From: a virus
Lineage: Duplodnaviria; Caudoviricetes
Length of the DNA stretch: 63,764 bases
IMG/VR virus record: IMGVR_UViG_3300025035_000020
Coordinates: 1 to 63,764 of that record
Direction: 5' to 3' (one strand)
The notes beneath the pieces were generated by a model. It searched no databases and was not told the DNA's origin. It saw nothing but the letters and a program-made list of their open reading frames with translations. A program made the position numbers and the translations under genes. Shown piece after piece: positions 1-63,764 of this stretch (positions within the stretch are counted from its first letter, which is position 1; the number at the start of each line of letters is the position of its first letter).

Positions 1-43
1 ACCCCACTCCCGCCATGGAAGCAAGAGCCCCCCCACTTCGGAT
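1..43. repeat. Terminal direct repeat / circular overlap, left copy
   Basis: accccactcccgccatggaagcaagag-C7-acttcggat matches 63721-63764 except one substitution and one extra C in the right copy. Confidence 0.9.
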
Positions 44-100
44 TCGGATCGCCCCCACCGCGAATGGGGCCCCCCGCCCCGCCGCGCCCGGTCGCGCTGG

Positions 101-168
101 CGCGCTCCCTTTCCTGTTTTTGTGCTTCACCCGATTCACTCCCGCAAACTTAAGGAATTCGCCATGTC
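101..168 (+). repeat. Early-gene leader repeat, copy 1 (includes SD and ATG)
   Basis: About 51/68 identical by manual alignment to 742-808; shared blocks cgcgctc, tttcct, tgtgcttcac, ttcact, aagga, catgtc. Confidence 0.75.
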
Positions 169-361
169 GAACGAACAGCTTCGCGATTACAAGGTTATGT
201 CCCCTGACAAGAGCTTCAACCGCGGCTACAAGGTGATGGCTGGTGTCATTGTCGGCCTCTCTGCAGCATCGGACGCGGCGAAGAGATCCGCTACGGCGAC
301 CAACTCGTTCTACGCAGGCATGAAGCACGCCATTGCCGTATCTCGGTCGGTGAAAGCGTAA
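164..361 (+). CDS. Small early protein (65 aa), paralog of 1206-1442
   Basis: TAAGGA SD before ATG164; followed by a strong terminator. Confidence 0.7.
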   Translation: MSNEQLRDYKVMSPDKSFNRGYKVMAGVIVGLSAASDAAKRSATATNSFYAGMKHAIAVSRSVKA

Positions 362-367
362 CAACGG

Positions 368-402
368 AGGAGACCGGGCGCTTCGCGCCCGGTCTCCTTT
401 TT
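368..402 (+). terminator. Rho-independent terminator
   Basis: 13-bp perfect stem aggagaccgggcg/cgcccggtctcct followed by a T run. Confidence 0.85.
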
Positions 403-442
403 GTGTGAGCAGGCTCGCTCGGGCAACAGAGGATTCGACACC

Positions 443-628
443 ATGAACGTTTCAGAAACCGGCTTCGCAACGTTGGACGTAGCACGTGGCAACGTGGACA
501 GGGGTGCGCGGTACGGCGACATCACGGCTGAAAGCTCGCGCGAGGCCATGTTTGCTCGCATCGGCGAGCTCAGCGCACAGCTTGCGGCGGCGCTGGCGTC
601 CCGGCCACAGGGCGGCGACGCTGCCTGA
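443..628 (+). CDS. Hypothetical early protein (61 aa)
   Basis: AGAGGA SD upstream of ATG443. Confidence 0.55.
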   Translation: MNVSETGFATLDVARGNVDRGARYGDITAESSREAMFARIGELSAQLAAALASRPQGGDAA

Positions 629-741
629 GCGGTCCATACGCATGCTCTTGGCTGGCTTCGGTCAGTCAAGAGCGGCGAAGCGGTCACGAGGTTCGCGTGG
701 GCGGTTCGCGCTACGTCAGCAGCAAGAATCTAAGCACGCTT

Positions 742-808
742 CGCGCTCAGTTTCCTTGTTGTGTGCTTCACTCAGTTCACTTTCTCAATCCAAGGAGCTC
801 GACATGTC
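742..808 (+). repeat. Early-gene leader repeat, copy 2
   Basis: Aligns to 101-168; 737-752 (cgcttcgcgctcagtt) recurs exactly at 1106-1121. Confidence 0.75.
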
Positions 809-1103
809 CGTATCAATGCGCAGCACGAAGAAGGCGATGTATAGCGAGATCGAAGCACTGCGGCTCGAGTGCGACAGGCTTCGGCAAGAGGCTCGGGCTC
901 AGGCGGAACGCGTGGCAACTTCGCGCGAGAAAAGCCGCGATCCCGAGGCGCTGCGCAATTCCGATTTTCGTAGCAAGCTCGCAGTAATGAAGCGCGCTGC
1001 GGCGAGCTTCCAGTGCACTACGCGGCTCAGCGCAGAGGGCGAGGTCGAGTGCTACGTGCAGTCCAACAAGACGTGGATCCCCCTCGCACAGATGCAGGGA
1101 TGA
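804..1103 (+). CDS. Hypothetical early protein (99 aa, coiled-coil N-terminus)
   Basis: AAGGAG SD before ATG804. Confidence 0.7.
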   Translation: MSVSMRSTKKAMYSEIEALRLECDRLRQEARAQAERVATSREKSRDPEALRNSDFRSKLAVMKRAAASFQCTTRLSAEGEVECYVQSNKTWIPLAQMQG

Positions 1104-1122
1104 AGCGCTTCGCGCTCAGTTA

Positions 1123-1157
1123 CCATCTCATTGGCCATTCAGCAGCCAGTGAGATGG
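1123..1157 (+). promoter_or_regulatory. 13-bp intergenic hairpin (possible RNA processing site or weak terminator)
   Basis: ccatctcattggc / gccagtgagatgg inverted repeat with one G-U pair. Confidence 0.45.
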
Positions 1158-1205
1158 CGTTTCAATCGATGATCCATTTACCTTTGACCTTTGACGGAGT
1201 ACGAG

Positions 1206-1442
1206 ATGAACACGAAGACCTACAACTTTGGCTTCAAGTGTGTAAAAGCCCTGCTTAGCGGTGGCGCAGCGGTTAAGCGCGCGGTACGGAGCACCGGAGA
1301 CGCCGCGGCATCCATGGGCAAGGGCGCGAAGCAAGCCGTGGCGCAGCACCGTGCAGACAAGTGCCGCGCAGCGAGTAACGCGGAGATCATCACCAAGGTA
1401 CGCAGCCGCAAGGCAGCGAAGAAAGCGGGGAGCGCGAAATGA
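1206..1442 (+). CDS. Small basic early protein (78 aa), paralog of 164-361
   Basis: GGAG SD; ATGA overlap with the next gene. Confidence 0.7.
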   Translation: MNTKTYNFGFKCVKALLSGGAAVKRAVRSTGDAAASMGKGAKQAVAQHRADKCRAASNAEIITKVRSRKAAKKAGSAK

Positions 1443-1735
1443 TCATCGAGTCCGGAGTAATCATCTTTCTCGGCATGTTGTTCATTGCCCTGAAACTCAA
1501 AACCAAGACTTCGCTCGTACTACTTGGACACCCTTTGGCAGTGGACCTTGGAGTAAGTGCCGTAGCTTTTGGAATGCATTACGGAACATTCAGCGGCGTC
1601 ATGGCGGCAGCCGTGGCGGGCTTAATGAGCAGTGGCTTCACGAGCATAGCCCGCTACTCAGTCGGCTATATCGAGAGTGGTGAGTACCATCCCGGCAAGA
1701 TCTGGGTGGTCGATGTAAACAAGCTTCAAGACTAA
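1439..1735 (+). CDS. Small membrane protein (98 aa)
   Basis: Two to three hydrophobic segments; ATGA coupling. Confidence 0.75.
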   Translation: MIIESGVIIFLGMLFIALKLKTKTSLVLLGHPLAVDLGVSAVAFGMHYGTFSGVMAAAVAGLMSSGFTSIARYSVGYIESGEYHPGKIWVVDVNKLQD

Positions 1736-1744
1736 AGGACAGAC

Positions 1745-1912
1745 ATGGACCTTGTACTGATTGGAGACGAAGACACGCTTGCTTGGCTCAACCATGAGAC
1801 AGCACCATCCCCGGAAGAATTTCTCATCAAGATCGAAGACGCCTTGGAGGCAGGCACGATCGACCTCGATGAAGCGATTGAGGCGATACGCACCCAGTTC
1901 ATCGGGCGCTGA
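1745..1912 (+). CDS. Acidic hypothetical protein (55 aa, MDLVLIGDEDTLAW...); not in the ORF track
   Basis: AAGGA SD, ATG1745 to TGA1912, fills the gap between neighbours. Confidence 0.65.
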   Translation: MDLVLIGDEDTLAWLNHETAPSPEEFLIKIEDALEAGTIDLDEAIEAIRTQFIGR

Positions 1913-1972
1913 AACGCAGCAAGTGGCACCGCAGCCAGACGGCCTCTGGCAAATCACTGAGGACATACAGAC

Positions 1973-2800
1973 ATGAACGATTCAACCCATACCAACTCAC
2001 TGTCAGATCTCGTTGAAGGCTTCAACAATGAGGCAAGAATTCCTGCGCTCAAGGCAATCGTGCATAGCAGCTTGGCAAGGTGCATCGGGCACATTCGTCA
2101 GCACATGCGCAATCAGGCACTGGCTGCGCGCGATGAAGACGTGCCGCAGGTGGACTTGGACGCGAGGAACTCCCATGATGAGAACTTCCGCGCTCCGAAC
2201 GACATCTCGGAGGAACTCGGATTCCAGACGCCCGTTCCGCCGATGCGACTGGCGAGCGCAATGCACGCAGTGTACGAGCTGGCCAATGCAGACCTGCAGA
2301 CGCTGGCCACAAGCAAGTGGGACAACGCACTGAGCGTGGAACAGATGCTCGAGTTCATGATTGACAAAGCGGATGTGCTTGACCCGATCACTGCTGAAGC
2401 GCTGGCGAAAGCAGTGAAGACGGACGTGAAGCACATTGAGAAGTTGCACGATCTGCAGAACCAGCGGGAACGTGAGCTCTTGAAGGAAGCGAAGCCGGAG
2501 ATTCTCGCAACATTTCATGGATTCGGCAGCAATGGATACGCTGAGGCGCTCGACGATGTCCCACGGTTTGACCAGCATCAGATGGCAGTCAAGGTCGCTG
2601 GAGCACTCGGCAAGGCCCGGGATCAGACCCTGATGCGAGTGCTGCGCAGCCGGCGGTTGTCTGATCTTGGCGCGATCCCGATCATTGAGGACGCGCTCGA
2701 GCAGACTCGGACGTGGGTGAGCAGGTTCGAGACCAAGTATGCTGACGTGCTGCAGGAAGCCGCAGACGCCGGTCGTACGGTGCACTCGCTCGAAGACTGA
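1973..2800 (+). CDS. Hypothetical protein (275 aa, helical)
   Basis: GAGGA SD, long ORF ending at a terminator. Confidence 0.8.
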   Translation: MNDSTHTNSLSDLVEGFNNEARIPALKAIVHSSLARCIGHIRQHMRNQALAARDEDVPQVDLDARNSHDENFRAPNDISEELGFQTPVPPMRLASAMHAVYELANADLQTLATSKWDNALSVEQMLEFMIDKADVLDPITAEALAKAVKTDVKHIEKLHDLQNQRERELLKEAKPEILATFHGFGSNGYAEALDDVPRFDQHQMAVKVAGALGKARDQTLMRVLRSRRLSDLGAIPIIEDALEQTRTWVSRFETKYADVLQEAADAGRTVHSLED

Positions 2801-2811
2801 TTGAAACCAGA

Positions 2812-2845
2812 GCCCCGGCTCGCGAGAGTCGGGGCCCTCTTTATG
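2812..2845 (+). terminator. Terminator at the convergence of the early unit and the RHH gene
   Basis: gccccggctc-GCGA-gagtcggggc stem with GNRA loop, then T-rich tract. Confidence 0.7.
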
Positions 2846-3077
2846 TATTCCGCAAGGACCCGCGAAACGAGGCTGCAATTTCCGGGCGCGCACGAATCTC
2901 GTCTGCGATGTGCTCGGTCACGACGCGACGAACAAGCTCTGACGCAGAGATCGCGCGAGCCTTAGCAATCAGGTGCAGATCGCGCAGCATGTCGACAGGT
3001 AGGCTCACGAGCAGTCGTGTGCTGCTGCGAGAATCGGAGTAGCTGAGCAGCCAAGCATCGGGTTTCGTGGGAGGCAT
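2841..3077 (-). CDS. Ribbon-helix-helix (CopG/Arc-like) DNA-binding protein
   Basis: TRLLVSLPVDMLRDLHLIAKARAISASELVRRVV fits the beta-alpha-alpha RHH pattern; start uncertain. Confidence 0.65.
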   Translation of the reverse strand: MPPTKPDAWLLSYSDSRSSTRLLVSLPVDMLRDLHLIAKARAISASELVRRVVTEHIADEIRARPEIAASFRGSLRNT

Positions 3078-3175
3078 GGGCAATGTCCAGAGAGGTACAG
3101 CGCATATCATACAAGATGCTTGCCAAACCACCAAACAGGGGCAAACCCCTAGCACGAGCGACCGGGGAAACCCCT

Positions 3176-3275
3176 TACTACTACTACTACTTTCTACACT
3201 CACTACTTACCTTATATCTTTATTTATTTTTTAGAGTTATCTTTTATAGATTTAATAGAAGTAATAGAAGTAAGG
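3176..3275. other. AT-rich segment, candidate replication origin
   Basis: (TAC)5, long A/T runs and a tandem aatagaagt repeat in an otherwise GC-rich genome; lies just upstream of the primase-helicase operon. Confidence 0.45.
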
Positions 3276-3340
3276 CTGTAGCTGGGTCTTGCCCTATCAC
3301 TCCGTGCAAACCTAGCGCTTCGATCATGAGCAAAACGTAC

Positions 3341-3370
3341 TTGACTACGCGTACTATACTTAAGTATTAT
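3341..3370 (+). promoter_or_regulatory. Sigma70-like promoter with overlapping palindromic operator
   Basis: TTGACT-18-TATTAT; perfect palindrome ATACTTAAGTAT at 3356-3367. Confidence 0.6.
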
Positions 3371-3405
3371 ACTGGGTACTCACCAGCCCCTGCTAGGATT
3401 TTGCT

Positions 3406-3687
3406 ATGAAACCTATCCTCCACACCCCCAGCACCTTGAACCAAGGCCTTATGAAGCGGCTACGAGCTCACTTCGAGATGAGCCAAGCCGACCTCGCCTA
3501 CCTGTCCACTGTCAGTCTCGCTACGATCTCGAAGCTCGAATCTGGGATCCTTCAGAACCCAAGGCTCCAGACACTCAACGCCATCGCCAAGGCGTTCAAC
3601 GTGAACACTTCGCAGCTTCTTAGCACTGAGACCCCCGAACCGGGCAACTTTAAGCTCGCGCACACCCTAAAAAGCGAGTGCAAATGA
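3406..3687 (+). CDS. XRE-family HTH transcriptional regulator
   Basis: LRAHFEMSQADLAYLSTVSLATISKLESG...NPRLQTLNAIAKAF is a classic Cro/C1 HTH. Confidence 0.9.
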   Translation: MKPILHTPSTLNQGLMKRLRAHFEMSQADLAYLSTVSLATISKLESGILQNPRLQTLNAIAKAFNVNTSQLLSTETPEPGNFKLAHTLKSECK

Positions 3688-6011
3688 ACGTTTTCTTCCT
3701 CTCCGCAGACAAATTCATCACCAAATCCTACGAAATCGGGCCCAAAAACGAGATCGTGAAGCACAGTTACCCCTTTGTGTACGAGGTAACCTCGCACGAA
3801 GAGAGCCCAAAATCGCTGCAGGAGCTCACAACCCACCTGCAGAAGTACGCCAAGCAGGGCTATTGCATGCTCAAGGGCAGGCTGCAGCGCCCGCTCGTCA
3901 AGGAGAGTCGGAAAGGATCGACAGACAGCGACGAGAAGACCGACTGGATCTGCCTTGACCTTGATGGGGTCGAAGGCTACCAGACCGTAGATCTCTTCCT
4001 CGAGGCCATAGGCTGCGGGGACACTGAGTACGTCGTGCAGTGGTCGAGCTCCATGGGCATTGAGAACGTCGCCGGCTTTCGCTGCCACATCTTTATGTGC
4101 TTGGACCGACCAGCACACCCGCAGCTACTCAAGTACTGGCTGCAAGACCTCAACATGCAAGTGCTGGACGCTCAACTCGAGCTGACCAAGACCGGCAACA
4201 GCTTGCGTTGGCCACTTGATATAACGACTTGCCAAAACGACAAGCTGATCTACATCGCTCCACCGCGCCTCGGACCGGGGATTAAGGACCCATTCCCGAG
4301 TAACAAGCGCATAAGCTACGTCAAGAAGAAACACCAGCTTCTGTCGCTACCGTACCCGATTCCAACCCGCGACGCTCTGCGTAGCCGCATCGACAAGAAG
4401 GTGCAAGAGCTTCGCGTAGCGAACAACCTACCGAAGCGCAAGAGCATCAAGTACAAGTTCTCGGGCACCGTCGAGTACATGGTAGGCCCTGACTCAGCCA
4501 CCATAACGGAGATGAAGACTGAGCGCGGATTTACCTACTTCAACCTCAACGGCGGTGATAGCTGGGCTTACTACCACCCTGAGGACAAGCCAGACTTCAT
4601 ATTCAACTTCAAAGGAGAACCAGCGTACAAAACCCAAGACCTTCTACCTGAGTACTGGGCTCGTCTGCAACAGACAGCGAAGTCATACCAGCCAAACTCT
4701 CATGGGCTGATCTACTTTGCTTTTCGAGACTTTCGAACCAGCAACTACTTCAATGGGTTCTATGACACCAACGCCGACAAGCTCGAGCTTGCGATGGCCA
4801 AAAGCGAATCTCAGCTTCGTCAGTTCATGCAGCAGCATGGACAGATACTTGGTGAGTTCATTCCTGACTGGAACCTCGTCTGGAACCCGCACAACCCCAA
4901 CGTCGTAGACCCAAAGAAGAGCGAGCTCAACACCTTCCAGCCGAGCCAGTACTTCCTCACCAAGAAACTGTCACGACCAGCCGCAGTACCTGCAACGATC
5001 CGCAAAGTAGTTGAACATGTGTTAGGGCATGACCCAAGCACAGTGGATCATTTCCTGAACTGGCTGGCCTGTATCGTGCAGCATCAGACCCGCACAGGCA
5101 CCGCGTGGGTCTGGCAAGGCACACAAGGAACAGGCAAAGGCGTGCTGTTCCATCAGATCATCACCCCGATCTTTGGCGAAGTGAACGTAGTCTCTAAGCG
5201 CATGGAAGAGCTCGAGTCTGAGTTCACTGGCTTCATGGAGAACAAGTTCGTTGTGTTCATCGATGAGATCGAAGCTGGCAAGAGCCTGTATCACAGCAAG
5301 ATCACCGCAAAACTGAAGAACCTGATCGTGGAACCCACTATCTCAATTCGGAGGATGTACACACCAGCATACATGGCGACGAACTACGCCTCCATGATCT
5401 TCGCAAGCAACAAGCCTGCATCCGTGGAGATCGCCCCCGACGACCGAAGATTCAATGTGGGCCCGTACCAGAGCACACCGATCCAGTTGACAGCAACCGA
5501 GATCGATGTGGATATCCCGACCGAACTTACAGACTTCTACGCCTTTCTCAAGCAGTATCCCGCAGACCCGGACAGGGCTCGCAAACCTTTGATCTCTGCT
5601 GCTCGCAGCACGCTGATCGATATCTCACGTACAGCAATAGACACTGTAAGCGACGCACTGCTGCGTGGCGATTTGGAGTTTCTGTGGGAACACTTGAGTA
5701 CCGCCAAGGGGCAAAGCCTGAACCCACTCCAGAACATGAAGTACATACCGTTTCGCGAGCTGGTCGTAGAACTGATCAACACGCAGGACACTAAGCTGAC
5801 TCGAGACGATATCTACACGATCATGGAGTGGTGTGTAGGCGGAATGCCGCAGAGCCCGCATAAGTTCACGGCCTTGCTGAAGCACCACCGCATCCATCTC
5901 ACGCAGATTTGGAAGAACAACCGCAACGTGCGTGGCATCGATGTTCCGTGGCAGCCTGACCCCGATTGGCTTACCCAAGCGCGAACAGAAATCAAGAATG
6001 GAGACGTGTGA
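3684..6011 (+). CDS. Primase-polymerase (AEP-like) fused to SF3 helicase
   Basis: N-terminal CLDLD and GFRCH motifs; Walker A GTQGTGKG, Walker B FIDE, motif C ASN, DDRRF. Confidence 0.85.
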   Translation: MNVFFLSADKFITKSYEIGPKNEIVKHSYPFVYEVTSHEESPKSLQELTTHLQKYAKQGYCMLKGRLQRPLVKESRKGSTDSDEKTDWICLDLDGVEGYQTVDLFLEAIGCGDTEYVVQWSSSMGIENVAGFRCHIFMCLDRPAHPQLLKYWLQDLNMQVLDAQLELTKTGNSLRWPLDITTCQNDKLIYIAPPRLGPGIKDPFPSNKRISYVKKKHQLLSLPYPIPTRDALRSRIDKKVQELRVANNLPKRKSIKYKFSGTVEYMVGPDSATITEMKTERGFTYFNLNGGDSWAYYHPEDKPDFIFNFKGEPAYKTQDLLPEYWARLQQTAKSYQPNSHGLIYFAFRDFRTSNYFNGFYDTNADKLELAMAKSESQLRQFMQQHGQILGEFIPDWNLVWNPHNPNVVDPKKSELNTFQPSQYFLTKKLSRPAAVPATIRKVVEHVLGHDPSTVDHFLNWLACIVQHQTRTGTAWVWQGTQGTGKGVLFHQIITPIFGEVNVVSKRMEELESEFTGFMENKFVVFIDEIEAGKSLYHSKITAKLKNLIVEPTISIRRMYTPAYMATNYASMIFASNKPASVEIAPDDRRFNVGPYQSTPIQLTATEIDVDIPTELTDFYAFLKQYPADPDRARKPLISAARSTLIDISRTAIDTVSDALLRGDLEFLWEHLSTAKGQSLNPLQNMKYIPFRELVVELINTQDTKLTRDDIYTIMEWCVGGMPQSPHKFTALLKHHRIHLTQIWKNNRNVRGIDVPWQPDPDWLTQARTEIKNGDV

Positions 6012-6286
6012 TGCAGGTCGACTACACCGAGCTTACTCAAGCCCAACGGCGCGAAGTTCGTTTGCAGTATGTGGCGTTGCAGAAAGGCAAATGCTTTTAC
6101 TGCACGAAGCCACTCGACGGAAGACCCTCAAACGAAGTTCTCACTATGCGGATATCTCTGGAGCTTTTTCCTACTGGGTTTTTCAAGCACCCTGTACACC
6201 TGCACCACGATCATGTCACTGGGCTCACGATTGGGGCAGTCCATGCATTGTGTAATGCCGTGCTGTGGCAATACCATGGCGAGTGA
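6011..6286 (+). CDS. Endonuclease VII-like / HNH protein
   Basis: QKGKCFYC...HLHHDHVTG...HALCN signature. Confidence 0.75.
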   Translation: MQVDYTELTQAQRREVRLQYVALQKGKCFYCTKPLDGRPSNEVLTMRISLELFPTGFFKHPVHLHHDHVTGLTIGAVHALCNAVLWQYHGE

Positions 6287-6506
6287 GCGAAACAATGACA
6301 GACACAGCCGCGAAGTTCGTTTGCCGTATGTGACGAAGCTGTCGAATCCGGCGCTCGTCCGGACAATTCGTCAGCTTATGGTGGCGCATGCAGCATGGCG
6401 ACTCACTCACATGGACGAAGACCCACTAACTGCTTTACTGCTCCATTCAGCGCTAGAAGAAGCGGCCAAACGGAACATAACCATTCAGCATCCGGAGAAG
6501 CTATGA
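6276..6506 (+). CDS. Hypothetical protein
   Basis: Fits operon packing with overlaps at both ends; start uncertain. Confidence 0.5.
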   Translation: MASERNNDRHSREVRLPYVTKLSNPALVRTIRQLMVAHAAWRLTHMDEDPLTALLLHSALEEAAKRNITIQHPEKL

Positions 6507-6829
6507 ACGCCGAACACCCCAAAGCCATCTACGCACGTCAAATGAGCGCCAAACGCTCTCTTGAGAGGTCCATGCTCAACGTTGCAAAGACTGCGTACGA
6601 CATCCGTTTCTTGACCGTCGGCAACTACACGATTTGCTACCGCAAAAAAGAGCACGACGTGATTGAACTGAGTACTACGCTCCGGAATCCGAGTGACCGA
6701 TTTGATCGGCACGTAGGGCAGTTGGTTGCTTTTGACAGATTTACAGACAACAAACGCATTCAGCTCAAAAAGAGTCGGAAGCACACGATCAAGAAGTTCC
6801 TCGAAACCCTTTTCTCAACCGCCCAATGA
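6503..6829 (+). CDS. Hypothetical basic protein (108 aa)
   Basis: GGAG SD, ATGA overlap. Confidence 0.7.
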   Translation: MNAEHPKAIYARQMSAKRSLERSMLNVAKTAYDIRFLTVGNYTICYRKKEHDVIELSTTLRNPSDRFDRHVGQLVAFDRFTDNKRIQLKKSRKHTIKKFLETLFSTAQ

Positions 6830-6844
6830 AGGAGGCTTAGTGCC

Positions 6845-7102
6845 ATGTCCGATCAAGAAAACCTGCGAGGCAATGTCGAAGACCATATTGCGGAGATGCT
6901 GAGCCACGATCAAAGCAAGTTGGAATTTGCCTTTATGTTTACTGGCTACACTACCGACAGCGGTGATATCGAGTCCCGCTTGACCGTCGGCAGTACGTCC
7001 AATGGAGCATCCCTTCTGTACGCGGTAATGAAAGAACACCCCGATTTCTTGGCAAGCATGTTTAGCGGATTCCACGACCCCGACGAAAAAGAGGAAGACT
7101 GA
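6845..7102 (+). CDS. Tandem-duplicated small acidic protein, copy A (85 aa)
   Basis: AAGGAGG SD; paralog of 7105-7362. Confidence 0.8.
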   Translation: MSDQENLRGNVEDHIAEMLSHDQSKLEFAFMFTGYTTDSGDIESRLTVGSTSNGASLLYAVMKEHPDFLASMFSGFHDPDEKEED

Positions 7103-7104
7103 CT

Positions 7105-7362
7105 ATGTCCGATCAAGAAAACCTGCGAGGCAATGTCGAAGACCATATTGCGGAGATGCTGAGCCACGATCAAAGCAAGTTGGGATTTGCCTTTATGTTT
7201 ACTGGCTATATCACCGACAGTGGCGACCTCGAGTCCCGCATGACCGCCGGCATTACATCCAGTGGAGCACCCCTTCTGCATGCGACGCTGAAAGGAAACC
7301 CCGACATTCTGTCGGACGTGATCCGCAGATTATACAACGTCAGCAAAAAAGAGGAAGACTGA
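7105..7362 (+). CDS. Tandem-duplicated small acidic protein, copy B (85 aa)
   Basis: Same N-terminus and length as copy A, diverged C-terminal half. Confidence 0.8.
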   Translation: MSDQENLRGNVEDHIAEMLSHDQSKLGFAFMFTGYITDSGDLESRMTAGITSSGAPLLHATLKGNPDILSDVIRRLYNVSKKEED

Positions 7363-7364
7363 CT

Positions 7365-7613
7365 ATGTCCGAGCACGACAACGAAGAAAACTTCAGCAGG
7401 TGCTTTGAGAAACTTGCTGAGCAACTGAAAAGCATCAATACAAAAAGCGTCCGCGGCTTGCTGCTTGTCACTGCGACTACCACAGAAGACGAGGACGAGT
7501 TGAAACTTACCACTGTCGCTTTCGGCACTCGGGGCGTGGTGATGGGGATGGCCGATTCGATTAGCGAAACCATCAACAATGAGCCCGATACCGCAGAAGG
7601 AGTCTTGCACTAA
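7365..7613 (+). CDS. Small acidic protein (82 aa), possible distant paralog of the pair
   Basis: Same initiation context; LAEQL/IAEML and TATTTEDED/TGYTTDSGD similarity. Confidence 0.7.
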   Translation: MSEHDNEENFSRCFEKLAEQLKSINTKSVRGLLLVTATTTEDEDELKLTTVAFGTRGVVMGMADSISETINNEPDTAEGVLH

Positions 7614-7795
7614 TGAGCTTGCGCCTGTTCCAAATCACCGACATCGCTTCAAAGTCAAAGAGCGCTGTCTCTAACACGTACTACAGCAGCAAGAAAACGG
7701 CCAAACTTGAGCGTCAGCGGCTCAACGATCTCAGCGGGCAGCAGCTGCGCTATGTCGTTTCCCCCGGCCCAGATCACCACAAATACAAGAAGTGA
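7613..7795 (+). CDS. Hypothetical basic protein (60 aa)
   Basis: TAATG coupling, AGGAG SD. Confidence 0.65.
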   Translation: MSLRLFQITDIASKSKSAVSNTYYSSKKTAKLERQRLNDLSGQQLRYVVSPGPDHHKYKK

Positions 7796-7847
7796 CGCCA
7801 ACAATCAGCACCCTCAACCAAGCTTCAACACGCATGGAGAATGTGAA

Positions 7848-8873
7848 ATGCGCCCGTCCCAAATTGCTTCTGCTCTCAGCTACTTGATCGATGCCAAACA
7901 ACCGGTAATGCTTTCGGGCTCTCCGGGCGTAGGCAAATCTGATGTCGTCCGCCAAGTTGCCAAACAGCGCAACATTGACCTGATCGATCTTCGCTTGTCT
8001 CAGCTTGACCCCGTCGATCTTCGCGGAGTTCCCAGCGTCGATACGAAGAAACACATCACTACGTGGAATGTTCCGGCTTTCTTGCCTGTCGAGGGCAAAG
8101 GCATTCTGTTTCTCGACGAGATCAACAGTGCCGCACAGGCCACGCAAGCCGCTGCATATCAGCTGGTGCTGGACCGAAAGCTCGGCGACTACACGCTCCC
8201 CGAAGGGTGGGCCATCGTCGCTGCTGGAAATCGCGCCACCGACCGCGCAATCGTCAACCAGATGTCTACCGCACTGAAAAACCGGTTCACCCACCTCGAA
8301 TACGAAGTGAACAATGACGATTGGTGCGACTGGGCACTGCGCTCCAACATCAGCATCGAAGTACTCGGCTTTATTCGTTTTCGCCCCATGTTGTTGAATG
8401 AGTTCGAAGCACGCAACGACAGCGAAGAGGAACGTAAGCGCATGCAGCGTATAAAGAGCGTAAACGCGTTTGCCACTCCCCGCTCGTGGGAGTTCCTGTC
8501 CAAAGTCGTACAGCAAAGCCCAACAACCGATATTGAGTACGAGCTGTACTCAGGCATCGTAGGCGAGGGACCGGCAGCTGAATTCATGGGCTACTTGAAG
8601 TACTACCGCAACCTGCCGAACCTCGACGCACTGCTCATGAATCCCGGCAGCACCAACGTACCGGAAGAACCCGCTACCCTGTATGCCCTTTCGACCGGCT
8701 TGGCTGCCAAAGCCACGCAGGACAATTTGGAGCGCGTGGTCAAATATGCGCTGCGTATGCCGGCAGAGTTTCAAGTGTTGCTGATGAAAGATGCCATTGT
8801 TCGTGACAACCGCTTGACTCAGACCAAGCCATTCAACGAATGGGTGCTCAAGAACGAAGATGTGATGCTCTAA
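7848..8873 (+). CDS. MoxR-like AAA+ ATPase
   Basis: Walker A GSPGVGKS, Walker B FLDE, AAGNR, ALKNRF Arg finger, TPRSW sensor. Confidence 0.9.
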   Translation: MRPSQIASALSYLIDAKQPVMLSGSPGVGKSDVVRQVAKQRNIDLIDLRLSQLDPVDLRGVPSVDTKKHITTWNVPAFLPVEGKGILFLDEINSAAQATQAAAYQLVLDRKLGDYTLPEGWAIVAAGNRATDRAIVNQMSTALKNRFTHLEYEVNNDDWCDWALRSNISIEVLGFIRFRPMLLNEFEARNDSEEERKRMQRIKSVNAFATPRSWEFLSKVVQQSPTTDIEYELYSGIVGEGPAAEFMGYLKYYRNLPNLDALLMNPGSTNVPEEPATLYALSTGLAAKATQDNLERVVKYALRMPAEFQVLLMKDAIVRDNRLTQTKPFNEWVLKNEDVML

Positions 8874-8884
8874 AGGACCTTATC

Positions 8885-9526
8885 ATGGCAACTGTACGAA
8901 TCACCCACGAAATTCGAAACTTTGTGCGGGACGCTTTCCGAGAATTGAAGAAGAAACGAGTCGCGGAAAAACGTCAAGAACTGCAAGCGCTCGGCCTCGC
9001 AGAGCTGTGTTACGAACACACGGTACCTGCCAAATACCGCCAGCTTGCGCGTGAGCTGAATGCCGACCCACGCGGCAAGTGGCTCGAAGAGACCGATAGA
9101 CTCGCAGTCTGCATAAGATACCAACACCCACAAAGTGCGGAAATAACGACCTCGAGTGTCACCGTGGAGTTCAAGTCGCCAGTTTGTATGCCCGCATTTT
9201 CGCTCCGAAACGTCCGCGCGTTCGAAATACAGCAGTCGATGCCTGTGTACGAGACTGTAAAGAACATCTTCCTCGAAATCGAAGCCTTGGAAGCCGAGGA
9301 TCGTGCGCTCGAGGCAAACGTTATCAAAGGCGTTCTGACCGATTGCCGTACGTTGGCTCAAGTGCTCAACGTGTGGCCTTCCGCGCTTGACTTCATGCCC
9401 GAGCACGTACGGAGAACACACGCAAGTCCTACCGTACGGCGCGCAGCCAAAAAGCCCGCATTAGCGCTTGACGATACCACCAAGATTTCGCTGATGAAGG
9501 CCCGCATGCTCAGTACTGGGAGTTAA
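8885..9526 (+). CDS. Nmad5-like (nucleotide-modification-associated domain) protein
   Basis: C-terminal CRTLAQVLNVWP...FMPE pattern recalled from the Nmad5 family. Confidence 0.55.
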   Translation: MATVRITHEIRNFVRDAFRELKKKRVAEKRQELQALGLAELCYEHTVPAKYRQLARELNADPRGKWLEETDRLAVCIRYQHPQSAEITTSSVTVEFKSPVCMPAFSLRNVRAFEIQQSMPVYETVKNIFLEIEALEAEDRALEANVIKGVLTDCRTLAQVLNVWPSALDFMPEHVRRTHASPTVRRAAKKPALALDDTTKISLMKARMLSTGS

Positions 9527-9530
9527 CGCC

Positions 9531-10382
9531 ATGCACATAAATGAACGGGCGATGCTGGTGAGACTCAGCATTAGTCAGTGGTACAACAGAGTGGTTGACC
9601 GCAAAGTCTCAAACGAAATCGCAGTAAAGTACGAAGTGACGACACGAGAGGACCGATACGTCAAGTCACTGTTGTCCAAAACAGCAGTGCGCCACATCCA
9701 GCGCGCAATCAGCGAGTTGCGCGCATTCCACTATGCCAACACTTTGCCATGGCAAGACGACAGCGTTCGGATTTTGTCTTCTGGAAACTTTTTTCCGTAT
9801 CAACAAGGCATCGTTGCGCGTCGCCAGAAGCTGGAAGAAGCGGTTAACGAGTTTGTGGAGAACTACCCGAAGTGGCTTGAGCATGCCCGAAAGACGAAGA
9901 AGGGGCTGTTCGATGAGACGCAGTATCCCACAGCCGCTGGCATTCGTGACCACTACAAAGTCGACATTTCGTTCTTGCCCTTTCCGAATGCGTCTGATTT
10001 TCGCGTCGACATCGACAAAGAAGAATTGGGCCGCATCAAGAAGGAAACCGAGTTAGCCCTTACCAAAGCGCTGGCTTCTGCTAACCGACACTTGGTCGAG
10101 CGGCTATATGAGCGCGTATACCTGCTGTACTCCGCACTCAGCACGCCAGAAAGAATCTTCAGGGACAACACAGTCACGTCGATTCTCGAAACGGCGGATC
10201 TGGTCGAGCGGCTCAATGTAACTGGAGACCCTCAAGTAAACCTTGCAGTTGCAGCGTCAAGAGCAGCGCTACAAGATGTTCGCCCCGATATGCTGCGCAG
10301 TAGTTCCGAGTTTCGTGGCAAAGTGGCCCTTCGCACTGCTGAGCTGCTTACAGCGCTCAAGGCAGACGAGAGCAGCGTCTAG
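9531..10382 (+). CDS. DUF3150-like protein (MoxR/vWA-associated)
   Basis: LVRLSISQW, TLPWQD, YPT...IRDHY, FRDNTV motifs; genomic context. Confidence 0.5.
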   Translation: MHINERAMLVRLSISQWYNRVVDRKVSNEIAVKYEVTTREDRYVKSLLSKTAVRHIQRAISELRAFHYANTLPWQDDSVRILSSGNFFPYQQGIVARRQKLEEAVNEFVENYPKWLEHARKTKKGLFDETQYPTAAGIRDHYKVDISFLPFPNASDFRVDIDKEELGRIKKETELALTKALASANRHLVERLYERVYLLYSALSTPERIFRDNTVTSILETADLVERLNVTGDPQVNLAVAASRAALQDVRPDMLRSSSEFRGKVALRTAELLTALKADESSV

Positions 10383-10448
10383 CGGAAAAAATTGTTGCGT
10401 AGAACACTTTGACGCTAGATTAATCAGGACAACCAAAGAGGACCCAGA

Positions 10449-10691
10449 ATGACCGACGCAATGGAGTATTTTGCGAAAACAGGGCTTGTTGACGAAATCG
10501 TTGGGGAAGTTTCGCGTCACGTGCTACCCGATCCATGCGTTTGGACGTATTCCCGTAACGGCGTTTATACTACCGTTTGCCTTGAGTCTTACGATTTTTG
10601 CGAAGGCGGCCCGGACGAACACGGATTTTCGTATTGCCCGTTTTGCGGGCGATCGATTACCGTAGCAAAGGACAACAGCGATGAGCCATGA
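10449..10691 (+). CDS. Small zinc-ribbon protein
   Basis: CVW...C...YCPFCGRSI; GAGGA SD. Confidence 0.7.
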   Translation: MTDAMEYFAKTGLVDEIVGEVSRHVLPDPCVWTYSRNGVYTTVCLESYDFCEGGPDEHGFSYCPFCGRSITVAKDNSDEP

Positions 10692-10896
10692 TCAAGATGA
10701 AAAGTACGGCTACGAAATACGCGTAAATAATCTTTGGGTTGCTGGCGGGCTTGTGCCAACTGCAAAAGAAGCGCTTCAAACAGCTGATCGTATCGAGGCT
10801 GCTTACAAGCATACGGGGACGATTGAAGCCACGTTCTACATTCGACGGCGCGTTGGCCATGATTACCTGCAAAGGCTTGCTCACGGAGAAAAGTGA
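10681..10896 (+). CDS. Hypothetical protein (71 aa)
   Basis: AAGGA SD, operon packing. Confidence 0.6.
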   Translation: MSHDQDEKYGYEIRVNNLWVAGGLVPTAKEALQTADRIEAAYKHTGTIEATFYIRRRVGHDYLQRLAHGEK

Positions 10897-10897
10897 C

Positions 10898-11098
10898 ATG
10901 AAGACGGTCTGGTGCTTTGCCGCAGGATTTATTGCGTTCCTGCTGTCCATAACTTGGGCAGTAATAGTAGCGTGGGCCTATGGAGCCGATGGCCGTGGTG
11001 ACCTGTTGGGGACAGCTTTGACAATAGCCACCATACCGGCGGCGTTACTGGGTCTTAGCACATTCATCGTGACGCGTGAACCTATGGATGGAAAGTAG
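10898..11098 (+). CDS. Small two-TM membrane protein (66 aa)
   Basis: Two hydrophobic helices; GGAG SD. Confidence 0.65.
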   Translation: MKTVWCFAAGFIAFLLSITWAVIVAWAYGADGRGDLLGTALTIATIPAALLGLSTFIVTREPMDGK

Positions 11099-11133
11099 CG
11101 TGAAGGTCTCGGCTCATTCAGTAGGAGGTCTCT

Positions 11134-11355
11134 ATGCAACGTGAGATAAAGCATGCGCATCCATTGCCGGTCGGCAAGTGCGGCCATGTGCCACGGCACT
11201 ACCGCGATGAGCGGCTTGTGTCAGACAGGCACAAGCTGGAATGCCGCCAATGTAGCGCAGAGACAGGCTGGATGCCGACGCTCCAAAACGCACTGGCGCA
11301 ATGGAGTGGCGCAGCACAGACCGAAGTCACCGGGATATGGAGGAAGGCGAAGTGA
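11134..11355 (+). CDS. Zinc-finger protein, Lar (restriction alleviation)-like
   Basis: KCGH...ECRQCSAETG...ALAQW; AGGAGG SD. Confidence 0.55.
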   Translation: MQREIKHAHPLPVGKCGHVPRHYRDERLVSDRHKLECRQCSAETGWMPTLQNALAQWSGAAQTEVTGIWRKAK

Positions 11356-11558
11356 ATCTCGAAGGTGTAAAAGTGTTTAAGATCAACCCCGGACTGGTCT
11401 ACTTGAATGGGAGCAGGTATGAGTGGACTGCCATTGTAAATGGCAGATTACTCGTTCGCAGCGACGCGACATACCCAAGTGCAGCTGCCGCCAAGGCCGC
11501 GATGCGTGATGAGGTCTACCGGCTGCGGAAAATACACCTACCAAAGAAGGCGAAATGA
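11352..11558 (+). CDS. Hypothetical protein (68 aa)
   Basis: GTG start with GTGA overlap and GGAGG upstream. Confidence 0.6.
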   Translation: MNLEGVKVFKINPGLVYLNGSRYEWTAIVNGRLLVRSDATYPSAAAAKAAMRDEVYRLRKIHLPKKAK

Positions 11559-11893
11559 TAGCTCTAACAGAAGACGAGGCGTTGGAGGTGCTGGAATCTG
11601 CCGAAGCGGAAACGGCAAAGCGCAGGGAGTTAATGCCAGACGAACAAGCGGCTATAAGAATGTTTTTCGAGGCGTGGCTACGGCTAAAAGAACTCGGTTG
11701 GCGAGAAGCTATGTACGCCCCCAAGGATGGTACAGGGTTTGACGCCATCGAGCCGGGCAGCACTGAAATCCATCTTTGTCACTACTGCGGGGAATGGCCG
11801 GAAGGTGACTGGTGGATCTCGGCGCATGGCGATCTGTATTCGGCGCGCCCAGTGCTCTTTCGAAAGAAAGCTCAAGAACACCTACCCAAGTAG
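11555..11893 (+). CDS. Hypothetical phage protein (112 aa)
   Basis: ATGA overlap; GWREAMYAPKDG motif typical of small phage accessory proteins. Confidence 0.7.
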   Translation: MIALTEDEALEVLESAEAETAKRRELMPDEQAAIRMFFEAWLRLKELGWREAMYAPKDGTGFDAIEPGSTEIHLCHYCGEWPEGDWWISAHGDLYSARPVLFRKKAQEHLPK

Positions 11894-11923
11894 CTAAGCC
11901 ATCGCCTAATTGAGGGAAGCAAA

Positions 11924-12238
11924 ATGGACCATGCTGAAATACCAAAAGCATCTGAGGCTAACTGGGCGCGATTCGGCACACCCGTAATTCAAAGCCATGT
12001 GTGGCATGAAGGTACGTGCTTCTTTGTATCTACTACCCTCATAGAATGTTCCTCCCCACATGGGCAATGGGTATTCTACTATGAGCACATGGCTACACTA
12101 TTGGATGAGTCTGGCCCATATTCCCTTGGGATTGTGGCTCGCTCCCCAAATGACTGTAAAGCTTTTGAATACCACAGTGATCTATGCAGGCAACTTTCTC
12201 GCACAGGCAAACACGTCAGCAAACCACTGGAAGGGTAA
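11924..12238 (+). CDS. Hypothetical protein (104 aa)
   Basis: GAGGG SD. Confidence 0.6.
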   Translation: MDHAEIPKASEANWARFGTPVIQSHVWHEGTCFFVSTTLIECSSPHGQWVFYYEHMATLLDESGPYSLGIVARSPNDCKAFEYHSDLCRQLSRTGKHVSKPLEG

Positions 12239-12241
12239 CGA

Positions 12242-12412
12242 ATGAACGTTGAAGCAAACCCGCCCACAACCCACGGCGTGGCTACCGAAGAAACTTCTAT
12301 CCCTTGCGACCATGATTGGAAGCTGTTTGATAAGCCCACCAACGGAGGGTTTGGGACGGCTCAGGCCGTTGGATGGGAATGCGCACTCTGCAAAGAAGTA
12401 CAGACGCTGTAG
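12242..12412 (+). CDS. Small CxH...CxxC zinc-finger protein (56 aa); not in the ORF track
   Basis: MNVEANPP...CDHDW...WECALCKE; ATG12242 to TAG12412. Confidence 0.55.
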   Translation: MNVEANPPTTHGVATEETSIPCDHDWKLFDKPTNGGFGTAQAVGWECALCKEVQTL

Positions 12413-12442
12413 GTCAATGCGTAACTACTTAAGGAACAACAA

Positions 12443-12844
12443 ATGAATGCTGACGAGAAAAAGCTTGTTGCAGCGCTGTACAAGCTAGCGACCGCGATAC
12501 CTGAGTGCAAGCGAATAGCCGCCAATCGCGATCCGCTGCCCACGCTCGACGACGAAAAATGGCAACCAGTACTGGGGTGTCCGCCAGCAGACTCTGAAGA
12601 CGGACGATACAGCCCGCTTGTCTGGCTGGCTTTGTCAGATGGGCGTGTCCTACCCGGACAGGCTCTATACGACATCAGTAAGGTCGGACCGGCGGTGCGC
12701 GATTGGTTTGTAGTCGTGCGCGAATCGGAAAGGGTAAAGGTAACCAATTATTTGGGAACCAACGTCACCGTCGTAGCATACATGCCGATTACTACGCCGA
12801 CACACCCAGTAGTCACAACGAAGCTCAAACATCAACCGAAATAA
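12443..12844 (+). CDS. Hypothetical protein (133 aa)
   Basis: AAGGA SD. Confidence 0.65.
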   Translation: MNADEKKLVAALYKLATAIPECKRIAANRDPLPTLDDEKWQPVLGCPPADSEDGRYSPLVWLALSDGRVLPGQALYDISKVGPAVRDWFVVVRESERVKVTNYLGTNVTVVAYMPITTPTHPVVTTKLKHQPK

Positions 12845-12859
12845 CCACAGGACACTGAC

Positions 12860-13999
12860 ATGGCAGTAGCATCGGCAAAAAAGCTCGTCAAAGCGAGAGC
12901 CAATCTCGTAATGAGCCATCCGTTCTTTGGAGCTCTCGCGCTTCGCCTCAAAGTTTTGGCCGACCCAAGCATTAAAACGGCCAACTGCGATGGTGAATAC
13001 ATTCGCTACAACCCAAAGTTTGTCAATGAGCTGTCGCTTAGTAAGGCTCAAGGCTTGATCGCCCACGAAGTAATGCATCCGGCTTTTCTGCACCACACGC
13101 GCCGCGGTAGCCGAGACATGAAGAAGTGGAATATTGCTTGCGACCACGCAATTAACTCTATTCTGCTTAAGGCCAATTTTGCTTTGCCCAACGGTTGCTG
13201 CGCTGATCCAGCATATGCCGGAATGCCCGCTGAGCATATCTATACCTTGCTCAAGGACGAACCAGACCAAGATCAAGATGACAACAACGGCGATGACCCG
13301 GGCGGTGATGGCGGCGTTGGAGATAGCCCGCAAAGTCAAAACGCCGGCGGCAGTCAGTCACAGCAAAACCACGAAGAAGCCGAGTGGAAGGTAGCGGTCG
13401 CTCAAGCCGCGCACGTGGCCAAACAGGCAGGCCATCTGCCCGAAGAAATTGAGCGCATGCTCAAGGAACTCTTTGAGCCTGTCCTTCCGTGGCGCGCGCT
13501 TTTACGTCGCTTCATGACCGAGCGGTGCAACGATGATTTTTCGTGGTCACGCGGCAATCGGCGCTTTGTTGCGCAGGGCCTCTATCTGCCCAGCCGCATT
13601 AGCGACGACGCCATGGGCGAGATCGTCGTAGTTATCGACACTTCAGGGTCTATCGGTCAGAGAGAACTCACTGAGTTTGGCAGCGAGATCAAAAGTATCA
13701 TCGACGAAGCCCGACCGAGCAAAACGTATGTGATCTACTGCGACGCTAAGGTCTCGCACGTCGATGAATTTGCGCCCGACGATGAGCTGCAGTTTACGAA
13801 TCATGGCGGTGGCGGTACAGATTTTCGCCCCCCGTTCGTGTGGCTTGAGAAAAATCAGATTACCCCGCGCGCGTTGATATATCTTACCGACGGCGAAGGC
13901 CCGTTCCCAGCTCAAGAATCGGATTTTCCGGTCATGTGGGTTATCAACAACCACAGAGTTTTTCCACCCCACGGCGAGCACATTGTCTTGGAAGTGTGA
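12860..13999 (+). CDS. Metallopeptidase (HExxH) + vWA domain protein (DUF2201-like)
   Basis: AHEVMH, WNIACD..IN; MIDAS DTSGS, GGGGTDF, LTDG. Confidence 0.9.
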   Translation: MAVASAKKLVKARANLVMSHPFFGALALRLKVLADPSIKTANCDGEYIRYNPKFVNELSLSKAQGLIAHEVMHPAFLHHTRRGSRDMKKWNIACDHAINSILLKANFALPNGCCADPAYAGMPAEHIYTLLKDEPDQDQDDNNGDDPGGDGGVGDSPQSQNAGGSQSQQNHEEAEWKVAVAQAAHVAKQAGHLPEEIERMLKELFEPVLPWRALLRRFMTERCNDDFSWSRGNRRFVAQGLYLPSRISDDAMGEIVVVIDTSGSIGQRELTEFGSEIKSIIDEARPSKTYVIYCDAKVSHVDEFAPDDELQFTNHGGGGTDFRPPFVWLEKNQITPRALIYLTDGEGPFPAQESDFPVMWVINNHRVFPPHGEHIVLEV

Positions 14000-14256
14000 T
14001 GCCCATTCTGTACATCGTCGCAGATTGCCAGTACTGGATGAGTATCCCGCAAACTCGCCAGCTAACATGCGGGCGCGTGCGGTTTACCCGCGACAGGTGT
14101 GTGCCTCCTAGCGGAGCCAGCACGTACGAGTCAAAAGCCGAAGCGGCAAAAGAAGCGCTGGTGCACCACCACCAGCTTATCCGTGAAACTCGCTGCTCCG
14201 ACAGCACGTGGCAATACCAATTGCTGCTTGGATTTGCCAACCCGCTAGAAGAGTAG
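13999..14256 (+). CDS. Hypothetical protein (85 aa)
   Basis: TGATG coupling. Confidence 0.5.
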   Translation: MPILYIVADCQYWMSIPQTRQLTCGRVRFTRDRCVPPSGASTYESKAEAAKEALVHHHQLIRETRCSDSTWQYQLLLGFANPLEE

Positions 14257-14290
14257 CGCGCAAAGCAATCTTTCGTGAAGGACTGGCTAA

Positions 14291-15160
14291 ATGATTTGCT
14301 ACAGTGAAGCGGCACAGCTATATGAGGGGCGTAAAAACAAACGTCTTGGTCGCAGGCTAAAGGACCGCGTATACATGGTGCACGATCCTGCTCGCGACTG
14401 CTTTGTGGTAAGCGAGGTTGGCGGCATGTATGAATGGGCGGAAATAGCCGACGCGGGCGGGCCGCCGAGGCAGTATGTACACGTTCGGATTCCAGAAGAA
14501 CGCCGAAAAGCACGCCCTTTTGCCGAGATTCACACCGACCACATTCTGATCACACGAGACGTATCCAACGGGCATCTCTCTAAGCTGTTTGATGTGACGA
14601 GCGCTAGTTCTCGCACAATTAAGCTGTCTGGCCGCATGTGGACATACCGAGACCGTGCCGGCAAGTGCCACAAAACTAACGGCGACGTGCCGATCCGAGT
14701 CACGAGTGAAGGCATTTCCAGCTGTACGCCGCCCAAAGTACGAGTGCACGACGTTAAAAAGAAAACCGAACTAAACCGACTGATCCAGTCGGTGCGCGCA
14801 ATGCTGACAGTGCGCGCCAAGTTGGGCGCATTCGACTCGTTTTCTTCCGACTTGCCTTCTGTAAATTGGCTCAGGGGATACGTATACCAGCACGAAGAGC
14901 TGTCCGGACTGCTGAAGCCGTCTATGAAGTCGCCAAGCTTCTCCGAGGCATTCCTGAAACTGCTCAAGCGCGTGAACCAAAAAGACATAGCCTCGTTCTA
15001 CCCGTTGGTCGCCTTACTTTGTTCAAAACACCAAACTTTCGCCACCAAAGGACCCCTTGATCGAGTTGACTGGGTCAAGCGCTACAACAATATCGTGAAT
15101 AGCGCGCGAGAAGGACTTCGAACCGCGACGAAAGCTGTCAACTATGTCGTTCCCAGCTGA
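14291..15160 (+). CDS. Hypothetical protein (289 aa)
   Basis: AAGGA SD, long ORF. Confidence 0.75.
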   Translation: MICYSEAAQLYEGRKNKRLGRRLKDRVYMVHDPARDCFVVSEVGGMYEWAEIADAGGPPRQYVHVRIPEERRKARPFAEIHTDHILITRDVSNGHLSKLFDVTSASSRTIKLSGRMWTYRDRAGKCHKTNGDVPIRVTSEGISSCTPPKVRVHDVKKKTELNRLIQSVRAMLTVRAKLGAFDSFSSDLPSVNWLRGYVYQHEELSGLLKPSMKSPSFSEAFLKLLKRVNQKDIASFYPLVALLCSKHQTFATKGPLDRVDWVKRYNNIVNSAREGLRTATKAVNYVVPS

Positions 15161-15166
15161 TATAAT
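15158..15166 (+). promoter_or_regulatory. Extended -10 promoter for the replication gene block
   Basis: TGaTATAAT about 35 nt upstream of ATG15201. Confidence 0.6.
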
Positions 15167-15200
15167 GTATACCCCGACAGAAACTCTCAGAGGAAAGAAA

Positions 15201-15905
15201 ATGGCAGGCATTGACGCGTGGAGCTACTCACGATTGGCGATTTTTGAGCAGTGCAAGCTGCATGCCAAACTAGCCTTCATTGACCGGATTCCTGAGCCTG
15301 AACGGCCGCTTCCACCGGGAAAGACGGAGCACGCCAACGACCGTGGTACGCGCGTTCACAGCGCCGCTGAAAAATTCTTGCAGGGCGGTGTTGAACTGAT
15401 CCCTGAGCTGCACGCATTTCGTGAAGAGCTCCTCCACCTGCGCGAGCTGTACAAGCAGGGTAAAGTCAGTCTTGAGGGCGAGTGGGCTGTAGACCGCGAC
15501 TGGAATCCAACCGCATGGCGCTCGAGTAACGCGTGGGCGCGCATAAAGCTCGACGTTTTTGTACGGATGTCCAAGACGCACGGTGTAGTCATTGACTACA
15601 AGACCGGCAGGAAATACGGCAACGAGGTAAAACATGCCGAGCAGTGTCAGCTCTATCAGCTTGCTGCGTTTCTGCGATACCCGGAACTGCGAGTAATTGA
15701 CGCTGAGCTTTGGTATCTGGATCAAGACGAAACCACCAGCGTACGCTACACACGAGAGCAAGGACTGCGCTTCTTGCGCAACTTCAACGCTCGCGGCACG
15801 GCTATTACCAGCGCAACAGAATTTCCACCCAACCCAAACATGTTTTCATGCCGTTGGTGCGCATACGGCCCTCGTGGAACAGGACATTGTAAGCATGGAG
15901 TGTAG
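15201..15905 (+). CDS. PD-(D/E)XK nuclease (RecB/Cas4-like exonuclease)
   Basis: WSYSRL..F.QC, GTRVH, KLD, IDYKTG, QLY, CRWC. Confidence 0.85.
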   Translation: MAGIDAWSYSRLAIFEQCKLHAKLAFIDRIPEPERPLPPGKTEHANDRGTRVHSAAEKFLQGGVELIPELHAFREELLHLRELYKQGKVSLEGEWAVDRDWNPTAWRSSNAWARIKLDVFVRMSKTHGVVIDYKTGRKYGNEVKHAEQCQLYQLAAFLRYPELRVIDAELWYLDQDETTSVRYTREQGLRFLRNFNARGTAITSATEFPPNPNMFSCRWCAYGPRGTGHCKHGV

Positions 15906-15949
15906 TGTGCCGAAAACGCCGGGTACAACTATCGAGCCGAGGAAGAAAG

Positions 15950-17320
15950 ATGAAAAAATTGCCACTGTTCAAGCACCAGATCGATAGCGTCAAGTTCATG
16001 CAGCAACGCTCGCGAGTTCTCGACAGCTCTGATCCCGGCACTGGTAAGACTCGTGTGCAGATTGAGCTTTTCGCACTGCGTCGCAAACGTAATGGCGGCG
16101 CAGCGCTTGTTATCGCCCCTAAGTCCTTGCTCCGCAGCGCGTGGGAAGATGACTTTAAGAAGTTCGCTCCGCAAATTACCACTGCCATTTGTCCAGCTGA
16201 TAAGCGCGATCGAGCGTTCGCGCAAGTAGCTGATGTGTACATTACCAATACTGACGCAGTGAACTGGCTAGTTAAGCAACCCGCAGGGTTCTTCAAACGA
16301 TTCGACACGTTGATCATCGATGAGTTGTCGAGCTTCAAGCATCACACTAGCCAGCGTTCAAAAGCACTCAACAAGATCAAAAAACACTTCGCGAACCGGT
16401 ATGGCCTTACTGGCACACCGAACGCAAACTCAATCACCGATATCTGGCACCAAATATTCGTCCTTGATGATGGGCAGCGTTTGGGCAAGTCGTTCTACCA
16501 GTTTCGCAATTCGGTATGTCAGCCACGCCAAGTAGGATCGCAGCCAAACATGCTGCAGTGGGACGATCGACCCGGCGCAGAACTTGCTGTCGGCCAGCTT
16601 CTTACAGACATAGTCGTGCGGCACAAGTTCGAAGAGTGCATCGACATTCCGGCTAACCACACTTACTCAGTGCCGTATCACATGTCACCAAAGCAAACGA
16701 AAGCGTACCAGCAGATGGAGAAGGAGGCTATCGTGAAGCTGGCAAACGGATCAATCATATCGGCAGTAAACGCAGCAGGGGTTATGACCAAGCTGCTGCA
16801 GATTGCCTCCGGAGCCAGCTACGTCGAGGGGGAGGGATATGCCTCGGTAGACAGCGGCCGGTACGAGCTGGTAGGTGATCTTGTCGACCAGCGAGATCAC
16901 AGCGTCGTATTTTTCAATTGGGTGCATCAGCGTGATCACCTTGTCAAAGAGTTCGAGAGACGAGGAATCACATACGCAGTCATCGACGGCAAAACTAGCG
17001 GCAATGCGCGCAAAGAAATTGTCGATCACTTTCAAGCGGGGTTCTACCGAGTGTTGTTGGCCCACCCGCAAAGCGCTGCCCATGGCCTGACGCTGACCAA
17101 AGGCACAACTACAATCTGGGCATCGCCAACATACAATCTTGAGCACTTCCTGCAAGGCAACCGCCGCATCTACCGCGCCGGCCAAACACAGAAGACTGAA
17201 ACGATTGTGGTGCTTGCCCCCAACACCGTCGAAGAAGGTGTGTTCAAGAAGCTGCAAGAGAAAGACGTTCGACAAGGCAGCATGCTCAATCTACTGAATG
17301 AGCTGTTTCATGACCGATAG
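15950..17320 (+). CDS. SNF2-family helicase
   Basis: DPGTGKT, IIDE, LTGTP, HGLTL, QGNRRIYRAGQ. Confidence 0.9.
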   Translation: MKKLPLFKHQIDSVKFMQQRSRVLDSSDPGTGKTRVQIELFALRRKRNGGAALVIAPKSLLRSAWEDDFKKFAPQITTAICPADKRDRAFAQVADVYITNTDAVNWLVKQPAGFFKRFDTLIIDELSSFKHHTSQRSKALNKIKKHFANRYGLTGTPNANSITDIWHQIFVLDDGQRLGKSFYQFRNSVCQPRQVGSQPNMLQWDDRPGAELAVGQLLTDIVVRHKFEECIDIPANHTYSVPYHMSPKQTKAYQQMEKEAIVKLANGSIISAVNAAGVMTKLLQIASGASYVEGEGYASVDSGRYELVGDLVDQRDHSVVFFNWVHQRDHLVKEFERRGITYAVIDGKTSGNARKEIVDHFQAGFYRVLLAHPQSAAHGLTLTKGTTTIWASPTYNLEHFLQGNRRIYRAGQTQKTETIVVLAPNTVEEGVFKKLQEKDVRQGSMLNLLNELFHDR

Positions 17321-17341
17321 AGATAACCACGGAGAACCAAG

Positions 17342-17656
17342 ATGTCAAATTTCGCAAAGCGCCCTTCTCTTACTCCGCTGAACATCCAGTACCAAATTGA
17401 GTGGGAGAAGCGATATCAGCAGCTGTTGCTACAGTTTCTTGCGACCCATGAAGAGTTCGACGGTAGCGCGGTTGCTGCATGGATGCGAGTTCGCGGACTG
17501 CATGACCCGAATCACCACAACCTGTGGGGTACGCAGATTCTGCACTACGCTAACCTTGGTTGGATGGTGCCAGTAGGTCGCGGCATCCCTAGCGGAGCCG
17601 CCCACATCGCACAAGTACGCATTTGGCGCAGCACCAAGTTCGGGAGCAAAAAATGA
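17342..17656 (+). CDS. Hypothetical protein (104 aa)
   Basis: GGAG SD, ATGA overlap with the polymerase gene. Confidence 0.7.
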   Translation: MSNFAKRPSLTPLNIQYQIEWEKRYQQLLLQFLATHEEFDGSAVAAWMRVRGLHDPNHHNLWGTQILHYANLGWMVPVGRGIPSGAAHIAQVRIWRSTKFGSKK

Positions 17657-19515
17657 CCGTAAAAAACGGGCTTGTAGAGGTCAACGGCAAAAAATACTCG
17701 ATCGTCACGCTCGATTTTGAGACTTACTACGACGCGACATACACCTTGTCAGGAAAGTTAAACACCTCGGAATACATACGCGACGATCGCTTTCACGCAC
17801 ACGGCGTAGGGATAAAGATTAACGCAGGCAAGACTCGCTGGTTCACAGGCAAGAACATTTCGCTAGCATTGCACGAAATCGATTGGCAAAGAAGCGCCAT
17901 GTTGGCCCACAACACGGCATTCGACGGATTCATCTGCTCGCACGTGTATGGCGTCAAGCCAGCTATCTACCTTGATACGCTGTCGATGGCGCGCGCTGCA
18001 CACGGCCACCACATGCGCCACGACCTTGACACCATAGCTAGGGCCCACGGGCTTGCTGGCAAAGTAAAACGTGCGGCGCTTACCAACACCAAAGGCAAGC
18101 AGCAACTCACTAGCGCTGAAGCGCGCGCACTGGGTGCGTACTGCGTAGATGATGTGGACGATACGTACGGAATATTTTGGAAGCTCTACGACCACATCCC
18201 GGATGAAGAGCTGCGTCTGATCGACATCACGCTCCGAATGTTTTGCGATCCTGTGCTTCTTGTCGACATGCCGCGAGTGCAGGCCGAGCTTAAGGCAGAG
18301 CTTGGCAGCAAAGCCGCGGCGCTCTACAAAAGCGGTGTAGGCGTTGAAGAGTTCATGTCGAACGACAAATTCGCAGAGCTACTTAAGGGCGCGGGCATCG
18401 ACCCGCCAATGAAGATCAGCAAAACCACGGGTAAACCGACTTATGCCTTTGCGAAATCTGACCTCGATTTTCAAGAGCTACTAAATCATCCTAACCGCAA
18501 AGTCGCCGCACTGGCAGATGCGCGGATAAAGGTGCGGTCAACGATTGGCGAGACTCGAGCGGTACGCTTTCTCGAAGCCGGCAAAGACGGGATGCGGCTG
18601 CCGATTCTGCTGAACTACTCTGGCGCGCATACTCACCGCTGGTCGGGCGGCAACAAGATGAATCTGCAGAACCTCCGACGCGGAGGTGAGCTACGTCGCT
18701 CTATTTTGGCTCCCAAAAATCAGGTCATAGTCGTAGCGGACTCAGCACAAATTGAGGCCCGCGTCCTCGCGTGGCTGGCGGGGCAGACCGACGTCGTCGA
18801 GGCTTTTGCTAGCAAGAAAGACGTGTACAAGCTTATGGCTTCGGCAGTATACAACGTGCCCGTAAGTGAGGTCACCAAGGATCAGCGCTTCGTTGGCAAG
18901 GTCTGCATACTGGGCTTAGGTTTTGGCATGGGAGCAAAAAAGCTTCGCCAAACCTTAGAACAGGGCGTCTTAGGCCCGCCGGTTGAGTTCTCCTTGCAGG
19001 AGTGCGAGCGCATCGTCAATGTCTATCGTTCGCGTAACTACAAAATCAGGGGCCTTTGGAAACTTATGGACAGCATTATCGCGTCCATGCTTACAGGCAC
19101 CCAAGGTGACTTCGGCCCACTGTCATATGGCAAAGGTTTCATACGACTCCCCAACGGGCTGTTTCTGCAGTACTACGGACTACACGGTGAGGTCGAAGCG
19201 CGTCGAGATGACTTAGTCGTGCAAGAGGCGACGTACCTCACGCGCAAAGGCAGAAGCAAGATATATGGCGGGTTGCTGACAGAGAACGTTGTGCAAGCAC
19301 TGGCTCGTATTATCGTCGCTGATCAGATGCTTGAGATTTCGAAACGCTATCGCGTAGTGACGATGACCCACGATGAGATAGTGGTAGTCGCTGACAAAAA
19401 AGACGCTGAGACGTGCTTGGCAGACATGCTGCGCGTAATGGCCACCCCTCCGGAGTGGGCTCGAGGCTTGCCGCTGTCTGCAGAAGGCGGGTTCGACACG
19501 TGCTATTCCAAGTGA
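17653..19515 (+). CDS. polA: Family A DNA polymerase with 3'-5' exonuclease
   Basis: ExoI LDFET, ExoII AHNTAFD, ExoIII YCVDD; motif A ADSAQIEAR, motif B RFVGKVCILGLGFG, motif C THDE. Confidence 0.95.
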   Translation: MTVKNGLVEVNGKKYSIVTLDFETYYDATYTLSGKLNTSEYIRDDRFHAHGVGIKINAGKTRWFTGKNISLALHEIDWQRSAMLAHNTAFDGFICSHVYGVKPAIYLDTLSMARAAHGHHMRHDLDTIARAHGLAGKVKRAALTNTKGKQQLTSAEARALGAYCVDDVDDTYGIFWKLYDHIPDEELRLIDITLRMFCDPVLLVDMPRVQAELKAELGSKAAALYKSGVGVEEFMSNDKFAELLKGAGIDPPMKISKTTGKPTYAFAKSDLDFQELLNHPNRKVAALADARIKVRSTIGETRAVRFLEAGKDGMRLPILLNYSGAHTHRWSGGNKMNLQNLRRGGELRRSILAPKNQVIVVADSAQIEARVLAWLAGQTDVVEAFASKKDVYKLMASAVYNVPVSEVTKDQRFVGKVCILGLGFGMGAKKLRQTLEQGVLGPPVEFSLQECERIVNVYRSRNYKIRGLWKLMDSIIASMLTGTQGDFGPLSYGKGFIRLPNGLFLQYYGLHGEVEARRDDLVVQEATYLTRKGRSKIYGGLLTENVVQALARIIVADQMLEISKRYRVVTMTHDEIVVVADKKDAETCLADMLRVMATPPEWARGLPLSAEGGFDTCYSK

Positions 19516-19552
19516 GCCTTGTAGACGTCGAAACCAAACGGTACGCAACCAA

Positions 19553-19810
19553 ATGAGCACGCCCTATGAAGTTCTCAGCATACACCCCGAAGCGACTGAA
19601 GACGAAGTTCGCGCCGCATACCGAAAGGCGGCCATGAAGCACCATCCGGATCGCGGCGGCTCGCCCGAAGCTTTTCGAGCTGTGCAAGACGCTTACAGGC
19701 GTCTTCGGGATCGGACTTGCCCAGATTGTGGCGGTACGGGCTCAGTCACCACTCGTCGTGGGATATTTGTTGAGAAGGCGCAGTGTCCAAGATGCTGGGA
19801 AATCAAGTGA
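19553..19810 (+). CDS. Minimal DnaJ (J-domain) protein with C-terminal zinc finger
   Basis: PYEVL, AYRK, HHPDRGG; CPDCGGTG...CPRC. Confidence 0.9.
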   Translation: MSTPYEVLSIHPEATEDEVRAAYRKAAMKHHPDRGGSPEAFRAVQDAYRRLRDRTCPDCGGTGSVTTRRGIFVEKAQCPRCWEIK

Positions 19811-19823
19811 GGAGCTATATGAT

Positions 19824-20192
19824 ATGAGCACCATCGGTGTTAGAATCGATCAGCTGCACAACATTCGAGAACGTAAGCGCGAACTCGAAGAACAAGTAAA
19901 GCAACTGTCGGAGCAAATGAATGAGCTGGAGGGCCAGCTCATAGATCAGATGGACAAGGAAGGAGTTGTAAGGTCGACCGGCAACACCGCTACGGTCTCG
20001 ATTTCTGTTTCTGTGCGGCCGTCAATCGACGACTGGGATGCTTTCTACGCGTACATCCACCGCAACAAGTACTACCACTTGCTAGAGCGTCGGCCGTCGG
20101 TCACTGGCTGCCGCGAGCTGTTCGAAACCAAAGGCAAAATACCGGGAGCAGTCCCGTTCACTCAGCGCAAGCTGAACATCCGCTCTGTATAG
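19824..20192 (+). CDS. Conserved-type phage replication-module protein (coiled coil, 122 aa)
   Basis: GAGGAG SD; IDDWDAFYAYI...LLERR motif. Confidence 0.75.
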   Translation: MSTIGVRIDQLHNIRERKRELEEQVKQLSEQMNELEGQLIDQMDKEGVVRSTGNTATVSISVSVRPSIDDWDAFYAYIHRNKYYHLLERRPSVTGCRELFETKGKIPGAVPFTQRKLNIRSV

Positions 20193-20205
20193 GAGAGAAT
20201 CAAAA

Positions 20206-20940
20206 ATGGCTACTCGTGCAAAAAGCAACTTGCCTGTTAACTACGAAGCACAACTTGCTCAAGAGGCATCGGAAATCGCGAAGCGAATCGCCACGCCGTC
20301 TGGTGACCGTATCCGCTTCAACGCCAATCGTGCGTTCATCACTCCCGATGGGCTGGAGGGTGAGACTCTCGAAGGTGTGATTATCGATTTCACGTCCAGC
20401 AACATGTTTTACGAAGGGCAATTTGATCGTGACAGCCCTCAGCCTCCGAGTTGCTTCGCGATTGGATCTGAGCCGTCACTGCTCGTCCCAAGCCAAAAGA
20501 GCCCGAACCGACAGGCTGAGTCTTGCTCTGTGTGCCCGAACAACCAGTTCGGTTCCGCTCCCAATGGCAAGGGTAAGGCGTGCAAAAACACTCGTTTGCT
20601 GGCAATTGTGCCGGCATCGGCTCTCGATAACCCGAAGGAAGAGGCTCCAATTTGGATCATGTCAGTGCCACCAACTTCGCTCAAAGCGTTTGATTCGTAC
20701 GTCCACAGCCTGTCAGCAAAGCACAAGACCGTGCCAGTCGGCGTGATTACTCAGATCACGCTGGACAAAGACAACACGTTCGCATCGCCACGCTTCAATG
20801 TGGTGCGTCCGTTGAAGGGTGGAGAACTGGCCGTGTTTATGCCGCGCCGCGAAGAGGCAAATCAGCGCCTGTCTGCGGAACCCGACACATCGCGGTATGT
20901 CGCAGCTCAACCGCAACCCACAAAGCGTGGCCGTCGATAA
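20206..20940 (+). CDS. Putative ssDNA-binding / recombination protein
   Basis: CSVCPNNQFGS...GKACKN motif and position in the replication module; function inferred. Confidence 0.55.
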   Translation: MATRAKSNLPVNYEAQLAQEASEIAKRIATPSGDRIRFNANRAFITPDGLEGETLEGVIIDFTSSNMFYEGQFDRDSPQPPSCFAIGSEPSLLVPSQKSPNRQAESCSVCPNNQFGSAPNGKGKACKNTRLLAIVPASALDNPKEEAPIWIMSVPPTSLKAFDSYVHSLSAKHKTVPVGVITQITLDKDNTFASPRFNVVRPLKGGELAVFMPRREEANQRLSAEPDTSRYVAAQPQPTKRGRR

Positions 20941-20987
20941 GCAGAACCCGGGGAGTATGGAACTAAGCCTCTCTTCTCCCCACCGCT

Positions 20988-21015
20988 TGAAGCAGCCGGT
21001 AGCTGCTTCACCTTT
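20988..21015 (+). terminator. Hairpin / possible terminator
   Basis: tgaagcagc-cggta-gctgcttca then ccttt. Confidence 0.45.
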
Positions 21016-21041
21016 CGCAATCACTTGATGGAGAATCAAAA

Positions 21042-21476
21042 ATGGCACATGCAAAGAGCGTCATCCTTGCCGCAACCGGGGACGCAGTTACTGGCAACAA
21101 GTCTGCCGAAACCAAAACGCGACCGGCAAAGGGCATCACTCTCACTCCGACTGAGCACAAAGCTGCTGTCCTCGCTGCCAAAGAGGACGTAAAGCGTACT
21201 CGGGCTGCAGTAAGCGAACTGGAAAGGGCTCGCAAAACTCTGGATAAAGAGCATGAGAAGGCCCTCCAAAGTCTGTACCGCGAGCACAAGACGGCCCTCA
21301 AAAAGCTGGACAGCGAATACCTGAAGGATCGCAAAGACGCGTGCACCGAGCAAGTAAAGGCGGTCAAAGCCAACACCAAAAGCCTCGTTGTCGCCAAAAG
21401 GACCCTCGTTGCGGCCGAAAAAACGCTGCTGCGCCTCAGTCCGCCACGTGCTCAGCCGTCGCCGGTTGATGCATAA
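21042..21476 (+). CDS. Lys/Ala-rich coiled-coil protein (144 aa)
   Basis: GGAG SD; initiation region gagaatcaaaaatggc shared with the 20206 gene. Confidence 0.75.
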   Translation: MAHAKSVILAATGDAVTGNKSAETKTRPAKGITLTPTEHKAAVLAAKEDVKRTRAAVSELERARKTLDKEHEKALQSLYREHKTALKKLDSEYLKDRKDACTEQVKAVKANTKSLVVAKRTLVAAEKTLLRLSPPRAQPSPVDA

Positions 21477-21480
21477 CTTA

Positions 21481-21513
21481 GAAGGTCCGGGCGTTAGTGC
21501 CCGGACTTCTTTT
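21481..21513 (+). terminator. Rho-independent terminator
   Basis: gtccgggc/gcccggac stem followed by ttctttt. Confidence 0.7.
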
Positions 21514-21536
21514 CCCCGCACGCAAGGAGACCGCGT

Positions 21537-22082
21537 ATGCAGCACATCATGCTTGATCTGGAAACTCTGGACACGGCCCCTTCGGCCGTTGTTCTGAGCA
21601 TCGGAGCCGTGGCGTTCAAAATGTCCGGCGGCTTGGGCGCTAGTTTTTACGTCGAACTGGTAAACGACATCGACGCTCAGCAGATGCGTGGTCGTACTAT
21701 CGCCGGCGACTGCGTACGTTGGTGGATGCAGCAAGAAGCAGCAGCTCGGCGCATGTTCGCAGATGTGCCACACGACGGTGTGCAACGAGTTGATACTCTT
21801 AGCGCACTCTCGCAGTTTTCAGACTTCGTAGCCAGCAATGGCGGCCCCATGGCGAATATCTGGAGCAATGGCGCAGACTTTGACAACGTCATCCTTAGCT
21901 CCCTGTATAAAGCGTATGGAGTATCACAGCCATGGAAGTACACGCGAAGCCGCTGCTACCGAACTGTAAAAAGTCTCAACACCGAACTGCACAACCAGCT
22001 TCAGTCGGGAAGCATTCGCCACAACGCTTTGGACGATGCTGTTTCTCAGGCGCTTCACCTGCAAAAGATGCTATCGCATTAG
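21537..22082 (+). CDS. DEDDh 3'-5' exonuclease (Rv2179c/ExoVIII-like)
   Basis: MLDLET, WSNGADFD, HNALDDA. Confidence 0.85.
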   Translation: MQHIMLDLETLDTAPSAVVLSIGAVAFKMSGGLGASFYVELVNDIDAQQMRGRTIAGDCVRWWMQQEAAARRMFADVPHDGVQRVDTLSALSQFSDFVASNGGPMANIWSNGADFDNVILSSLYKAYGVSQPWKYTRSRCYRTVKSLNTELHNQLQSGSIRHNALDDAVSQALHLQKMLSH

Positions 22083-22124
22083 CCAAGCGACACCAATCAC
22101 GATTTTTCACACGAGGGCGGCTAT

Positions 22125-22514
22125 ATGTCTGAGACGGAGATTACCGAGGTCGAAGAGTTGGCGGCGCGCGCTGTTGAGCGGGCCATGTTCTGGGACGGAT
22201 ACATCAACTTGTTGGTCCAACTGCGCCACGAAGGTGCGCGTAAGGCAGTTCGTCGCGCTACCTCCGCGCTTATGCCAACATCCAAAGACGGACCTGACTG
22301 TCAGTTGAGAGAAGGGCTGCAGCAAGCCATTGACGCGGCTTTGTTGCTCCAACAAAGAGAGCTTGCAGAGTGCTTCATGCTTTCAGGAGTCGGCGGCAAA
22401 CGGGCGGAAGAGTATGCCAGAGCCCGAGGCCAAGATATTCTTGGACCGCACCTTAAATACGCCGTAGATACTGGGTACGCACCAACTTTTTGGTGGAGCG
22501 ACAGCGATGGCTAA
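22125..22514 (+). CDS. Hypothetical protein (129 aa)
   Basis: GAGGG SD, overlaps the next gene. Confidence 0.65.
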   Translation: MSETEITEVEELAARAVERAMFWDGYINLLVQLRHEGARKAVRRATSALMPTSKDGPDCQLREGLQQAIDAALLLQQRELAECFMLSGVGGKRAEEYARARGQDILGPHLKYAVDTGYAPTFWWSDSDG

Positions 22515-23040
22515 GTACCCATTGATCGGCATCGCTGGACGTGCGCGATCTGGTAAAGACACCGTCGCGAACTTCATCATAGCCGCCGTCGGTGGCTATA
22601 GGTACGGCTTAGCGGACCCGATCCGTCAGATGCTGGTACCTCTCGGCATCGACATGAACGATCCATACTGGAAAGCCCACAAAGAAGACCCCATTCCAGC
22701 GCTTGGCGTCAGTCCGCGGTATATGATGCAAACGCTCGGCACTGAGTGGGGACGTAATCTGGTTAACCACTCTCTGTGGCTAGTGTTGGCCTACCAGCGG
22801 CTGCTGCACAGCGGCCCGGGAATGGTTGTTACAGATGTGCGCTTTGAGAACGAAGCCGCGTGGATCCGTAAGCACGGCGGGCGCATCATCCACGTTACCC
22901 GGTCCAACGCCGCTGCTATCGAACCCCATGAGAGCGAGAACGGTGTGCAGGTACTGGCATCAGACCTCCAGCTGTCCAATAACGGCACGCTTGAAGAACT
23001 TCAGGCAGCTGTGAGGAGCATATTCTATGGCGGCGATTAA
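22507..23040 (+). CDS. Deoxynucleoside monophosphate kinase
   Basis: GRARSGKDT P-loop, SPR..MQTLGTEWGR, DVRFENEA, HESE. Confidence 0.9.
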   Translation: MAKYPLIGIAGRARSGKDTVANFIIAAVGGYRYGLADPIRQMLVPLGIDMNDPYWKAHKEDPIPALGVSPRYMMQTLGTEWGRNLVNHSLWLVLAYQRLLHSGPGMVVTDVRFENEAAWIRKHGGRIIHVTRSNAAAIEPHESENGVQVLASDLQLSNNGTLEELQAAVRSIFYGGD

Positions 23041-23443
23041 GCCAGAAAACCGCTTCATCAAAAGCGTGCACCGATACCTTCAAAACACTTACACCGAGAA
23101 GACAAACAACCCTTGGCGTGCTGGAACTGCGGATGTCTGGTACTCGGGCGAGCGCGGGGATTTATGGATCGAGTACAAATTTATCGAGAGCATTCCGAGA
23201 AGCGCAGAGATTCTTCCGGGCCTCACACCGCGCCAGAGGCGGTGGCTCAACAACAGATTCGATGAAGGGCGCAACGTAGCGGTTGTGCTTGGAATGCCGA
23301 CAGGCGGTGTGATCTACCGGGATAAGAAGTGGATGTGTCCGCTCGACCACGTGACCCTTTCTGGGCTCGTTGTGCCGAGAGACGAAATCGCGCGGTGGAT
23401 TTTTTCGCAAGTCGGAGCCAGTAGATGCAGGTATCTAACATAG
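23027..23443 (+). CDS. VRR-NUC / Holliday junction resolvase-like nuclease
   Basis: E..F, GTAD, WIEYK, LTPRQRRWL. Confidence 0.75.
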   Translation: MAAIKPENRFIKSVHRYLQNTYTEKTNNPWRAGTADVWYSGERGDLWIEYKFIESIPRSAEILPGLTPRQRRWLNNRFDEGRNVAVVLGMPTGGVIYRDKKWMCPLDHVTLSGLVVPRDEIARWIFSQVGASRCRYLT

Positions 23444-23589
23444 TAGTGTCCGTTTCAAGAACGGTCGTAGCTGGCTACAGGATTCTCGCCACCTTGGTAC
23501 TAGGATATTACCTAGTCAAAGAAACAGTCCGCAGGGAGAAACATGGACGAAAACGTACTACTGATGGCGGAAGCTCTGACACGAGCTGA
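23425..23589 (+). CDS. Small single-TM protein (54 aa); not in the ORF track
   Basis: GGAG SD; MQVSNIVV...ILATLVLGYYLV then a basic tail; fills the intergenic gap. Confidence 0.5.
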   Translation: MQVSNIVVSVSRTVVAGYRILATLVLGYYLVKETVRREKHGRKRTTDGGSSDTS

Positions 23590-23779
23590 AGTAGAGGAGG
23601 GAGTCAATAGAGCACGCAGCGAGCTATTGGGGCGGCCAAAAAACTTCGATGGCCCATGCATCGACTGTGGCGAGAAGCTTGCTGAATCTCGCCTCTCTTT
23701 TGGAGCGATTAGATGCGTACCGTGTCAAACGATTCACGAGCAACGTGCCTCGATCAAGCGCGGAGTGCGCCGTTTTTAA
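23543..23779 (+). CDS. TraR/DksA C4-type zinc-finger protein
   Basis: CIDCGEKLAESRL...RCVPCQ. Confidence 0.85.
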   Translation: MDENVLLMAEALTRAEVEEGVNRARSELLGRPKNFDGPCIDCGEKLAESRLSFGAIRCVPCQTIHEQRASIKRGVRRF

Positions 23780-24390
23780 CCCTTAAAGACGCAGAGGCTG
23801 TTGTCGGTAAGTTCGGAAAGCCTTCCAAAATGCCGGGGTATGCTTATGGGATCCCCGCGCGCCACTGCCCGATAGGGGCAATGCTAGTCAAAGTGCCGGG
23901 GTCTGTGTGCTCCAGTTGCTACGCTTTGAAGGGGCGTTATGTGTTCGGCAACGTCCAGCGTGCTCAAGAGCGCCGCTTCAACTCTTTGAAAAATCCGCAG
24001 TGGGTCGCCGCTCTGGTTTTCATGATCAAGAAGCGAAACTGCGACTACTTCCGCTGGCACGATTCTGGCGACATCCAAGGCCTGTGGCACTTAGAGAACA
24101 TCGTCGAAGTGGCACGTCAGTGCCCCGAGACCAAGTTCTGGATTCCGACGCGCGAAAGCCGCGTAGTTCGTCAGTATTTGACACAACACGGCACATTTCC
24201 TCCGAACTTGGTCGTGCGCGTGTCAGGTACAATGGTCGACGGCCCAGCACCTGCCTCATTTGCCAACACGTCCACTGTAACGACAGGCGGAAACCCAACC
24301 TGCCCAGCCTATAAGCAAGGAGGTGTCTGCGGAAGCTGCAGAGCTTGCTGGAACCCCACCGTCCAAAACGTGTCATACCCCAAGCATTAA
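23713..24390 (+). CDS. Gp88-like phage Fe-S (radical-SAM-like) protein
   Basis: PSKMP, CX13CX2CYA, FRWHDSGD, C-terminal CX8CX2CX2CW; start uncertain. Confidence 0.7.
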   Translation: MRTVSNDSRATCLDQARSAPFLTLKDAEAVVGKFGKPSKMPGYAYGIPARHCPIGAMLVKVPGSVCSSCYALKGRYVFGNVQRAQERRFNSLKNPQWVAALVFMIKKRNCDYFRWHDSGDIQGLWHLENIVEVARQCPETKFWIPTRESRVVRQYLTQHGTFPPNLVVRVSGTMVDGPAPASFANTSTVTTGGNPTCPAYKQGGVCGSCRACWNPTVQNVSYPKH

Positions 24391-24401
24391 GGAACTAAGC
24401 T

Positions 24402-24965
24402 ATGCCCATCCACCTGAACGTTTCCCACGCCATATTTCAAGCCGACGGAATGCCTGATACGGAGGCGCGAGTACTACCTACCCCCGGAGGTGGTGTGATG
24501 TTCTCCATTAAATTCGGCAATGACGGCCTGATCGTAAACTCCGGTCCAATTACTGCAGGGTACGAGCTGCAGTGTGCCGAATCGCTGCAGTTCATTGCGG
24601 ATACTATCAGCACTACTGTCCCGGGGCGTCTCAGCCCGTTCGTGCGAGGTTGGATCAACGTCGCCGCTGACGCTCACTACGCAGCAGAACTGAAAGGGTT
24701 CTGGGAGAACGGTGTCGAACGCAACAACGGCGAAATGCTGTGCTTGATCCACAGCGAGATAAGTGAGGCGCTGGAAGCTTTGCGCCGTGGCAACCCACCG
24801 GACGACAAGGTTCCCGAGTTCACCAGCGTAGAGACCGAGTTGGCCGACGCGGTTATCCGTATCATGGACCTTGCCCACGCACGAGGCTGGCGAGTATCGC
24901 AGGCTATCGAGGCGAAGATGAAGTTCAACGCTGGACGCCCGCATAAGCATGGGAAAGAGTTCTAA
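24402..24965 (+). CDS. MazG-like NTP pyrophosphohydrolase
   Basis: LIHSEISEALEA...ETELADAVIRIMD...KMKFN..RP.KHGK. Confidence 0.85.
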   Translation: MPIHLNVSHAIFQADGMPDTEARVLPTPGGGVMFSIKFGNDGLIVNSGPITAGYELQCAESLQFIADTISTTVPGRLSPFVRGWINVAADAHYAAELKGFWENGVERNNGEMLCLIHSEISEALEALRRGNPPDDKVPEFTSVETELADAVIRIMDLAHARGWRVSQAIEAKMKFNAGRPHKHGKEF

Positions 24966-24985
24966 CCCATACACAAACCAAACAA

Positions 24986-25015
24986 AAAAGGACCCCTAGG
25001 GGTCCTTTTCTTTTT
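24986..25015. terminator. Bidirectional terminator at the convergence of the two genome arms
   Basis: Perfect palindrome aaaaggacccctaggggtcctttt with A and T runs on both sides. Confidence 0.85.
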
Positions 25016-25084
25016 GCCTGTTCACTCAGGAACGCCAAACTATTTCTAGGTAACTAGGTAGTTCGTGCGTCGAGCTTCTAAGCT

Positions 25085-26974
25085 TTACAGGATTTCACAA
25101 GCGCCCGCCGTGCAAGCCAGTTCTTTGATCCCAGTGGTATTGTCTTCTTTTTCAAACTCCTGCAATTTGGCCCACTCCATAGCGGGCATCTTTGCCGCCA
25201 GCGCTTCATATGCTTCCGCTGAGCACTCTGTGTACGGCGCTTGCTGGTACGCGTGATCCGTATGTGGGAGAAAGCTGACGCCGCCAACATCGTCAAAGTG
25301 GTTATACACCCAGTCCCCTACGGCCAGCCATTCGTTGTCTCGCACGTAAACCGTGATCGATGGGTTATGCTCGCACCAGAGCTGCTTGAACATCAGATAG
25401 TGTTCCAGTTGCTGGATCGCGGACATGTCGTTGCGGAACACTGCGTGTTGCGGGCCGTGTACTGGGAATGAGAACACGGCGGTAGTGTCTGGCTTCATCA
25501 CGCAATCTTCTACCGGAAAACCCTCGGCGCACATGAGCTGAGTCAACGGGTCCTTCTTGTCAGCGCGCACGGTGCGGATGTAGTACTCCGAGTAGCGCGG
25601 ATGGATGCCCGAAGCGCTGTCCACCAGCTGACTGACAGTTCCCGACGGCTTCACGGTAGTGATCGCTGCCGAGGGATTGATCCCGAGCTTCTTTGCCCAC
25701 TTGGCATTGGTCTTGACGGCATGCTCACGGAGCTGAGTCAGCCACTGCGCAGCTTCATCGCTTGGCAGGCTAAGGACTTCATGATCCATGATGCCCGTCA
25801 TCGACACGCCAAGTAGCCGCTCTTCCTCGGCGTTACGCTTCCAGATGTTGCGCACGTAGCGGTAGTTTGTCAGGGTCGACTGAAACGTTCCCATGATCGT
25901 AGCCACCTCGACCTTGTCCATCAAAGTCTCCAACGTGTCGCCAGAGCGGATAACCACTTCTGTCAGATTGCACAGGCCGGAGGGACGGAGAATGATCTCA
26001 CCACAGGGGTTTGTGCCGAAGTCGAAGTTCGGATCGCGTCGACCTAGCTCGGTTACTTTCTTCTTCGCGGCCATGCGGTTAAAGATCCCCCGCTCACCGG
26101 ATCGCGACTGGATCAGAGCTACCCACTCTTCAAGGAAGATACTGATATCTGGCTTCTCAGTGTATGCCGCCGAGTTGTTTGCCAACGCTCGCTGCCCATT
26201 TTCTATCCACCACTGCCCGCTCTTGGCCGAGCGCATGCGGTCATCGGAGAGATTCGACAGGGATATGAGCGCCGACCTACGGACTCCCCCGACCACTACG
26301 ACATCAGCGACTTTGCAGATAAGGTCATGGCACTCAACGCTGGTGAGCCTACGGCCTGCTGCTTTCCTGAACAGCGCGATGCTGAACTGAAACAAGTCCA
26401 CAAGCGGCTTAGGGCCTGACGCTCGCCCTCCAAAAATCTTGAGCTTGGCACCGGCGGGGCGGATTTTGCTCACGTCCCACGCTGGAATCTGGCCGTTGTA
26501 CAGCATGGCAATCAGCTCTCGAAACGCTGAAGCCCAACCGATTTTGCTGTCTCGCACAGCGACTACAGAATCGCTCTGGTGAAAGTCTTCTGATACGACT
26601 GGCAGACGGCTGATGAGCTGGCGCTCTACTGAGAAGCCAACGCCAGTACCACACATCAGGATGTAGAGAATCTCGTCGAACGCGCGGATATGGTCCACCG
26701 CCACATATGAACAGTTGAACCCGGCCATCTCGTCGTTCTCAAGCGCTGGCCCCGCGGTCATGAGTGCTCGCATCGACGGCATGGTGCGTAGCTCGCGGAT
26801 GGATTTGCCGATGCGCTCCGCTGGATACAGCTCGGGGAAGCGACCAGCGAAGAAACCGGTGTACCGATCTACGGTTTCTGGCCAAGTCTCGCGCCGGTTC
26901 TCGTCGTCGATCCAACGAGCGTAGCGTGAAAGGTGTATGTACTGCATCAACTGGGACGTGAGGCCGCTGGGCAT
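25085..26974 (-). CDS. nrdJ: Class II (adenosylcobalamin-dependent) ribonucleotide reductase, no ATP cone
   Basis: PSMRALM, FNCSY, GGVRRSALI, TNPCGEI, TVKPSGTVS, C-terminal CTAGAC; GGAG SD; no beta subunit gene. Confidence 0.9.
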   Translation of the reverse strand: MPSGLTSQLMQYIHLSRYARWIDDENRRETWPETVDRYTGFFAGRFPELYPAERIGKSIRELRTMPSMRALMTAGPALENDEMAGFNCSYVAVDHIRAFDEILYILMCGTGVGFSVERQLISRLPVVSEDFHQSDSVVAVRDSKIGWASAFRELIAMLYNGQIPAWDVSKIRPAGAKLKIFGGRASGPKPLVDLFQFSIALFRKAAGRRLTSVECHDLICKVADVVVVGGVRRSALISLSNLSDDRMRSAKSGQWWIENGQRALANNSAAYTEKPDISIFLEEWVALIQSRSGERGIFNRMAAKKKVTELGRRDPNFDFGTNPCGEIILRPSGLCNLTEVVIRSGDTLETLMDKVEVATIMGTFQSTLTNYRYVRNIWKRNAEEERLLGVSMTGIMDHEVLSLPSDEAAQWLTQLREHAVKTNAKWAKKLGINPSAAITTVKPSGTVSQLVDSASGIHPRYSEYYIRTVRADKKDPLTQLMCAEGFPVEDCVMKPDTTAVFSFPVHGPQHAVFRNDMSAIQQLEHYLMFKQLWCEHNPSITVYVRDNEWLAVGDWVYNHFDDVGGVSFLPHTDHAYQQAPYTECSAEAYEALAAKMPAMEWAKLQEFEKEDNTTGIKELACTAGACEIL

Positions 26975-27001
26975 GTTTTTTGCTCCGATAGGCACAACAG
27001 G

Positions 27002-27027
27002 AAAAGGCGCCCCGATGCCTCGGGGCG
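27002..27027 (-). terminator. Terminator between the virion genes and nrdJ
   Basis: cgccccga-GGCA-tcggggcg then cctttt on the minus strand. Confidence 0.65.
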
Positions 27028-27046
27028 GTTAGGTACTTATATCATA

Positions 27047-30000
27047 TCAGAACAATCGCGCCCCGGGGACTGTTCGCTTGACGACATCGCCGAAGTCTAC
27101 GCGTGGGTCGCCGCCAGCATACCGTAGGACAGTCATCAAGTGCTCGAACGACGGGCCTAAGAGCTCTTCGCCCGGTGCTTTTCTGCCTATGCTCACGCCG
27201 CTAAACGCCTGCGCGCCAAAATCGGCCGTTCCCGTCAGGCCGGAGCGTGAGACGGTGTGCGTGAGGTAGTCCTTGAAGCCCCATCCCGGAGGCGCTCCAC
27301 CAGTAAGCGCGAACTTGGTCATGTCGGCAGCGAAGATTACAGGCATAGCAGCCATAAGAATGCCCCACGGCTTGGGGTTTCCATCGGCCAACTCGCGGTT
27401 TGCGCGCTTTAAGACCACATTCTGCATAGCGAATGTGAACTGCTTAAGGTGTGCTACCAGTATGAACCTTGGGTCCGACATCCACACCGGTCGGCTCGAT
27501 GCGCTCGGCCGCAGCACTGCCTGATCGACGAACTGGAACATAGCCTCCTGAACCTTGGGCGACGACACGTCTAGCCTGCCGTTCTCGCCGGTTGTAATGT
27601 CGCTCGCAGTAAGCCCCAACTCAGCCAAAGCCTTGGCATTGCCCTTGTTTGCAAGCAGATACCGCTCGCCCGCCACTGTAGCGGTGATACGCATCGAGTT
27701 GTTCCACCCCTGCAGCATGTTGTACTTAAAGAACGTGCGGTTGATGTCGCGCAAGCGCTTGGACATGCTGACGGTTCCGAACGAGTTGCCCATCGCTTCG
27801 AGCGTGTTATCGGCGCTAATGACCCCGAGCATGGTGGCCAGTTCCTCACCATCCACGTTCTTGGAGCCTGTCAATCGCTTGAGCGCCGTGACGTACGCAC
27901 GACCGGCGTCCTTGAAGTCTCCCGAGCGAGCGGCTAGCACGATAGGGTCGATCACTTGGGAGAAGATAGCGAACGGCAGGATGACAAGGTTTTGCAGCGT
28001 CAGTACGGACGACAGCAAATCTCGGGTCGCTACAGACATATCGTTACCGAGCGAGCCTTCCAGCCCGCGAACAATTTTGCCGATGTCGTTCAAGTCCTTC
28101 GTGGAGCTGATACCAGACGCCTGTAAGATTTTGGATATCTCTATGCCGTCATTATCGAACTCGCGCGCATACTCTGCCCGGTGAACCACTTGGTCCACAT
28201 AGCTCGTGGTTATGTCGGTCAAGTCCTTAAGCTGGTACTTGGCAAACGCTGCCGCGTTGTCTGGATTGATGAACTTGAGCTGCCGTTCAAGAACCCCGGT
28301 AGCAAACGGCGTGAACCCAAGTGCGTGGTCATTCTCAGCAAGGTCTAACTGCCCGCTGCCGTGTGTCAGCGCATCAATTATTGCGTCCGCCTGAGCCGCG
28401 CTAACTTCTCTTGTGCTTCTGAGCAGCGCCGTGAAGCCATCACGATCACTCAGTATCGCGTTACGGTCAAATGCTCGCGGGAAGTAGCGCTTTACCTGTC
28501 GAATCGGCTCCCATGCCTCCGTTCTCTTGTTATACGTCTTCACTCCGGCTGCCGTGAGATAGTCAAACAGCTCACTGAAGTGCGCAGCAAGTGCTTTCTC
28601 CAAGTCCGAAGTGGGCTCGCGCATAGCCTGCATGTTTTCCAGCGCTTCGCGCCGCTGCTGCGCCGTAGTGTCTTTGAGAATCCCTCCGAGCTTATTCCTC
28701 CATATGCCTTGCTGCTGGAAGCGCTGCTGTATGAATCCGGCGCGCCCATTCCCCCCGCTGAACTTGTCAGCCAAGCGATTTAGCGCTTCGTTCTGGTAGT
28801 CGCGCAAACGATCCGGAGCCGCGCTGAACACTTTCGTCAGGACCTCGGACACCAGTGGCGCAGCTCTGTCCAGCTTGTTCCTCAGTCGGTCACCCCTACC
28901 AGACAAATCTTCGAGAACCTCCGATACAACACTCGGATCTGCAAAGCGCCCGTCGTGCAGCGCAGTAAGGAGGTCCTTGGCACGTTGGTCTGCCCCAACC
29001 AGCCCGAATAGGTCGCTGAGGAACTGGCGCACGCGCGCAAAGATTCCAGTACCAGTTGGCCCCAGCTGCAACAGGCCTTCAGCCCAGAACTGATACATGT
29101 AAGCAATGCGCTCTTCCCCGTCGTTCTCCGCTTGCTCACGCGCGCGCGGGTGGTCGACCAGCAGTTCACGCAGGCGCTTCATCGCGTGTGGCGCATTGGA
29201 GGCATCGAGCAGGTCGCGCTTGATAGAGCGAGACGCAGGATCGCTACCCAACGTGGCAAAGAAGTCGTGCAGCGATTCGTGGAATGCTACGCCCATCGGG
29301 TTGGCAGCATTTACGGCAATTCGAATCAGGCGATTCGTTTTGTCGACGCCAATTGAGAACTCGCCCGACCCGCCGATTTTCGCAAATGTCGTGAACAGCG
29401 TTTTTACGCGCTTACCGCGCGTGCGGCGAATCTCGTCAATAATTTTCTGCTGGTCTTCCGGGCCAATGGCTGTCCCTACCTCGTCAATATTCGATGCTTT
29501 CCTAGAACGCACGGCATTTACCATGCGCACTACTTCGGCGCGCTGTTCAGCGGTTGCCTTAGTAGCCAGCAGCAAAGCGCCGAAGCTAACCGGTCCAGCT
29601 ACTTTTGACGGCGCAAAGGCCTCCTGCAACGCTGCGAGTACTTCTTCCTGCTGCTTGGTCCGCCCGATCTTAGTCATCTGCTGTAGCGCGGGCAGCGTCG
29701 CTTGCGCCACGGATACGAGGCGCAGCACCTTCTCAGCAGTATCCAAGCGCTTTATATTGCCGCCTACGAAGATGTCATGCAGCGCGTCCAGCACCGCGCC
29801 TCCAGCATTACGAACGACTGGCGCAGGGGCAATACCAGTTCGCGTACTGCTTGTACCGCGCTGCTGCAGCCCCTCGCCGGTAGTCTCGTCAAAGCGTCTC
29901 GGACCTTTCGGGTCGCTCCCTCGCAAACTGCCTGTGGAACCAAAGCCCTTGCCCTTTGCGAACGGACCCCCCGTTGATTTGCCCTCACCGAAGTCTCCCC

Positions 30001-33000
30001 CGACCGGCGATGGAGCGTCGACGATCGCCGATTGCAGATCGTCGAACAGCGGATGGCTTCCCACGTCTCTAGCGGTAGAGAACCCCCGCAGCTCGCTTCG
30101 GAACTCCGCGATAGCGTCTGACGTTTCCCCAGCTACTACTAGGTTCTCCTGCACCTCATCAAGAACCGCATGCGCAGCATCCGTGAACGCCGCCTGCATG
30201 TCCTGAGCCGCTGATTTGGCGTAGTCTGCTCGCGCCTGCATAGCGCGTGCGGCGGCTAAATCTGCGCGCGAAGACGTCTTTGGGACGTACGCGTCCCATA
30301 AAGCCCGCGCCTTCCCCTGTATGCGCTTTTTCACGGCCTCTGTTTCCGTGGCCTGCTGCTCCCACGTGGCGAGCCAGCCCTGCACCACGTCGCTATTTGC
30401 ATAGCTCAGCGCTTCTTCCAAACCTATGCGGGGGTCCGACGCAGCAGCGAGATCATCACGCATGGTCGCAAGCTGGTCGCGAATGAATGCTCTACGCTGC
30501 GGCACACCGCGTTGCTGCCCTTCACGCACGGCCTCGAACGCGCGTAGTGCGAGGATGGCCCCCTCACTCTTCTCCGCACGCTGCACCACGTCGGCAACAC
30601 CCGGGCCGAACGCGAGGTTCTTTGGAAACCGCCCAGCGGCGGCACCTTCGATGCCCACGATTTCTGGGCGGTTCAATACCGATGCGACCGCCTCAGCAAA
30701 AAGCCTACGAGTACGCGTCTCGCCGGGTTCTCCACGACCGCTGCCCTCTTTTTTGCCCTGTGCCTGCACCATGGATTGCGCTGACAAAGCCAACTTGGTG
30801 CCGTCTTTGCGCAAGAAGACGATCTTGGTTCGGTCAATCCCTGCGGCAGTCTCCTTATTGCGCTTTTTCAACAGGCGCGCGAAGTCCTGCAAGTCTTTAT
30901 CGCTCGCAGTCGTCTGATTGCGCGCGCCGGAAGTCGCCACAACTTCGAATTGGTCCAGCACTCCCGCGAACCCGTTGCTACGAAAACCAGCCCGCGCCAG
31001 CTCTTTAACGGCGTTGAGCTCAGCAATCTGGGCACTGCGGTCTTCGTCCTTACGGGCTTGGTGCCCAGCGATGCGTTTGTCGATGTCGGCAATAACCCGC
31101 AGCGCCTCGGTCTCATGGTCGGCCCCCGTGAGATCAGCGAACGCGCGCAGACTGACTACACGCGGATTCTCCCCGACTGCACGCAACTCATCCAGCTTCT
31201 TATCGACATCACGAATCGTGCGCCGAAAGCCGTCCTTTGTACTGACTCTGGCTCCCTCCGAGGTCGCTCGTACAAATGGGCGTAGCGACTTGGCGTCCTT
31301 AAAATGAAACGTCAGGTTATCCGGATTACCCTCGCGAACGGTCACGCCGATGTTGTTGCGCTCGTCGACTTCGGCGTCCTCGAACGTCGTGTCAGGACGG
31401 CCGCCATCGACAGTATCCCCACCATCGACAGTATCCGCTAGCTCGTTATCGCCGATGAGTGAGTCATCAGCAGTGGCAACGGGCGCACTCGCTATTTCGG
31501 CATCCGCCTCACGCGATAGCGCCGCACGCTGCAAGTTGCCGTAGTATTCCAAAACAGTCTGAGCTTTACGAACGGACCCGAAGACCGCGGCCAGTGGAGT
31601 GAGTAGTTTGAGCTTCTGCTCCTTATTCCGATTCTGTATACGCACCGCGCCGGCGTCTACATAGTTCGCTATGTTCCTCAGGGTTTTTGGGGACACCGGT
31701 TCGGCCAGTAAGGACTCAAGGAAACTGTTGCCCTGAGAGGTCTGTATATCGCGCGATGCCGAGGGGATATCCCGAATCTTCACCACGGCGGCGCGTAGCC
31801 CATCGGAGCCACTGATCTTTGTGGCCGTCTCCAGAATGTCGTCGCCAACAACCTCGGACAAGTTCCTAAGCCGCACGGCAACTTCTGGCGTAATTTTAGC
31901 CTCTGGCGAGAAGCGGACTGAGGCGCTGACCAGCTGCCGAGCCAGCAGCGGAGCGTCCGCAGCTCTATCAGGCCCAAGCCGTACTGCGAGCTCGTTGATA
32001 AGCGGTGCCAATTCTTGCAGCGGGAGATCCTGCAGATTCTTCTTTATCAAGCCGTCGGCGATGGCCGAAGTACTATCCTCGAAAGCGTTTTTCGCCGTGT
32101 TAAGGACACCGGGCAGCGCTTTGCGCGCTTCGCGCGCTTTAATGCCTAGGCTTTTCCCCAGTTCAGACAGCTCTACGATGGCCTCGCCAAATCTTTTACC
32201 TGTCTGCTGCGCGATTACGTTTTGGGCTACAAAAGCCTGTGCCTCAGGAGAGGTGAAGTCGCCGTTGAACCCCTCCACGCGAGCTGCAAGGCTCTTCGAC
32301 GTGGCCGGGTTATTGAGCAGTTCTTGCGCGTACACCGCCGCCCGCTCTTGCCGCTTAATATCGCGGGCAGACAGCGCAGCAGCAGGGTCCACAGCGCCGA
32401 GTACACTGGGGTCTTCGGTATCAGGGAGCAGATCGGCCGCTGCTGAATCCGCGAGATCATCGCCAAACACTTGCTGGATGAACTCGCCCGGATTCGTGGC
32501 AGTCGCGCTCGCAGATTCCGTACGAGCGAGTATGTCCTCTACGGGATCGGAAGGGCTAAGCTCAGACGGCTCAGACGGCTCAGACGGCTCAGACGGGAGA
32601 GTACTCCGGATCTTATTACCGGCGCTATCTACTGCATCTGCAACCGCATTGCCCGCCTTCGAGGCTCTGCGTGCTAGCACTTCCGCTCCCGCCTGCGCAG
32701 CCCGTCCCGCCCCGCGTACGCCGGCGGTCACTCCACCGCCGGTCAGCGCACCGGACACAGCGTCGTCAGCGACGTCAAGCAAGTTGAGCTTGCGCGACGG
32801 ATCAAGGAACGCATCGGCCTTGAAGCCGACCACATTCTGCAGGCCCTCGGTAAGACCTTCCTCGCCGCTTCTGCGTAGGACTTCTCTACCGAATGACTGG
32901 GTCGGTTTGCGGAATACCCCGCGCGAGAGCGCGAGCGGAACTGCCGATTCCAAGAGCGCATTTACGGCGCTCTTGGCATTTGCTGCAGTGGTGCGGTCAT

Positions 33001-33526
33001 CAACGCTAGCTTGTGCAAGTCTGGGGTCGCTCTGCTGCCCGAGAGCCGCTTCGCCGCGCTCGACTTCAAACGCGGTGCCGGCAGTGGCGGCGTTACCGAC
33101 GAGCCTACCGAGAGGACCGCGGCCGCCCGTCACGAGCGCCGTGGCCAACGTGGGCGCTAGGCTCGCAACCCCTTGCCCGAAGGCTCCAGTAGCGAAATCG
33201 AACGCGTCGTTCACGCCGCGGATATCGCGGAGCGAACGAACACGCGGTGCAGAGGGCTCCTGCTCCTGCTGAATCCGGAGCGCCTGATCATTAAGCCGTG
33301 CGGCACCCTCCACGTCTCCGCTGGACTCCAAGCGCAGTGCTTCGCTGGCCAAACGGCCCGAACTCAGTCCAGCGATACCGGAACGAAACCCCCTCGTAAA
33401 CTGCGTGTCATCGCTCTGAGTAAGCGCTGCTACGTCCTGCGCCGAGATACCGGGATCGGCGATAAACGGTGGCACGACTGGTGTCTCGTCGTCAGCAGCC
33501 GTGCGGAGGATAGAGTTGCGGATCAT
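27047..33526 (-). CDS. Large internal virion / ejection protein (2159 aa) with HExxH zincin-like motif
   Basis: Ala-rich helical giant ORF at the end of the structural operon; AFHESLH...EERIAY. Confidence 0.75.
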   Translation of the reverse strand: MIRNSILRTAADDETPVVPPFIADPGISAQDVAALTQSDDTQFTRGFRSGIAGLSSGRLASEALRLESSGDVEGAARLNDQALRIQQEQEPSAPRVRSLRDIRGVNDAFDFATGAFGQGVASLAPTLATALVTGGRGPLGRLVGNAATAGTAFEVERGEAALGQQSDPRLAQASVDDRTTAANAKSAVNALLESAVPLALSRGVFRKPTQSFGREVLRRSGEEGLTEGLQNVVGFKADAFLDPSRKLNLLDVADDAVSGALTGGGVTAGVRGAGRAAQAGAEVLARRASKAGNAVADAVDSAGNKIRSTLPSEPSEPSEPSELSPSDPVEDILARTESASATATNPGEFIQQVFGDDLADSAAADLLPDTEDPSVLGAVDPAAALSARDIKRQERAAVYAQELLNNPATSKSLAARVEGFNGDFTSPEAQAFVAQNVIAQQTGKRFGEAIVELSELGKSLGIKAREARKALPGVLNTAKNAFEDSTSAIADGLIKKNLQDLPLQELAPLINELAVRLGPDRAADAPLLARQLVSASVRFSPEAKITPEVAVRLRNLSEVVGDDILETATKISGSDGLRAAVVKIRDIPSASRDIQTSQGNSFLESLLAEPVSPKTLRNIANYVDAGAVRIQNRNKEQKLKLLTPLAAVFGSVRKAQTVLEYYGNLQRAALSREADAEIASAPVATADDSLIGDNELADTVDGGDTVDGGRPDTTFEDAEVDERNNIGVTVREGNPDNLTFHFKDAKSLRPFVRATSEGARVSTKDGFRRTIRDVDKKLDELRAVGENPRVVSLRAFADLTGADHETEALRVIADIDKRIAGHQARKDEDRSAQIAELNAVKELARAGFRSNGFAGVLDQFEVVATSGARNQTTASDKDLQDFARLLKKRNKETAAGIDRTKIVFLRKDGTKLALSAQSMVQAQGKKEGSGRGEPGETRTRRLFAEAVASVLNRPEIVGIEGAAAGRFPKNLAFGPGVADVVQRAEKSEGAILALRAFEAVREGQQRGVPQRRAFIRDQLATMRDDLAAASDPRIGLEEALSYANSDVVQGWLATWEQQATETEAVKKRIQGKARALWDAYVPKTSSRADLAAARAMQARADYAKSAAQDMQAAFTDAAHAVLDEVQENLVVAGETSDAIAEFRSELRGFSTARDVGSHPLFDDLQSAIVDAPSPVGGDFGEGKSTGGPFAKGKGFGSTGSLRGSDPKGPRRFDETTGEGLQQRGTSSTRTGIAPAPVVRNAGGAVLDALHDIFVGGNIKRLDTAEKVLRLVSVAQATLPALQQMTKIGRTKQQEEVLAALQEAFAPSKVAGPVSFGALLLATKATAEQRAEVVRMVNAVRSRKASNIDEVGTAIGPEDQQKIIDEIRRTRGKRVKTLFTTFAKIGGSGEFSIGVDKTNRLIRIAVNAANPMGVAFHESLHDFFATLGSDPASRSIKRDLLDASNAPHAMKRLRELLVDHPRAREQAENDGEERIAYMYQFWAEGLLQLGPTGTGIFARVRQFLSDLFGLVGADQRAKDLLTALHDGRFADPSVVSEVLEDLSGRGDRLRNKLDRAAPLVSEVLTKVFSAAPDRLRDYQNEALNRLADKFSGGNGRAGFIQQRFQQQGIWRNKLGGILKDTTAQQRREALENMQAMREPTSDLEKALAAHFSELFDYLTAAGVKTYNKRTEAWEPIRQVKRYFPRAFDRNAILSDRDGFTALLRSTREVSAAQADAIIDALTHGSGQLDLAENDHALGFTPFATGVLERQLKFINPDNAAAFAKYQLKDLTDITTSYVDQVVHRAEYAREFDNDGIEISKILQASGISSTKDLNDIGKIVRGLEGSLGNDMSVATRDLLSSVLTLQNLVILPFAIFSQVIDPIVLAARSGDFKDAGRAYVTALKRLTGSKNVDGEELATMLGVISADNTLEAMGNSFGTVSMSKRLRDINRTFFKYNMLQGWNNSMRITATVAGERYLLANKGNAKALAELGLTASDITTGENGRLDVSSPKVQEAMFQFVDQAVLRPSASSRPVWMSDPRFILVAHLKQFTFAMQNVVLKRANRELADGNPKPWGILMAAMPVIFAADMTKFALTGGAPPGWGFKDYLTHTVSRSGLTGTADFGAQAFSGVSIGRKAPGEELLGPSFEHLMTVLRYAGGDPRVDFGDVVKRTVPGARLF
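32561..32596. repeat. 9-bp tandem repeat x4 (PSE linker)
   Basis: ctcagacgg x4. Confidence 0.9.
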
Positions 33527-33529
33527 AAG

Positions 33530-35989
33530 TTAGTTACCCCGACGCGTGCGTTGTTTGTTAACAGGCGTTCCATCGGCATTCTGCCCGGTAAACTCTTGGA
33601 GTAGCGCCAAGCGTTCCGCGCTTAGACCGCCGTTGGCGGTCCTTAAAATGTCTTCAACCGGGGTGGGTTGCCCGGAGCGATCAATTACAACGTTCTTGTT
33701 GTTAAATGGGAGGTTCGTACGCAAGTAATCGACCGGGGATAGCGTGCTGTTGAACACGTCACTAACTGTGGATTCTTGGATCCTTTCCGGCAAGGTATCG
33801 TCGATGTTGTTGACAGTCGCACCGGAGTTGAACACGCCTTTGTTTGCAGCAGCGTTGCGCACGTCCCTAATCTCAAACAGCGTTTTGAAGCGCTGCAGGG
33901 CCTTCTCTTGGCTCTGAGCAGGCAAGTTCGCCAGCGCTTCAAAGCTATTCACGCCGGCGAAGTTCTGAAGAACTTGGGGGTCAGACCCAAACACGAACGA
34001 CTTGAACTCCTCCTGTTTGCCCTTGTCAACCGCGTCGTCGCCGGTATTGAAGAACCCGTTGATGGAGTTCGTGAGTCGGTCAACCCCAGTGGCTTCGTCA
34101 CCTCGCGCCAAGCGCACAGCATTACGCTGCGCGGCCTCTGCGCGCTGCTGTGTCTCCGCGACAGCCTTCTGCGCAGCGGAGTTGTCACTGGCGAACCCGC
34201 GCAGTGTACTGAGCGCCTGCAGGTCTGCAGAACGCCCCGCCGTCTCTGCTGTGAGGTCTTGCCCACGACGCACATTTTGATTGCCTGCGACACGGTCAAG
34301 AGCATCGTTGCGAGCGGTTTCGATGTCTAGCCTGTGGCGGTCAGCGAAATCAGACCCGAAGCGCACGTTTTGGCCAAAGCCGCCCCGTAAAATGGAGTCA
34401 AATCTGTCGTTGATAGCACGCGCGCTACTGTCCCCGCCACCGCCACCGCCACTGCGCCGACCGCCCCCATTCAGCCGCTGGACGGCCGCAAGGATAGCCT
34501 GATCCAAAGGTGAGGCCTCAGCCTGCTGTTGCTGTGGTGCGCTAGGGGTACCGATCCCGGTAAACGTGTCAATGCGACCACCCGGAACGCTCGCCGAGCC
34601 AAAGATGTTCGGCCCACCACGTGCGCCGCCCAGCTGGGAGTTGCCGAAGTTTAGCGTCCCGACGTTCGGGTCCGACGTGTCGCTGCGCAGTGCGCTGATC
34701 CGATCCTTTTGGCTTAGTACAGGAAGGCTATCACCGGGCTGTACACCACCGGGCTGTACACCACCGGGCTGTACACCGCCGGGCTGTACACCGCCGGGCT
34801 GTACACCGCCGGGCTGTACACCGCCGGGTCGCGCCGCAGCCGCATCTTCTTCCGCTCTCGCCCTGTTCTCAAACTCTGTGCGCTGGCTATCGGAGCCAAA
34901 CCCTTTGAAGAACCCCTCCCCTCCGGGCAGCGCGCCGGCAATACCGCGCCCGAGGCGTCCAGCGAGCCCAAACGTCGCTGCGTCACCTGCGTTCGTAAGG
35001 CTCTGAAGTACCCGCGCCGAGCTACGCCCAAAGTCAGATTCTGCCCCCACAGAACTAGCGAACTCATCAGTAAATCCGGAGGCGTTATCATCGAGCGTTT
35101 GGAGTACGCCGAGCGCCGGAGCCAATGCAAGGCCACCACGAGCCGCCCCACCCAGCCGCCCGCCACCGCCACTGAGCTTGGCGGCTAGGCCGGTACGCCC
35201 AGCAAGTACGCGCTCCTTTGGGATAACCTGCGCCGCTCGGTTAATGCGCTGTGCGGTACCACGCAGCCCGGGGTCAAACGCTTCAAAACCAGCCTTGCGC
35301 AGAATCGAGTTGCCGGCTCGCGATGCAGCTACCTCTGCGCTAGGAGTAAACAGGCTCTTTACTGCACCGACCCCACGCTGCGCCGTACCGCGGACACCTT
35401 CGGCGGTAGCAGTAGCAGCAGCAGGCGCTGCTCGGGCCGCTCTGACTGCCTCGCGCTTGCGTGCTGCGTCTATAAGCGCTTGTTGCATGCGCGGGTTCTT
35501 GATGTCGAACGCAGTGGACCCGCCGTCGGCCATTTTCTGTACCCGCTCATCGCCGTCGTTATCGTCGGAATCAGTGTCGGTAAATTTGTGTGTCGCCAGC
35601 CGTAGGGCTTCGAGCTTGTCTCGACCGACGATATTCACAGTGTCAGCTGGAAGCACGAATTCTCCGTTACTGAGGGCTACCGGGCCAATGGCATCGTCTC
35701 GTGGCCCACCCTTACCCCGTACCGGGCCACCGTCGACCAAGCCAAAGAACTTGCGGAGCGCACTTTTTTGCTCCGGCTCCGGCTGTTTAGTATTGTCAGC
35801 CGGAGCTGGAGCTGGAGCCGGAGCGGGCTCCCCATCAATAGCGGCGTCAAGTTGCGCACGGCGATTTTTGAGCGCGAAACCGGCACGTGCAGCCAAACCG
35901 TCGCCAAGGAGACTCGGGTCTACTGCGCCACCGTCTGCCATTTTGCGCAGACGCGATTTGTTGAGAAAAGCTTTCTGGATATTGTTCAT
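33530..35989 (-). CDS. Internal virion protein (819 aa), Gly/Ala-rich
   Basis: GGPVRGKGGPRDDAI...LSNGEFVLPA motif seen in tape-measure/ejection proteins; low-complexity repeats. Confidence 0.7.
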   Translation of the reverse strand: MNNIQKAFLNKSRLRKMADGGAVDPSLLGDGLAARAGFALKNRRAQLDAAIDGEPAPAPAPAPADNTKQPEPEQKSALRKFFGLVDGGPVRGKGGPRDDAIGPVALSNGEFVLPADTVNIVGRDKLEALRLATHKFTDTDSDDNDGDERVQKMADGGSTAFDIKNPRMQQALIDAARKREAVRAARAAPAAATATAEGVRGTAQRGVGAVKSLFTPSAEVAASRAGNSILRKAGFEAFDPGLRGTAQRINRAAQVIPKERVLAGRTGLAAKLSGGGGRLGGAARGGLALAPALGVLQTLDDNASGFTDEFASSVGAESDFGRSSARVLQSLTNAGDAATFGLAGRLGRGIAGALPGGEGFFKGFGSDSQRTEFENRARAEEDAAAARPGGVQPGGVQPGGVQPGGVQPGGVQPGGVQPGDSLPVLSQKDRISALRSDTSDPNVGTLNFGNSQLGGARGGPNIFGSASVPGGRIDTFTGIGTPSAPQQQQAEASPLDQAILAAVQRLNGGGRRSGGGGGGDSSARAINDRFDSILRGGFGQNVRFGSDFADRHRLDIETARNDALDRVAGNQNVRRGQDLTAETAGRSADLQALSTLRGFASDNSAAQKAVAETQQRAEAAQRNAVRLARGDEATGVDRLTNSINGFFNTGDDAVDKGKQEEFKSFVFGSDPQVLQNFAGVNSFEALANLPAQSQEKALQRFKTLFEIRDVRNAAANKGVFNSGATVNNIDDTLPERIQESTVSDVFNSTLSPVDYLRTNLPFNNKNVVIDRSGQPTPVEDILRTANGGLSAERLALLQEFTGQNADGTPVNKQRTRRGN
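34734..34828. repeat. 15-bp tandem repeat x6.3 encoding (PGGVQ)6
   Basis: ccgggctgtacacc(a/g) units. Confidence 0.95.
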
Positions 35990-37917
35990 ACTCGTCCACC
36001 ATCGAAAGAGACAGTCTCGCTGTGCGAAGTTGAAGTCTGTTCGGACTTGGAGTTCGATTCGGAGAACTGACCGCTCGCCCCCACAGAACCAGAACCGGAC
36101 AACGTAGCACCAACATGTACCCCGGCTGCGGCACCAGCGGCCAGTGTCGACGCAATCTGCCCAGCAGCCTTAAGTGCGTCCACAATGATAGCCGCTTGCC
36201 GAATAAGTTGCTCCATATTACCAAGATATGCTTGCACCTGTGCCTGATAAAACGCCACGTTGGTCCGCAGTTCCGCCTCTTTTGCGGTTACCGTGATCTG
36301 AGCCTTGGCTGTCTCAGCCTGAGCTTGGGCTGAGAACCGCTGCGTGTCTGCGACATATGCCTGCGCGGCAGACTGGATGACTGAAGACTGAGACTGAATG
36401 CGAGTTTTCTCGGCTTCGAGATCGGCCACATAGGCCTCAATCAGAGAGCGGTTTCGCTGAATAGTCAGCTCAGCGCGCTTGACCTCAATATCGGCAACCG
36501 ACGATTTGCCCTGAATGAGCGCAGTGTAGGCGCGAGCCTCAGAGTCGATAATCCCAGCCTTGGCTACTTCGCCCTTCACTTGTGACTCATAGGCATCGAA
36601 GCGGACCTTGTCAGCTTGGATGCGCTCACCGAACGCCTGTACATCGGTTCTGTATACTTCAATGCGGCTGCGGGCTACCTCGGACTCGACTTGAGCGCCC
36701 TGCATCTGAGCCCTGAAAATCTCTACCCCTGTTTGCAACGCCTGTACCTGCGCGGTGTACGTGCGCACCTTCTGCTCGTTGATCTGCCCGCGAGCAACCT
36801 CGGCATCGATCTCAGCCTTGAACACTTCGAGTTTGGACAGCTCAGCGCGAACGCGCGTGTCAAAAACCTGAGCGAGAATCTGGTACCCATTCATACGCGC
36901 ATTAAACAGCGCTACCTGCGCGTTGTGGATGTTCAGCTGCGCCTCTACCTGAAACCGAGAGGCCTCGAAGATACGCTGCGCAGAGTTTAGGAAGATGTTG
37001 ACATACACGTTTTCTGCGGCGATGGCCTGCTGCACTGCAAAACGGATATTCTCTATCTGCGTCTCTACGAACTTGATGGTCAGCTCGCGATTGAGGGCCA
37101 GCTTCTTGATGGAAAGGTCCTGACGCAGCTGATCGACGCGTGCCGCCTGCATGCCAGTCGGCATCGTAAAGCCGCGTAACGAGAACTCCTCGGCCACCGA
37201 GTCGATCTCGCGGTTCACGATCATGTCCTCGCGCGACATTGCGCGCTCGACCATAGCCAGTTCGACCGCCGGCGGGATGCCACTACCGCCCGACCAAAGC
37301 GTCCGGACAACCTCGAATACTTCGTCGAGAATCTCAGCGTAGTAGGTGGGCTCCGACCACTGCAAGATGCCGGGAAGCGCCGTGCCCTCGAACTCTGGAG
37401 TGGTCGTGCTGAACTCAGGCAGCTGTATCCCGCTGAAGCTTGGGATAGCGATTTCCGCCAGCGTAGGAAGCGGCGGTACCACCAGTAGCGGTGCCTTGGG
37501 CAACACCACGTCGTTGATCAGCGGGCGCTCTGGTGCAGGGCCAAGCGCTATTGGCGATGGCGGCGTGGGGATGCTCAACGACCCGATGCTCGATACGAAC
37601 TCAGGAATGCTGAGGGTCGATACCGGAGGCGTGGGGTCAAGCACCGGACGGTCTGGCGTGTTGGACGTGATGCTGCCAAACGATGTCGGAGTAATCGCAG
37701 GCAGATCGAACTGAATAGCGATATTCGGATCGATATTCGGTACTGCCGGCGGCATCCCCGCACTGAAGTTGAAATTGACGCCTTCCAACGCGCTGATAGT
37801 ACTGAGCGCCGTGCGCTGCATTTCCGAAGACGTGCTTAGCGCGTCGCGGATACGCTTGTCTACGAGGTCTTCGACCACCGCAACGGCGCTGAAAGCTTCT
37901 TCGTACACGCCACCCAT
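35986..37917 (-). CDS. Virion structural protein (643 aa; Pro-rich linker and long coiled coil)
   Basis: Long ORF in the structural operon; GGAGG SD. Confidence 0.7.
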   Translation of the reverse strand: MGGVYEEAFSAVAVVEDLVDKRIRDALSTSSEMQRTALSTISALEGVNFNFSAGMPPAVPNIDPNIAIQFDLPAITPTSFGSITSNTPDRPVLDPTPPVSTLSIPEFVSSIGSLSIPTPPSPIALGPAPERPLINDVVLPKAPLLVVPPLPTLAEIAIPSFSGIQLPEFSTTTPEFEGTALPGILQWSEPTYYAEILDEVFEVVRTLWSGGSGIPPAVELAMVERAMSREDMIVNREIDSVAEEFSLRGFTMPTGMQAARVDQLRQDLSIKKLALNRELTIKFVETQIENIRFAVQQAIAAENVYVNIFLNSAQRIFEASRFQVEAQLNIHNAQVALFNARMNGYQILAQVFDTRVRAELSKLEVFKAEIDAEVARGQINEQKVRTYTAQVQALQTGVEIFRAQMQGAQVESEVARSRIEVYRTDVQAFGERIQADKVRFDAYESQVKGEVAKAGIIDSEARAYTALIQGKSSVADIEVKRAELTIQRNRSLIEAYVADLEAEKTRIQSQSSVIQSAAQAYVADTQRFSAQAQAETAKAQITVTAKEAELRTNVAFYQAQVQAYLGNMEQLIRQAAIIVDALKAAGQIASTLAAGAAAGVHVGATLSGSGSVGASGQFSESNSKSEQTSTSHSETVSFDGGRV

Positions 37918-37918
37918 G

Positions 37919-39091
37919 TCAAACCCTCCGGGACGATATTGCGACGTCCACTATTGCGTCGTGTATCTCAAACTCAGCGCCGCTGACGTTTCGGATTGTC
38001 ATACGCCAGTATCGACCCCAAAGCCCTTTGCCAAGCACCACCCGGCTGTTTCGTGGAGCTCCTGCTGCACGCTGCTCCAAGAAATATGTAACTGGCGGGT
38101 GCCCGGATTCGTACGTCTCCGCAGTTACTGCTATCTGCCCATCGCTAGTGTAGCCGAAGTACAGGGCATCTACACGTTTGGTCTGAACCGAGTCAAAGTC
38201 GGCAAAGCCACTTACTACTTCGGCGTCGATCTGCTCGCCTGAGTCCGTAGTACCGGCGAGCTCATACAGTCCGTCAGGGCCTACGGCGAGCGTCTTGCCG
38301 CCCGGTTGAGCAATGGACTCGAAATCGAAATTATTATACCAGCTCGCGGCGGCAGTCTCTGTGTTCATCACCCACGCGATCTTGTCAGGGTCTTTATACC
38401 ACGTACTGGCGGTTACTTCGGCCGCTGAGTCAATCGTAAGCTGAGTATCGGCCTGTAGCATAACGATGCTCGCCGAGTTACCAGTACTAAGCAGCAAGAA
38501 GAACTGCGGCTCGCTGGAGGCCGTTACTTCGGTGCTGCCGCCAGCACTGTTTATCACAGTCTCTTCAACGCGACGAAGTATCGTAATTGTGGCGCTGGCG
38601 TCCGCGCCTGTAGTAGCGGTTTCCGACAGTCCGAGGCCTACGGTAGAGGATGCCTCGGCAGTTTCGTTCGCTTGGAATATGGCAAGGGTACCGATAACCA
38701 CCGAGCTCGTAGCCTGCATAGCAGACGACAGCAGCTGCGGGATGTCCATAGCCGCGATTTCGTCTGTGACATTGGCCGCTGAGTCAGCCGTCACGTTAAT
38801 CGTCGCAAACGGAATACTGCGCCCGCGAGCGGCATCACTGAATAGGCCGGCCACAACCAGCGACGAGGATACTTCCCCCGTAGTCTGGGCCACATTGAGC
38901 AGCACCGCGTAGGCGTCGATAACGACCTGTGACGTTGTGACAGCAGTCGCTACGGTAATTGGTGGAGTAATACCCGGTGCAACGCCAGACGTGCTGCTGC
39001 CAACGGATTCACTGATGATGATTGCGTCCATGGCCGGGGTGTCAGAAACACCGACAGCCAGCACCTCGACGATCTCGCACACTACGCTCAT
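37919..39091 (-). CDS. Putative virion/tail protein (390 aa)
   Basis: Ser/Thr/Ala-rich; ATGA coupling. Confidence 0.65.
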   Translation of the reverse strand: MSVVCEIVEVLAVGVSDTPAMDAIIISESVGSSTSGVAPGITPPITVATAVTTSQVVIDAYAVLLNVAQTTGEVSSSLVVAGLFSDAARGRSIPFATINVTADSAANVTDEIAAMDIPQLLSSAMQATSSVVIGTLAIFQANETAEASSTVGLGLSETATTGADASATITILRRVEETVINSAGGSTEVTASSEPQFFLLLSTGNSASIVMLQADTQLTIDSAAEVTASTWYKDPDKIAWVMNTETAAASWYNNFDFESIAQPGGKTLAVGPDGLYELAGTTDSGEQIDAEVVSGFADFDSVQTKRVDALYFGYTSDGQIAVTAETYESGHPPVTYFLEQRAAGAPRNSRVVLGKGLWGRYWRMTIRNVSGAEFEIHDAIVDVAISSRRV

Positions 39092-41547
39092 GGCTTATTA
39101 ACTCCTACGAAAGTAGGGAACCCGTCTTTCTGGTTGATGCTATCCGGCGCGTACCCGAGCGCCCGTCTCTCTCCTTGGTACGACGATAGGTTGGTTGCGA
39201 ACACAAGCATATCGCTTCCAATTGCGCTGTGCTCAGCGAAGATAAACTGCACATCGCCAGAAAGCGGGTCAGGCGAGGGGGTCATCCAGTGATTGAACAC
39301 TTGGCTAGCGGTAACAGGAATGCTCAGTGGACCGCCGTACCCCGGAGATATCAGAAACAAGCTCGCCCGTTCATCCCGCTCTAAATCCCAACTCGTGCTG
39401 CTCGGAGTCTTGTCCATGCCTCTTTGGTTGAAGCCGTCAACAACTTGGCAGATAGATAGCCAGCTACCCGAATCCGCAAACTCATGGCATGCGCCCCCGC
39501 TACCGCCGCCAGCAACCCACGGGCCGCCGCCACCCGGCTCATACGCCGTGCAGACTACGCGGCGCTCTTTGGGAAAACCTGCGCCGCCGGAAGAGCAAGG
39601 CGCTTCGCCGCGACATACTTTTGTATTGCAGTCTGGACGATCCGGAGGGAATGGCGGCGCGTTGATCCGTGGAAAACAGCGCCAAGCGTACCCCACGTTT
39701 GGGTCCTTGACGACGTCGAAGCGCACCGCGGTGCTACCGCTGCGATTAAGGTTGAACCGGCTGGCAGTCGCGTAATAATACGCCTCTCGACTGAACTGTG
39801 GGATGGCCACGGCCGACACCACCTGCTCGCCACCCATGCGGTCTACCGTTGTAGTGCTCCGAAACACGCGCTCGCGCCAGACATAGGCTGCCTCGGGGGA
39901 TTGAATGAAGTCAGAGAACTTTGGCGGATCGTATCCTAGGTCCTTCGAGTCGATCTGGGTAACGACTGTAAGTTCCTGTAGCACTTTGCGGTCGTCAAAA
40001 TCGTTTGAGTACATCATGTCCGGGAAGGAGCGCGACCCAGACGTCTCGGTGATGGTCCACGACCCTGCAAGCAGGCACTCGCCGGAAAACCGCGGGTCGT
40101 CTACGTTGTTGAAGACGTCCTGCTTCGGATTCCGATAATACTTCACAACCTTGAGGTCGTCGTCCACAAACGCCACGAACATAGGGGTGTCGACCTTCGG
40201 TATCGGCAGCCCAGCAGCCTCGATACTTGGCACCCCCGAATGGCTCAGTAATCCGGGCAGCATCGGCTCGTGGAACTTGATCGGTACGTATCGCGCGGGC
40301 CCTTTTGCGGGTGGAGAGTAGATGAATCCCTCGGTGTTCTTCCGCAGGTTTGCGGTACCGTCGGCGACCGGCTCATCTGGTTTCCGAACCTCTTTAACTG
40401 CGCCGATGGTGATGTTTACTTGATACCAAACACCGCGCTGAAAGCCGTCATCGCCAAAATAGTACGCCGTATTATGTGCTTCATTACCCCGCTCATTGAA
40501 CGCCCAGCCCATGGCAGAGCTGTACGGACTACAGCGATAGAACTCCTGCAGATCCTCGGGCTTCATCAAACGCAGAATATCCCCGCTGGTAACCATCTCC
40601 TCAACCTGCGCGCTCAGGGCTGGGAACGCTTCACCCGTCGGTAGGCACCCGAGCTCATCTAGCGCGAATACCATTGCTGAGTCCCCGCGTGCTTCAGCAC
40701 TGGCTCGGAACTCGTCGGTTCTCGACATGGGGAAGTTGGGGAGCAGGCGAGCGATAACGCCGCGCGCGTTGCTTATTTCCACCAGCCACAGGCGGCCGTC
40801 CGCTCCCGTCGTGATACCGTGCGTGCGCGCAAAGCGCCAATCGAAGCGAATCTGTACGCCGTTGTCGCGTACATCCCTGATATACCTAGCATCGACATAC
40901 CCGTCTTCAGCCTTCGGGGTACCGCGGCCGCGCAGTTTTTCTTTCCGAATACGCCCTAGCCCCATGACTACCTGAGCAACCTTTTTCATGGTTCCCGAGT
41001 ACATGGACGACCGCAGCTTGGTGTATTGAGAAAACACCGGTATGCCTGTTAGCGAATTGTTTTTCAGCTCATCAAATGCCGCGTGTGGGCTAACCGCCAG
41101 CCGCGTTACTTCTTGTCGGCCACCAACCAGCTCCTTGTGCGTATCTCGACACACGGGGGTCGGGGAAAACAAAGCGCATACGAAGAACGTAAAGTCCCTA
41201 CCACGCGCGTCTTTGCGCGTACGCTCTTCCAGATATCCGTTGAACACCAACCCCGAGTAGAACTCTGGTTCTGGCGTGTCGTCGTATGTCTCGAATTCCT
41301 CGGGATTCAGCCGCTCGGGTACCTCTGGGGCCACTGCAATATGCAGCACATGCTGGTCGCCAGCTGATAGGACGTAGACCGTAGAGTCATCGTCCAACCG
41401 GCGCGACAAAGCAAAAGTATCGACTCCAGCCAGCCGCTTGAAATTCTGCACCTCATAGAGCATCGCCTTGGCATCAGGAATGAGTGCCAAGGCGCGAGAC
41501 GCATCTCCCTCCAGCCGAATCGATGGAAAGCCATCGTAAACAGCCAT
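39088..41547 (-). CDS. Putative virion/tail protein (819 aa)
   Basis: Long ORF in the structural operon. Confidence 0.65.
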   Translation of the reverse strand: MAVYDGFPSIRLEGDASRALALIPDAKAMLYEVQNFKRLAGVDTFALSRRLDDDSTVYVLSAGDQHVLHIAVAPEVPERLNPEEFETYDDTPEPEFYSGLVFNGYLEERTRKDARGRDFTFFVCALFSPTPVCRDTHKELVGGRQEVTRLAVSPHAAFDELKNNSLTGIPVFSQYTKLRSSMYSGTMKKVAQVVMGLGRIRKEKLRGRGTPKAEDGYVDARYIRDVRDNGVQIRFDWRFARTHGITTGADGRLWLVEISNARGVIARLLPNFPMSRTDEFRASAEARGDSAMVFALDELGCLPTGEAFPALSAQVEEMVTSGDILRLMKPEDLQEFYRCSPYSSAMGWAFNERGNEAHNTAYYFGDDGFQRGVWYQVNITIGAVKEVRKPDEPVADGTANLRKNTEGFIYSPPAKGPARYVPIKFHEPMLPGLLSHSGVPSIEAAGLPIPKVDTPMFVAFVDDDLKVVKYYRNPKQDVFNNVDDPRFSGECLLAGSWTITETSGSRSFPDMMYSNDFDDRKVLQELTVVTQIDSKDLGYDPPKFSDFIQSPEAAYVWRERVFRSTTTVDRMGGEQVVSAVAIPQFSREAYYYATASRFNLNRSGSTAVRFDVVKDPNVGYAWRCFPRINAPPFPPDRPDCNTKVCRGEAPCSSGGAGFPKERRVVCTAYEPGGGGPWVAGGGSGGACHEFADSGSWLSICQVVDGFNQRGMDKTPSSTSWDLERDERASLFLISPGYGGPLSIPVTASQVFNHWMTPSPDPLSGDVQFIFAEHSAIGSDMLVFATNLSSYQGERRALGYAPDSINQKDGFPTFVGVNKP

Positions 41548-41553
41548 GTGGGA

Positions 41554-42153
41554 TTAGGTCGAGGTCAGTTGGACGCGGTACGCGAGATTGAAGACGTCCG
41601 TATTGAACAGCGTGCGGGCCGCGGTAAACTTGGCCGCGGAAATCAGCTTCCCGGTAACCGCGCCCTTTGCCGCGTCGCTGGTCATCGCCGCGCCGTTAAC
41701 GGTCAGGCTGGAGGCCGTAGCAATCGTAAACGCCGCCTTGTTGGCGAGGTTATCGATCAGCGGGGTTGTCGGCGCGGTCGGTACCCAGACGGGGCGAGTG
41801 GCCTCGGTATACCCTTCTGTGCTGGACGTGATCTCGCTGGCAGTAGCCGGGTAACTCGCAGCAGTGAGCCCCGCCAACGGCGTGTAGTTTGCTGCGTACA
41901 GCGAAAGATACCATGTTGGCAACTTAGCGCCATTGTTGAGGCCGACAGTAAGCAAATACAGCAAGCCCTCGTCGGGCAGGAGATTGGGGTCAAATCTCTC
42001 ATCGCTACCGTTCACGTCGTGCAGGTACCCGCCATTACCGACGGCTGAAGCCTTGGCGAAAAGGATGCCGCCATCATCAGCGATCTCGTACTGATGATTG
42101 TGTAAGTAGCGCCGGAACTCGCCGGCATGACGATTCAAATCTTTATGGAACAT
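41554..42153 (-). CDS. Putative virion structural protein (199 aa)
   Basis: AGGAG SD; beta-rich composition. Confidence 0.65.
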   Translation of the reverse strand: MFHKDLNRHAGEFRRYLHNHQYEIADDGGILFAKASAVGNGGYLHDVNGSDERFDPNLLPDEGLLYLLTVGLNNGAKLPTWYLSLYAANYTPLAGLTAASYPATASEITSSTEGYTEATRPVWVPTAPTTPLIDNLANKAAFTIATASSLTVNGAAMTSDAAKGAVTGKLISAAKFTAARTLFNTDVFNLAYRVQLTST

Positions 42154-42198
42154 GGCCCTATCTCCTAAGCTTGGGGGAGCACAGTTGTGAATACTACA

Positions 42199-42954
42199 TC
42201 ATTCAATCGGGAGTTGCGCCAAGCTAACAGCCAGCGCGAATGCGCGGAACCGCTGATCGCTAGTTAGATCAACTCGCCACTTGCCAACGCCATCCCCTGC
42301 GCCGACCGGGAAGCCCTTGGCTGGATTGCCCTGCTCAAGATCGGCCGCGTTCAGCTGCACCGAGGTGCCTGCTGGGACATTCAGTACCAGCGGCCCGCTG
42401 CGCGTGCCTGCATCATCGGTGGCAAACAGGATTACGCTAGCCGGCTCGCTCGTCGAGATAATGCGCAGAAACGTCCGCTGTTCAGGGTTACTTGCGGGGT
42501 TAAGTGCCCACGCCGTAGCGTTATACGCACCGACGATCCGCGCTAAAGGCAAAGGCCCATCGAAAAACGTCTGTGTGGCACCGTTCGGCGAAAACAACCG
42601 CGCGTGGGCCACGACCGTATCGCCAAGTTCAGTCCCCGCGATCTTGCCGATTGCGAGCACACAAGAGCTGGAGCACGTCGCGACCACAACACTGCTACCG
42701 TTAGCAAGGAGCGTACCGCCTGACACGGTGGCTGGTGTGGCAAAAGTCACACCTTCGGGGAGCGTCAGTCGGAACGTGACGGATTCGCCCGTCATAATCT
42801 CGATGTCTGCTGGCAGCGTGATTACCTCAGCACGCTGCACGTTGATATTGGCCGGCGTGCAGGCTGTGCCGAGTGTGCCGTAACACAGGTCGGCGGCGAT
42901 TGCCTGCGTTACCGAGGTTGCAACGACGAAGATGATTGCAGTAATACGTTTCAT
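42199..42954 (-). CDS. Secreted/periplasmic protein with Sec signal peptide (251 aa), moron-like
   Basis: MKRITAIIFVVATSVTQAIA|AD signal peptide; GAGGAG SD; paired cysteines. Confidence 0.75.
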   Translation of the reverse strand: MKRITAIIFVVATSVTQAIAADLCYGTLGTACTPANINVQRAEVITLPADIEIMTGESVTFRLTLPEGVTFATPATVSGGTLLANGSSVVVATCSSSCVLAIGKIAGTELGDTVVAHARLFSPNGATQTFFDGPLPLARIVGAYNATAWALNPASNPEQRTFLRIISTSEPASVILFATDDAGTRSGPLVLNVPAGTSVQLNAADLEQGNPAKGFPVGAGDGVGKWRVDLTSDQRFRAFALAVSLAQLPIE

Positions 42955-43026
42955 GTGGATACTCCTCTTGGGGTGCCTAAATCTCGGCGATGCGCTCAAA
43001 CACTATCGGTCCGATGCTCGCCACGT

Positions 43027-43035
43027 AGTATAGCA
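43027..43035 (-). promoter_or_regulatory. Extended -10 promoter for the secreted-protein gene
   Basis: TGcTATACT on the minus strand in the intergenic gap. Confidence 0.55.
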
Positions 43036-43042
43036 GGCGCAC

Positions 43043-43198
43043 TTACGGCCCATTCTTGATTTGATACGCCGCTACCGCGACAAGCACAGCGGCGGCGGCA
43101 GCGCTGATCCACCACGGGATCATCAGCGTAATCACAATGATCGACGCTGCAATCAACAGTTCAAGCGGCGAGAAATTGGCATCACCTAACGCGCTCAT
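43043..43198 (-). CDS. Very hydrophobic small membrane protein (51 aa)
   Basis: AGGAG SD; LLIAASIIVITLMIPWWISAAAAAVLVAVAAY. Confidence 0.6.
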   Translation of the reverse strand: MSALGDANFSPLELLIAASIIVITLMIPWWISAAAAAVLVAVAAYQIKNGP

Positions 43199-43206
43199 AC
43201 TCTCTC

Positions 43207-43527
43207 CTATACCGCGCCGATAGCTGCGGCACGCGCTGGCGTCAGTACGCCGATCTGCGCCATATACCCGAGCGCCTGCGCAACTCTCGGACTTGCAAGA
43301 TCGACCATGCCGTCCGGTTTGCCCATCAGCAGCGCAAGCGCCATTGCTAGATTCGCATCCGTCTGCGCGAGTTTCTGCCCCGCCAACCATTCCCGCGGCG
43401 TGAACCGTTCAATGAAATCGTCGCGGGCAATGCGCGTTTGCACGGCAACTTCCGGCACCGCATCGACAACTAGCCGCCTGCCGACTACGCGCCCTTGGTG
43501 AATGATATCTTCGTATCGCTCCGTCAT
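43207..43527 (-). CDS. Tail fibre assembly chaperone-like protein
   Basis: FIERFT..E, VDL...V..AL..M...GVLTPARAAAI pattern; follows fibre genes. Confidence 0.55.
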   Translation of the reverse strand: MTERYEDIIHQGRVVGRRLVVDAVPEVAVQTRIARDDFIERFTPREWLAGQKLAQTDANLAMALALLMGKPDGMVDLASPRVAQALGYMAQIGVLTPARAAAIGAV

Positions 43528-43952
43528 ATTCTGTACCTGAGGTATAGCGCCAACTTGTTAGTTTCGGTCAACGACGATGATATGTCCACGGAAAACGATT
43601 GAGCAAACGGGATTGCAGGCCCGAGCGAACCTGCATATCCGACAGCGAACTGAAAGCCGCTGCCGGATGAAACTGCGGTGCTTGTTAAATCTACCACAAT
43701 AGCGCCGTCTATCGTTACCCGTAGCCTTGTGATTCGCGACGTGGCATCGACCCGCTGTAGCGCGAGGTAATCTATGTAGCCAGCGCCAGAAACGTTGACA
43801 ATCTCTTTAAGCACACTTGCGGTTAGCGCACCCGACAAATTTTTTGCCGCTATCCCGGGGGCCGATGCAAATGCCGCTTGCGGGTCGAGGCCGAATATCT
43901 GCGACGTACTCTTTGCCGGTTGCACTATGCTGCTCAGCAACACGTCTGCCAT
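43524..43952 (-). CDS. Putative tail fibre / receptor-binding subunit (142 aa)
   Basis: Tightly coupled in the fibre cluster. Confidence 0.55.
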   Translation of the reverse strand: MADVLLSSIVQPAKSTSQIFGLDPQAAFASAPGIAAKNLSGALTASVLKEIVNVSGAGYIDYLALQRVDATSRITRLRVTIDGAIVVDLTSTAVSSGSGFQFAVGYAGSLGPAIPFAQSFSVDISSSLTETNKLALYLRYRI

Positions 43953-44290
43953 TACACTATCCTCAGTAAGCCAGCGGCATACGCCACCAGCATCGCGGTA
44001 TCGCCGTCGCTAACAAGCAGATCATTACCGCCGCCAACGGCATCAATCACATTGCCGTTGCTCACGATCCTGTGCGCTGCACCTTTTGCGTTTACTGCAA
44101 ACACATCGCCGGCCGCTACGGATATTGGCAGCGTGATGTTCTGCGTCACGGCGTTGTTTACAACATATCCCTGACCTGCGGCGATTGCCGTTGACCCGGT
44201 TACCGTTGACCACGACAAGCCACCGCCCGCAGCAAATGCGCCGGTACTGCTGCTGCTGCGAACAACATCACTTAGCGACGGGATTGGCAT
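43952..44290 (-). CDS. Putative tail fibre component (112 aa)
   Basis: GQGYVVN...ITLP....GD motif typical of fibre repeats. Confidence 0.55.
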   Translation of the reverse strand: MPIPSLSDVVRSSSSTGAFAAGGGLSWSTVTGSTAIAAGQGYVVNNAVTQNITLPISVAAGDVFAVNAKGAAHRIVSNGNVIDAVGGGNDLLVSDGDTAMLVAYAAGLLRIV

Positions 44291-45081
44291 TATGCGTGAA
44301 CAACAACGCGCAAGGAATTGAGAGCTGGAGCCGAATCAAAAATCGTGGTTACGGTGTTGGCGCTAGTCACCTGCTTTTCAACGAGTACTTCGCGCTTGCT
44401 GCCGCCCGTTTCATACACCTGCACAATAACGTCTGTGCTATTGAGATTATGTGTAACGGCGATGCTTGTTGCAGACCCGTCGCCAATCGTGGCGGCAAAC
44501 CTTCGCAGCGCCCACGATGCGGTTTTGGCCTTCAGCGGGGTGACGATACGCAGGTCATCTGTACCGGTATCAGTCTCAGCTTGTGTCGCGATCTCGGCGA
44601 TACCAGCCGTAGCTTCAGATGCGGCAGGAGCAGCGGTGCCGAACGCTGCCCATATGACATTGTTGGTGCCAATGACACCATTCACCTGTGTCTGCCGCCA
44701 CGATGTCCCTGCATTCGTGCCCTCGTCCGCCGTAACCGTAGCAGACTCAAGCTCATCGAACGTATCCGCCCCCGCTGTACGCGTCATCGGTGTAGCCGCG
44801 CCGTTCCACACGTAGATGCCGTTTTCAATTTGCGAGGTCTGGTTCTTCAGCAATACGCGATCACCGCCCGCCAGCGTAATGCCATCAACGGCGGCACCGG
44901 GCGAGGCAATTGTGACATTCGCAACGCTCGCAACGCGGACGTTATCTTTCCACGCGATGCCTTCGACGGCCGCGGCTAGCTGCTCGAATACTACCGGCTC
45001 ACCGCTCGCGGTTGCTGCGGCAAGGTTTGTGATGCGGCGCGCGCCGCCAAAATCGAGCTTGGTATTAACAAGGAGTGTCAT
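44290..45081 (-). CDS. Tail fibre / head-fibre-like protein (263 aa)
   Basis: WKDNVRVAS, GDRVLLKNQT..ENGIYV, ASEATAGIAEIATQAET, VTHNLN. Confidence 0.75.
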   Translation of the reverse strand: MTLLVNTKLDFGGARRITNLAAATASGEPVVFEQLAAAVEGIAWKDNVRVASVANVTIASPGAAVDGITLAGGDRVLLKNQTSQIENGIYVWNGAATPMTRTAGADTFDELESATVTADEGTNAGTSWRQTQVNGVIGTNNVIWAAFGTAAPAASEATAGIAEIATQAETDTGTDDLRIVTPLKAKTASWALRRFAATIGDGSATSIAVTHNLNSTDVIVQVYETGGSKREVLVEKQVTSANTVTTIFDSAPALNSLRVVVHA

Positions 45082-45090
45082 GGCGTTCCC

Positions 45091-45474
45091 CTAGTTGATG
45101 ATGGCATATCCAGTTGCCGGAGAGTCGAGGATAATCTGCATCTGATTATCGCTGATATTCACTACTTCGGCAATCATCCGTTGACCGCCTGACGTATATG
45201 CGTCGGCGGACACTTTCCTGTCGAGGTTGTGATTGATCACCCATACAGTCGCAGCGCTTGCCTGTGTGTGGATAAAGCTTGACAGCGCTCCGACTGGCCC
45301 TTCCGCCTTGACCTTCAGCGCCTCTGCCAAGCCGTTGACGTCGGATATCGTAAACGCAGCCTGTGCTGGCGGCGGCTCGCTGGGCTCGGAGTCAGCGGGA
45401 ACCACGAACCGCCCAGCTTTGAACGCCAGTGCTGAATTACCCGTCAACCACTTGCCCGCCATAAAGCCCGCCAT
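45091..45474 (-). CDS. Putative tail fibre-associated protein (127 aa)
   Basis: ISDVNGL repeat; HTQ...W.INHNL domain resembles the C-terminus of the next gene. Confidence 0.6.
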   Translation of the reverse strand: MAGFMAGKWLTGNSALAFKAGRFVVPADSEPSEPPPAQAAFTISDVNGLAEALKVKAEGPVGALSSFIHTQASAATVWVINHNLDRKVSADAYTSGGQRMIAEVVNISDNQMQIILDSPATGYAIIN

Positions 45475-45475
45475 A

Positions 45476-46723
45476 TCATACTCCGATAATAGAGTTGTGG
45501 GCCGTACCAGCCGTGCTGGTCGACACAGCACTTATTGTGGTAATGATCTGCTTTTTCCCGTCGCGTAGCAAGAACGCCGAGCGGCCGGCAAGCCCGCTGG
45601 GGATACGCACGCGGTCTTTCTGGAGCTCTGTCAACCCGCCTCCTGCTGCCCCAACCACATACCCCACCTCGCTGAGCCATACTGCCACGGGTGCAGTGGG
45701 TGGGACCACTCTCGGCGAAAAGTGCCCTGCTGGAACAACACGGCTAGAGCGCGCAACCGCTGGATATGGAGACACATACCGCTGTTCGAACTTGGTAGGA
45801 TCTGCGCCAGCAAGAAACCACACCCCGCGCTCGTCGCCGACAAACAGACCGTCTATGACAGCCTCGACAAAGGATATGTTCCCGCTAAACGGAATTACCC
45901 CATGCGCAGGATCGTGTAAGTGAGGACGCAGCGCCTCAGAAAAACGAAGCGCGTTGCCCTCTGCGGTGAACAAACGACCGTTATGCCAGCGTATGATGCT
46001 TCCGGCTGGCAACGGCCCAAGAAACTGAGTTTCGACCTCACCGCCTTGGGCAGTCTCCGCTACTGCGTACGCGGGGAATACTGCGGGGAACTCAGCCGCC
46101 CAGCGCAGTATGTCTCCGTCAGCGGACGTAGTGTATACATTGACGGTCCAGCCTAGATGCTGCGACAAATTCGCCATCCGGATACCGCCGCCTTGAGGGA
46201 GGTCAATAATCTGTACCGGTGTCGCCCCGCTCTCCTCGCCGCGATCATTAACGAACGTGATCGACACGCCGTACTTTCCCGGAGTTAGTCCGCCGAGCGC
46301 AGCTGACAAAGTCGGGGTGTTTGGCATCGGAACACCGACGGGGCGCGCCTCAGTACTGTCGTGAGGTACCCAGCCAATTGTGGTGCGGTTTGCGAAATAG
46401 AGATTGCCATTATACTCAGTAAAATCAAGAGGATCGGGGGAATTAAGCACTGACAGCAGGACCATATCAAACGTGTCCGTGTCTAGCCAGTACAGCGCGC
46501 TATCCCGAGCAACAACGGCGCGCGCCCTTTGTGTTGCATCGAACAGACTGTGCATGCCAGACAGCGGGATGCGACGAGTATAGCCGGCACGTCGGCTGAA
46601 TCTTCCCGCGCGACCGATGTCGACGTTGACTGCACTACGCACAGCGCCTCCTGCCAGCGCAGTCTCGCTTGAAAGAACGTCGACTCCTATAATCGGTAGT
46701 GGGTACGTCTTGGTCTGGTTCAT
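45476..46723 (-). CDS. Putative tail protein (415 aa)
   Basis: AVNVDI..GR..RRAG N-terminus resembles podoviral tail/stabilisation proteins. Confidence 0.6.
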   Translation of the reverse strand: MNQTKTYPLPIIGVDVLSSETALAGGAVRSAVNVDIGRAGRFSRRAGYTRRIPLSGMHSLFDATQRARAVVARDSALYWLDTDTFDMVLLSVLNSPDPLDFTEYNGNLYFANRTTIGWVPHDSTEARPVGVPMPNTPTLSAALGGLTPGKYGVSITFVNDRGEESGATPVQIIDLPQGGGIRMANLSQHLGWTVNVYTTSADGDILRWAAEFPAVFPAYAVAETAQGGEVETQFLGPLPAGSIIRWHNGRLFTAEGNALRFSEALRPHLHDPAHGVIPFSGNISFVEAVIDGLFVGDERGVWFLAGADPTKFEQRYVSPYPAVARSSRVVPAGHFSPRVVPPTAPVAVWLSEVGYVVGAAGGGLTELQKDRVRIPSGLAGRSAFLLRDGKKQIITTISAVSTSTAGTAHNSIIGV

Positions 46724-49700
46724 CAAGCTATCGCCGGTTGGGGGACGGTTTGCTGCGGCAGAATCGGCAACGGAACAACTACGCGGTTCGTACAGCCGAA
46801 CGGATTCGAAATGCTGGGGCCGTAAATCCCGAGTTCTGGAATACCCGCCGGATACAGTGGCACGCCAAAACGGGGCTCTCCAACTACTCCGGCACTTATC
46901 CCGAAGCCGCGCAACGGCCTAAGCGTACGCGGAGTGCCCATAGTGCTGAGATCGTCGCCGTGTGGCTTCACTTTACCAGCCTCCCAACGGTCTATGTTGC
47001 CAATTTCCAAACTGTCCCAACTCAGCGGCGAGAGAGTTTTTGTAGCGCTGACGACGTGGGTGCCAGTATTGTATCCCGAGATGCCCTGACTGAGAATAGT
47101 CCGCACAGAGAAGCTAATACCGGGCGACCCGAAAACGGACTTTGAACCGATCCCCGACAGTCCTTCTGACGGATTGCGCCTACGTACTCGCATGCGGTCC
47201 GAAAACGAACCCAGAGTCTCGTCCTCTATAGACAACGAACTCCAACCTTCGACTGGCAGGGAGCGATTTTTGTGGGATACCCACGCGTCACCCCACAGCG
47301 TGAGATCGTATCCACCCCAGTTGAACACCCGGGGGAAACCGACCAAGTGAGTCCCCCACGGGTTAGTCAGCCCTTCCTGCGGATTTCCGCGGTGCGGGAT
47401 GCCCTGCGGCAGCACTTCGCGAATGGACAACTCAGCAGTATGGTTCCCCCAAGATGTGGCAACAAAACCTGATGGCGCGGCAGCTGGAAACACGGCCTCT
47501 GGCGGCGGTGCGACCATGTGCTGCTCGGAAATATCCGACGGTGCGATGCCGCTGTGCTGTGCGTCAAGACTGATGTACTGCGGTACGTCAAGAATAAGAA
47601 CCAAGCCAAAGCGCAGGCTCCGAATCGGGCGCGGGCTAATATACCGACGCCCAAGATCGACTACTGGGCTACCAAACCGCACGGTCGGGCTCAAGTTGTT
47701 CGAGCCGTGACTTGGCGCAGGCCCGATCACTCGAAACTGGTTCGATACGTCGGGCCGACCAAACCACGGCCAGCCGCCGCCAAAAGACCACTCGCCGCCA
47801 ACTCGCCGCCCATCTATCACGTGCGGATTGTTTTCCGGGTGGTTATCCATGGCCTGCTGCGTAGCCTCGGTAGCCGCCGGCGCATAGATCGTGTGCGGTG
47901 AAACACGCGGCCGCTGCGCCCAGACCCAGTTTTTGTCGCTGCTTGAAACAGGCGGGGTGGAGTTCGGCCACGGGATGGTACGTGGATACAAATGCTGCAC
48001 CGCGATAACTAGCGGCACACCGAGCTGGTCAAGACTAAATGGCCACGGGGGGAGCTCGATAGTGTTGCGCGCCAGAGCGGGAGCGCCGTACTCCGCACTG
48101 CTGAACCCATCCGGATATATGGTAGCCAATCGCGCGGTAGGCGTTGAAACGATTCCGGGGTTGTGCTCCACGCCGATGAAGAGTCCTGCCGGCGCTACAA
48201 GCTGGCGCGATGGCGGATCGGGTAGAACATTGCGGATTTGATGCGTGACTGAAAACACCGTGCGCGAGATCGGCGCGGCTACGATATTGCGAGTGCGGTA
48301 CCCGATAGAATGCGAGCCCCAGAGGGACAGAACTCCCGCCGAAATAGTCACATGGGTGTTGAAGTTAAACACCCTCGCCTGCCCGTAGAGCGACTGATCG
48401 CTCGGAGACACGACAAGCGCCTTGTTCCGGTTCTCGATAAGCGGCTCGCCGACCCACGGCACGGCATGCACGTTTGTCGATCTCGGGGCCGCGATGGTGA
48501 AGTGCTCGAACACCGTGTGTCCGCCGAACTGCGGCGGCGTCAAACCGGTTGGGGCAATTGGGTATGGGTTAAACCGAACCTCGGGGAAGCCAGCAGGCAC
48601 GTCGTTGAACACGCTCTGCTGGATAGCGCGTACGGCGTACGCGATAAACGCCGTGCCCATATCTCCACCGTCGTACGGAAAGATGTGCTTAACCGTGCGG
48701 TTGAGACTGAGGACCTGCCCGGGAGTGCCTACCAGCGCGTTGCTCCATCCCTGCGGGGCGATAACAGCGGCGGCGTTATAGACCACGGCATACTGAGCGC
48801 TGTAGAACTCCTCCCACCCCTGTGGGACCACGCTACGCACGCGGTGGGCTATGAACGTATCGGAGCCCCAAAGCGTCGTGTCCGTGCCGTCTGGAGCCAC
48901 CAGCACCGCAGCGTTTTCTACAATGTTGCCAATAACGCTAAACCGCGAAGACTGCCAGCCGCCGGCCCCCATTTTGCGGTTACGGTTTTCCACCAACGGG
49001 GAGTAGTTTGGCGGCCACTGCGTCGGGTCGCTGTTTGTGTCCATAAAGGGCCGCACAAACACGTACTGCTCGTGGTTCTGTACAACAGGGAAGTTGATGC
49101 TCTGACTAAGCCAGCCAGTGGGACGCAGCACTTCAAACTGGTTTCTGACAGCCGTCGCACCATATGCTGTTGGGTCTGTCGCCCCGCTGTGGTGGAGCGC
49201 TCGCTGCAGGTTTATATCCAGTTCGTGGTTCTCGGAGACGAAACTGCTCTCCCAACCAGCGGTAAATACAACCTGAACTCGGGCCACGTTATGCGACCCG
49301 AAGATATTGCTAGCAATGAATGGCGGCTCAATGCCCCTAATCGCAAAGTCGATATGTGGGGTGCCAGCGACCCACGAGCTAGGACCGCGGCCCGCGACAT
49401 CGAGGAACTGTATGTCAAACGCGATGACGTGCGTATTGGAAATCTGGTTCGTCGGTACGGGAACGCCGGCAGGAGCCAGCGGCCTAACCCGAAAGTCGAC
49501 GAACGGGCTCGGGAGCTGTCGCTCATCATCTGGACCGGACTGTGGCGGTGGCGCGATACCGCCCGTCAAAATACCCTGCGCGGCCAGAATGAGCACCGGG
49601 TCGCCAGCGGCATACGAATCCCAGCCAACGGGGCGCAGCGTATCGACGAACAGGCTTATGTCGGGCACGCCAAAAGTGGCTGTGCTTGCAATCCCGGAAG

Positions 49701-50268
49701 GATGCGCCCCCAGCGGCTGCGTCAATGCCGGTATGCCGAACACCAGCTGGTCAAACAGCGTAGCCCCAAGGATACGGCCAAACCCAATGGCACCGAAGTC
49801 GACAACTACGTTTGTTGCCGGCGGGACGGAATACGGCTCGCCCGGCCAATTGAGTATGACGTTTACCGCGGGCGGGGGGGTATATCCGCCCAGCGTGCGG
49901 ACGCGGCCATCACCGAGGGGCCATGACGGCTGGGAGATGCCGGCTTCTACCGTAATGAACCGCCGCCAGCGAACGTATTCGGGAGTACCGACAACCGCGC
50001 TGCTATCAATTGACGCTGGTGCTATGAGTGGGACATCCTTGCGGATGGCCGCAACGCCGAGGGCGGAAGCCTCAAAACCCTTAGCGCGAGCGAACGTCGG
50101 CTGCCGGAGCGTCGGCACACCGAAACGCGCGGTGTCTTGGGCACCGGCCTGTCGAACATCAGCGGTGACAACGCCGAATTCTAGGTTGGACGCCGCGCCA
50201 TTCGGGGGGGTGTAGCTACCACCGAAAACCAGATCTATCGCGCTGCCGTTCGGGGGCACATACGGCAT
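46723..50268 (-). CDS. Large tail/virion protein (1181 aa) with degenerate internal repeats
   Basis: Recurring PxGWxSxxFGxPxV-like units; YTPP repeats. Confidence 0.7.
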   Translation of the reverse strand: MPYVPPNGSAIDLVFGGSYTPPNGAASNLEFGVVTADVRQAGAQDTARFGVPTLRQPTFARAKGFEASALGVAAIRKDVPLIAPASIDSSAVVGTPEYVRWRRFITVEAGISQPSWPLGDGRVRTLGGYTPPPAVNVILNWPGEPYSVPPATNVVVDFGAIGFGRILGATLFDQLVFGIPALTQPLGAHPSGIASTATFGVPDISLFVDTLRPVGWDSYAAGDPVLILAAQGILTGGIAPPPQSGPDDERQLPSPFVDFRVRPLAPAGVPVPTNQISNTHVIAFDIQFLDVAGRGPSSWVAGTPHIDFAIRGIEPPFIASNIFGSHNVARVQVVFTAGWESSFVSENHELDINLQRALHHSGATDPTAYGATAVRNQFEVLRPTGWLSQSINFPVVQNHEQYVFVRPFMDTNSDPTQWPPNYSPLVENRNRKMGAGGWQSSRFSVIGNIVENAAVLVAPDGTDTTLWGSDTFIAHRVRSVVPQGWEEFYSAQYAVVYNAAAVIAPQGWSNALVGTPGQVLSLNRTVKHIFPYDGGDMGTAFIAYAVRAIQQSVFNDVPAGFPEVRFNPYPIAPTGLTPPQFGGHTVFEHFTIAAPRSTNVHAVPWVGEPLIENRNKALVVSPSDQSLYGQARVFNFNTHVTISAGVLSLWGSHSIGYRTRNIVAAPISRTVFSVTHQIRNVLPDPPSRQLVAPAGLFIGVEHNPGIVSTPTARLATIYPDGFSSAEYGAPALARNTIELPPWPFSLDQLGVPLVIAVQHLYPRTIPWPNSTPPVSSSDKNWVWAQRPRVSPHTIYAPAATEATQQAMDNHPENNPHVIDGRRVGGEWSFGGGWPWFGRPDVSNQFRVIGPAPSHGSNNLSPTVRFGSPVVDLGRRYISPRPIRSLRFGLVLILDVPQYISLDAQHSGIAPSDISEQHMVAPPPEAVFPAAAPSGFVATSWGNHTAELSIREVLPQGIPHRGNPQEGLTNPWGTHLVGFPRVFNWGGYDLTLWGDAWVSHKNRSLPVEGWSSLSIEDETLGSFSDRMRVRRRNPSEGLSGIGSKSVFGSPGISFSVRTILSQGISGYNTGTHVVSATKTLSPLSWDSLEIGNIDRWEAGKVKPHGDDLSTMGTPRTLRPLRGFGISAGVVGEPRFGVPLYPAGIPELGIYGPSISNPFGCTNRVVVPLPILPQQTVPQPAIA

Positions 50269-50281
50269 GTTGTACCCCCTA

Positions 50282-51130
50282 TTAAGTCATGAGCGCCGGT
50301 AGGATATGCGCAAATACGACACTATTCTGCTCTGCCGAGCTATCAACGCCAACTAGCGTCCACGGGCCGGGACCAATCCACTCAAACAGGAACTGACCGT
50401 CCGCTTTTGTGAAGAACTGGCGTACGAGGGCTCCGGACCTCTGATCAATCAGGTCCACGCGGCGTGCAAGAGGGAGACCGAGCGACGTTGTAGACCCGGC
50501 GATGAAGTACCCCCCAGACCACGGAGTGAGAATACTCGGTGCGCTGCCGTGGTGCACGCCGAAACCCATAATCGGGTGTGGCAATACGCGCACTACACTG
50601 GGCGGGATACCGGTATTGGCCGCCGCGTTGTAACGGTAGTCACGGCGAATAACCACGCGGTTGCTCAGCTGATTACTTGGCAACGGAGTGGCGTCAAGCG
50701 TTCTCGTCTCGCCGATAGCGAACACCATGTCGCCCCAAGCGCGCTGCACTACCCATTCGGCACCGTCATCGCTGTAGAGCAGCGCAAAGTTCGAGGGATA
50801 GGCTGTACTAAACGAGGCGTCGTTGAAGTATATACGAACCTCTGCAACATCGATCTCGTTACCGGCTCCGAAGGTGTATTGGATGTGCTGCCGACCGGTT
50901 CCGCTGGGCATGCTGTTGGAGGCGCTTCGCCAGAAGTTCACTGACGACATTACGCCGTCGAAGGCATTAGCCGCTACGTTAGTGCCATCATCACTGCTCG
51001 CGGAGGCGATCCCGCCAACAGCTGCTTGGGGGCCAGACGGAGTCGTTGCAAGCACGAGCTCGCCGATAGAGACAGAGGTATCGCCCCCAGTCCGCGAGAT
51101 AAAAAGCCGCCAGTACCGGTGGGCAGCCAT
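50282..51130 (-). CDS. Virion protein with discoidin/F5-8 type C-like carbohydrate-binding domain
   Basis: YWRLFI, ANAFDG...W, P.NFALLYSDDG..W. Confidence 0.6.
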   Translation of the reverse strand: MAAHRYWRLFISRTGGDTSVSIGELVLATTPSGPQAAVGGIASASSDDGTNVAANAFDGVMSSVNFWRSASNSMPSGTGRQHIQYTFGAGNEIDVAEVRIYFNDASFSTAYPSNFALLYSDDGAEWVVQRAWGDMVFAIGETRTLDATPLPSNQLSNRVVIRRDYRYNAAANTGIPPSVVRVLPHPIMGFGVHHGSAPSILTPWSGGYFIAGSTTSLGLPLARRVDLIDQRSGALVRQFFTKADGQFLFEWIGPGPWTLVGVDSSAEQNSVVFAHILPALMT

Positions 51131-51132
51131 AA

Positions 51133-52332
51133 TCAGCTATCCCACGGGCCGGTAATATCGACAACTACGGCACCAACTGAAGACGAGTTCTTGCCCCAAA
51201 GCATCATGAACTTACGCCCAGCGAAGCCGGTCACGTTCTCGATGATCTGCGTATTGGGGAAGCTGGGCCCGTGCAAAGGCTCGTAGTATCCGGGCATACG
51301 TCCGCGGATAAGTGCCGGCGAGCCCTGCACGAGCAACGCTGGAACCATGTAAAAGCCGTTATCAATCCGGTGCGGGTAGGAGATGTTGACAGTCCCGCCC
51401 ATGCTAGAGTTTAGTCCGGAAGCAAAAAGCTGCGTCGGCCTTGGACCCGGAACCGCGGTGAAGTCGCGCGCCGTTACGATAAGCGCCGCAAACTGGGATG
51501 GGGTGCCGTTAGTAATGCTCTGGGCGGCACTAAACAATCCACAGTACTGCGTCGATGAGAACTGGTTTGTGCTCGAACTACCAGAAACCCAACTCAAAAA
51601 CGCATCGCCGGGCTTGAACTCCAGAGCATCACCAAAACCAAAGGCGTTCATATTGTTACCCGGCGAAGAAAGGTCGCCAGAAGATACCAGTGCCGACAGA
51701 TACGCAAAGTGGTACACCGTTTTGCCGTCGGTAATCACCACCCAACCGCGTGCCGTCGCGTCGGCAGTGTCCGACTTTTGGCAGAAAAAACCGTTGGGAT
51801 ACTGCCCGGTAGACGGGTACATACCGGTACCTGTGCTGACATCCGACATGGTTTCATAGCCGTGCAGACGCGCCTCGCGCGCACCGCCGGCAGTAGTACC
51901 GTCATCCACTATCTGGAAATAGTGCCGCCGGCTATCCAGCGCGTTTGCACGGTATACGGCCATGTTAGTGCCGGCAAAGGGCTTGGAAAAACCTGCCGGG
52001 GCGCGTTTGCTGGTGATCGTACCTGTCGCTGGCGTTACGGGGGTACCGAGTACGTCGTATGTAAACGACGTAGCTCCGGTCACGGTGACTACGAACTCAC
52101 CGTTGTAATCGGTCTCTACTGCGCCGGCAATAAGCGCTACGTCACCGGTGCTGAATCCGTGCGCGGTTGCGGTGGTTACGGTAGCCGTCGTACTGACCCG
52201 AGCAATGGACGAAACGCTGACCTGCCCATAGCCATTTACAAGAATGGCATCAAGAGCAGTAACAAGAGACCCAGCAACACCGTTGATGGCTGGCGCGCCC
52301 TGCTGCAAGGAAGTGAACACTTTGATAGCCAT
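51133..52332 (-). CDS. Putative tail/virion protein (399 aa)
   Basis: GSL..ALDAILVNGYG; TVTTATAHGFSTGD beta-barrel repeat; AGGAG SD. Confidence 0.7.
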   Translation of the reverse strand: MAIKVFTSLQQGAPAINGVAGSLVTALDAILVNGYGQVSVSSIARVSTTATVTTATAHGFSTGDVALIAGAVETDYNGEFVVTVTGATSFTYDVLGTPVTPATGTITSKRAPAGFSKPFAGTNMAVYRANALDSRRHYFQIVDDGTTAGGAREARLHGYETMSDVSTGTGMYPSTGQYPNGFFCQKSDTADATARGWVVITDGKTVYHFAYLSALVSSGDLSSPGNNMNAFGFGDALEFKPGDAFLSWVSGSSSTNQFSSTQYCGLFSAAQSITNGTPSQFAALIVTARDFTAVPGPRPTQLFASGLNSSMGGTVNISYPHRIDNGFYMVPALLVQGSPALIRGRMPGYYEPLHGPSFPNTQIIENVTGFAGRKFMMLWGKNSSSVGAVVVDITGPWDS

Positions 52333-52429
52333 TGCAAGAACTCCTAGTCTGCGAACCGTGCTCCAACGCGCGGGCAATCACAAGCCGGCGCTGAAGCACA
52401 TATCCACTGGCACCGATGGCAAGACCGCC

Positions 52430-52837
52430 TTAGAGCTTGAAGATCTTGTTTGGACCGTTGTCCCACGTGACGATGATATCGCCGCCATTGGGCGTAATCG
52501 GCAGCCCGGTCGCCGTGTCGATGAAAGCGATGAGCGGGCTAGTGGAATCGACGCCAGTGTCCTTGTAGAGCACAATGGCTTCGATGCTCGCGCCTGTCAC
52601 CGACGTGAAAGTGACATCGTTGGCATCGGCAGCGCCGCCAGCTGTTGCTTTGCCGGTAAAGGCACCGGACACCGAGATTCGCGCACCCGTGCCGATATCA
52701 GACAGAAACTCGTGGGCTGACAGATTCGCCGTGTAGGTGCCGGTATCCACGAGAAGCGACTTGATGGTGTCGGTGTTCCAGTTGAACTGGCCCTCCAGAA
52801 ACCGCTGGCGGGCTTTATCAAAGAGGGCATTTGCCAT
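52430..52837 (-). CDS. Virion structural protein (135 aa)
   Basis: DAND.TF, GLPITPNGGDIIVTW motif; AGGAG SD. Confidence 0.75.
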   Translation of the reverse strand: MANALFDKARQRFLEGQFNWNTDTIKSLLVDTGTYTANLSAHEFLSDIGTGARISVSGAFTGKATAGGAADANDVTFTSVTGASIEAIVLYKDTGVDSTSPLIAFIDTATGLPITPNGGDIIVTWDNGPNKIFKL

Positions 52838-52875
52838 GGTCCAATCTCCTAAGCAGTGTGGTGGGATTATAAGGG

Positions 52876-52912
52876 GTCCGAGCGCGTTGTGGAGCAGACA
52901 ACGCGCCCGGAC
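52876..52912 (-). promoter_or_regulatory. 15-bp hairpin between lysis and tail genes, next to TATAAT
   Basis: gtccgggcgcgttgt / acaacgcgctcggac; TATAAT at 52871-52866. Confidence 0.55.
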
Positions 52913-52972
52913 TGCCAAAAGTTATTCCGGACAACGCGCCGGTACAAGCGACTCACCCTTGGCTGGAGTCAT

Positions 52973-53467
52973 TCACTGCTTGTTGAGGTGTTCACGCTCA
53001 AGCATCAGGAGTTTTTGGAGTCCTCGTACTTGGGCGTCACATTGGGCTGCGGCACGAACAATTCGTCCCGCACTTTCTTCTCGGTTTCTGGTGGCTGCAT
53101 CAGGTTCGGCGGTAGCGGCGGCAGTGCTGGACAGTAGCTCGGCCTCGCAACCGGACCAACGGTGCTGCAGCCGGAGGTTGCCAGCACGTAAAGCAGCGAC
53201 AACAGCAGTGCTTGTGGCTTCGGCATCTTTCTTTCCTTTTTCATAGGCCTCTGACGCATCAGCTTGCGCTTTTGCAAGGTCCCGCTCAAGTCGGTTGGCC
53301 GCAATCCTGTTATTCACCTCGGCCGTGAGGTCCGCAGCAAGGTGCTCATTCATAGCGAGGTCGGCAGCCGTAGTAGCATGCTTTCCGCCCTGCCAGTACC
53401 CAACACCGCCCGCGATGGCCGCGATAAAGAGAAACGCAGCGGTGATATATCCATAGACGGCGCTCAT
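52973..53467 (-). CDS. Rz: i-spanin (Rz-like)
   Basis: N-terminal TM, coiled coil, LRAGNLRL, C...ADAQVRGLQ-like end; follows the endolysin. Confidence 0.85.
   Translation of the reverse strand: MSAVYGYITAAFLFIAAIAGGVGYWQGGKHATTAADLAMNEHLAADLTAEVNNRIAANRLERDLAKAQADASEAYEKGKKDAEATSTAVVAALRAGNLRLQHRWSGCEAELLSSTAAATAEPDAATRNREESAGRIVRAAAQCDAQVRGLQKLLMLEREHLNKQ
53005..53226 (-). CDS. Rz1: o-spanin lipoprotein embedded in Rz
   Basis: MPKPQALLLSLLYVLATSG-C lipobox; Pro-rich CPALPPLPPNLMQPP. Confidence 0.85.
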   Translation of the reverse strand: MPKPQALLLSLLYVLATSGCSTVGPVARPSYCPALPPLPPNLMQPPETEKKVRDELFVPQPNVTPKYEDSKNS

Positions 53468-54054
53468 ACCGCTTCTCCCGTCCTGCATAGTTGATACTCA
53501 GCGTCGCGTCGTCTTGCGAGGCCCTGCACAAAGCGATATTCGGCTTTGCCGTTCGGCAGCATCCTGCCCGTTTTAACGTAGCTCCACACCCGTCTGCCGC
53601 TATCTGAAAAAGCCAGCCTGCGGCAGCCGAGCTGCCAGTCGCCGCGATTCCATGCCAGCATGGCCTGACTACCGCAAGTAGCCGACGTGCCATTGTTCCA
53701 CGCGTGGCTGGTCGCAGCGTCGAATACGGACTGCGGCGGCATACGACTGAAGCACATCTCTAAACGGAGCTGAACGACCTCGACAGCCTTGCGCTCCTCA
53801 GCAAGGCACTTCTCTGCCGGCCAGCGCTGGCCGACAATGATTGGCGTCGTAGTTATGTGCCGAGTCAGACCAGCGCAGACGGTAGGGAGTCCGCCAGCGA
53901 GGCGGTCGGCATACACCACCGAGGAACCATCGGAGTCCTTGCCACCCTCCCACATGCCGATAAAAGCGGCAACGGCGACCGTTCCGAGCAGGAGCCGTGG
54001 GCCAAACTTCTTGGACGGTTTGCCCCCGCTATTCGACTTGGCTACGTCGGTCAC
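53464..54054 (-). CDS. SAR endolysin, GH24 lysozyme
   Basis: N-terminal Gly/Ala-rich SAR LLLGTVAVAAFIGMW; WEG...YAD...PTVC catalytic residues; GL.RRR.AE..LC; GTG start with GGAGG SD. Confidence 0.9.
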   Translation of the reverse strand: MTDVAKSNSGGKPSKKFGPRLLLGTVAVAAFIGMWEGGKDSDGSSVVYADRLAGGLPTVCAGLTRHITTTPIIVGQRWPAEKCLAEERKAVEVVQLRLEMCFSRMPPQSVFDAATSHAWNNGTSATCGSQAMLAWNRGDWQLGCRRLAFSDSGRRVWSYVKTGRMLPNGKAEYRFVQGLARRRDAEYQLCRTGEAV

Positions 54055-54694
54055 TGTCTAGCCTCCGTATGGAGCCAACCCAGCGCTTAGTCTGCGCGTT
54101 TTCCGGGATTGGGGTTGCCGCAGCTTCTACGTCGATACTCTCGCCATCCGCGGTAACCACGCGATATCTGATGCGGTAATGCCGGCACTCACTGCGGCAT
54201 AAATCCCAGTGCTGGCGTACTCGGTCCACATCCTCTAGGTGGATGAAGTTGAAGTAGTTCCACCCGAGCAATTCGGTCTTTCCGACACCCAACCAACGGG
54301 CATACGTCTGATTTACATACGTGTTTGCTCCGGCACCGTCAGCGTAGAAGCGCGCCACGAAGCCATCCGAATCATTTTCCGCGCGCATGGTCTGCACAAC
54401 CAAGTCGATTTGTTCGACAAGTGCGGCCATGACCTTTTCGGTGTGCGTGATGGAATCCATCATCGAGCCGCCGCCATTCGGAGAGACGTAATAGCGAATG
54501 CCTTTTACCTCAGCCTGCAGCGCGGGGATACCGCGCAACCCTTCGAAAACATCGCGCCAGAACTTTTTCCATACGGGGAAATGCTTCCGATACCAAAGCA
54601 CCCACGCGCCGCATAACGACGGGATCACGAAAAGAAGTATCTGCGTTATGTCGAGCCGCTCGAGAACGTCGTGCCACACCCCCGCGTTGTCCAT
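54029..54694 (-). CDS. Single-TM membrane protein with C-terminal PAS domain, in holin position
   Basis: TM ITQILLFVIPSLCGAWVLWY; PAS pattern FYADGAG..TYVNQTYARWLG....LLGWNYFNFIHLEDVDRV...W......YRIRYRVVTADGE...VEA.ATP......WVGSI. Confidence 0.8.
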   Translation of the reverse strand: MDNAGVWHDVLERLDITQILLFVIPSLCGAWVLWYRKHFPVWKKFWRDVFEGLRGIPALQAEVKGIRYYVSPNGGGSMMDSITHTEKVMAALVEQIDLVVQTMRAENDSDGFVARFYADGAGANTYVNQTYARWLGVGKTELLGWNYFNFIHLEDVDRVRQHWDLCRSECRHYRIRYRVVTADGESIDVEAAATPIPENAQTKRWVGSIRRLDSDRRSQVE

Positions 54695-55377
54695 CAGTAG
54701 CCCCCGTAACCGACAGTTCTGTACTTATGTTCCCGCTTTTCGCGCTCGGCTTTAGCCTGAGCGCTATATGCCAAAAACTCGTCGCGGAATTCGGCAGCGC
54801 GACCGCGATCATAGGTCTCCGCATCCTGCTTCTGATGCGCGAGATGCTTCATCCAGTGCACTAAGGGGCGATGGTGGTGCTCATCGATTTCCAGTGGCTG
54901 GCCGCCAACGTCCGTGATTGCAACCAGCGGCATGCGGTACACGATCAGGTCAAAGGTCTGATCTTCCTGCGGAATCCGTACCAGTCGGACCTTATTGGCC
55001 TCCATGCCGACTACGATCGCGGTAACTGCGCCGGGGGTATTGTCGATACGGTACGCCGAGCGACTGCCATAGTCGTCATCCCCTTGGCGGGCCTGCAGGT
55101 CCTCAAAGTTCAGAATCTCGAGGCCGCGCCCGTCGATGGAGCGTCGTGCCTCACGAAGCTTGAGGATGAGCGGACTGATCGGGACAAACACGTCGCCGGC
55201 AGCCGCTGTCAGGCGAGTAACCGGCGACGTGGCATCTGCAATGCCGCCCTGCAATCGGCAGAACATTTTTTGCGCATCGTCGATGTACGAGTAAACCTCC
55301 GCACTTGACCAGAGGTACGGCGCTACTTCGTCGCGCACCTCCGACCGAAAGAGATCGTGCAGAGCGGTGCTGTCCAT
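54694..55377 (-). CDS. Head-tail adaptor-like protein (227 aa)
   Basis: PYLWS..E...YIDDAQ..FCR, EIDEHHH..L..W....A..KQDAET. Confidence 0.6.
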   Translation of the reverse strand: MDSTALHDLFRSEVRDEVAPYLWSSAEVYSYIDDAQKMFCRLQGGIADATSPVTRLTAAAGDVFVPISPLILKLREARRSIDGRGLEILNFEDLQARQGDDDYGSRSAYRIDNTPGAVTAIVVGMEANKVRLVRIPQEDQTFDLIVYRMPLVAITDVGGQPLEIDEHHHRPLVHWMKHLAHQKQDAETYDRGRAAEFRDEFLAYSAQAKAEREKREHKYRTVGYGGY

Positions 55378-55775
55378 TACTGAGCAGCCCGCTTCTCATT
55401 GCGCTCTTGCATCACACTGGTAACTTCGCGCATGTCGACGTCGAAACCGACTTCGCGCTCAACAGCCCTGACAGAAGGGGAGCCAGCCGCAGTGAAGTCC
55501 TTGCGCTCGTTGCGAGCTACGATGCTCTCGATTGCGGCGAGAATGCGCACCCCGCGTTCAGCGGTATCCATCGGAACCACTTTGCCGCTGCTTTCATCAC
55601 CCAGTACGTTGGGATCAGAACCGTCCTCGGGCCGTGCGCCGATAGCGATGGCGTCGGCATACACCACCGGCGGCACATACACTGGAACGTTCTTCTTGAA
55701 GGCAATCATGTGCCCTTTGGTCGTGGCCAGCATATAGTCACGATTAAGCACGAGCTTGGAAGGCCCCTTTTTCAT
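55377..55775 (-). CDS. Hypothetical head-region protein (132 aa)
   Basis: GGAG SD; DFTAAGSPSV motif. Confidence 0.7.
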   Translation of the reverse strand: MKKGPSKLVLNRDYMLATTKGHMIAFKKNVPVYVPPVVYADAIAIGARPEDGSDPNVLGDESSGKVVPMDTAERGVRILAAIESIVARNERKDFTAAGSPSVRAVEREVGFDVDMREVTSVMQERNEKRAAQ

Positions 55776-55806
55776 GGTGCGTTCTCCGAAAGTTGTGGGC
55801 CGTTTG

Positions 55807-55836
55807 CTGGTAGGGGGCTCGAAAGCCCCCTACCAG
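55807..55836 (-). terminator. Strong hairpin after the capsid genes (attenuator/stabiliser; no U tract)
   Basis: 13-bp stem ctggtagggggct-TTCG-agccccctaccag. Confidence 0.55.
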
Positions 55837-55843
55837 AAGCAGC

Positions 55844-56281
55844 TTAGTGGGTTTGGACTTCGTTGGCCCGGTTACGCACAGTATATTGCACGCGGACCGT
55901 AACCTTGCCGGCGGTAGCGTTTGCAGTGGTCGGCGCGACAGTGATGCGAACCTGCTCGCCGTTGCCGACGTACCCAGTCGGAACCAGCGGGGAGCGACCT
56001 GCACCCTTGCGATCAGTAGCTGCAAGATACCGGGTCGCGTTGCCGGAGTCGCCGACCGACACGCTGTAGGCGGCCGAGCCGCCGACGGCCGTCTCGGTAA
56101 CAACATCCCCGTCGGTGATTACGGCACCGGTGGGGAGGTTAATCACGTCAAAAGCCGTAGAGCCAACGGTGCCAAAATTCTTCTGCACGCCGGTGGTGTC
56201 AACCATCGTGTCGTCGAAGTTGAAAGTGAACTCTGCAGCCAGCAGGTATTGCTGGCCACGGGTAGCGATGAGCTTGGACAT
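55844..56281 (-). CDS. Capsid decoration / minor head protein (145 aa)
   Basis: AGGAG SD, directly after the capsid gene; beta-rich LP.GAVI. Confidence 0.65.
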   Translation of the reverse strand: MSKLIATRGQQYLLAAEFTFNFDDTMVDTTGVQKNFGTVGSTAFDVINLPTGAVITDGDVVTETAVGGSAAYSVSVGDSGNATRYLAATDRKGAGRSPLVPTGYVGNGEQVRITVAPTTANATAGKVTVRVQYTVRNRANEVQTH

Positions 56282-56297
56282 GTCAGATCTCCTATGA

Positions 56298-57410
56298 TTA
56301 CTGAGCAGCGTAGACGGAGATAACACCGAAATCTTGCACGGTGTTTCCCGAATAAATGCTGTTGAACTTCGGCTTCAGGAAACCGAGAATCTTGGATACC
56401 GCGATGCCCTGTTGATTCTCGTAGTCAAAGCCCTTCTCGGTCCAAATCGGGTTACCGATGTCAGCCATGCCCAACGCCTGTGCGCCACAGAACAAAATCT
56501 GGCAGCCGTCCTGATCGCCGGTCGCACCCCACTTGCTGCCCGAGGCCGCACCGGAAGTGTTGTACACGTGACGGAACTCGTGAAACACGATGCCGTCGAT
56601 TTCGACCGAGCTGCCTGTGAACAGCGGGTTTTCCGCCGAGCGTTGGCGGGCACTGCGCAGATTCTGCATGTAGGTCGGGTCAAGCTTCAGCCGAGCCATT
56701 GCCTGCGGAGTCATGAACACGTGGAACTGCTCTTCGCCGCCGGATGCCTTGATACCGCGGAGGTACTGGTCTTTGGCATATGCCTTCAACTGAACGAACA
56801 GTTCCCACATCGGGGTGTCCGCAGCCGCGACCGTGTTGGTGGCACCGTTCGGCACCAAAGTCTTACCGGTACCGTCCCAACGCAGCTTGCGCTGGCTGGT
56901 TGGAGCCGTGACATCCGCAGCAAACTCAAGGAATGGGAAGTCCGACCCGACGCGGGCGATACCGTTGTTGCGCATTGCATAGCTGACGCCCGACAGAGTC
57001 AGGAACGCCAACTGGTCGATGCGGTCGGCAAGCCAATAGGCCAAAACGTCGCGGCTGTTGTTACGGAAGCTGACAACGGACTTCTGATCGGCCATCCGAC
57101 CCTCGTGACGATTGGCATGGCGCAGCTGGTCAAAACGAATCACCTGATCGTATGACTTCATCTGCTCCTCATTGCCTTCGAGGGTGCGATCACCGGCGAC
57201 GCCATCACCTTCCAGATCAGCAAGCAGGGTGATAACAGCGCGAGCGCCCTTTTCGGACTTCTTCAGCTCAGTAACGTGCTGAACGAGCGAGTTGGCGTCG
57301 CTGCCAAGAAAGCGGTTGATGAACGAAAAATTGCGAGCACTCTTCCACAGGTCCATGGACCATACGGTTTTCTGCTCGTCCGTGATCAGTGCAAAGTTAG
57401 TGAGAGACAT
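56298..57410 (-). CDS. Major capsid protein (N4-gp56/DUF4043-like)
   Basis: LTNF, GV.GD.TLEGNEE, PLFTG, GAQALG; strong AGGAGG SD; position after the scaffold gene. Confidence 0.85.
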   Translation of the reverse strand: MSLTNFALITDEQKTVWSMDLWKSARNFSFINRFLGSDANSLVQHVTELKKSEKGARAVITLLADLEGDGVAGDRTLEGNEEQMKSYDQVIRFDQLRHANRHEGRMADQKSVVSFRNNSRDVLAYWLADRIDQLAFLTLSGVSYAMRNNGIARVGSDFPFLEFAADVTAPTSQRKLRWDGTGKTLVPNGATNTVAAADTPMWELFVQLKAYAKDQYLRGIKASGGEEQFHVFMTPQAMARLKLDPTYMQNLRSARQRSAENPLFTGSSVEIDGIVFHEFRHVYNTSGAASGSKWGATGDQDGCQILFCGAQALGMADIGNPIWTEKGFDYENQQGIAVSKILGFLKPKFNSIYSGNTVQDFGVISVYAAQ

Positions 57411-57547
57411 GTTTGAGCCTCCTAAGGGCTGTGGGGGAAGAAGTCGAATCGTTGCTCCCAGAGTCTCGCTTGGGGCTAGCGCAGATGCGGCTTTTTAGGA
57501 GGTCGACACTCCGTACACGCTGTCGTGGCGTACACCCGATATCGTGG

Positions 57548-57576
57548 ATAATAGAACCAATAATCCACTGTGTCAA
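57548..57576 (-). promoter_or_regulatory. Near-consensus sigma70 promoter for the capsid gene
   Basis: TTGACA-17-TATTAT; overlapped by inverted repeat gtggat...atccac (57544-57568). Confidence 0.75.
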
Positions 57577-57578
57577 AC

Positions 57579-57604
57579 AGAGGGGAGCCATTTGGCTCCC
57601 CTCT
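57579..57604 (-). terminator. Hairpin/terminator upstream of the capsid promoter
   Basis: agaggggagcc/ggctcccctct stem followed by gttt. Confidence 0.6.
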
Positions 57605-57609
57605 TCTAC

Positions 57610-57849
57610 TCACCGCGTACGGTTATTGCCGGATTCTGCTTGTCCGCCGCAATCACCGCAGTCGCTGTGCATGGGGCGGCTGGCTGATACTCGCCGAATT
57701 GGGTCAACCACCTCGACGGGGATAATCTCCGCTGTTACGGGCTGCGCACGCAATACTTCATTGCGAATTGCCCGAATCTGGCCCGGAGTAAGCTCGTCGA
57801 TCAGCTCGAAGAAACCGCGCAGGTAGAAAAGCAGCTCGTTGGCGTTCAT
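57610..57849 (-). CDS. Hypothetical protein (79 aa)
   Basis: ATGA overlap; FYLRGFFEL...TP.QI motif. Confidence 0.7.
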   Translation of the reverse strand: MNANELLFYLRGFFELIDELTPGQIRAIRNEVLRAQPVTAEIIPVEVVDPIRRVSASRPMHSDCGDCGGQAESGNNRTR

Positions 57850-58256
57850 CTGCCGTCTTCCATGACACGAAGTGCGTCAAAACCAGCAACAGCGACCCGT
57901 TGTGCGGACTTCTTACTGGGCGGACGCAGCGCATGGACAACGGCCCGGAACAGGAAGGCGTCCACCTGCTGCTCTTTCGGCAGCTGCTCAAACGGCACCA
58001 AGCACGGGTGCGCCTTGTTATCGGGGTCCTCCTTGGGGCCATACTTCCAGCCATCTGCAGTTTTGTGCGCCGCCCACGCCTCATGGGCAGTCTCGACGCT
58101 AACATCCCTGTCCCAGTGCAGGTTCACGCCGGCCATAACGCTGTCAATCTGCCAGCCGGGGGCGGCCTCCCACGCAGGCGGGGAGGTGTCACCCAATGCC
58201 GCGCGGTAAGCCCGAATAACCTCGTGGGCGACCCTCGCAACTTGGTCCTTGAACAT
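57846..58256 (-). CDS. RyR-domain protein
   Basis: AHEAW...K.ADGWKYG...D...K.HPCLVPFEQLP is the ryanodine-receptor repeat signature. Confidence 0.85.
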   Translation of the reverse strand: MFKDQVARVAHEVIRAYRAALGDTSPPAWEAAPGWQIDSVMAGVNLHWDRDVSVETAHEAWAAHKTADGWKYGPKEDPDNKAHPCLVPFEQLPKEQQVDAFLFRAVVHALRPPSKKSAQRVAVAGFDALRVMEDGR

Positions 58257-58290
58257 AGTGCGTCCTCCTCAGTTGGCCCTAACAGGGGGC

Positions 58291-59235
58291 TTAGAGCTCA
58301 TCACCGCGCAGCCTCGCCTTGGTCTCTTCGTCCAGTTTGGCGAACTTGTCCTGCGACATCCGCATCACGTCGACGCCGGATTCCCCCGTCTTACCGGCCT
58401 TGTCGGTATCCAAACCAAGCGCCGTAATGCTTGGAGGCTGCCGAGTATTGGCACCGGCGGCCTTGTCACGGGCCTTCTTGGAGCGGTCCTCGGACTGCGT
58501 TTTGGTGGCGTCGTCCGCTTTCGACTCTGCTGGAGCCCCCAACGCGTACTTCACCGCCTTGGTCAAGGCATCAGCACGCCGCATGCCGGCCTTGATAAAC
58601 GCGCTGAGCAGCGTGGCCACCTCTGTAGTCTTCTCCTCGTCAAACGCGTCATGGTCGGGGTTAAGTGCCGGGTATTTCGCCTCGAAACCAGCAAGCTGGG
58701 CGTTATACGTCAGCTCATCGACCGCCGATTTGCGAGCCGCGTCGGACTTGACGGAGGTCTGATAGTCAACCAACTCCTCGCGCATCGAGTCAATCTGCTT
58801 GCGGACCTTGCGCGCGTCGTCCTTCTTCCCGTCGAGGATCAAATCCTCATACTTGTCCTGCAGTTCCTCAATGCTGCCCCGCATTTCAAGAACCGCTTTT
58901 TGAGTCGCCGTGGCCTGCTGGCCGCCCTTCAGCTGCTCGATTTCTCCCAGTAGGGCCTGTTCGCGAGCCCGCGCCTTGGCCTGAGCCTCGTCGAAGCGCG
59001 CTTTGGGGATACGGATACGCTTCTTCGCCTCGACCTCAGCCTCTTCCTTCTCGCGGTCGGCCTTCTCCTCCGGCGTTTCGAGGTCGTCGCCAAGCTTGTC
59101 ACTTTTGACCTCGTCGTCCTTAGCGGGCGGGAGAGAACCGGCACCCTCTGCCTCTGCGCCATCAACTCCTTGGGCGGTGGGGTCCAGCTCATCGCCACGA
59201 TCTACTGCGCCCTGATCACTATCTTTGTCAGCCAT
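58291..59235 (-). CDS. Scaffolding protein
   Basis: Acidic, coiled coil, IPKARFDE, between portal and capsid; AAGGAG SD. Confidence 0.75.
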   Translation of the reverse strand: MADKDSDQGAVDRGDELDPTAQGVDGAEAEGAGSLPPAKDDEVKSDKLGDDLETPEEKADREKEEAEVEAKKRIRIPKARFDEAQAKARAREQALLGEIEQLKGGQQATATQKAVLEMRGSIEELQDKYEDLILDGKKDDARKVRKQIDSMREELVDYQTSVKSDAARKSAVDELTYNAQLAGFEAKYPALNPDHDAFDEEKTTEVATLLSAFIKAGMRRADALTKAVKYALGAPAESKADDATKTQSEDRSKKARDKAAGANTRQPPSITALGLDTDKAGKTGESGVDVMRMSQDKFAKLDEETKARLRGDEL

Positions 59236-61402
59236 TGGATGCTCCTTCACTGGGTTTGGGGGTACTACGGGCCTTCTCGACGGCAGCCACACGCTGCTCC
59301 ATCAACTGATCCCGAGTCTGCTGCTGCTTAATGGCGGCCTCTGCCGCCGCCTGCTCACGCTTGAGCGCGATCTCTGCCTGCATCTGCTCGCGTTTAAGCC
59401 CGAACTCTCTGTTCATTCGCTCAACCGCAAGTTGGTGCTCCTGCTCCAGCTTCTGCTGCTCAATCGCCGTTTCAGCTTCGAGCTTCATCTGCTCCAGAGC
59501 TACTTCGCTCTGGCCGTTGTTCTGCCCTATCATCGACAGCTCTTTCTGAGTTTTGGCCGCTCTGAGCTGGGCGTCGGCCTGCTTCTGCGTCGCCTCGGCC
59601 TCCAGCTTGGACACCTCTGCCTCACTGGCGCGCTGCTTGAGTTGAGCGGCCGCCTGTGCCGCCGGACTGTCCTGATCGCCCGCCATTTCTTTGATAATCT
59701 CGGCTTTATCCCTAAGCCGGCTGGACTGGATGATGTATCGGTCAGGAAGCTGTACACCCGCCTCTATACGCAAGCGCAGCGCCTGATCAAACTGAGTCTC
59801 TTCAAACGTATCGCGCTCAGGCTGAGTGGTCACCACCACGGCATACTCACCGAGGGTTAGGTCGTTAAGAATACCGCCTTCTGGAGTCGGCTGGTTAACC
59901 GATACCTGCTCTGTGGAGTTGGTAAGCCGATCCGTGGTGATAAACAGCAGCCTCTGCTCAGTGTAATACTCCTGCACCATGTCCAGCACGTTGCGGGCCA
60001 ATATGGTGTCCGTTCGGCTCATATTGTCCATAACTTTGGCGAGGTTGGCCTGTCCGCTCTGCTTGTTCGCCTGCACACTCTTGGCGGCTACGTCCTCACG
60101 CGCAAAACCCTGCATGTAATCCGAGACGTTGGAGATGGTCTTGATATGCTCCTCGGCCTTGAATGAAAGCCGATCCAGCCCAGACGGCGTGTGGTTTGGC
60201 TCAATTTTCTCCGCATTGCCAATTTCATCCAGCTCCAAAACCAGCCCGGTCTGTGCGCCGCGCTGCTCCAGCTCGCCAGTACTCATATTCTGGAGCGCAT
60301 TGCGCCTGATCTTCCAACCAGAGTTCGCCGTAGTGTTGACTACGTGCAGCTCCTGCGAGCTCACCTTGTTCAGCATCTCCTGCGGGCCGATAAGGTTCTC
60401 AACCAGCCCTACGGTACGCCCGCGACGAAAATACGGGAAGTAGGGCACAACCGTGAAGTGCTTGTACGGCGACCAGTCGTCATGCAGCACAACATTGCCC
60501 GCTACTACGGTCCAGCGAATCCGCTGAATCAGTTTCTTCGTAACCGACAACCCGGTGTTTTGTGCCATGTGCTGCTGAATGCGTTCAGCGTCCCAATCAG
60601 GCGGGATAACGCGCATATCACCCGTGGCAATATCCACGAAGTGCTGCACGCGGTCGAGCTTGCGCCACTGGCGCTCAATGATGCGGATGTTGCGGACGTT
60701 GTTGCTCTCGGACTCGGACTCTGTGGTGTATGTGTATGCCGCTTGGGGGGTGCCGAAGCGGTCGCGGCCCAGATCGATGGCGTCATCGCCGTAGGGGGAG
60801 TACGTGTCGTACCGATTGCGCAACAGATCGGCGTCCCGCTTCGAGTACAGAAGCTCGACCTGATCCGGGCTCACCCACTTCGTTACGATGACGTCGCCCC
60901 ACGTATCGGGGTCATACGCGTCGGCGTCGGCGTCAATCAGCACATTTTTCGGATTCAGCTGCTCGATACGTACTTCGCCCCGCAGGGAGTCCGTAAAATC
61001 CAGTCTGGCGTCGAAAAAGCCGCGAGACCCGATAATCCCGTCAGCAAACACGTCGCTGCGCACCCAATTGAGCTGATTGTTGTCCCCAATCTGCATAAAA
61101 ACCTTGGTTAACGCATCGGCGACCTCGGCAGACGCGCCTTCATTGCGCGGTTTGAAGGCGATATCCGTGCGATTGAATATCTGTTCGCCCATCACATTGG
61201 ACATAGTGCTGAGAATCTTGTTGATCGTGAGCGCGGGCCGGCGGCTACTGCGCAGAAGCGCCAGATCCTCTTTGTCCCACTGAAGGCCGACAAAGAAATC
61301 TTCGCAAGTAGTAGCTTTCTTGACATAGGCCAAGTGCCCATTGTCCCGAAGCCACGCATAGCGGCACCAAACTTCATCGGCTAGAGTCGTGTTAACGGGC
61401 AT
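59228..61402 (-). CDS. Portal protein
   Basis: 724 aa after TerL; FF.G.QW, RPALTINKI, GLVENLI.PQ..LNK; coiled-coil C-terminus. Confidence 0.85.
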   Translation of the reverse strand: MPVNTTLADEVWCRYAWLRDNGHLAYVKKATTCEDFFVGLQWDKEDLALLRSSRRPALTINKILSTMSNVMGEQIFNRTDIAFKPRNEGASAEVADALTKVFMQIGDNNQLNWVRSDVFADGIIGSRGFFDARLDFTDSLRGEVRIEQLNPKNVLIDADADAYDPDTWGDVIVTKWVSPDQVELLYSKRDADLLRNRYDTYSPYGDDAIDLGRDRFGTPQAAYTYTTESESESNNVRNIRIIERQWRKLDRVQHFVDIATGDMRVIPPDWDAERIQQHMAQNTGLSVTKKLIQRIRWTVVAGNVVLHDDWSPYKHFTVVPYFPYFRRGRTVGLVENLIGPQEMLNKVSSQELHVVNTTANSGWKIRRNALQNMSTGELEQRGAQTGLVLELDEIGNAEKIEPNHTPSGLDRLSFKAEEHIKTISNVSDYMQGFAREDVAAKSVQANKQSGQANLAKVMDNMSRTDTILARNVLDMVQEYYTEQRLLFITTDRLTNSTEQVSVNQPTPEGGILNDLTLGEYAVVVTTQPERDTFEETQFDQALRLRIEAGVQLPDRYIIQSSRLRDKAEIIKEMAGDQDSPAAQAAAQLKQRASEAEVSKLEAEATQKQADAQLRAAKTQKELSMIGQNNGQSEVALEQMKLEAETAIEQQKLEQEHQLAVERMNREFGLKREQMQAEIALKREQAAAEAAIKQQQTRDQLMEQRVAAVEKARSTPKPSEGASNG

Positions 61403-61422
61403 CTTCAGTTCCTTTATATAGG

Positions 61423-63018
61423 TTACGCGGCCATGTGGCCGCCACCACCACTGCCGGCGAGGGCTAGCTTATCGCGCCAGGACGACAGCGGCGGGGGTTT
61501 CTCCAAACGCGGCGGCTCTTTCCCGATACACAAGTGCGTTGCCCAAGCTAGTGCATCAACTACGTCGTCATGGGCACCAGCCGGGAAGCGCAGGAGCTCC
61601 TGCTCAGCCTGCGGCAACCAACTGGCACCCTCCGGAAACACCACTCGACCCTGCTGCATGCGGCCCTGCAGCGGTCGGGCACGGGCTAGTTTATCAGTCA
61701 GAGGCCTCAGTGCCTCATAGGGGGGGTGCTGACGGCGCTCATTCATGCGTTTCTTCAGTAGCGGCTCGACGGCGCGCCAAATCTGCCCATCCTCGACGCC
61801 TATCAGATACCCGACGCCCGGAATTGCCCCCCAGCGTAGCGCAACATCAAGTATTGCCTCGACAATCTGGAAGCTATCGCCCTTCATACGGAAGATATCC
61901 AGCACGAAAAGCGTATCCGTCTCATCCTGAAGAATCGTGGCACCGACGGTCCAGTCATTCTGCTGCCTTTCGCCAATTGCGAAGTCCCACGCGGTGTAGA
62001 CGCGCAGATTATGCGGCATCGGCATCGATTTCTGGTACTTGAAGTACTCTTTCTTGAAGAACATGCCCTCGTCGGGAACGGGGTTCTGTTGGTACAGCGC
62101 CGACCAGATACGAGGCTGCAGGTTGGCCCGGATGCGCTTAAGCGCGTCCGTCGGGTACCGGTCTTCATGGAGGCACACGTCCTTGGGACGCAAGAGCGTC
62201 ATGGCGGCGTCTTTCTCGGCCTCCGGGAACGGGGCGTCCACGCGGACAATCTCGTTAGTCCGCTCGTCGCGGTACTCCCAATGCTCGCTAAGCGCTGGAT
62301 AGCATATAACTTCGAACTGGTCAGCGCCGGTCTCGGAGGACATTGCCTTCTGCAGCCGGCCGGCAAGATCGTCATCGTTCCACCATGTCTCGATAACGAG
62401 CACCCCGCCACCGGGGGACAGGCGGGTATACGCCGTACTCTGATACCAATCCCACAGCTTGTCGCGGGAAAGAACCGAGTCGGCCTCTTCTTGGTTCTTG
62501 ATTGGGTCATCAATTATGAGTACGTGCGCACCTTTACCGGTAATGCCGCCACCTACGCCGGCTGCGGTGAACCCACCGCCTTTGGTTGTGTTCCACGCCT
62601 CGACAGATTGGGATGCCGGATCGAGCTGAGCGTCGGGGAAAATGGCGCGGTACTGCTGCTCGCGCATCACTTCGCGCACTTTGCGCGAAAAGCGCATCGG
62701 CAGCTCGAGGTTATAGCCAACATTGATGATCTCGTGATCTGGATTATGTCCTATGTGCCATGCGGGGAAGCGGATAGACGCCAGTTCGGATTTACCGTGG
62801 CGCGGCGGCGTCAGGAGCATCAGCCGAGGAGCCAGCCGCGAGGCAACCTGTTCGCTAAAGCGCTCGAGACGACGGCAGATATCATCGTGCACCCAACCCG
62901 CTGAATACGCAGGATGTGTCAGCTGAGTAAATTGCAACAAGCGGCGACGTGCGAGGACGCGCTGTGCAAGCAATTTCTGCAGACGCGCTTTGCGTGCTGG
63001 GCTATTCGGGGCTGACAA
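61423..63018 (-). CDS. terL: Terminase large subunit
   Basis: PPRHGKS, GITGKGA..LIIDDP.K, ALYQQ.P, AWDFA, FP.G.HDD.VDA. Confidence 0.95.
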   Translation of the reverse strand: MSAPNSPARKARLQKLLAQRVLARRRLLQFTQLTHPAYSAGWVHDDICRRLERFSEQVASRLAPRLMLLTPPRHGKSELASIRFPAWHIGHNPDHEIINVGYNLELPMRFSRKVREVMREQQYRAIFPDAQLDPASQSVEAWNTTKGGGFTAAGVGGGITGKGAHVLIIDDPIKNQEEADSVLSRDKLWDWYQSTAYTRLSPGGGVLVIETWWNDDDLAGRLQKAMSSETGADQFEVICYPALSEHWEYRDERTNEIVRVDAPFPEAEKDAAMTLLRPKDVCLHEDRYPTDALKRIRANLQPRIWSALYQQNPVPDEGMFFKKEYFKYQKSMPMPHNLRVYTAWDFAIGERQQNDWTVGATILQDETDTLFVLDIFRMKGDSFQIVEAILDVALRWGAIPGVGYLIGVEDGQIWRAVEPLLKKRMNERRQHPPYEALRPLTDKLARARPLQGRMQQGRVVFPEGASWLPQAEQELLRFPAGAHDDVVDALAWATHLCIGKEPPRLEKPPPLSSWRDKLALAGSGGGGHMAA

Positions 63019-63538
63019 GGCTGAACTCCCCCTCTAAAACCGACGGGTCTTCCTCTGCGAGCGCAAGAAGTTCTTCGTCGGACATCGAATTCAGGCGTTG
63101 GATCAACACTTGACCCCGCAACGAGACCTTGAGCTCGGTCTTTGTAGCCTCGTAGAGCCCGCACATCTTGCCGATCTCACGCCACCCCGCAATCATGGCG
63201 ATTGCATCCGCCTTGATACGCGCCAAGTCAATAGCGTCTGAGAATCCCTCAATCACTTTCTGCTTAGTCATCCCGCTCGCACGGGCATACTCCGCGCGTT
63301 CTTCGGCAATGGCAGCTATTACCTTAGGGTTGCGCACAAGTGCGTGGGCCGAAGTACCCGGCTGATTAAAACCTGCCTGCCGTGCAGCGGCGGTCTGGTT
63401 GAGCTTGTTGTGGACCAGATGGTGTACGAACATCCGCTGCATCTCAGTTAGCGGCTGCTTTGGGTCCTGCGTCCCGTTTGCTGACGAGCCGCCAGCGCCT
63501 AGATCGGCGGCTGCAAGACTGTTTCGACGCTTCGGCAT
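63002..63538 (-). CDS. terS: Terminase small subunit
   Basis: LTEMQRMFV...NQTAAARQAGF...LVRNPKV HTH; upstream of terL. Confidence 0.85.
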   Translation of the reverse strand: MPKRRNSLAAADLGAGGSSANGTQDPKQPLTEMQRMFVHHLVHNKLNQTAAARQAGFNQPGTSAHALVRNPKVIAAIAEERAEYARASGMTKQKVIEGFSDAIDLARIKADAIAMIAGWREIGKMCGLYEATKTELKVSLRGQVLIQRLNSMSDEELLALAEEDPSVLEGEFSLVSPE

Positions 63539-63586
63539 ACGGAGTCCCAAAAACCTTGAATGGCATGTGATAGCAGATTGTAGGCT

Positions 63587-63602
63587 AAAAATTGCAATTT
63601 TT
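63587..63602. promoter_or_regulatory. Perfect 16-bp palindrome upstream of terS (candidate operator)
   Basis: AAAAATTGCAATTTTT. Confidence 0.5.
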
Positions 63603-63720
63603 GTAGCTTTTTGGCCAAGCTCGATGCCGGGGGCACTTCGGATTAAGTTCTCAGTTCTGAGAAAAGGGGCCCCCTAAAAAATGCGAACTGTGGAAAAAAC
63701 GTTCGTTGTGCCCGTGAGGC

Positions 63721-63764
63721 ACCCCCCTCCCGCCATGGAAGCAAGAGCCCCCCCCACTTCGGAT
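63721..63764. repeat. Terminal direct repeat / circular overlap, right copy
   Basis: Matches 1-43 with two differences. Confidence 0.9.

What the first reader, a model, noticed from the sequence alone, without database searches (positions are those of the whole stretch)
52973..54694. PAS sensor domain fused to a membrane protein in the holin slot: candidate signal-gated lysis system
Seen: the lysis cassette reads [221-aa protein]-[SAR endolysin]-[Rz/Rz1]. The first gene overlaps the endolysin by 26 nt and contains its GGAGG SD. There is no conventional holin in the cassette. The protein has one N-terminal TM, a basic amphipathic stretch (RKHFPVWKKFWR, so C-terminus inside by the positive-inside rule), a helical linker with SPNGGGSMMD, and a complete PAS-like domain with no kinase, cyclase or other output domain. 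From memory, the PNGGxSxxD motif occurs in lysis-associated phage membrane proteins. Established: SAR endolysins are released by membrane depolarisation (pinholins), and T4 holin T is a similar-sized single-TM protein regulated through a GAF-like soluble domain. Inference: this is a holin or antiholin whose timing is set by a cytoplasmic ligand, redox or energy signal sensed by PAS, letting the phage time lysis to host state.
Basis: partly seen in the sequence, partly recalled or inferred. Interest (0 to 1): 0.9.

Follow-up and report, generated by a model that had tools for sequence, protein, structure and literature searches.

The report
Membrane-anchored PAS protein heading phage lysis cassette
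A phage gene directly in front of its cell-wall-degrading enzyme encodes a membrane-anchored protein with a cytoplasmic sensor-type (PAS) domain, which suggests, but does not prove, that this phage family tunes the moment of host lysis to a signal inside the cell.

Summary
On the minus strand, 54029-54694 encodes a 221-aa protein with one N-terminal transmembrane helix, a basic amphipathic helix, an invariant PNGGGS..D turn and a PAS domain. Pfam PAS_3 scores 1.4e-13, the AF2 model has pLDDT 93.7, and every Foldseek row shown is PAS or LOV. The gene overlaps a SAR-type GH24 endolysin by 26 nt, followed by Rz/Rz1. The positive-inside rule puts the PAS domain in the cytoplasm. The protein belongs to a large, apparently phage-only family. 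In 16 of 17 close loci, including four with no detectable similarity to the window's structural genes, it sits directly upstream of a SAR endolysin.

Its N-terminal module is homologous (hhalign 97.3%) to stand-alone 76-159-aa phage membrane proteins. Some of these lie beside endolysins, and RefSeq labels some "holin".

The claim that it is the holin is not supported. More distant relatives occur in cassettes with separate holin-like genes: one confirmed holin, the rest only multi-pass by architecture. Most distant relatives lie outside recognisable lysis cassettes. Its topology is opposite to T4 holin T.

Best reading: an accessory lysis-timing regulator, antiholin- or releasin-like, fused to a PAS domain. 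Function and any ligand are untested.

The parts
54029..54694 (-). 221-aa TM-linker-PAS protein (whole gene, stop included)
   Evidence: ORF. PAS_3 1.4e-13. 157 homologues (the best 120 listed are near-full-length). AF2 pLDDT 93.7.
54590..54649 (-). Transmembrane helix, residues 16-35, predicted N-out/C-in
   Evidence: Kyte-Doolittle maximum of 2.0 over residues 16-33. N-flank has 1 K/R and 4 D/E; C-flank has 5 K/R. The C-flank has more K/R than the N-flank in 30 of 30 sequences of A1 and 107 of 114 of A2. Lies within AF2 helix 16-54.
54533..54589 (-). Basic amphipathic juxtamembrane helix, residues 36-54 (RKHFPVWKKFWRDVFEGLR)
   Evidence: Net charge +4 in the window protein, mean +4.2 in A1; hydrophobic moment 1.45. 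Continuous with the TM helix in the model.
54455..54481 (-). PNGGGSMMD turn, residues 72-80, between helices 56-70 and 78-109
   Evidence: P72, G74-G76, S77 and D80 are invariant in 30 sequences. The same motif is invariant in stand-alone phage membrane proteins. hhalign of A1 residues 18-92 against those proteins: 97.3%, E 2.5e-11.
54059..54367 (-). PAS domain, residues 110-212
   Evidence: Pfam PAS_3, PAS and PAS_9. AF2 gives five strands plus helices. Foldseek PDB: 587 hits at E<=1e-3, and every row shown is PAS, LOV, FixL or ARNT.
54062..54066 (-). GGAGG Shine-Dalgarno of the endolysin gene, inside the PAS gene
   Evidence: Read from the sequence; 7 nt upstream of the GTG at 54054.
53464..54054 (-). 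GH24 endolysin with a SAR-type N-terminus
   Evidence: PF00959 1.9e-10, phrog_7 6.5e-25, PF00959 rings at 53497-53916.
53950..54054 (-). Endolysin N-terminal basic tail (residues 1-20, 5 K/R) and Gly/Ala-rich hydrophobic SAR-like segment (residues 21-35), directly before Glu36
   Evidence: The same layout occurs in 11 of 11 endolysins partnered with this subfamily.
52973..53488 (-). Rz-type i-spanin; the probable start is the ATG at 53467, which overlaps the endolysin stop
   Evidence: phrog_1327 2.5e-19. N-terminal TM segment at residues 11-29.
53005..53226 (-). Rz1-type o-spanin lipoprotein, embedded in Rz in another frame
   Evidence: phrog_3198 1.1e-3, weak. Signal peptide and lipobox LATSGC read. 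Equivalent embedded ORFs occur in L006, L009 and L014.

Best explanation
The 221-aa protein is a membrane-tethered cytoplasmic PAS protein that acts as an accessory regulator of lysis timing, antiholin-like or releasin-like, rather than as a conventional holin.

What it is made of. It fuses two parts: (i) an ancient phage module found in many lysis cassettes, consisting of a single N-out/C-in TM helix, a basic juxtamembrane helix and a helical hairpin closed by a PNGG[GS]SxxD turn; and (ii) a C-terminal PAS domain.

How it most likely works. It is made from the late operon together with the SAR endolysin and the spanins, through overlapping reading frames. While the endolysin is held inactive in the membrane by its Gly/Ala-rich SAR helix and its basic cytoplasmic tail, the TM-PAS protein sits beside it in the inner membrane. 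The state of the PAS domain (dimerisation, or binding of a cytoplasmic ligand or cofactor) is passed through the helical linker to the TM and juxtamembrane helices. This changes either membrane integrity and energisation, or the ease with which the SAR helix leaves the bilayer, and so sets when the endolysin is released. Rz/Rz1 then break the outer membrane.

Shown: gene order and overlaps, domain architecture, predicted topology, homology, and conserved pairing with SAR endolysins. Inferred: every functional step, the sign of the effect (delay or trigger), and any sensing by the PAS domain.
For: (1) PAS fold.
- PAS_3 1.4e-13.
- 113 of 114 family members match PAS_3.
- AF2 pLDDT 93.7.
- Foldseek gives 587 PDB hits at E<=1e-3, and every row shown is PAS or LOV.

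(2) Topology. The C-flank of the TM helix has more K/R than the N-flank in 30 of 30 sequences of A1, 107 of 114 of A2 and 9 of 9 of A5.

(3) Coupling. There is a 1-nt overlap with the adaptor gene and a 26-nt overlap with the endolysin gene, whose SD lies inside this gene. No promoter or terminator signal exceeds shuffles at 51.5-56.5 kb.

(4) Linkage.
- 16 of 17 close loci have a GH24 endolysin starting -15 to +29 nt from the end of the PAS match.
- Four of these, L016-L019 (one in a Lysobacter MAG), show no similarity to the window's capsid, adaptor or tail genes.
- In L009, L011-L014 and L018 the endolysin is only distantly related, or below tblastn detection, yet still adjacent (where tblastn aligned it, L009, L011, L018: 22-27% identity; L012-L014 found only by the A6 profile).

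(5) Partner type. 11 of 11 partnered endolysins have a basic N-tail (3-5 K/R) and a G/A/S/T-rich hydrophobic segment just upstream of the conserved Glu-Gly motif (taken as the catalytic Glu). In phage Mu, basic residues in that tail make SAR release depend on gp25, a membrane-tethered cytoplasmic protein (PMC9239132: abstract, sections 10 and 11 read).

(6) N-terminal module.
- hhalign of A1 against the stand-alone TM+PNGG proteins gives 97.3%, E 2.5e-11.
- Those proteins match phrog_9869 (10 of 10 tested). Three of the ten also match phrog_15431 'holin' at E 3.6e-14, 1e-6 and 2.7e-3.
- In Thermobifida phage P1312, Arthrobacter phage Mufasa8 and a Propioniciclava prophage they lie directly upstream of the endolysin.

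(7) Accessory rather than holin.
- In L032 the TM-PAS gene is followed by a 3-TM ORF, a holin (phrog_3427 9.4e-35; one GTA_holin_3TM hit among the 114 ORFs, which by my reading is this ORF) and an M15 endolysin.
- In L026, L031 and L059 a small multi-pass ORF follows it, with an endolysin downstream.
- In L027 an M15 endolysin is followed by a 2-TM ORF and Rz/Rz1.

(8) Phage-specific.
- The nearest Atlas clusters are 100% viral.
- The top BFVD hits are 'PAS domain [uncultured Caudovirales phage]'.
- Only 2 relatives turned up in 185,579 species genomes, both in phage-like context.
Against: - No experiment exists. No paper on a PAS protein in phage lysis turned up in three searches.
- The window protein itself matches no PHROG (residues 1-98 at E<=1), and no Pfam family other than PAS (residues 1-78 alone gave nothing meaningful at E<=1).
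- Synteny inside one phage lineage (L004-L015 share 76-92% identical capsid genes) is inherited and is not independent evidence. The independent cases are few: L016-L019, L028 and L034.
- In the wider family only 8 of 43 non-redundant loci have a recognisable endolysin within 2.6 kb downstream. Other neighbours are a portal, a T7-type terminase, tail fibres, a methylase, RecA and polymerase domains.
- L003 keeps the gene without an adjacent endolysin. Its 38-kb record has no PF00959 hit but is only 57% complete.
- There is no homology to the Mu releasin: hhalign probability 0.6% and 2.5%, and no DUF2730 hit in 114 members.
- No cofactor-binding signature was recognised. Across the 114-sequence alignment only G122, R171, P195 and G207 are nearly invariant, so the PAS domain may serve only as a dimerisation scaffold.
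Confidence: 0.5

Rival explanations
1. One reading: the protein is itself the holin, or a pinholin equivalent. It accumulates in the inner membrane, and when its cytoplasmic PAS domain changes state it oligomerises through its single TM helix. This depolarises the membrane and so releases the SAR endolysin.
For: - It is the only TM protein in the cassette besides the endolysin and Rz/Rz1, and it occupies the first slot with translational coupling.
- No ORF of the window matched a holin family. The tested candidates are 1439-1735, 10739-11098 and 43043-43198.
- SAR endolysins need only depolarisation, not large holes (established knowledge; background in PMC9239132).
- Distant stand-alone homologues of the N-terminal module match phrog_15431 'holin' and are labelled holin in RefSeq actinophage records.
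- In L016 and L018 no other small TM ORF besides the spanins is seen in the cassette.
Against: - The 'holin' labels are annotations, not tests. GenBank versions of the same genes say 'membrane protein'.
- Relatives co-occur with a true holin family member (L032) or with separate small multi-pass membrane ORFs (L026, L027, L031, L059). Stand-alone modules co-occur with a separate holin in L020 and Mufasa8.
- There is a single TM helix with the bulk of the protein in the cytoplasm. This is unlike two-TM pinholins and opposite to T4 T (the holin classes are recalled).
- A conserved 98-aa 3-TM protein exists elsewhere in the genome at 1439-1735 (74% and 67% identity in two relatives, plus one marginal hit at 31%, E 4.4e-3), and its role is unknown.
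- Mu shows that SAR-endolysin phages can lack a holin altogether (PMC9239132).
Confidence: 0.2
2. The protein has nothing to do with lysis. It is a late-expressed inner-membrane PAS protein with another role, such as superinfection exclusion, sensing or manipulating host physiology, or an assembly function. It travels next to the endolysin only because lysis and accessory genes are exchanged as blocks.
For: - In the wider family 35 of 43 non-redundant loci show no recognisable endolysin within 2.6 kb downstream. Neighbours include a portal, a terminase, tail fibres and replication genes.
- L003 keeps the gene without the endolysin.
- There is no sequence link to any experimentally characterised lysis protein.
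Against: - 8 of 43 is well above the roughly 5% expected for one side of a random gene in a 50-kb phage (my estimate).
- The pairing persists across unrelated backbones and after exchange of the endolysin type.
- The frames overlap, with the endolysin's SD inside the gene.
- The N-terminal module alone recurs directly upstream of endolysins in actinophages.
- There is no PADLOC defence match.
- My neighbour test looked only downstream, on one strand, at ORFs of 100-420 aa and at Pfam-recognisable hydrolases, so it undercounts.
Confidence: 0.2

Closest known systems
Phage Mu gp25 'releasin' (DUF2730, PF10805)
   Same: A single N-terminal TM helix, N-out/C-in, with a basic motif at the membrane-cytoplasm junction and a helical cytoplasmic domain. 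It is encoded near a SAR endolysin whose basic cytoplasmic tail makes release dependent on it. The phage has no holin in the cassette. (PMC9239132 abstract and sections 10-11; Mu annotation.)
   Different: No detectable homology: hhalign 0.6% and 2.5%, and no DUF2730 hit. gp25 has 99 aa and no PAS domain. It lies downstream of the endolysin, not upstream. Function here is untested.
Stand-alone phage 'TM + PNGG[GS]SxxD' membrane proteins (phrog_9869; some match phrog_15431 'holin'), e.g. Arthrobacter phage Mufasa8 gp22, Laroye gp72, Thermobifida phage P1312_040
   Same: Homologous N-terminal module (hhalign 97.3%), the same predicted topology, and the same position directly upstream of an endolysin in several phages.
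   Different: They have 76-159 aa and lack the PAS domain. They come mostly from phages of Actinobacteria with soluble amidase or peptidase endolysins and a separate holin. Their own function has not, as far as I found, been tested.
T4 holin T (class III holin) with antiholins RI and RIII
   Same: Similar size and a single TM helix plus a large globular domain through which lysis timing is regulated (recalled; PMC11413866 passages).
   Different: T's globular domain is periplasmic, whereas here it is predicted to be cytoplasmic. No sequence match was found, and no T4 T chain is among the Foldseek rows shown. No holin activity has been shown here.
Pinholin S21 68 / SAR endolysin R21 systems
   Same: A SAR endolysin followed by Rz/Rz1, with a membrane protein gene immediately upstream (recalled; background in PMC9239132).
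   Different: Pinholins are small and have two TM helices and no soluble domain. This protein has one TM helix and a 185-residue cytoplasmic part.
Membrane-anchored PAS sensors of bacteria (Aer, FixL and LOV-type PAS modules)
   Same: A cytoplasmic PAS fold joined to the membrane through helical linkers. The best structural matches are LOV-PAS, FixL and ARNT PAS domains.
   Different: There is no kinase, HAMP/MCP, GGDEF or other output domain. No LOV cysteine motif was seen by eye, and no residue of the PAS core other than G122, R171, P195 and G207 is nearly invariant family-wide.

Membership tests
PAS domain (Pfam PAS_3 / PAS fold clan) | Profile match above the curated threshold | tested here: met
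   PAS_3 51.3 bits against a cut-off of 25.6, E 1.4e-13; PAS and PAS_9 are also above cut-off. 113 of 114 relatives match PAS_3.
PAS domain (Pfam PAS_3 / PAS fold clan) | Five-stranded antiparallel sheet flanked by helices | tested here: met
   AF2 pLDDT 93.7. Strands at 113-119, 124-127, 173-180, 186-196 and 204-211; helices at 129-169. 587 PDB Foldseek hits at E<=1e-3, and every row shown is PAS or LOV.
PAS domain (Pfam PAS_3 / PAS fold clan) | Binds a ligand or cofactor and signals | not testable with these tools
   No cofactor signature was recognised. Only four columns are nearly invariant family-wide.
Holin (functional class) | Small phage membrane protein encoded in the lysis cassette | tested here: met
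   One TM helix. The gene overlaps the endolysin gene.
Holin (functional class) | Member of a described holin sequence family | tested here: not met
   The whole protein has no PHROG hit at E<=0.01 and no Pfam family other than PAS at E<=1. Its N-terminal part has no PHROG hit at E<=1 (residues 1-98) and one meaningless Pfam hit (DUF7358, E 0.22, residues 1-78). Only distant stand-alone homologues match phrog_15431 'holin'.
Holin (functional class) | Forms lethal membrane lesions at a programmed time | not testable with these tools
   Needs expression and membrane-potential assays.
Pinholin (S21 68 type) | Two TM helices, the first SAR-like | tested here: not met
   A single hydrophobic segment at residues 16-35.
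T4 holin T (class III) | N-in/C-out topology with a large periplasmic domain | tested here: not met
   The positive-inside rule gives N-out/C-in in 30 of 30 close and 107 of 114 distant members. This is a prediction, not an experiment.
Mu releasin, DUF2730 (PF10805) | Sequence membership in DUF2730 | tested here: not met
   No DUF2730 hit for the window protein or for 114 relatives. hhalign against Mu gp25 gives 0.6%.
Mu releasin, DUF2730 (PF10805) | N-out/C-in single TM helix with a cytoplasmic domain, encoded near a SAR endolysin with a basic tail | tested here: met
   The criteria come from PMC9239132.
Mu releasin, DUF2730 (PF10805) | Required for SAR endolysin release | not testable with these tools
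   Needs genetics and fractionation.
Phage TM+PNGG module (phrog_9869-like) | Profile-profile homology of the N-terminal 90 residues and the invariant PNGG[GS]SxxD motif | tested here: met
   hhalign of A1 against A5: 97.3%, E 2.5e-11, residues 18-92. The motif is invariant in A1 and A5.
Phage TM+PNGG module (phrog_9869-like) | Direct HMM match of the window protein to phrog_9869 | tested here: not met
   No PHROG hit at E<=0.01 for the whole protein, nor at E<=1 for residues 1-98. Relatives with PAS (L055, L039, L071) do match.

The most novel reading that the evidence does not exclude
The PAS domain binds a cytoplasmic ligand or cofactor that reports host energy, redox or metabolic state. 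Through the helical linker it switches the membrane module, so that a whole family of phages (229 relatives in IMG/VR from one motif pattern alone) gates the release of its endolysin on the physiological state of the infected cell. This would be a cytoplasmic-signal-gated lysis clock built from a lysis-cassette membrane module fused to a sensor domain.
Probability: 0.25. Interest if true: 0.9.

Novelty: new variant of a known kind. Interest (0 to 1): 0.68.

Why it matters
Lysis timing decides burst size and phage fitness. The known regulators (antiholins, T4 RI/RIII, the Mu releasin) respond to membrane energisation or superinfection, and none carries a generic sensor domain. A PAS domain fused to a lysis-cassette membrane module would give a direct handle for asking whether phages read host metabolism to decide when to lyse. 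It would also give a natural scaffold for engineering ligand- or light-controlled lysis.

The work also defines an unstudied, widespread phage module (one TM helix plus a PNGG[GS]SxxD turn). This module recurs in front of endolysins in phages of both Proteobacteria and Actinobacteria and is at present labelled 'membrane protein', 'holin' or 'PAS domain' without any test.

Tried and rejected
- tblastn of the 221-aa protein against 50,697 INPHARED phage records: no match. The same search with the Propioniciclava 159-aa module: no match.
- First AF2 run with the shallow 30-sequence alignment: pLDDT 62.7, judged too poor to use. It was replaced by the 114-sequence run.
- Homology to the Mu releasin gp25: rejected (hhalign 0.6% and 2.5%).
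- Predicted complex of the TM-PAS protein with the SAR endolysin (collected): no verdict, score 0.00 against a mark of 0.32, controls not run. It is not used as evidence either way.
- Alternative holin candidates in the window:
  - 43043-43198 (51 aa, 2 TM) has no family hit and was not found in 5 relatives. It lies among ORFs without PHROG matches, and a neighbouring gene is also absent from 4 relatives.
  - 1439-1735 (98 aa, 3 TM) has clear homologues in two relatives (74%, 67% identity) and one marginal hit (31%, E 4.4e-3). It matches only phrog_29412 of unknown function, with a holin family at E 0.33, and it lies near the start of the plus-strand (presumably early) gene block.
  - 10739-11098: no hits.
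  - None can be excluded as a holin.
- Promoter and terminator scan of 51.5-56.5 kb: nothing above shuffles.
- PADLOC: no hit.
- Immediate-downstream-gene test in the wider family. Only 4 were peptidoglycan hydrolases.
- The 2.6-kb test used 114 ORFs from 40 of 43 loci (3 loci had none). Only the first 25 of 36 Pfam families were shown, so the count of 8 loci is a lower bound. The assignment of the single Amidase_2 hit to L096 is my reading of the sequence.
- Of the 80 loci, 9 gave no ORF in frame with my simple caller and were dropped. 71 were collapsed to 43 at 85% positional identity.
- Supplementary Table S1 of PMC9239132 could not be seen. It may list DUF2730-endolysin pairs relevant to the comparison.


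Full report
**What is there.** The window is a complete 63,764-bp virus record. Four translationally linked genes lie on the minus strand between the SU10-type head-tail adaptor gene (54694-55377; PF24175 2.2e-14) and the next tail gene (52430-52918):
- a 221-aa gene at 54029-54694;
- a 196-aa GH24 endolysin at 53464-54054;
- Rz at 52973-53488;
- an embedded Rz1 at 53005-53226.

The first gene shares one base with the adaptor gene's stop codon. It overlaps the endolysin gene by 26 nt and contains that gene's GGAGG at 54062-54066. A simple scan found no promoter or terminator signal above shuffles in 51.5-56.5 kb, so the cassette appears to be part of the late structural operon.

**The protein.** Pfam gives PAS_3 at 1.4e-13 (51.3 bits, cut-off 25.6), plus PAS and PAS_9 above their cut-offs, and no output domain. 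A shallow alignment gave a poor model (pLDDT 62.7). With 114 diverse relatives the AF2 model reached pLDDT 93.7 and pTM 0.68. Its elements are:
- a long helix at 16-54 (TM helix plus a basic amphipathic extension);
- a helix at 56-70;
- the PNGGGS turn;
- a helix at 78-109;
- a canonical PAS core with five strands and four helices.

Foldseek against the PDB returned 587 matches at E<=1e-3. Every row shown is a PAS, LOV, FixL or ARNT domain, with 6ph4_B best at 5.7e-8. A profile search of PDB sequences also returned only PAS proteins.

The 15 residues after the TM helix carry more Lys/Arg than the 15 before it in 30 of 30 close relatives, 107 of 114 distant relatives and 9 of 9 stand-alone modules. 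The means in the 114 are 3.8 against 0.4. The predicted topology is therefore N-out/C-in, with the PAS domain in the cytoplasm. The juxtamembrane helix is basic (+4), and the segment from the PNGG turn to the end of helix 3 is acidic (-4, range -3 to -5 in 30 sequences).

**The family.**
- The word-indexed search found 157 homologues; the best 120 listed are 191-230 aa long and cover 82-100% of the query.
- The exhaustive representative search found 3805 hits at E<=1e-3. Of the best 150, 102 are small proteins (<=280 aa) with the same layout, and the rest are long multi-PAS proteins that match only the PAS part.
- The nearest Atlas structure clusters are 195-205-aa PAS proteins that are 100% viral.
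- The best BFVD matches are 'PAS domain [uncultured Caudovirales phage]'.
- Only two relatives were found in one genome each of 185,579 prokaryote species, and both lie in phage-like context.
- The INPHARED collection of sequenced phages holds no match to the window protein.
- Three literature searches found nothing about a PAS protein in phage lysis.

**Linkage to the endolysin.** In 16 of 17 loci of the close subfamily, a GH24 endolysin (local profile of alignment A6) starts between -15 and +29 nt of the end of the PAS match. Only L003 lacks it. Its record has no PF00959 hit but is only 57% complete.

Twelve of these loci belong to the window's own phage lineage (capsid 76-92% identical), so their synteny is inherited. 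The informative cases are:
- L016-L019, where no capsid, adaptor or tail gene of the window is detectable but the pair is intact;
- L009, L011-L014 and L018, where the endolysin is only distantly related to the window's, or too diverged for tblastn, yet still adjacent (22-27% identity where tblastn aligned it, in L009, L011 and L018; L012-L014 found only with the A6 profile);
- L028 and L034 from a more distant subfamily.

All 11 endolysins I aligned have a basic N-terminal tail (3-5 K/R), then a G/A/S/T-rich hydrophobic segment just upstream of the conserved Glu-Gly motif that I take to hold the catalytic Glu. That is a SAR-type layout.

**The N-terminal module stands alone elsewhere.**
- A scan of IMG/VR for PNGG[SG]S[LM][RP]D found 585 stretches, of which 229 encode relatives.
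- Some are 76-159-aa proteins with only the TM helix and the motif.
- All ten proteins tested match phrog_9869 (unknown function). Three of the ten also match phrog_15431, annotated 'holin' (3.6e-14, 1e-6, 2.7e-3).
- Profile-profile comparison of the window's family with these stand-alone proteins gives 97.3% probability and E 2.5e-11 over residues 18-92.
- In cultured actinophages the homologues are annotated 'membrane protein' (GenBank) or 'holin' (RefSeq).
- In Mufasa8 the gene precedes a metallo-endopeptidase, a second 'holin' and a peptidase.
- In Thermobifida phage P1312 it overlaps the amidase gene.
- In a Propioniciclava prophage it precedes an endolysin (phrog_1493) and a holin (phrog_1299).

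The window protein is best described as this module fused to a PAS domain.

**Why I do not call it the holin.** In the wider family the immediate downstream ORF is a peptidoglycan hydrolase in only 4 of 38 cases. An endolysin lies within 2.6 kb downstream in at least 8 of 43 non-redundant loci. This is above chance but far from a rule. Other neighbours are a portal, a T7-type terminase, tail fibres and replication genes.

Where a lysis cassette is visible, the TM-PAS gene usually comes first, and a separate membrane gene is present:
- in L032, a 3-TM ORF, then a holin (phrog_3427 9.4e-35; the single GTA_holin_3TM hit is, by my reading, the same ORF), then an M15 endolysin;
- in L026, L031 and L059, a small multi-pass ORF and then an endolysin;
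- in L027, an M15 endolysin, then a 2-TM ORF and Rz/Rz1.

The small multi-pass ORFs have no PHROG match, so calling them holins rests on architecture only. Even so, this co-occurrence and the cytoplasmic bulk of the protein fit an accessory regulator better than the hole-former.

The T4 holin T comparison fails on topology. I could not confirm that T's soluble domain is GAF-like.

**Closest functional analogue.** Phage Mu lacks a holin. It uses gp25, a membrane-tethered cytoplasmic protein with N-out/C-in topology, to release its SAR endolysin, and the dependence is conferred by basic residues in the endolysin's cytoplasmic tail (PMC9239132: abstract, sections 10 and 11). The window's system has the same layout: a basic endolysin tail, a tethered cytoplasmic protein, and no evident holin in the cassette. 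There is no sequence homology, however, and the gene order differs. It may work like a releasin, but it is not a member of DUF2730.

**Verdict.** I put 0.5 on a lysis-timing regulator that acts on SAR-endolysin release or on an unidentified holin, 0.2 on the protein being the holin itself, and 0.2 on a role unrelated to lysis. Whether the PAS domain senses anything is open. Across the 114-sequence alignment only four columns are nearly invariant, and I recognised no cofactor motif. A complex prediction with the endolysin gave no verdict and is not used.

Noticed in passing
L086 1054-1284; L091 3899-4129; L100 3899-4129 (76 aa); L068 3968-4285; L090 3965-4285: Minimal 76-106-aa phage proteins that consist only of a TM helix plus the PNGGSSLRD motif (phrog_9869). 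They form an unstudied small membrane protein family that may be the ancestral unit of the TM-PAS proteins.
   Followed up: partly
window 1439-1735 (+): A 98-aa protein with three hydrophobic segments near the start of the plus-strand gene block. Two relatives hold clear homologues (74%, 67% identity) and a third a marginal hit (31%, E 4.4e-3). It matches only phrog_29412 (unknown function), with a holin family at E 0.33. It cannot be excluded as a holin encoded away from the cassette.
   Followed up: partly
It has no family hit and was not found in 5 relatives. It lies in a stretch (42.2-44.3 kb) of ORFs without PHROG matches.
   Followed up: partly
window 52973-55377: The lysis cassette is inserted in the middle of the virion-gene operon, between the SU10-type adaptor gene and the tail genes, and is joined to the adaptor gene by a 1-nt overlap. 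It is not at the end of the late region.
   Followed up: partly
L003 4422-5639: A close relative keeps the TM-PAS gene, but the tail gene follows directly, with no endolysin or spanins between them. No GH24 endolysin occurs elsewhere in its 38-kb record, which is 57% complete.
   Followed up: partly
L055 3950-6454: In a phage with a T7-type large terminase, the TM-PNGG-PAS gene lies between a long upstream ORF (825 aa, not annotated here) and the terminase gene. From memory, this is about where T7 encodes its holin gp17.5.
   Followed up: no
L019 9052-9201: In the Lysobacter MAG locus, a short ORF (about 41-49 aa) with a hydrophobic segment lies between the SAR endolysin and the Rz-like gene. 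It is a possible small holin or pinholin that is absent from the window's cassette.
   Followed up: no
L016 4869-5705: Directly upstream of the TM-PAS gene are two small ORFs that look by eye like a toxin-antitoxin or HTH pair. They were not checked against any library.
   Followed up: no
window 27047-33526 (-): A 2159-aa ORF, followed by ORFs of 819, 643, 390 and 819 aa on the same strand. These are presumably large internal virion or ejection proteins. They were not annotated.
   Followed up: no
L107 (Thermobifida phage P1312) 2908-3351: The stand-alone TM+PNGG protein is deposited as 'sensory protein kinase CreC'. That name looks like a mis-annotation of a 147-aa membrane protein that overlaps the amidase gene.
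   Followed up: partly
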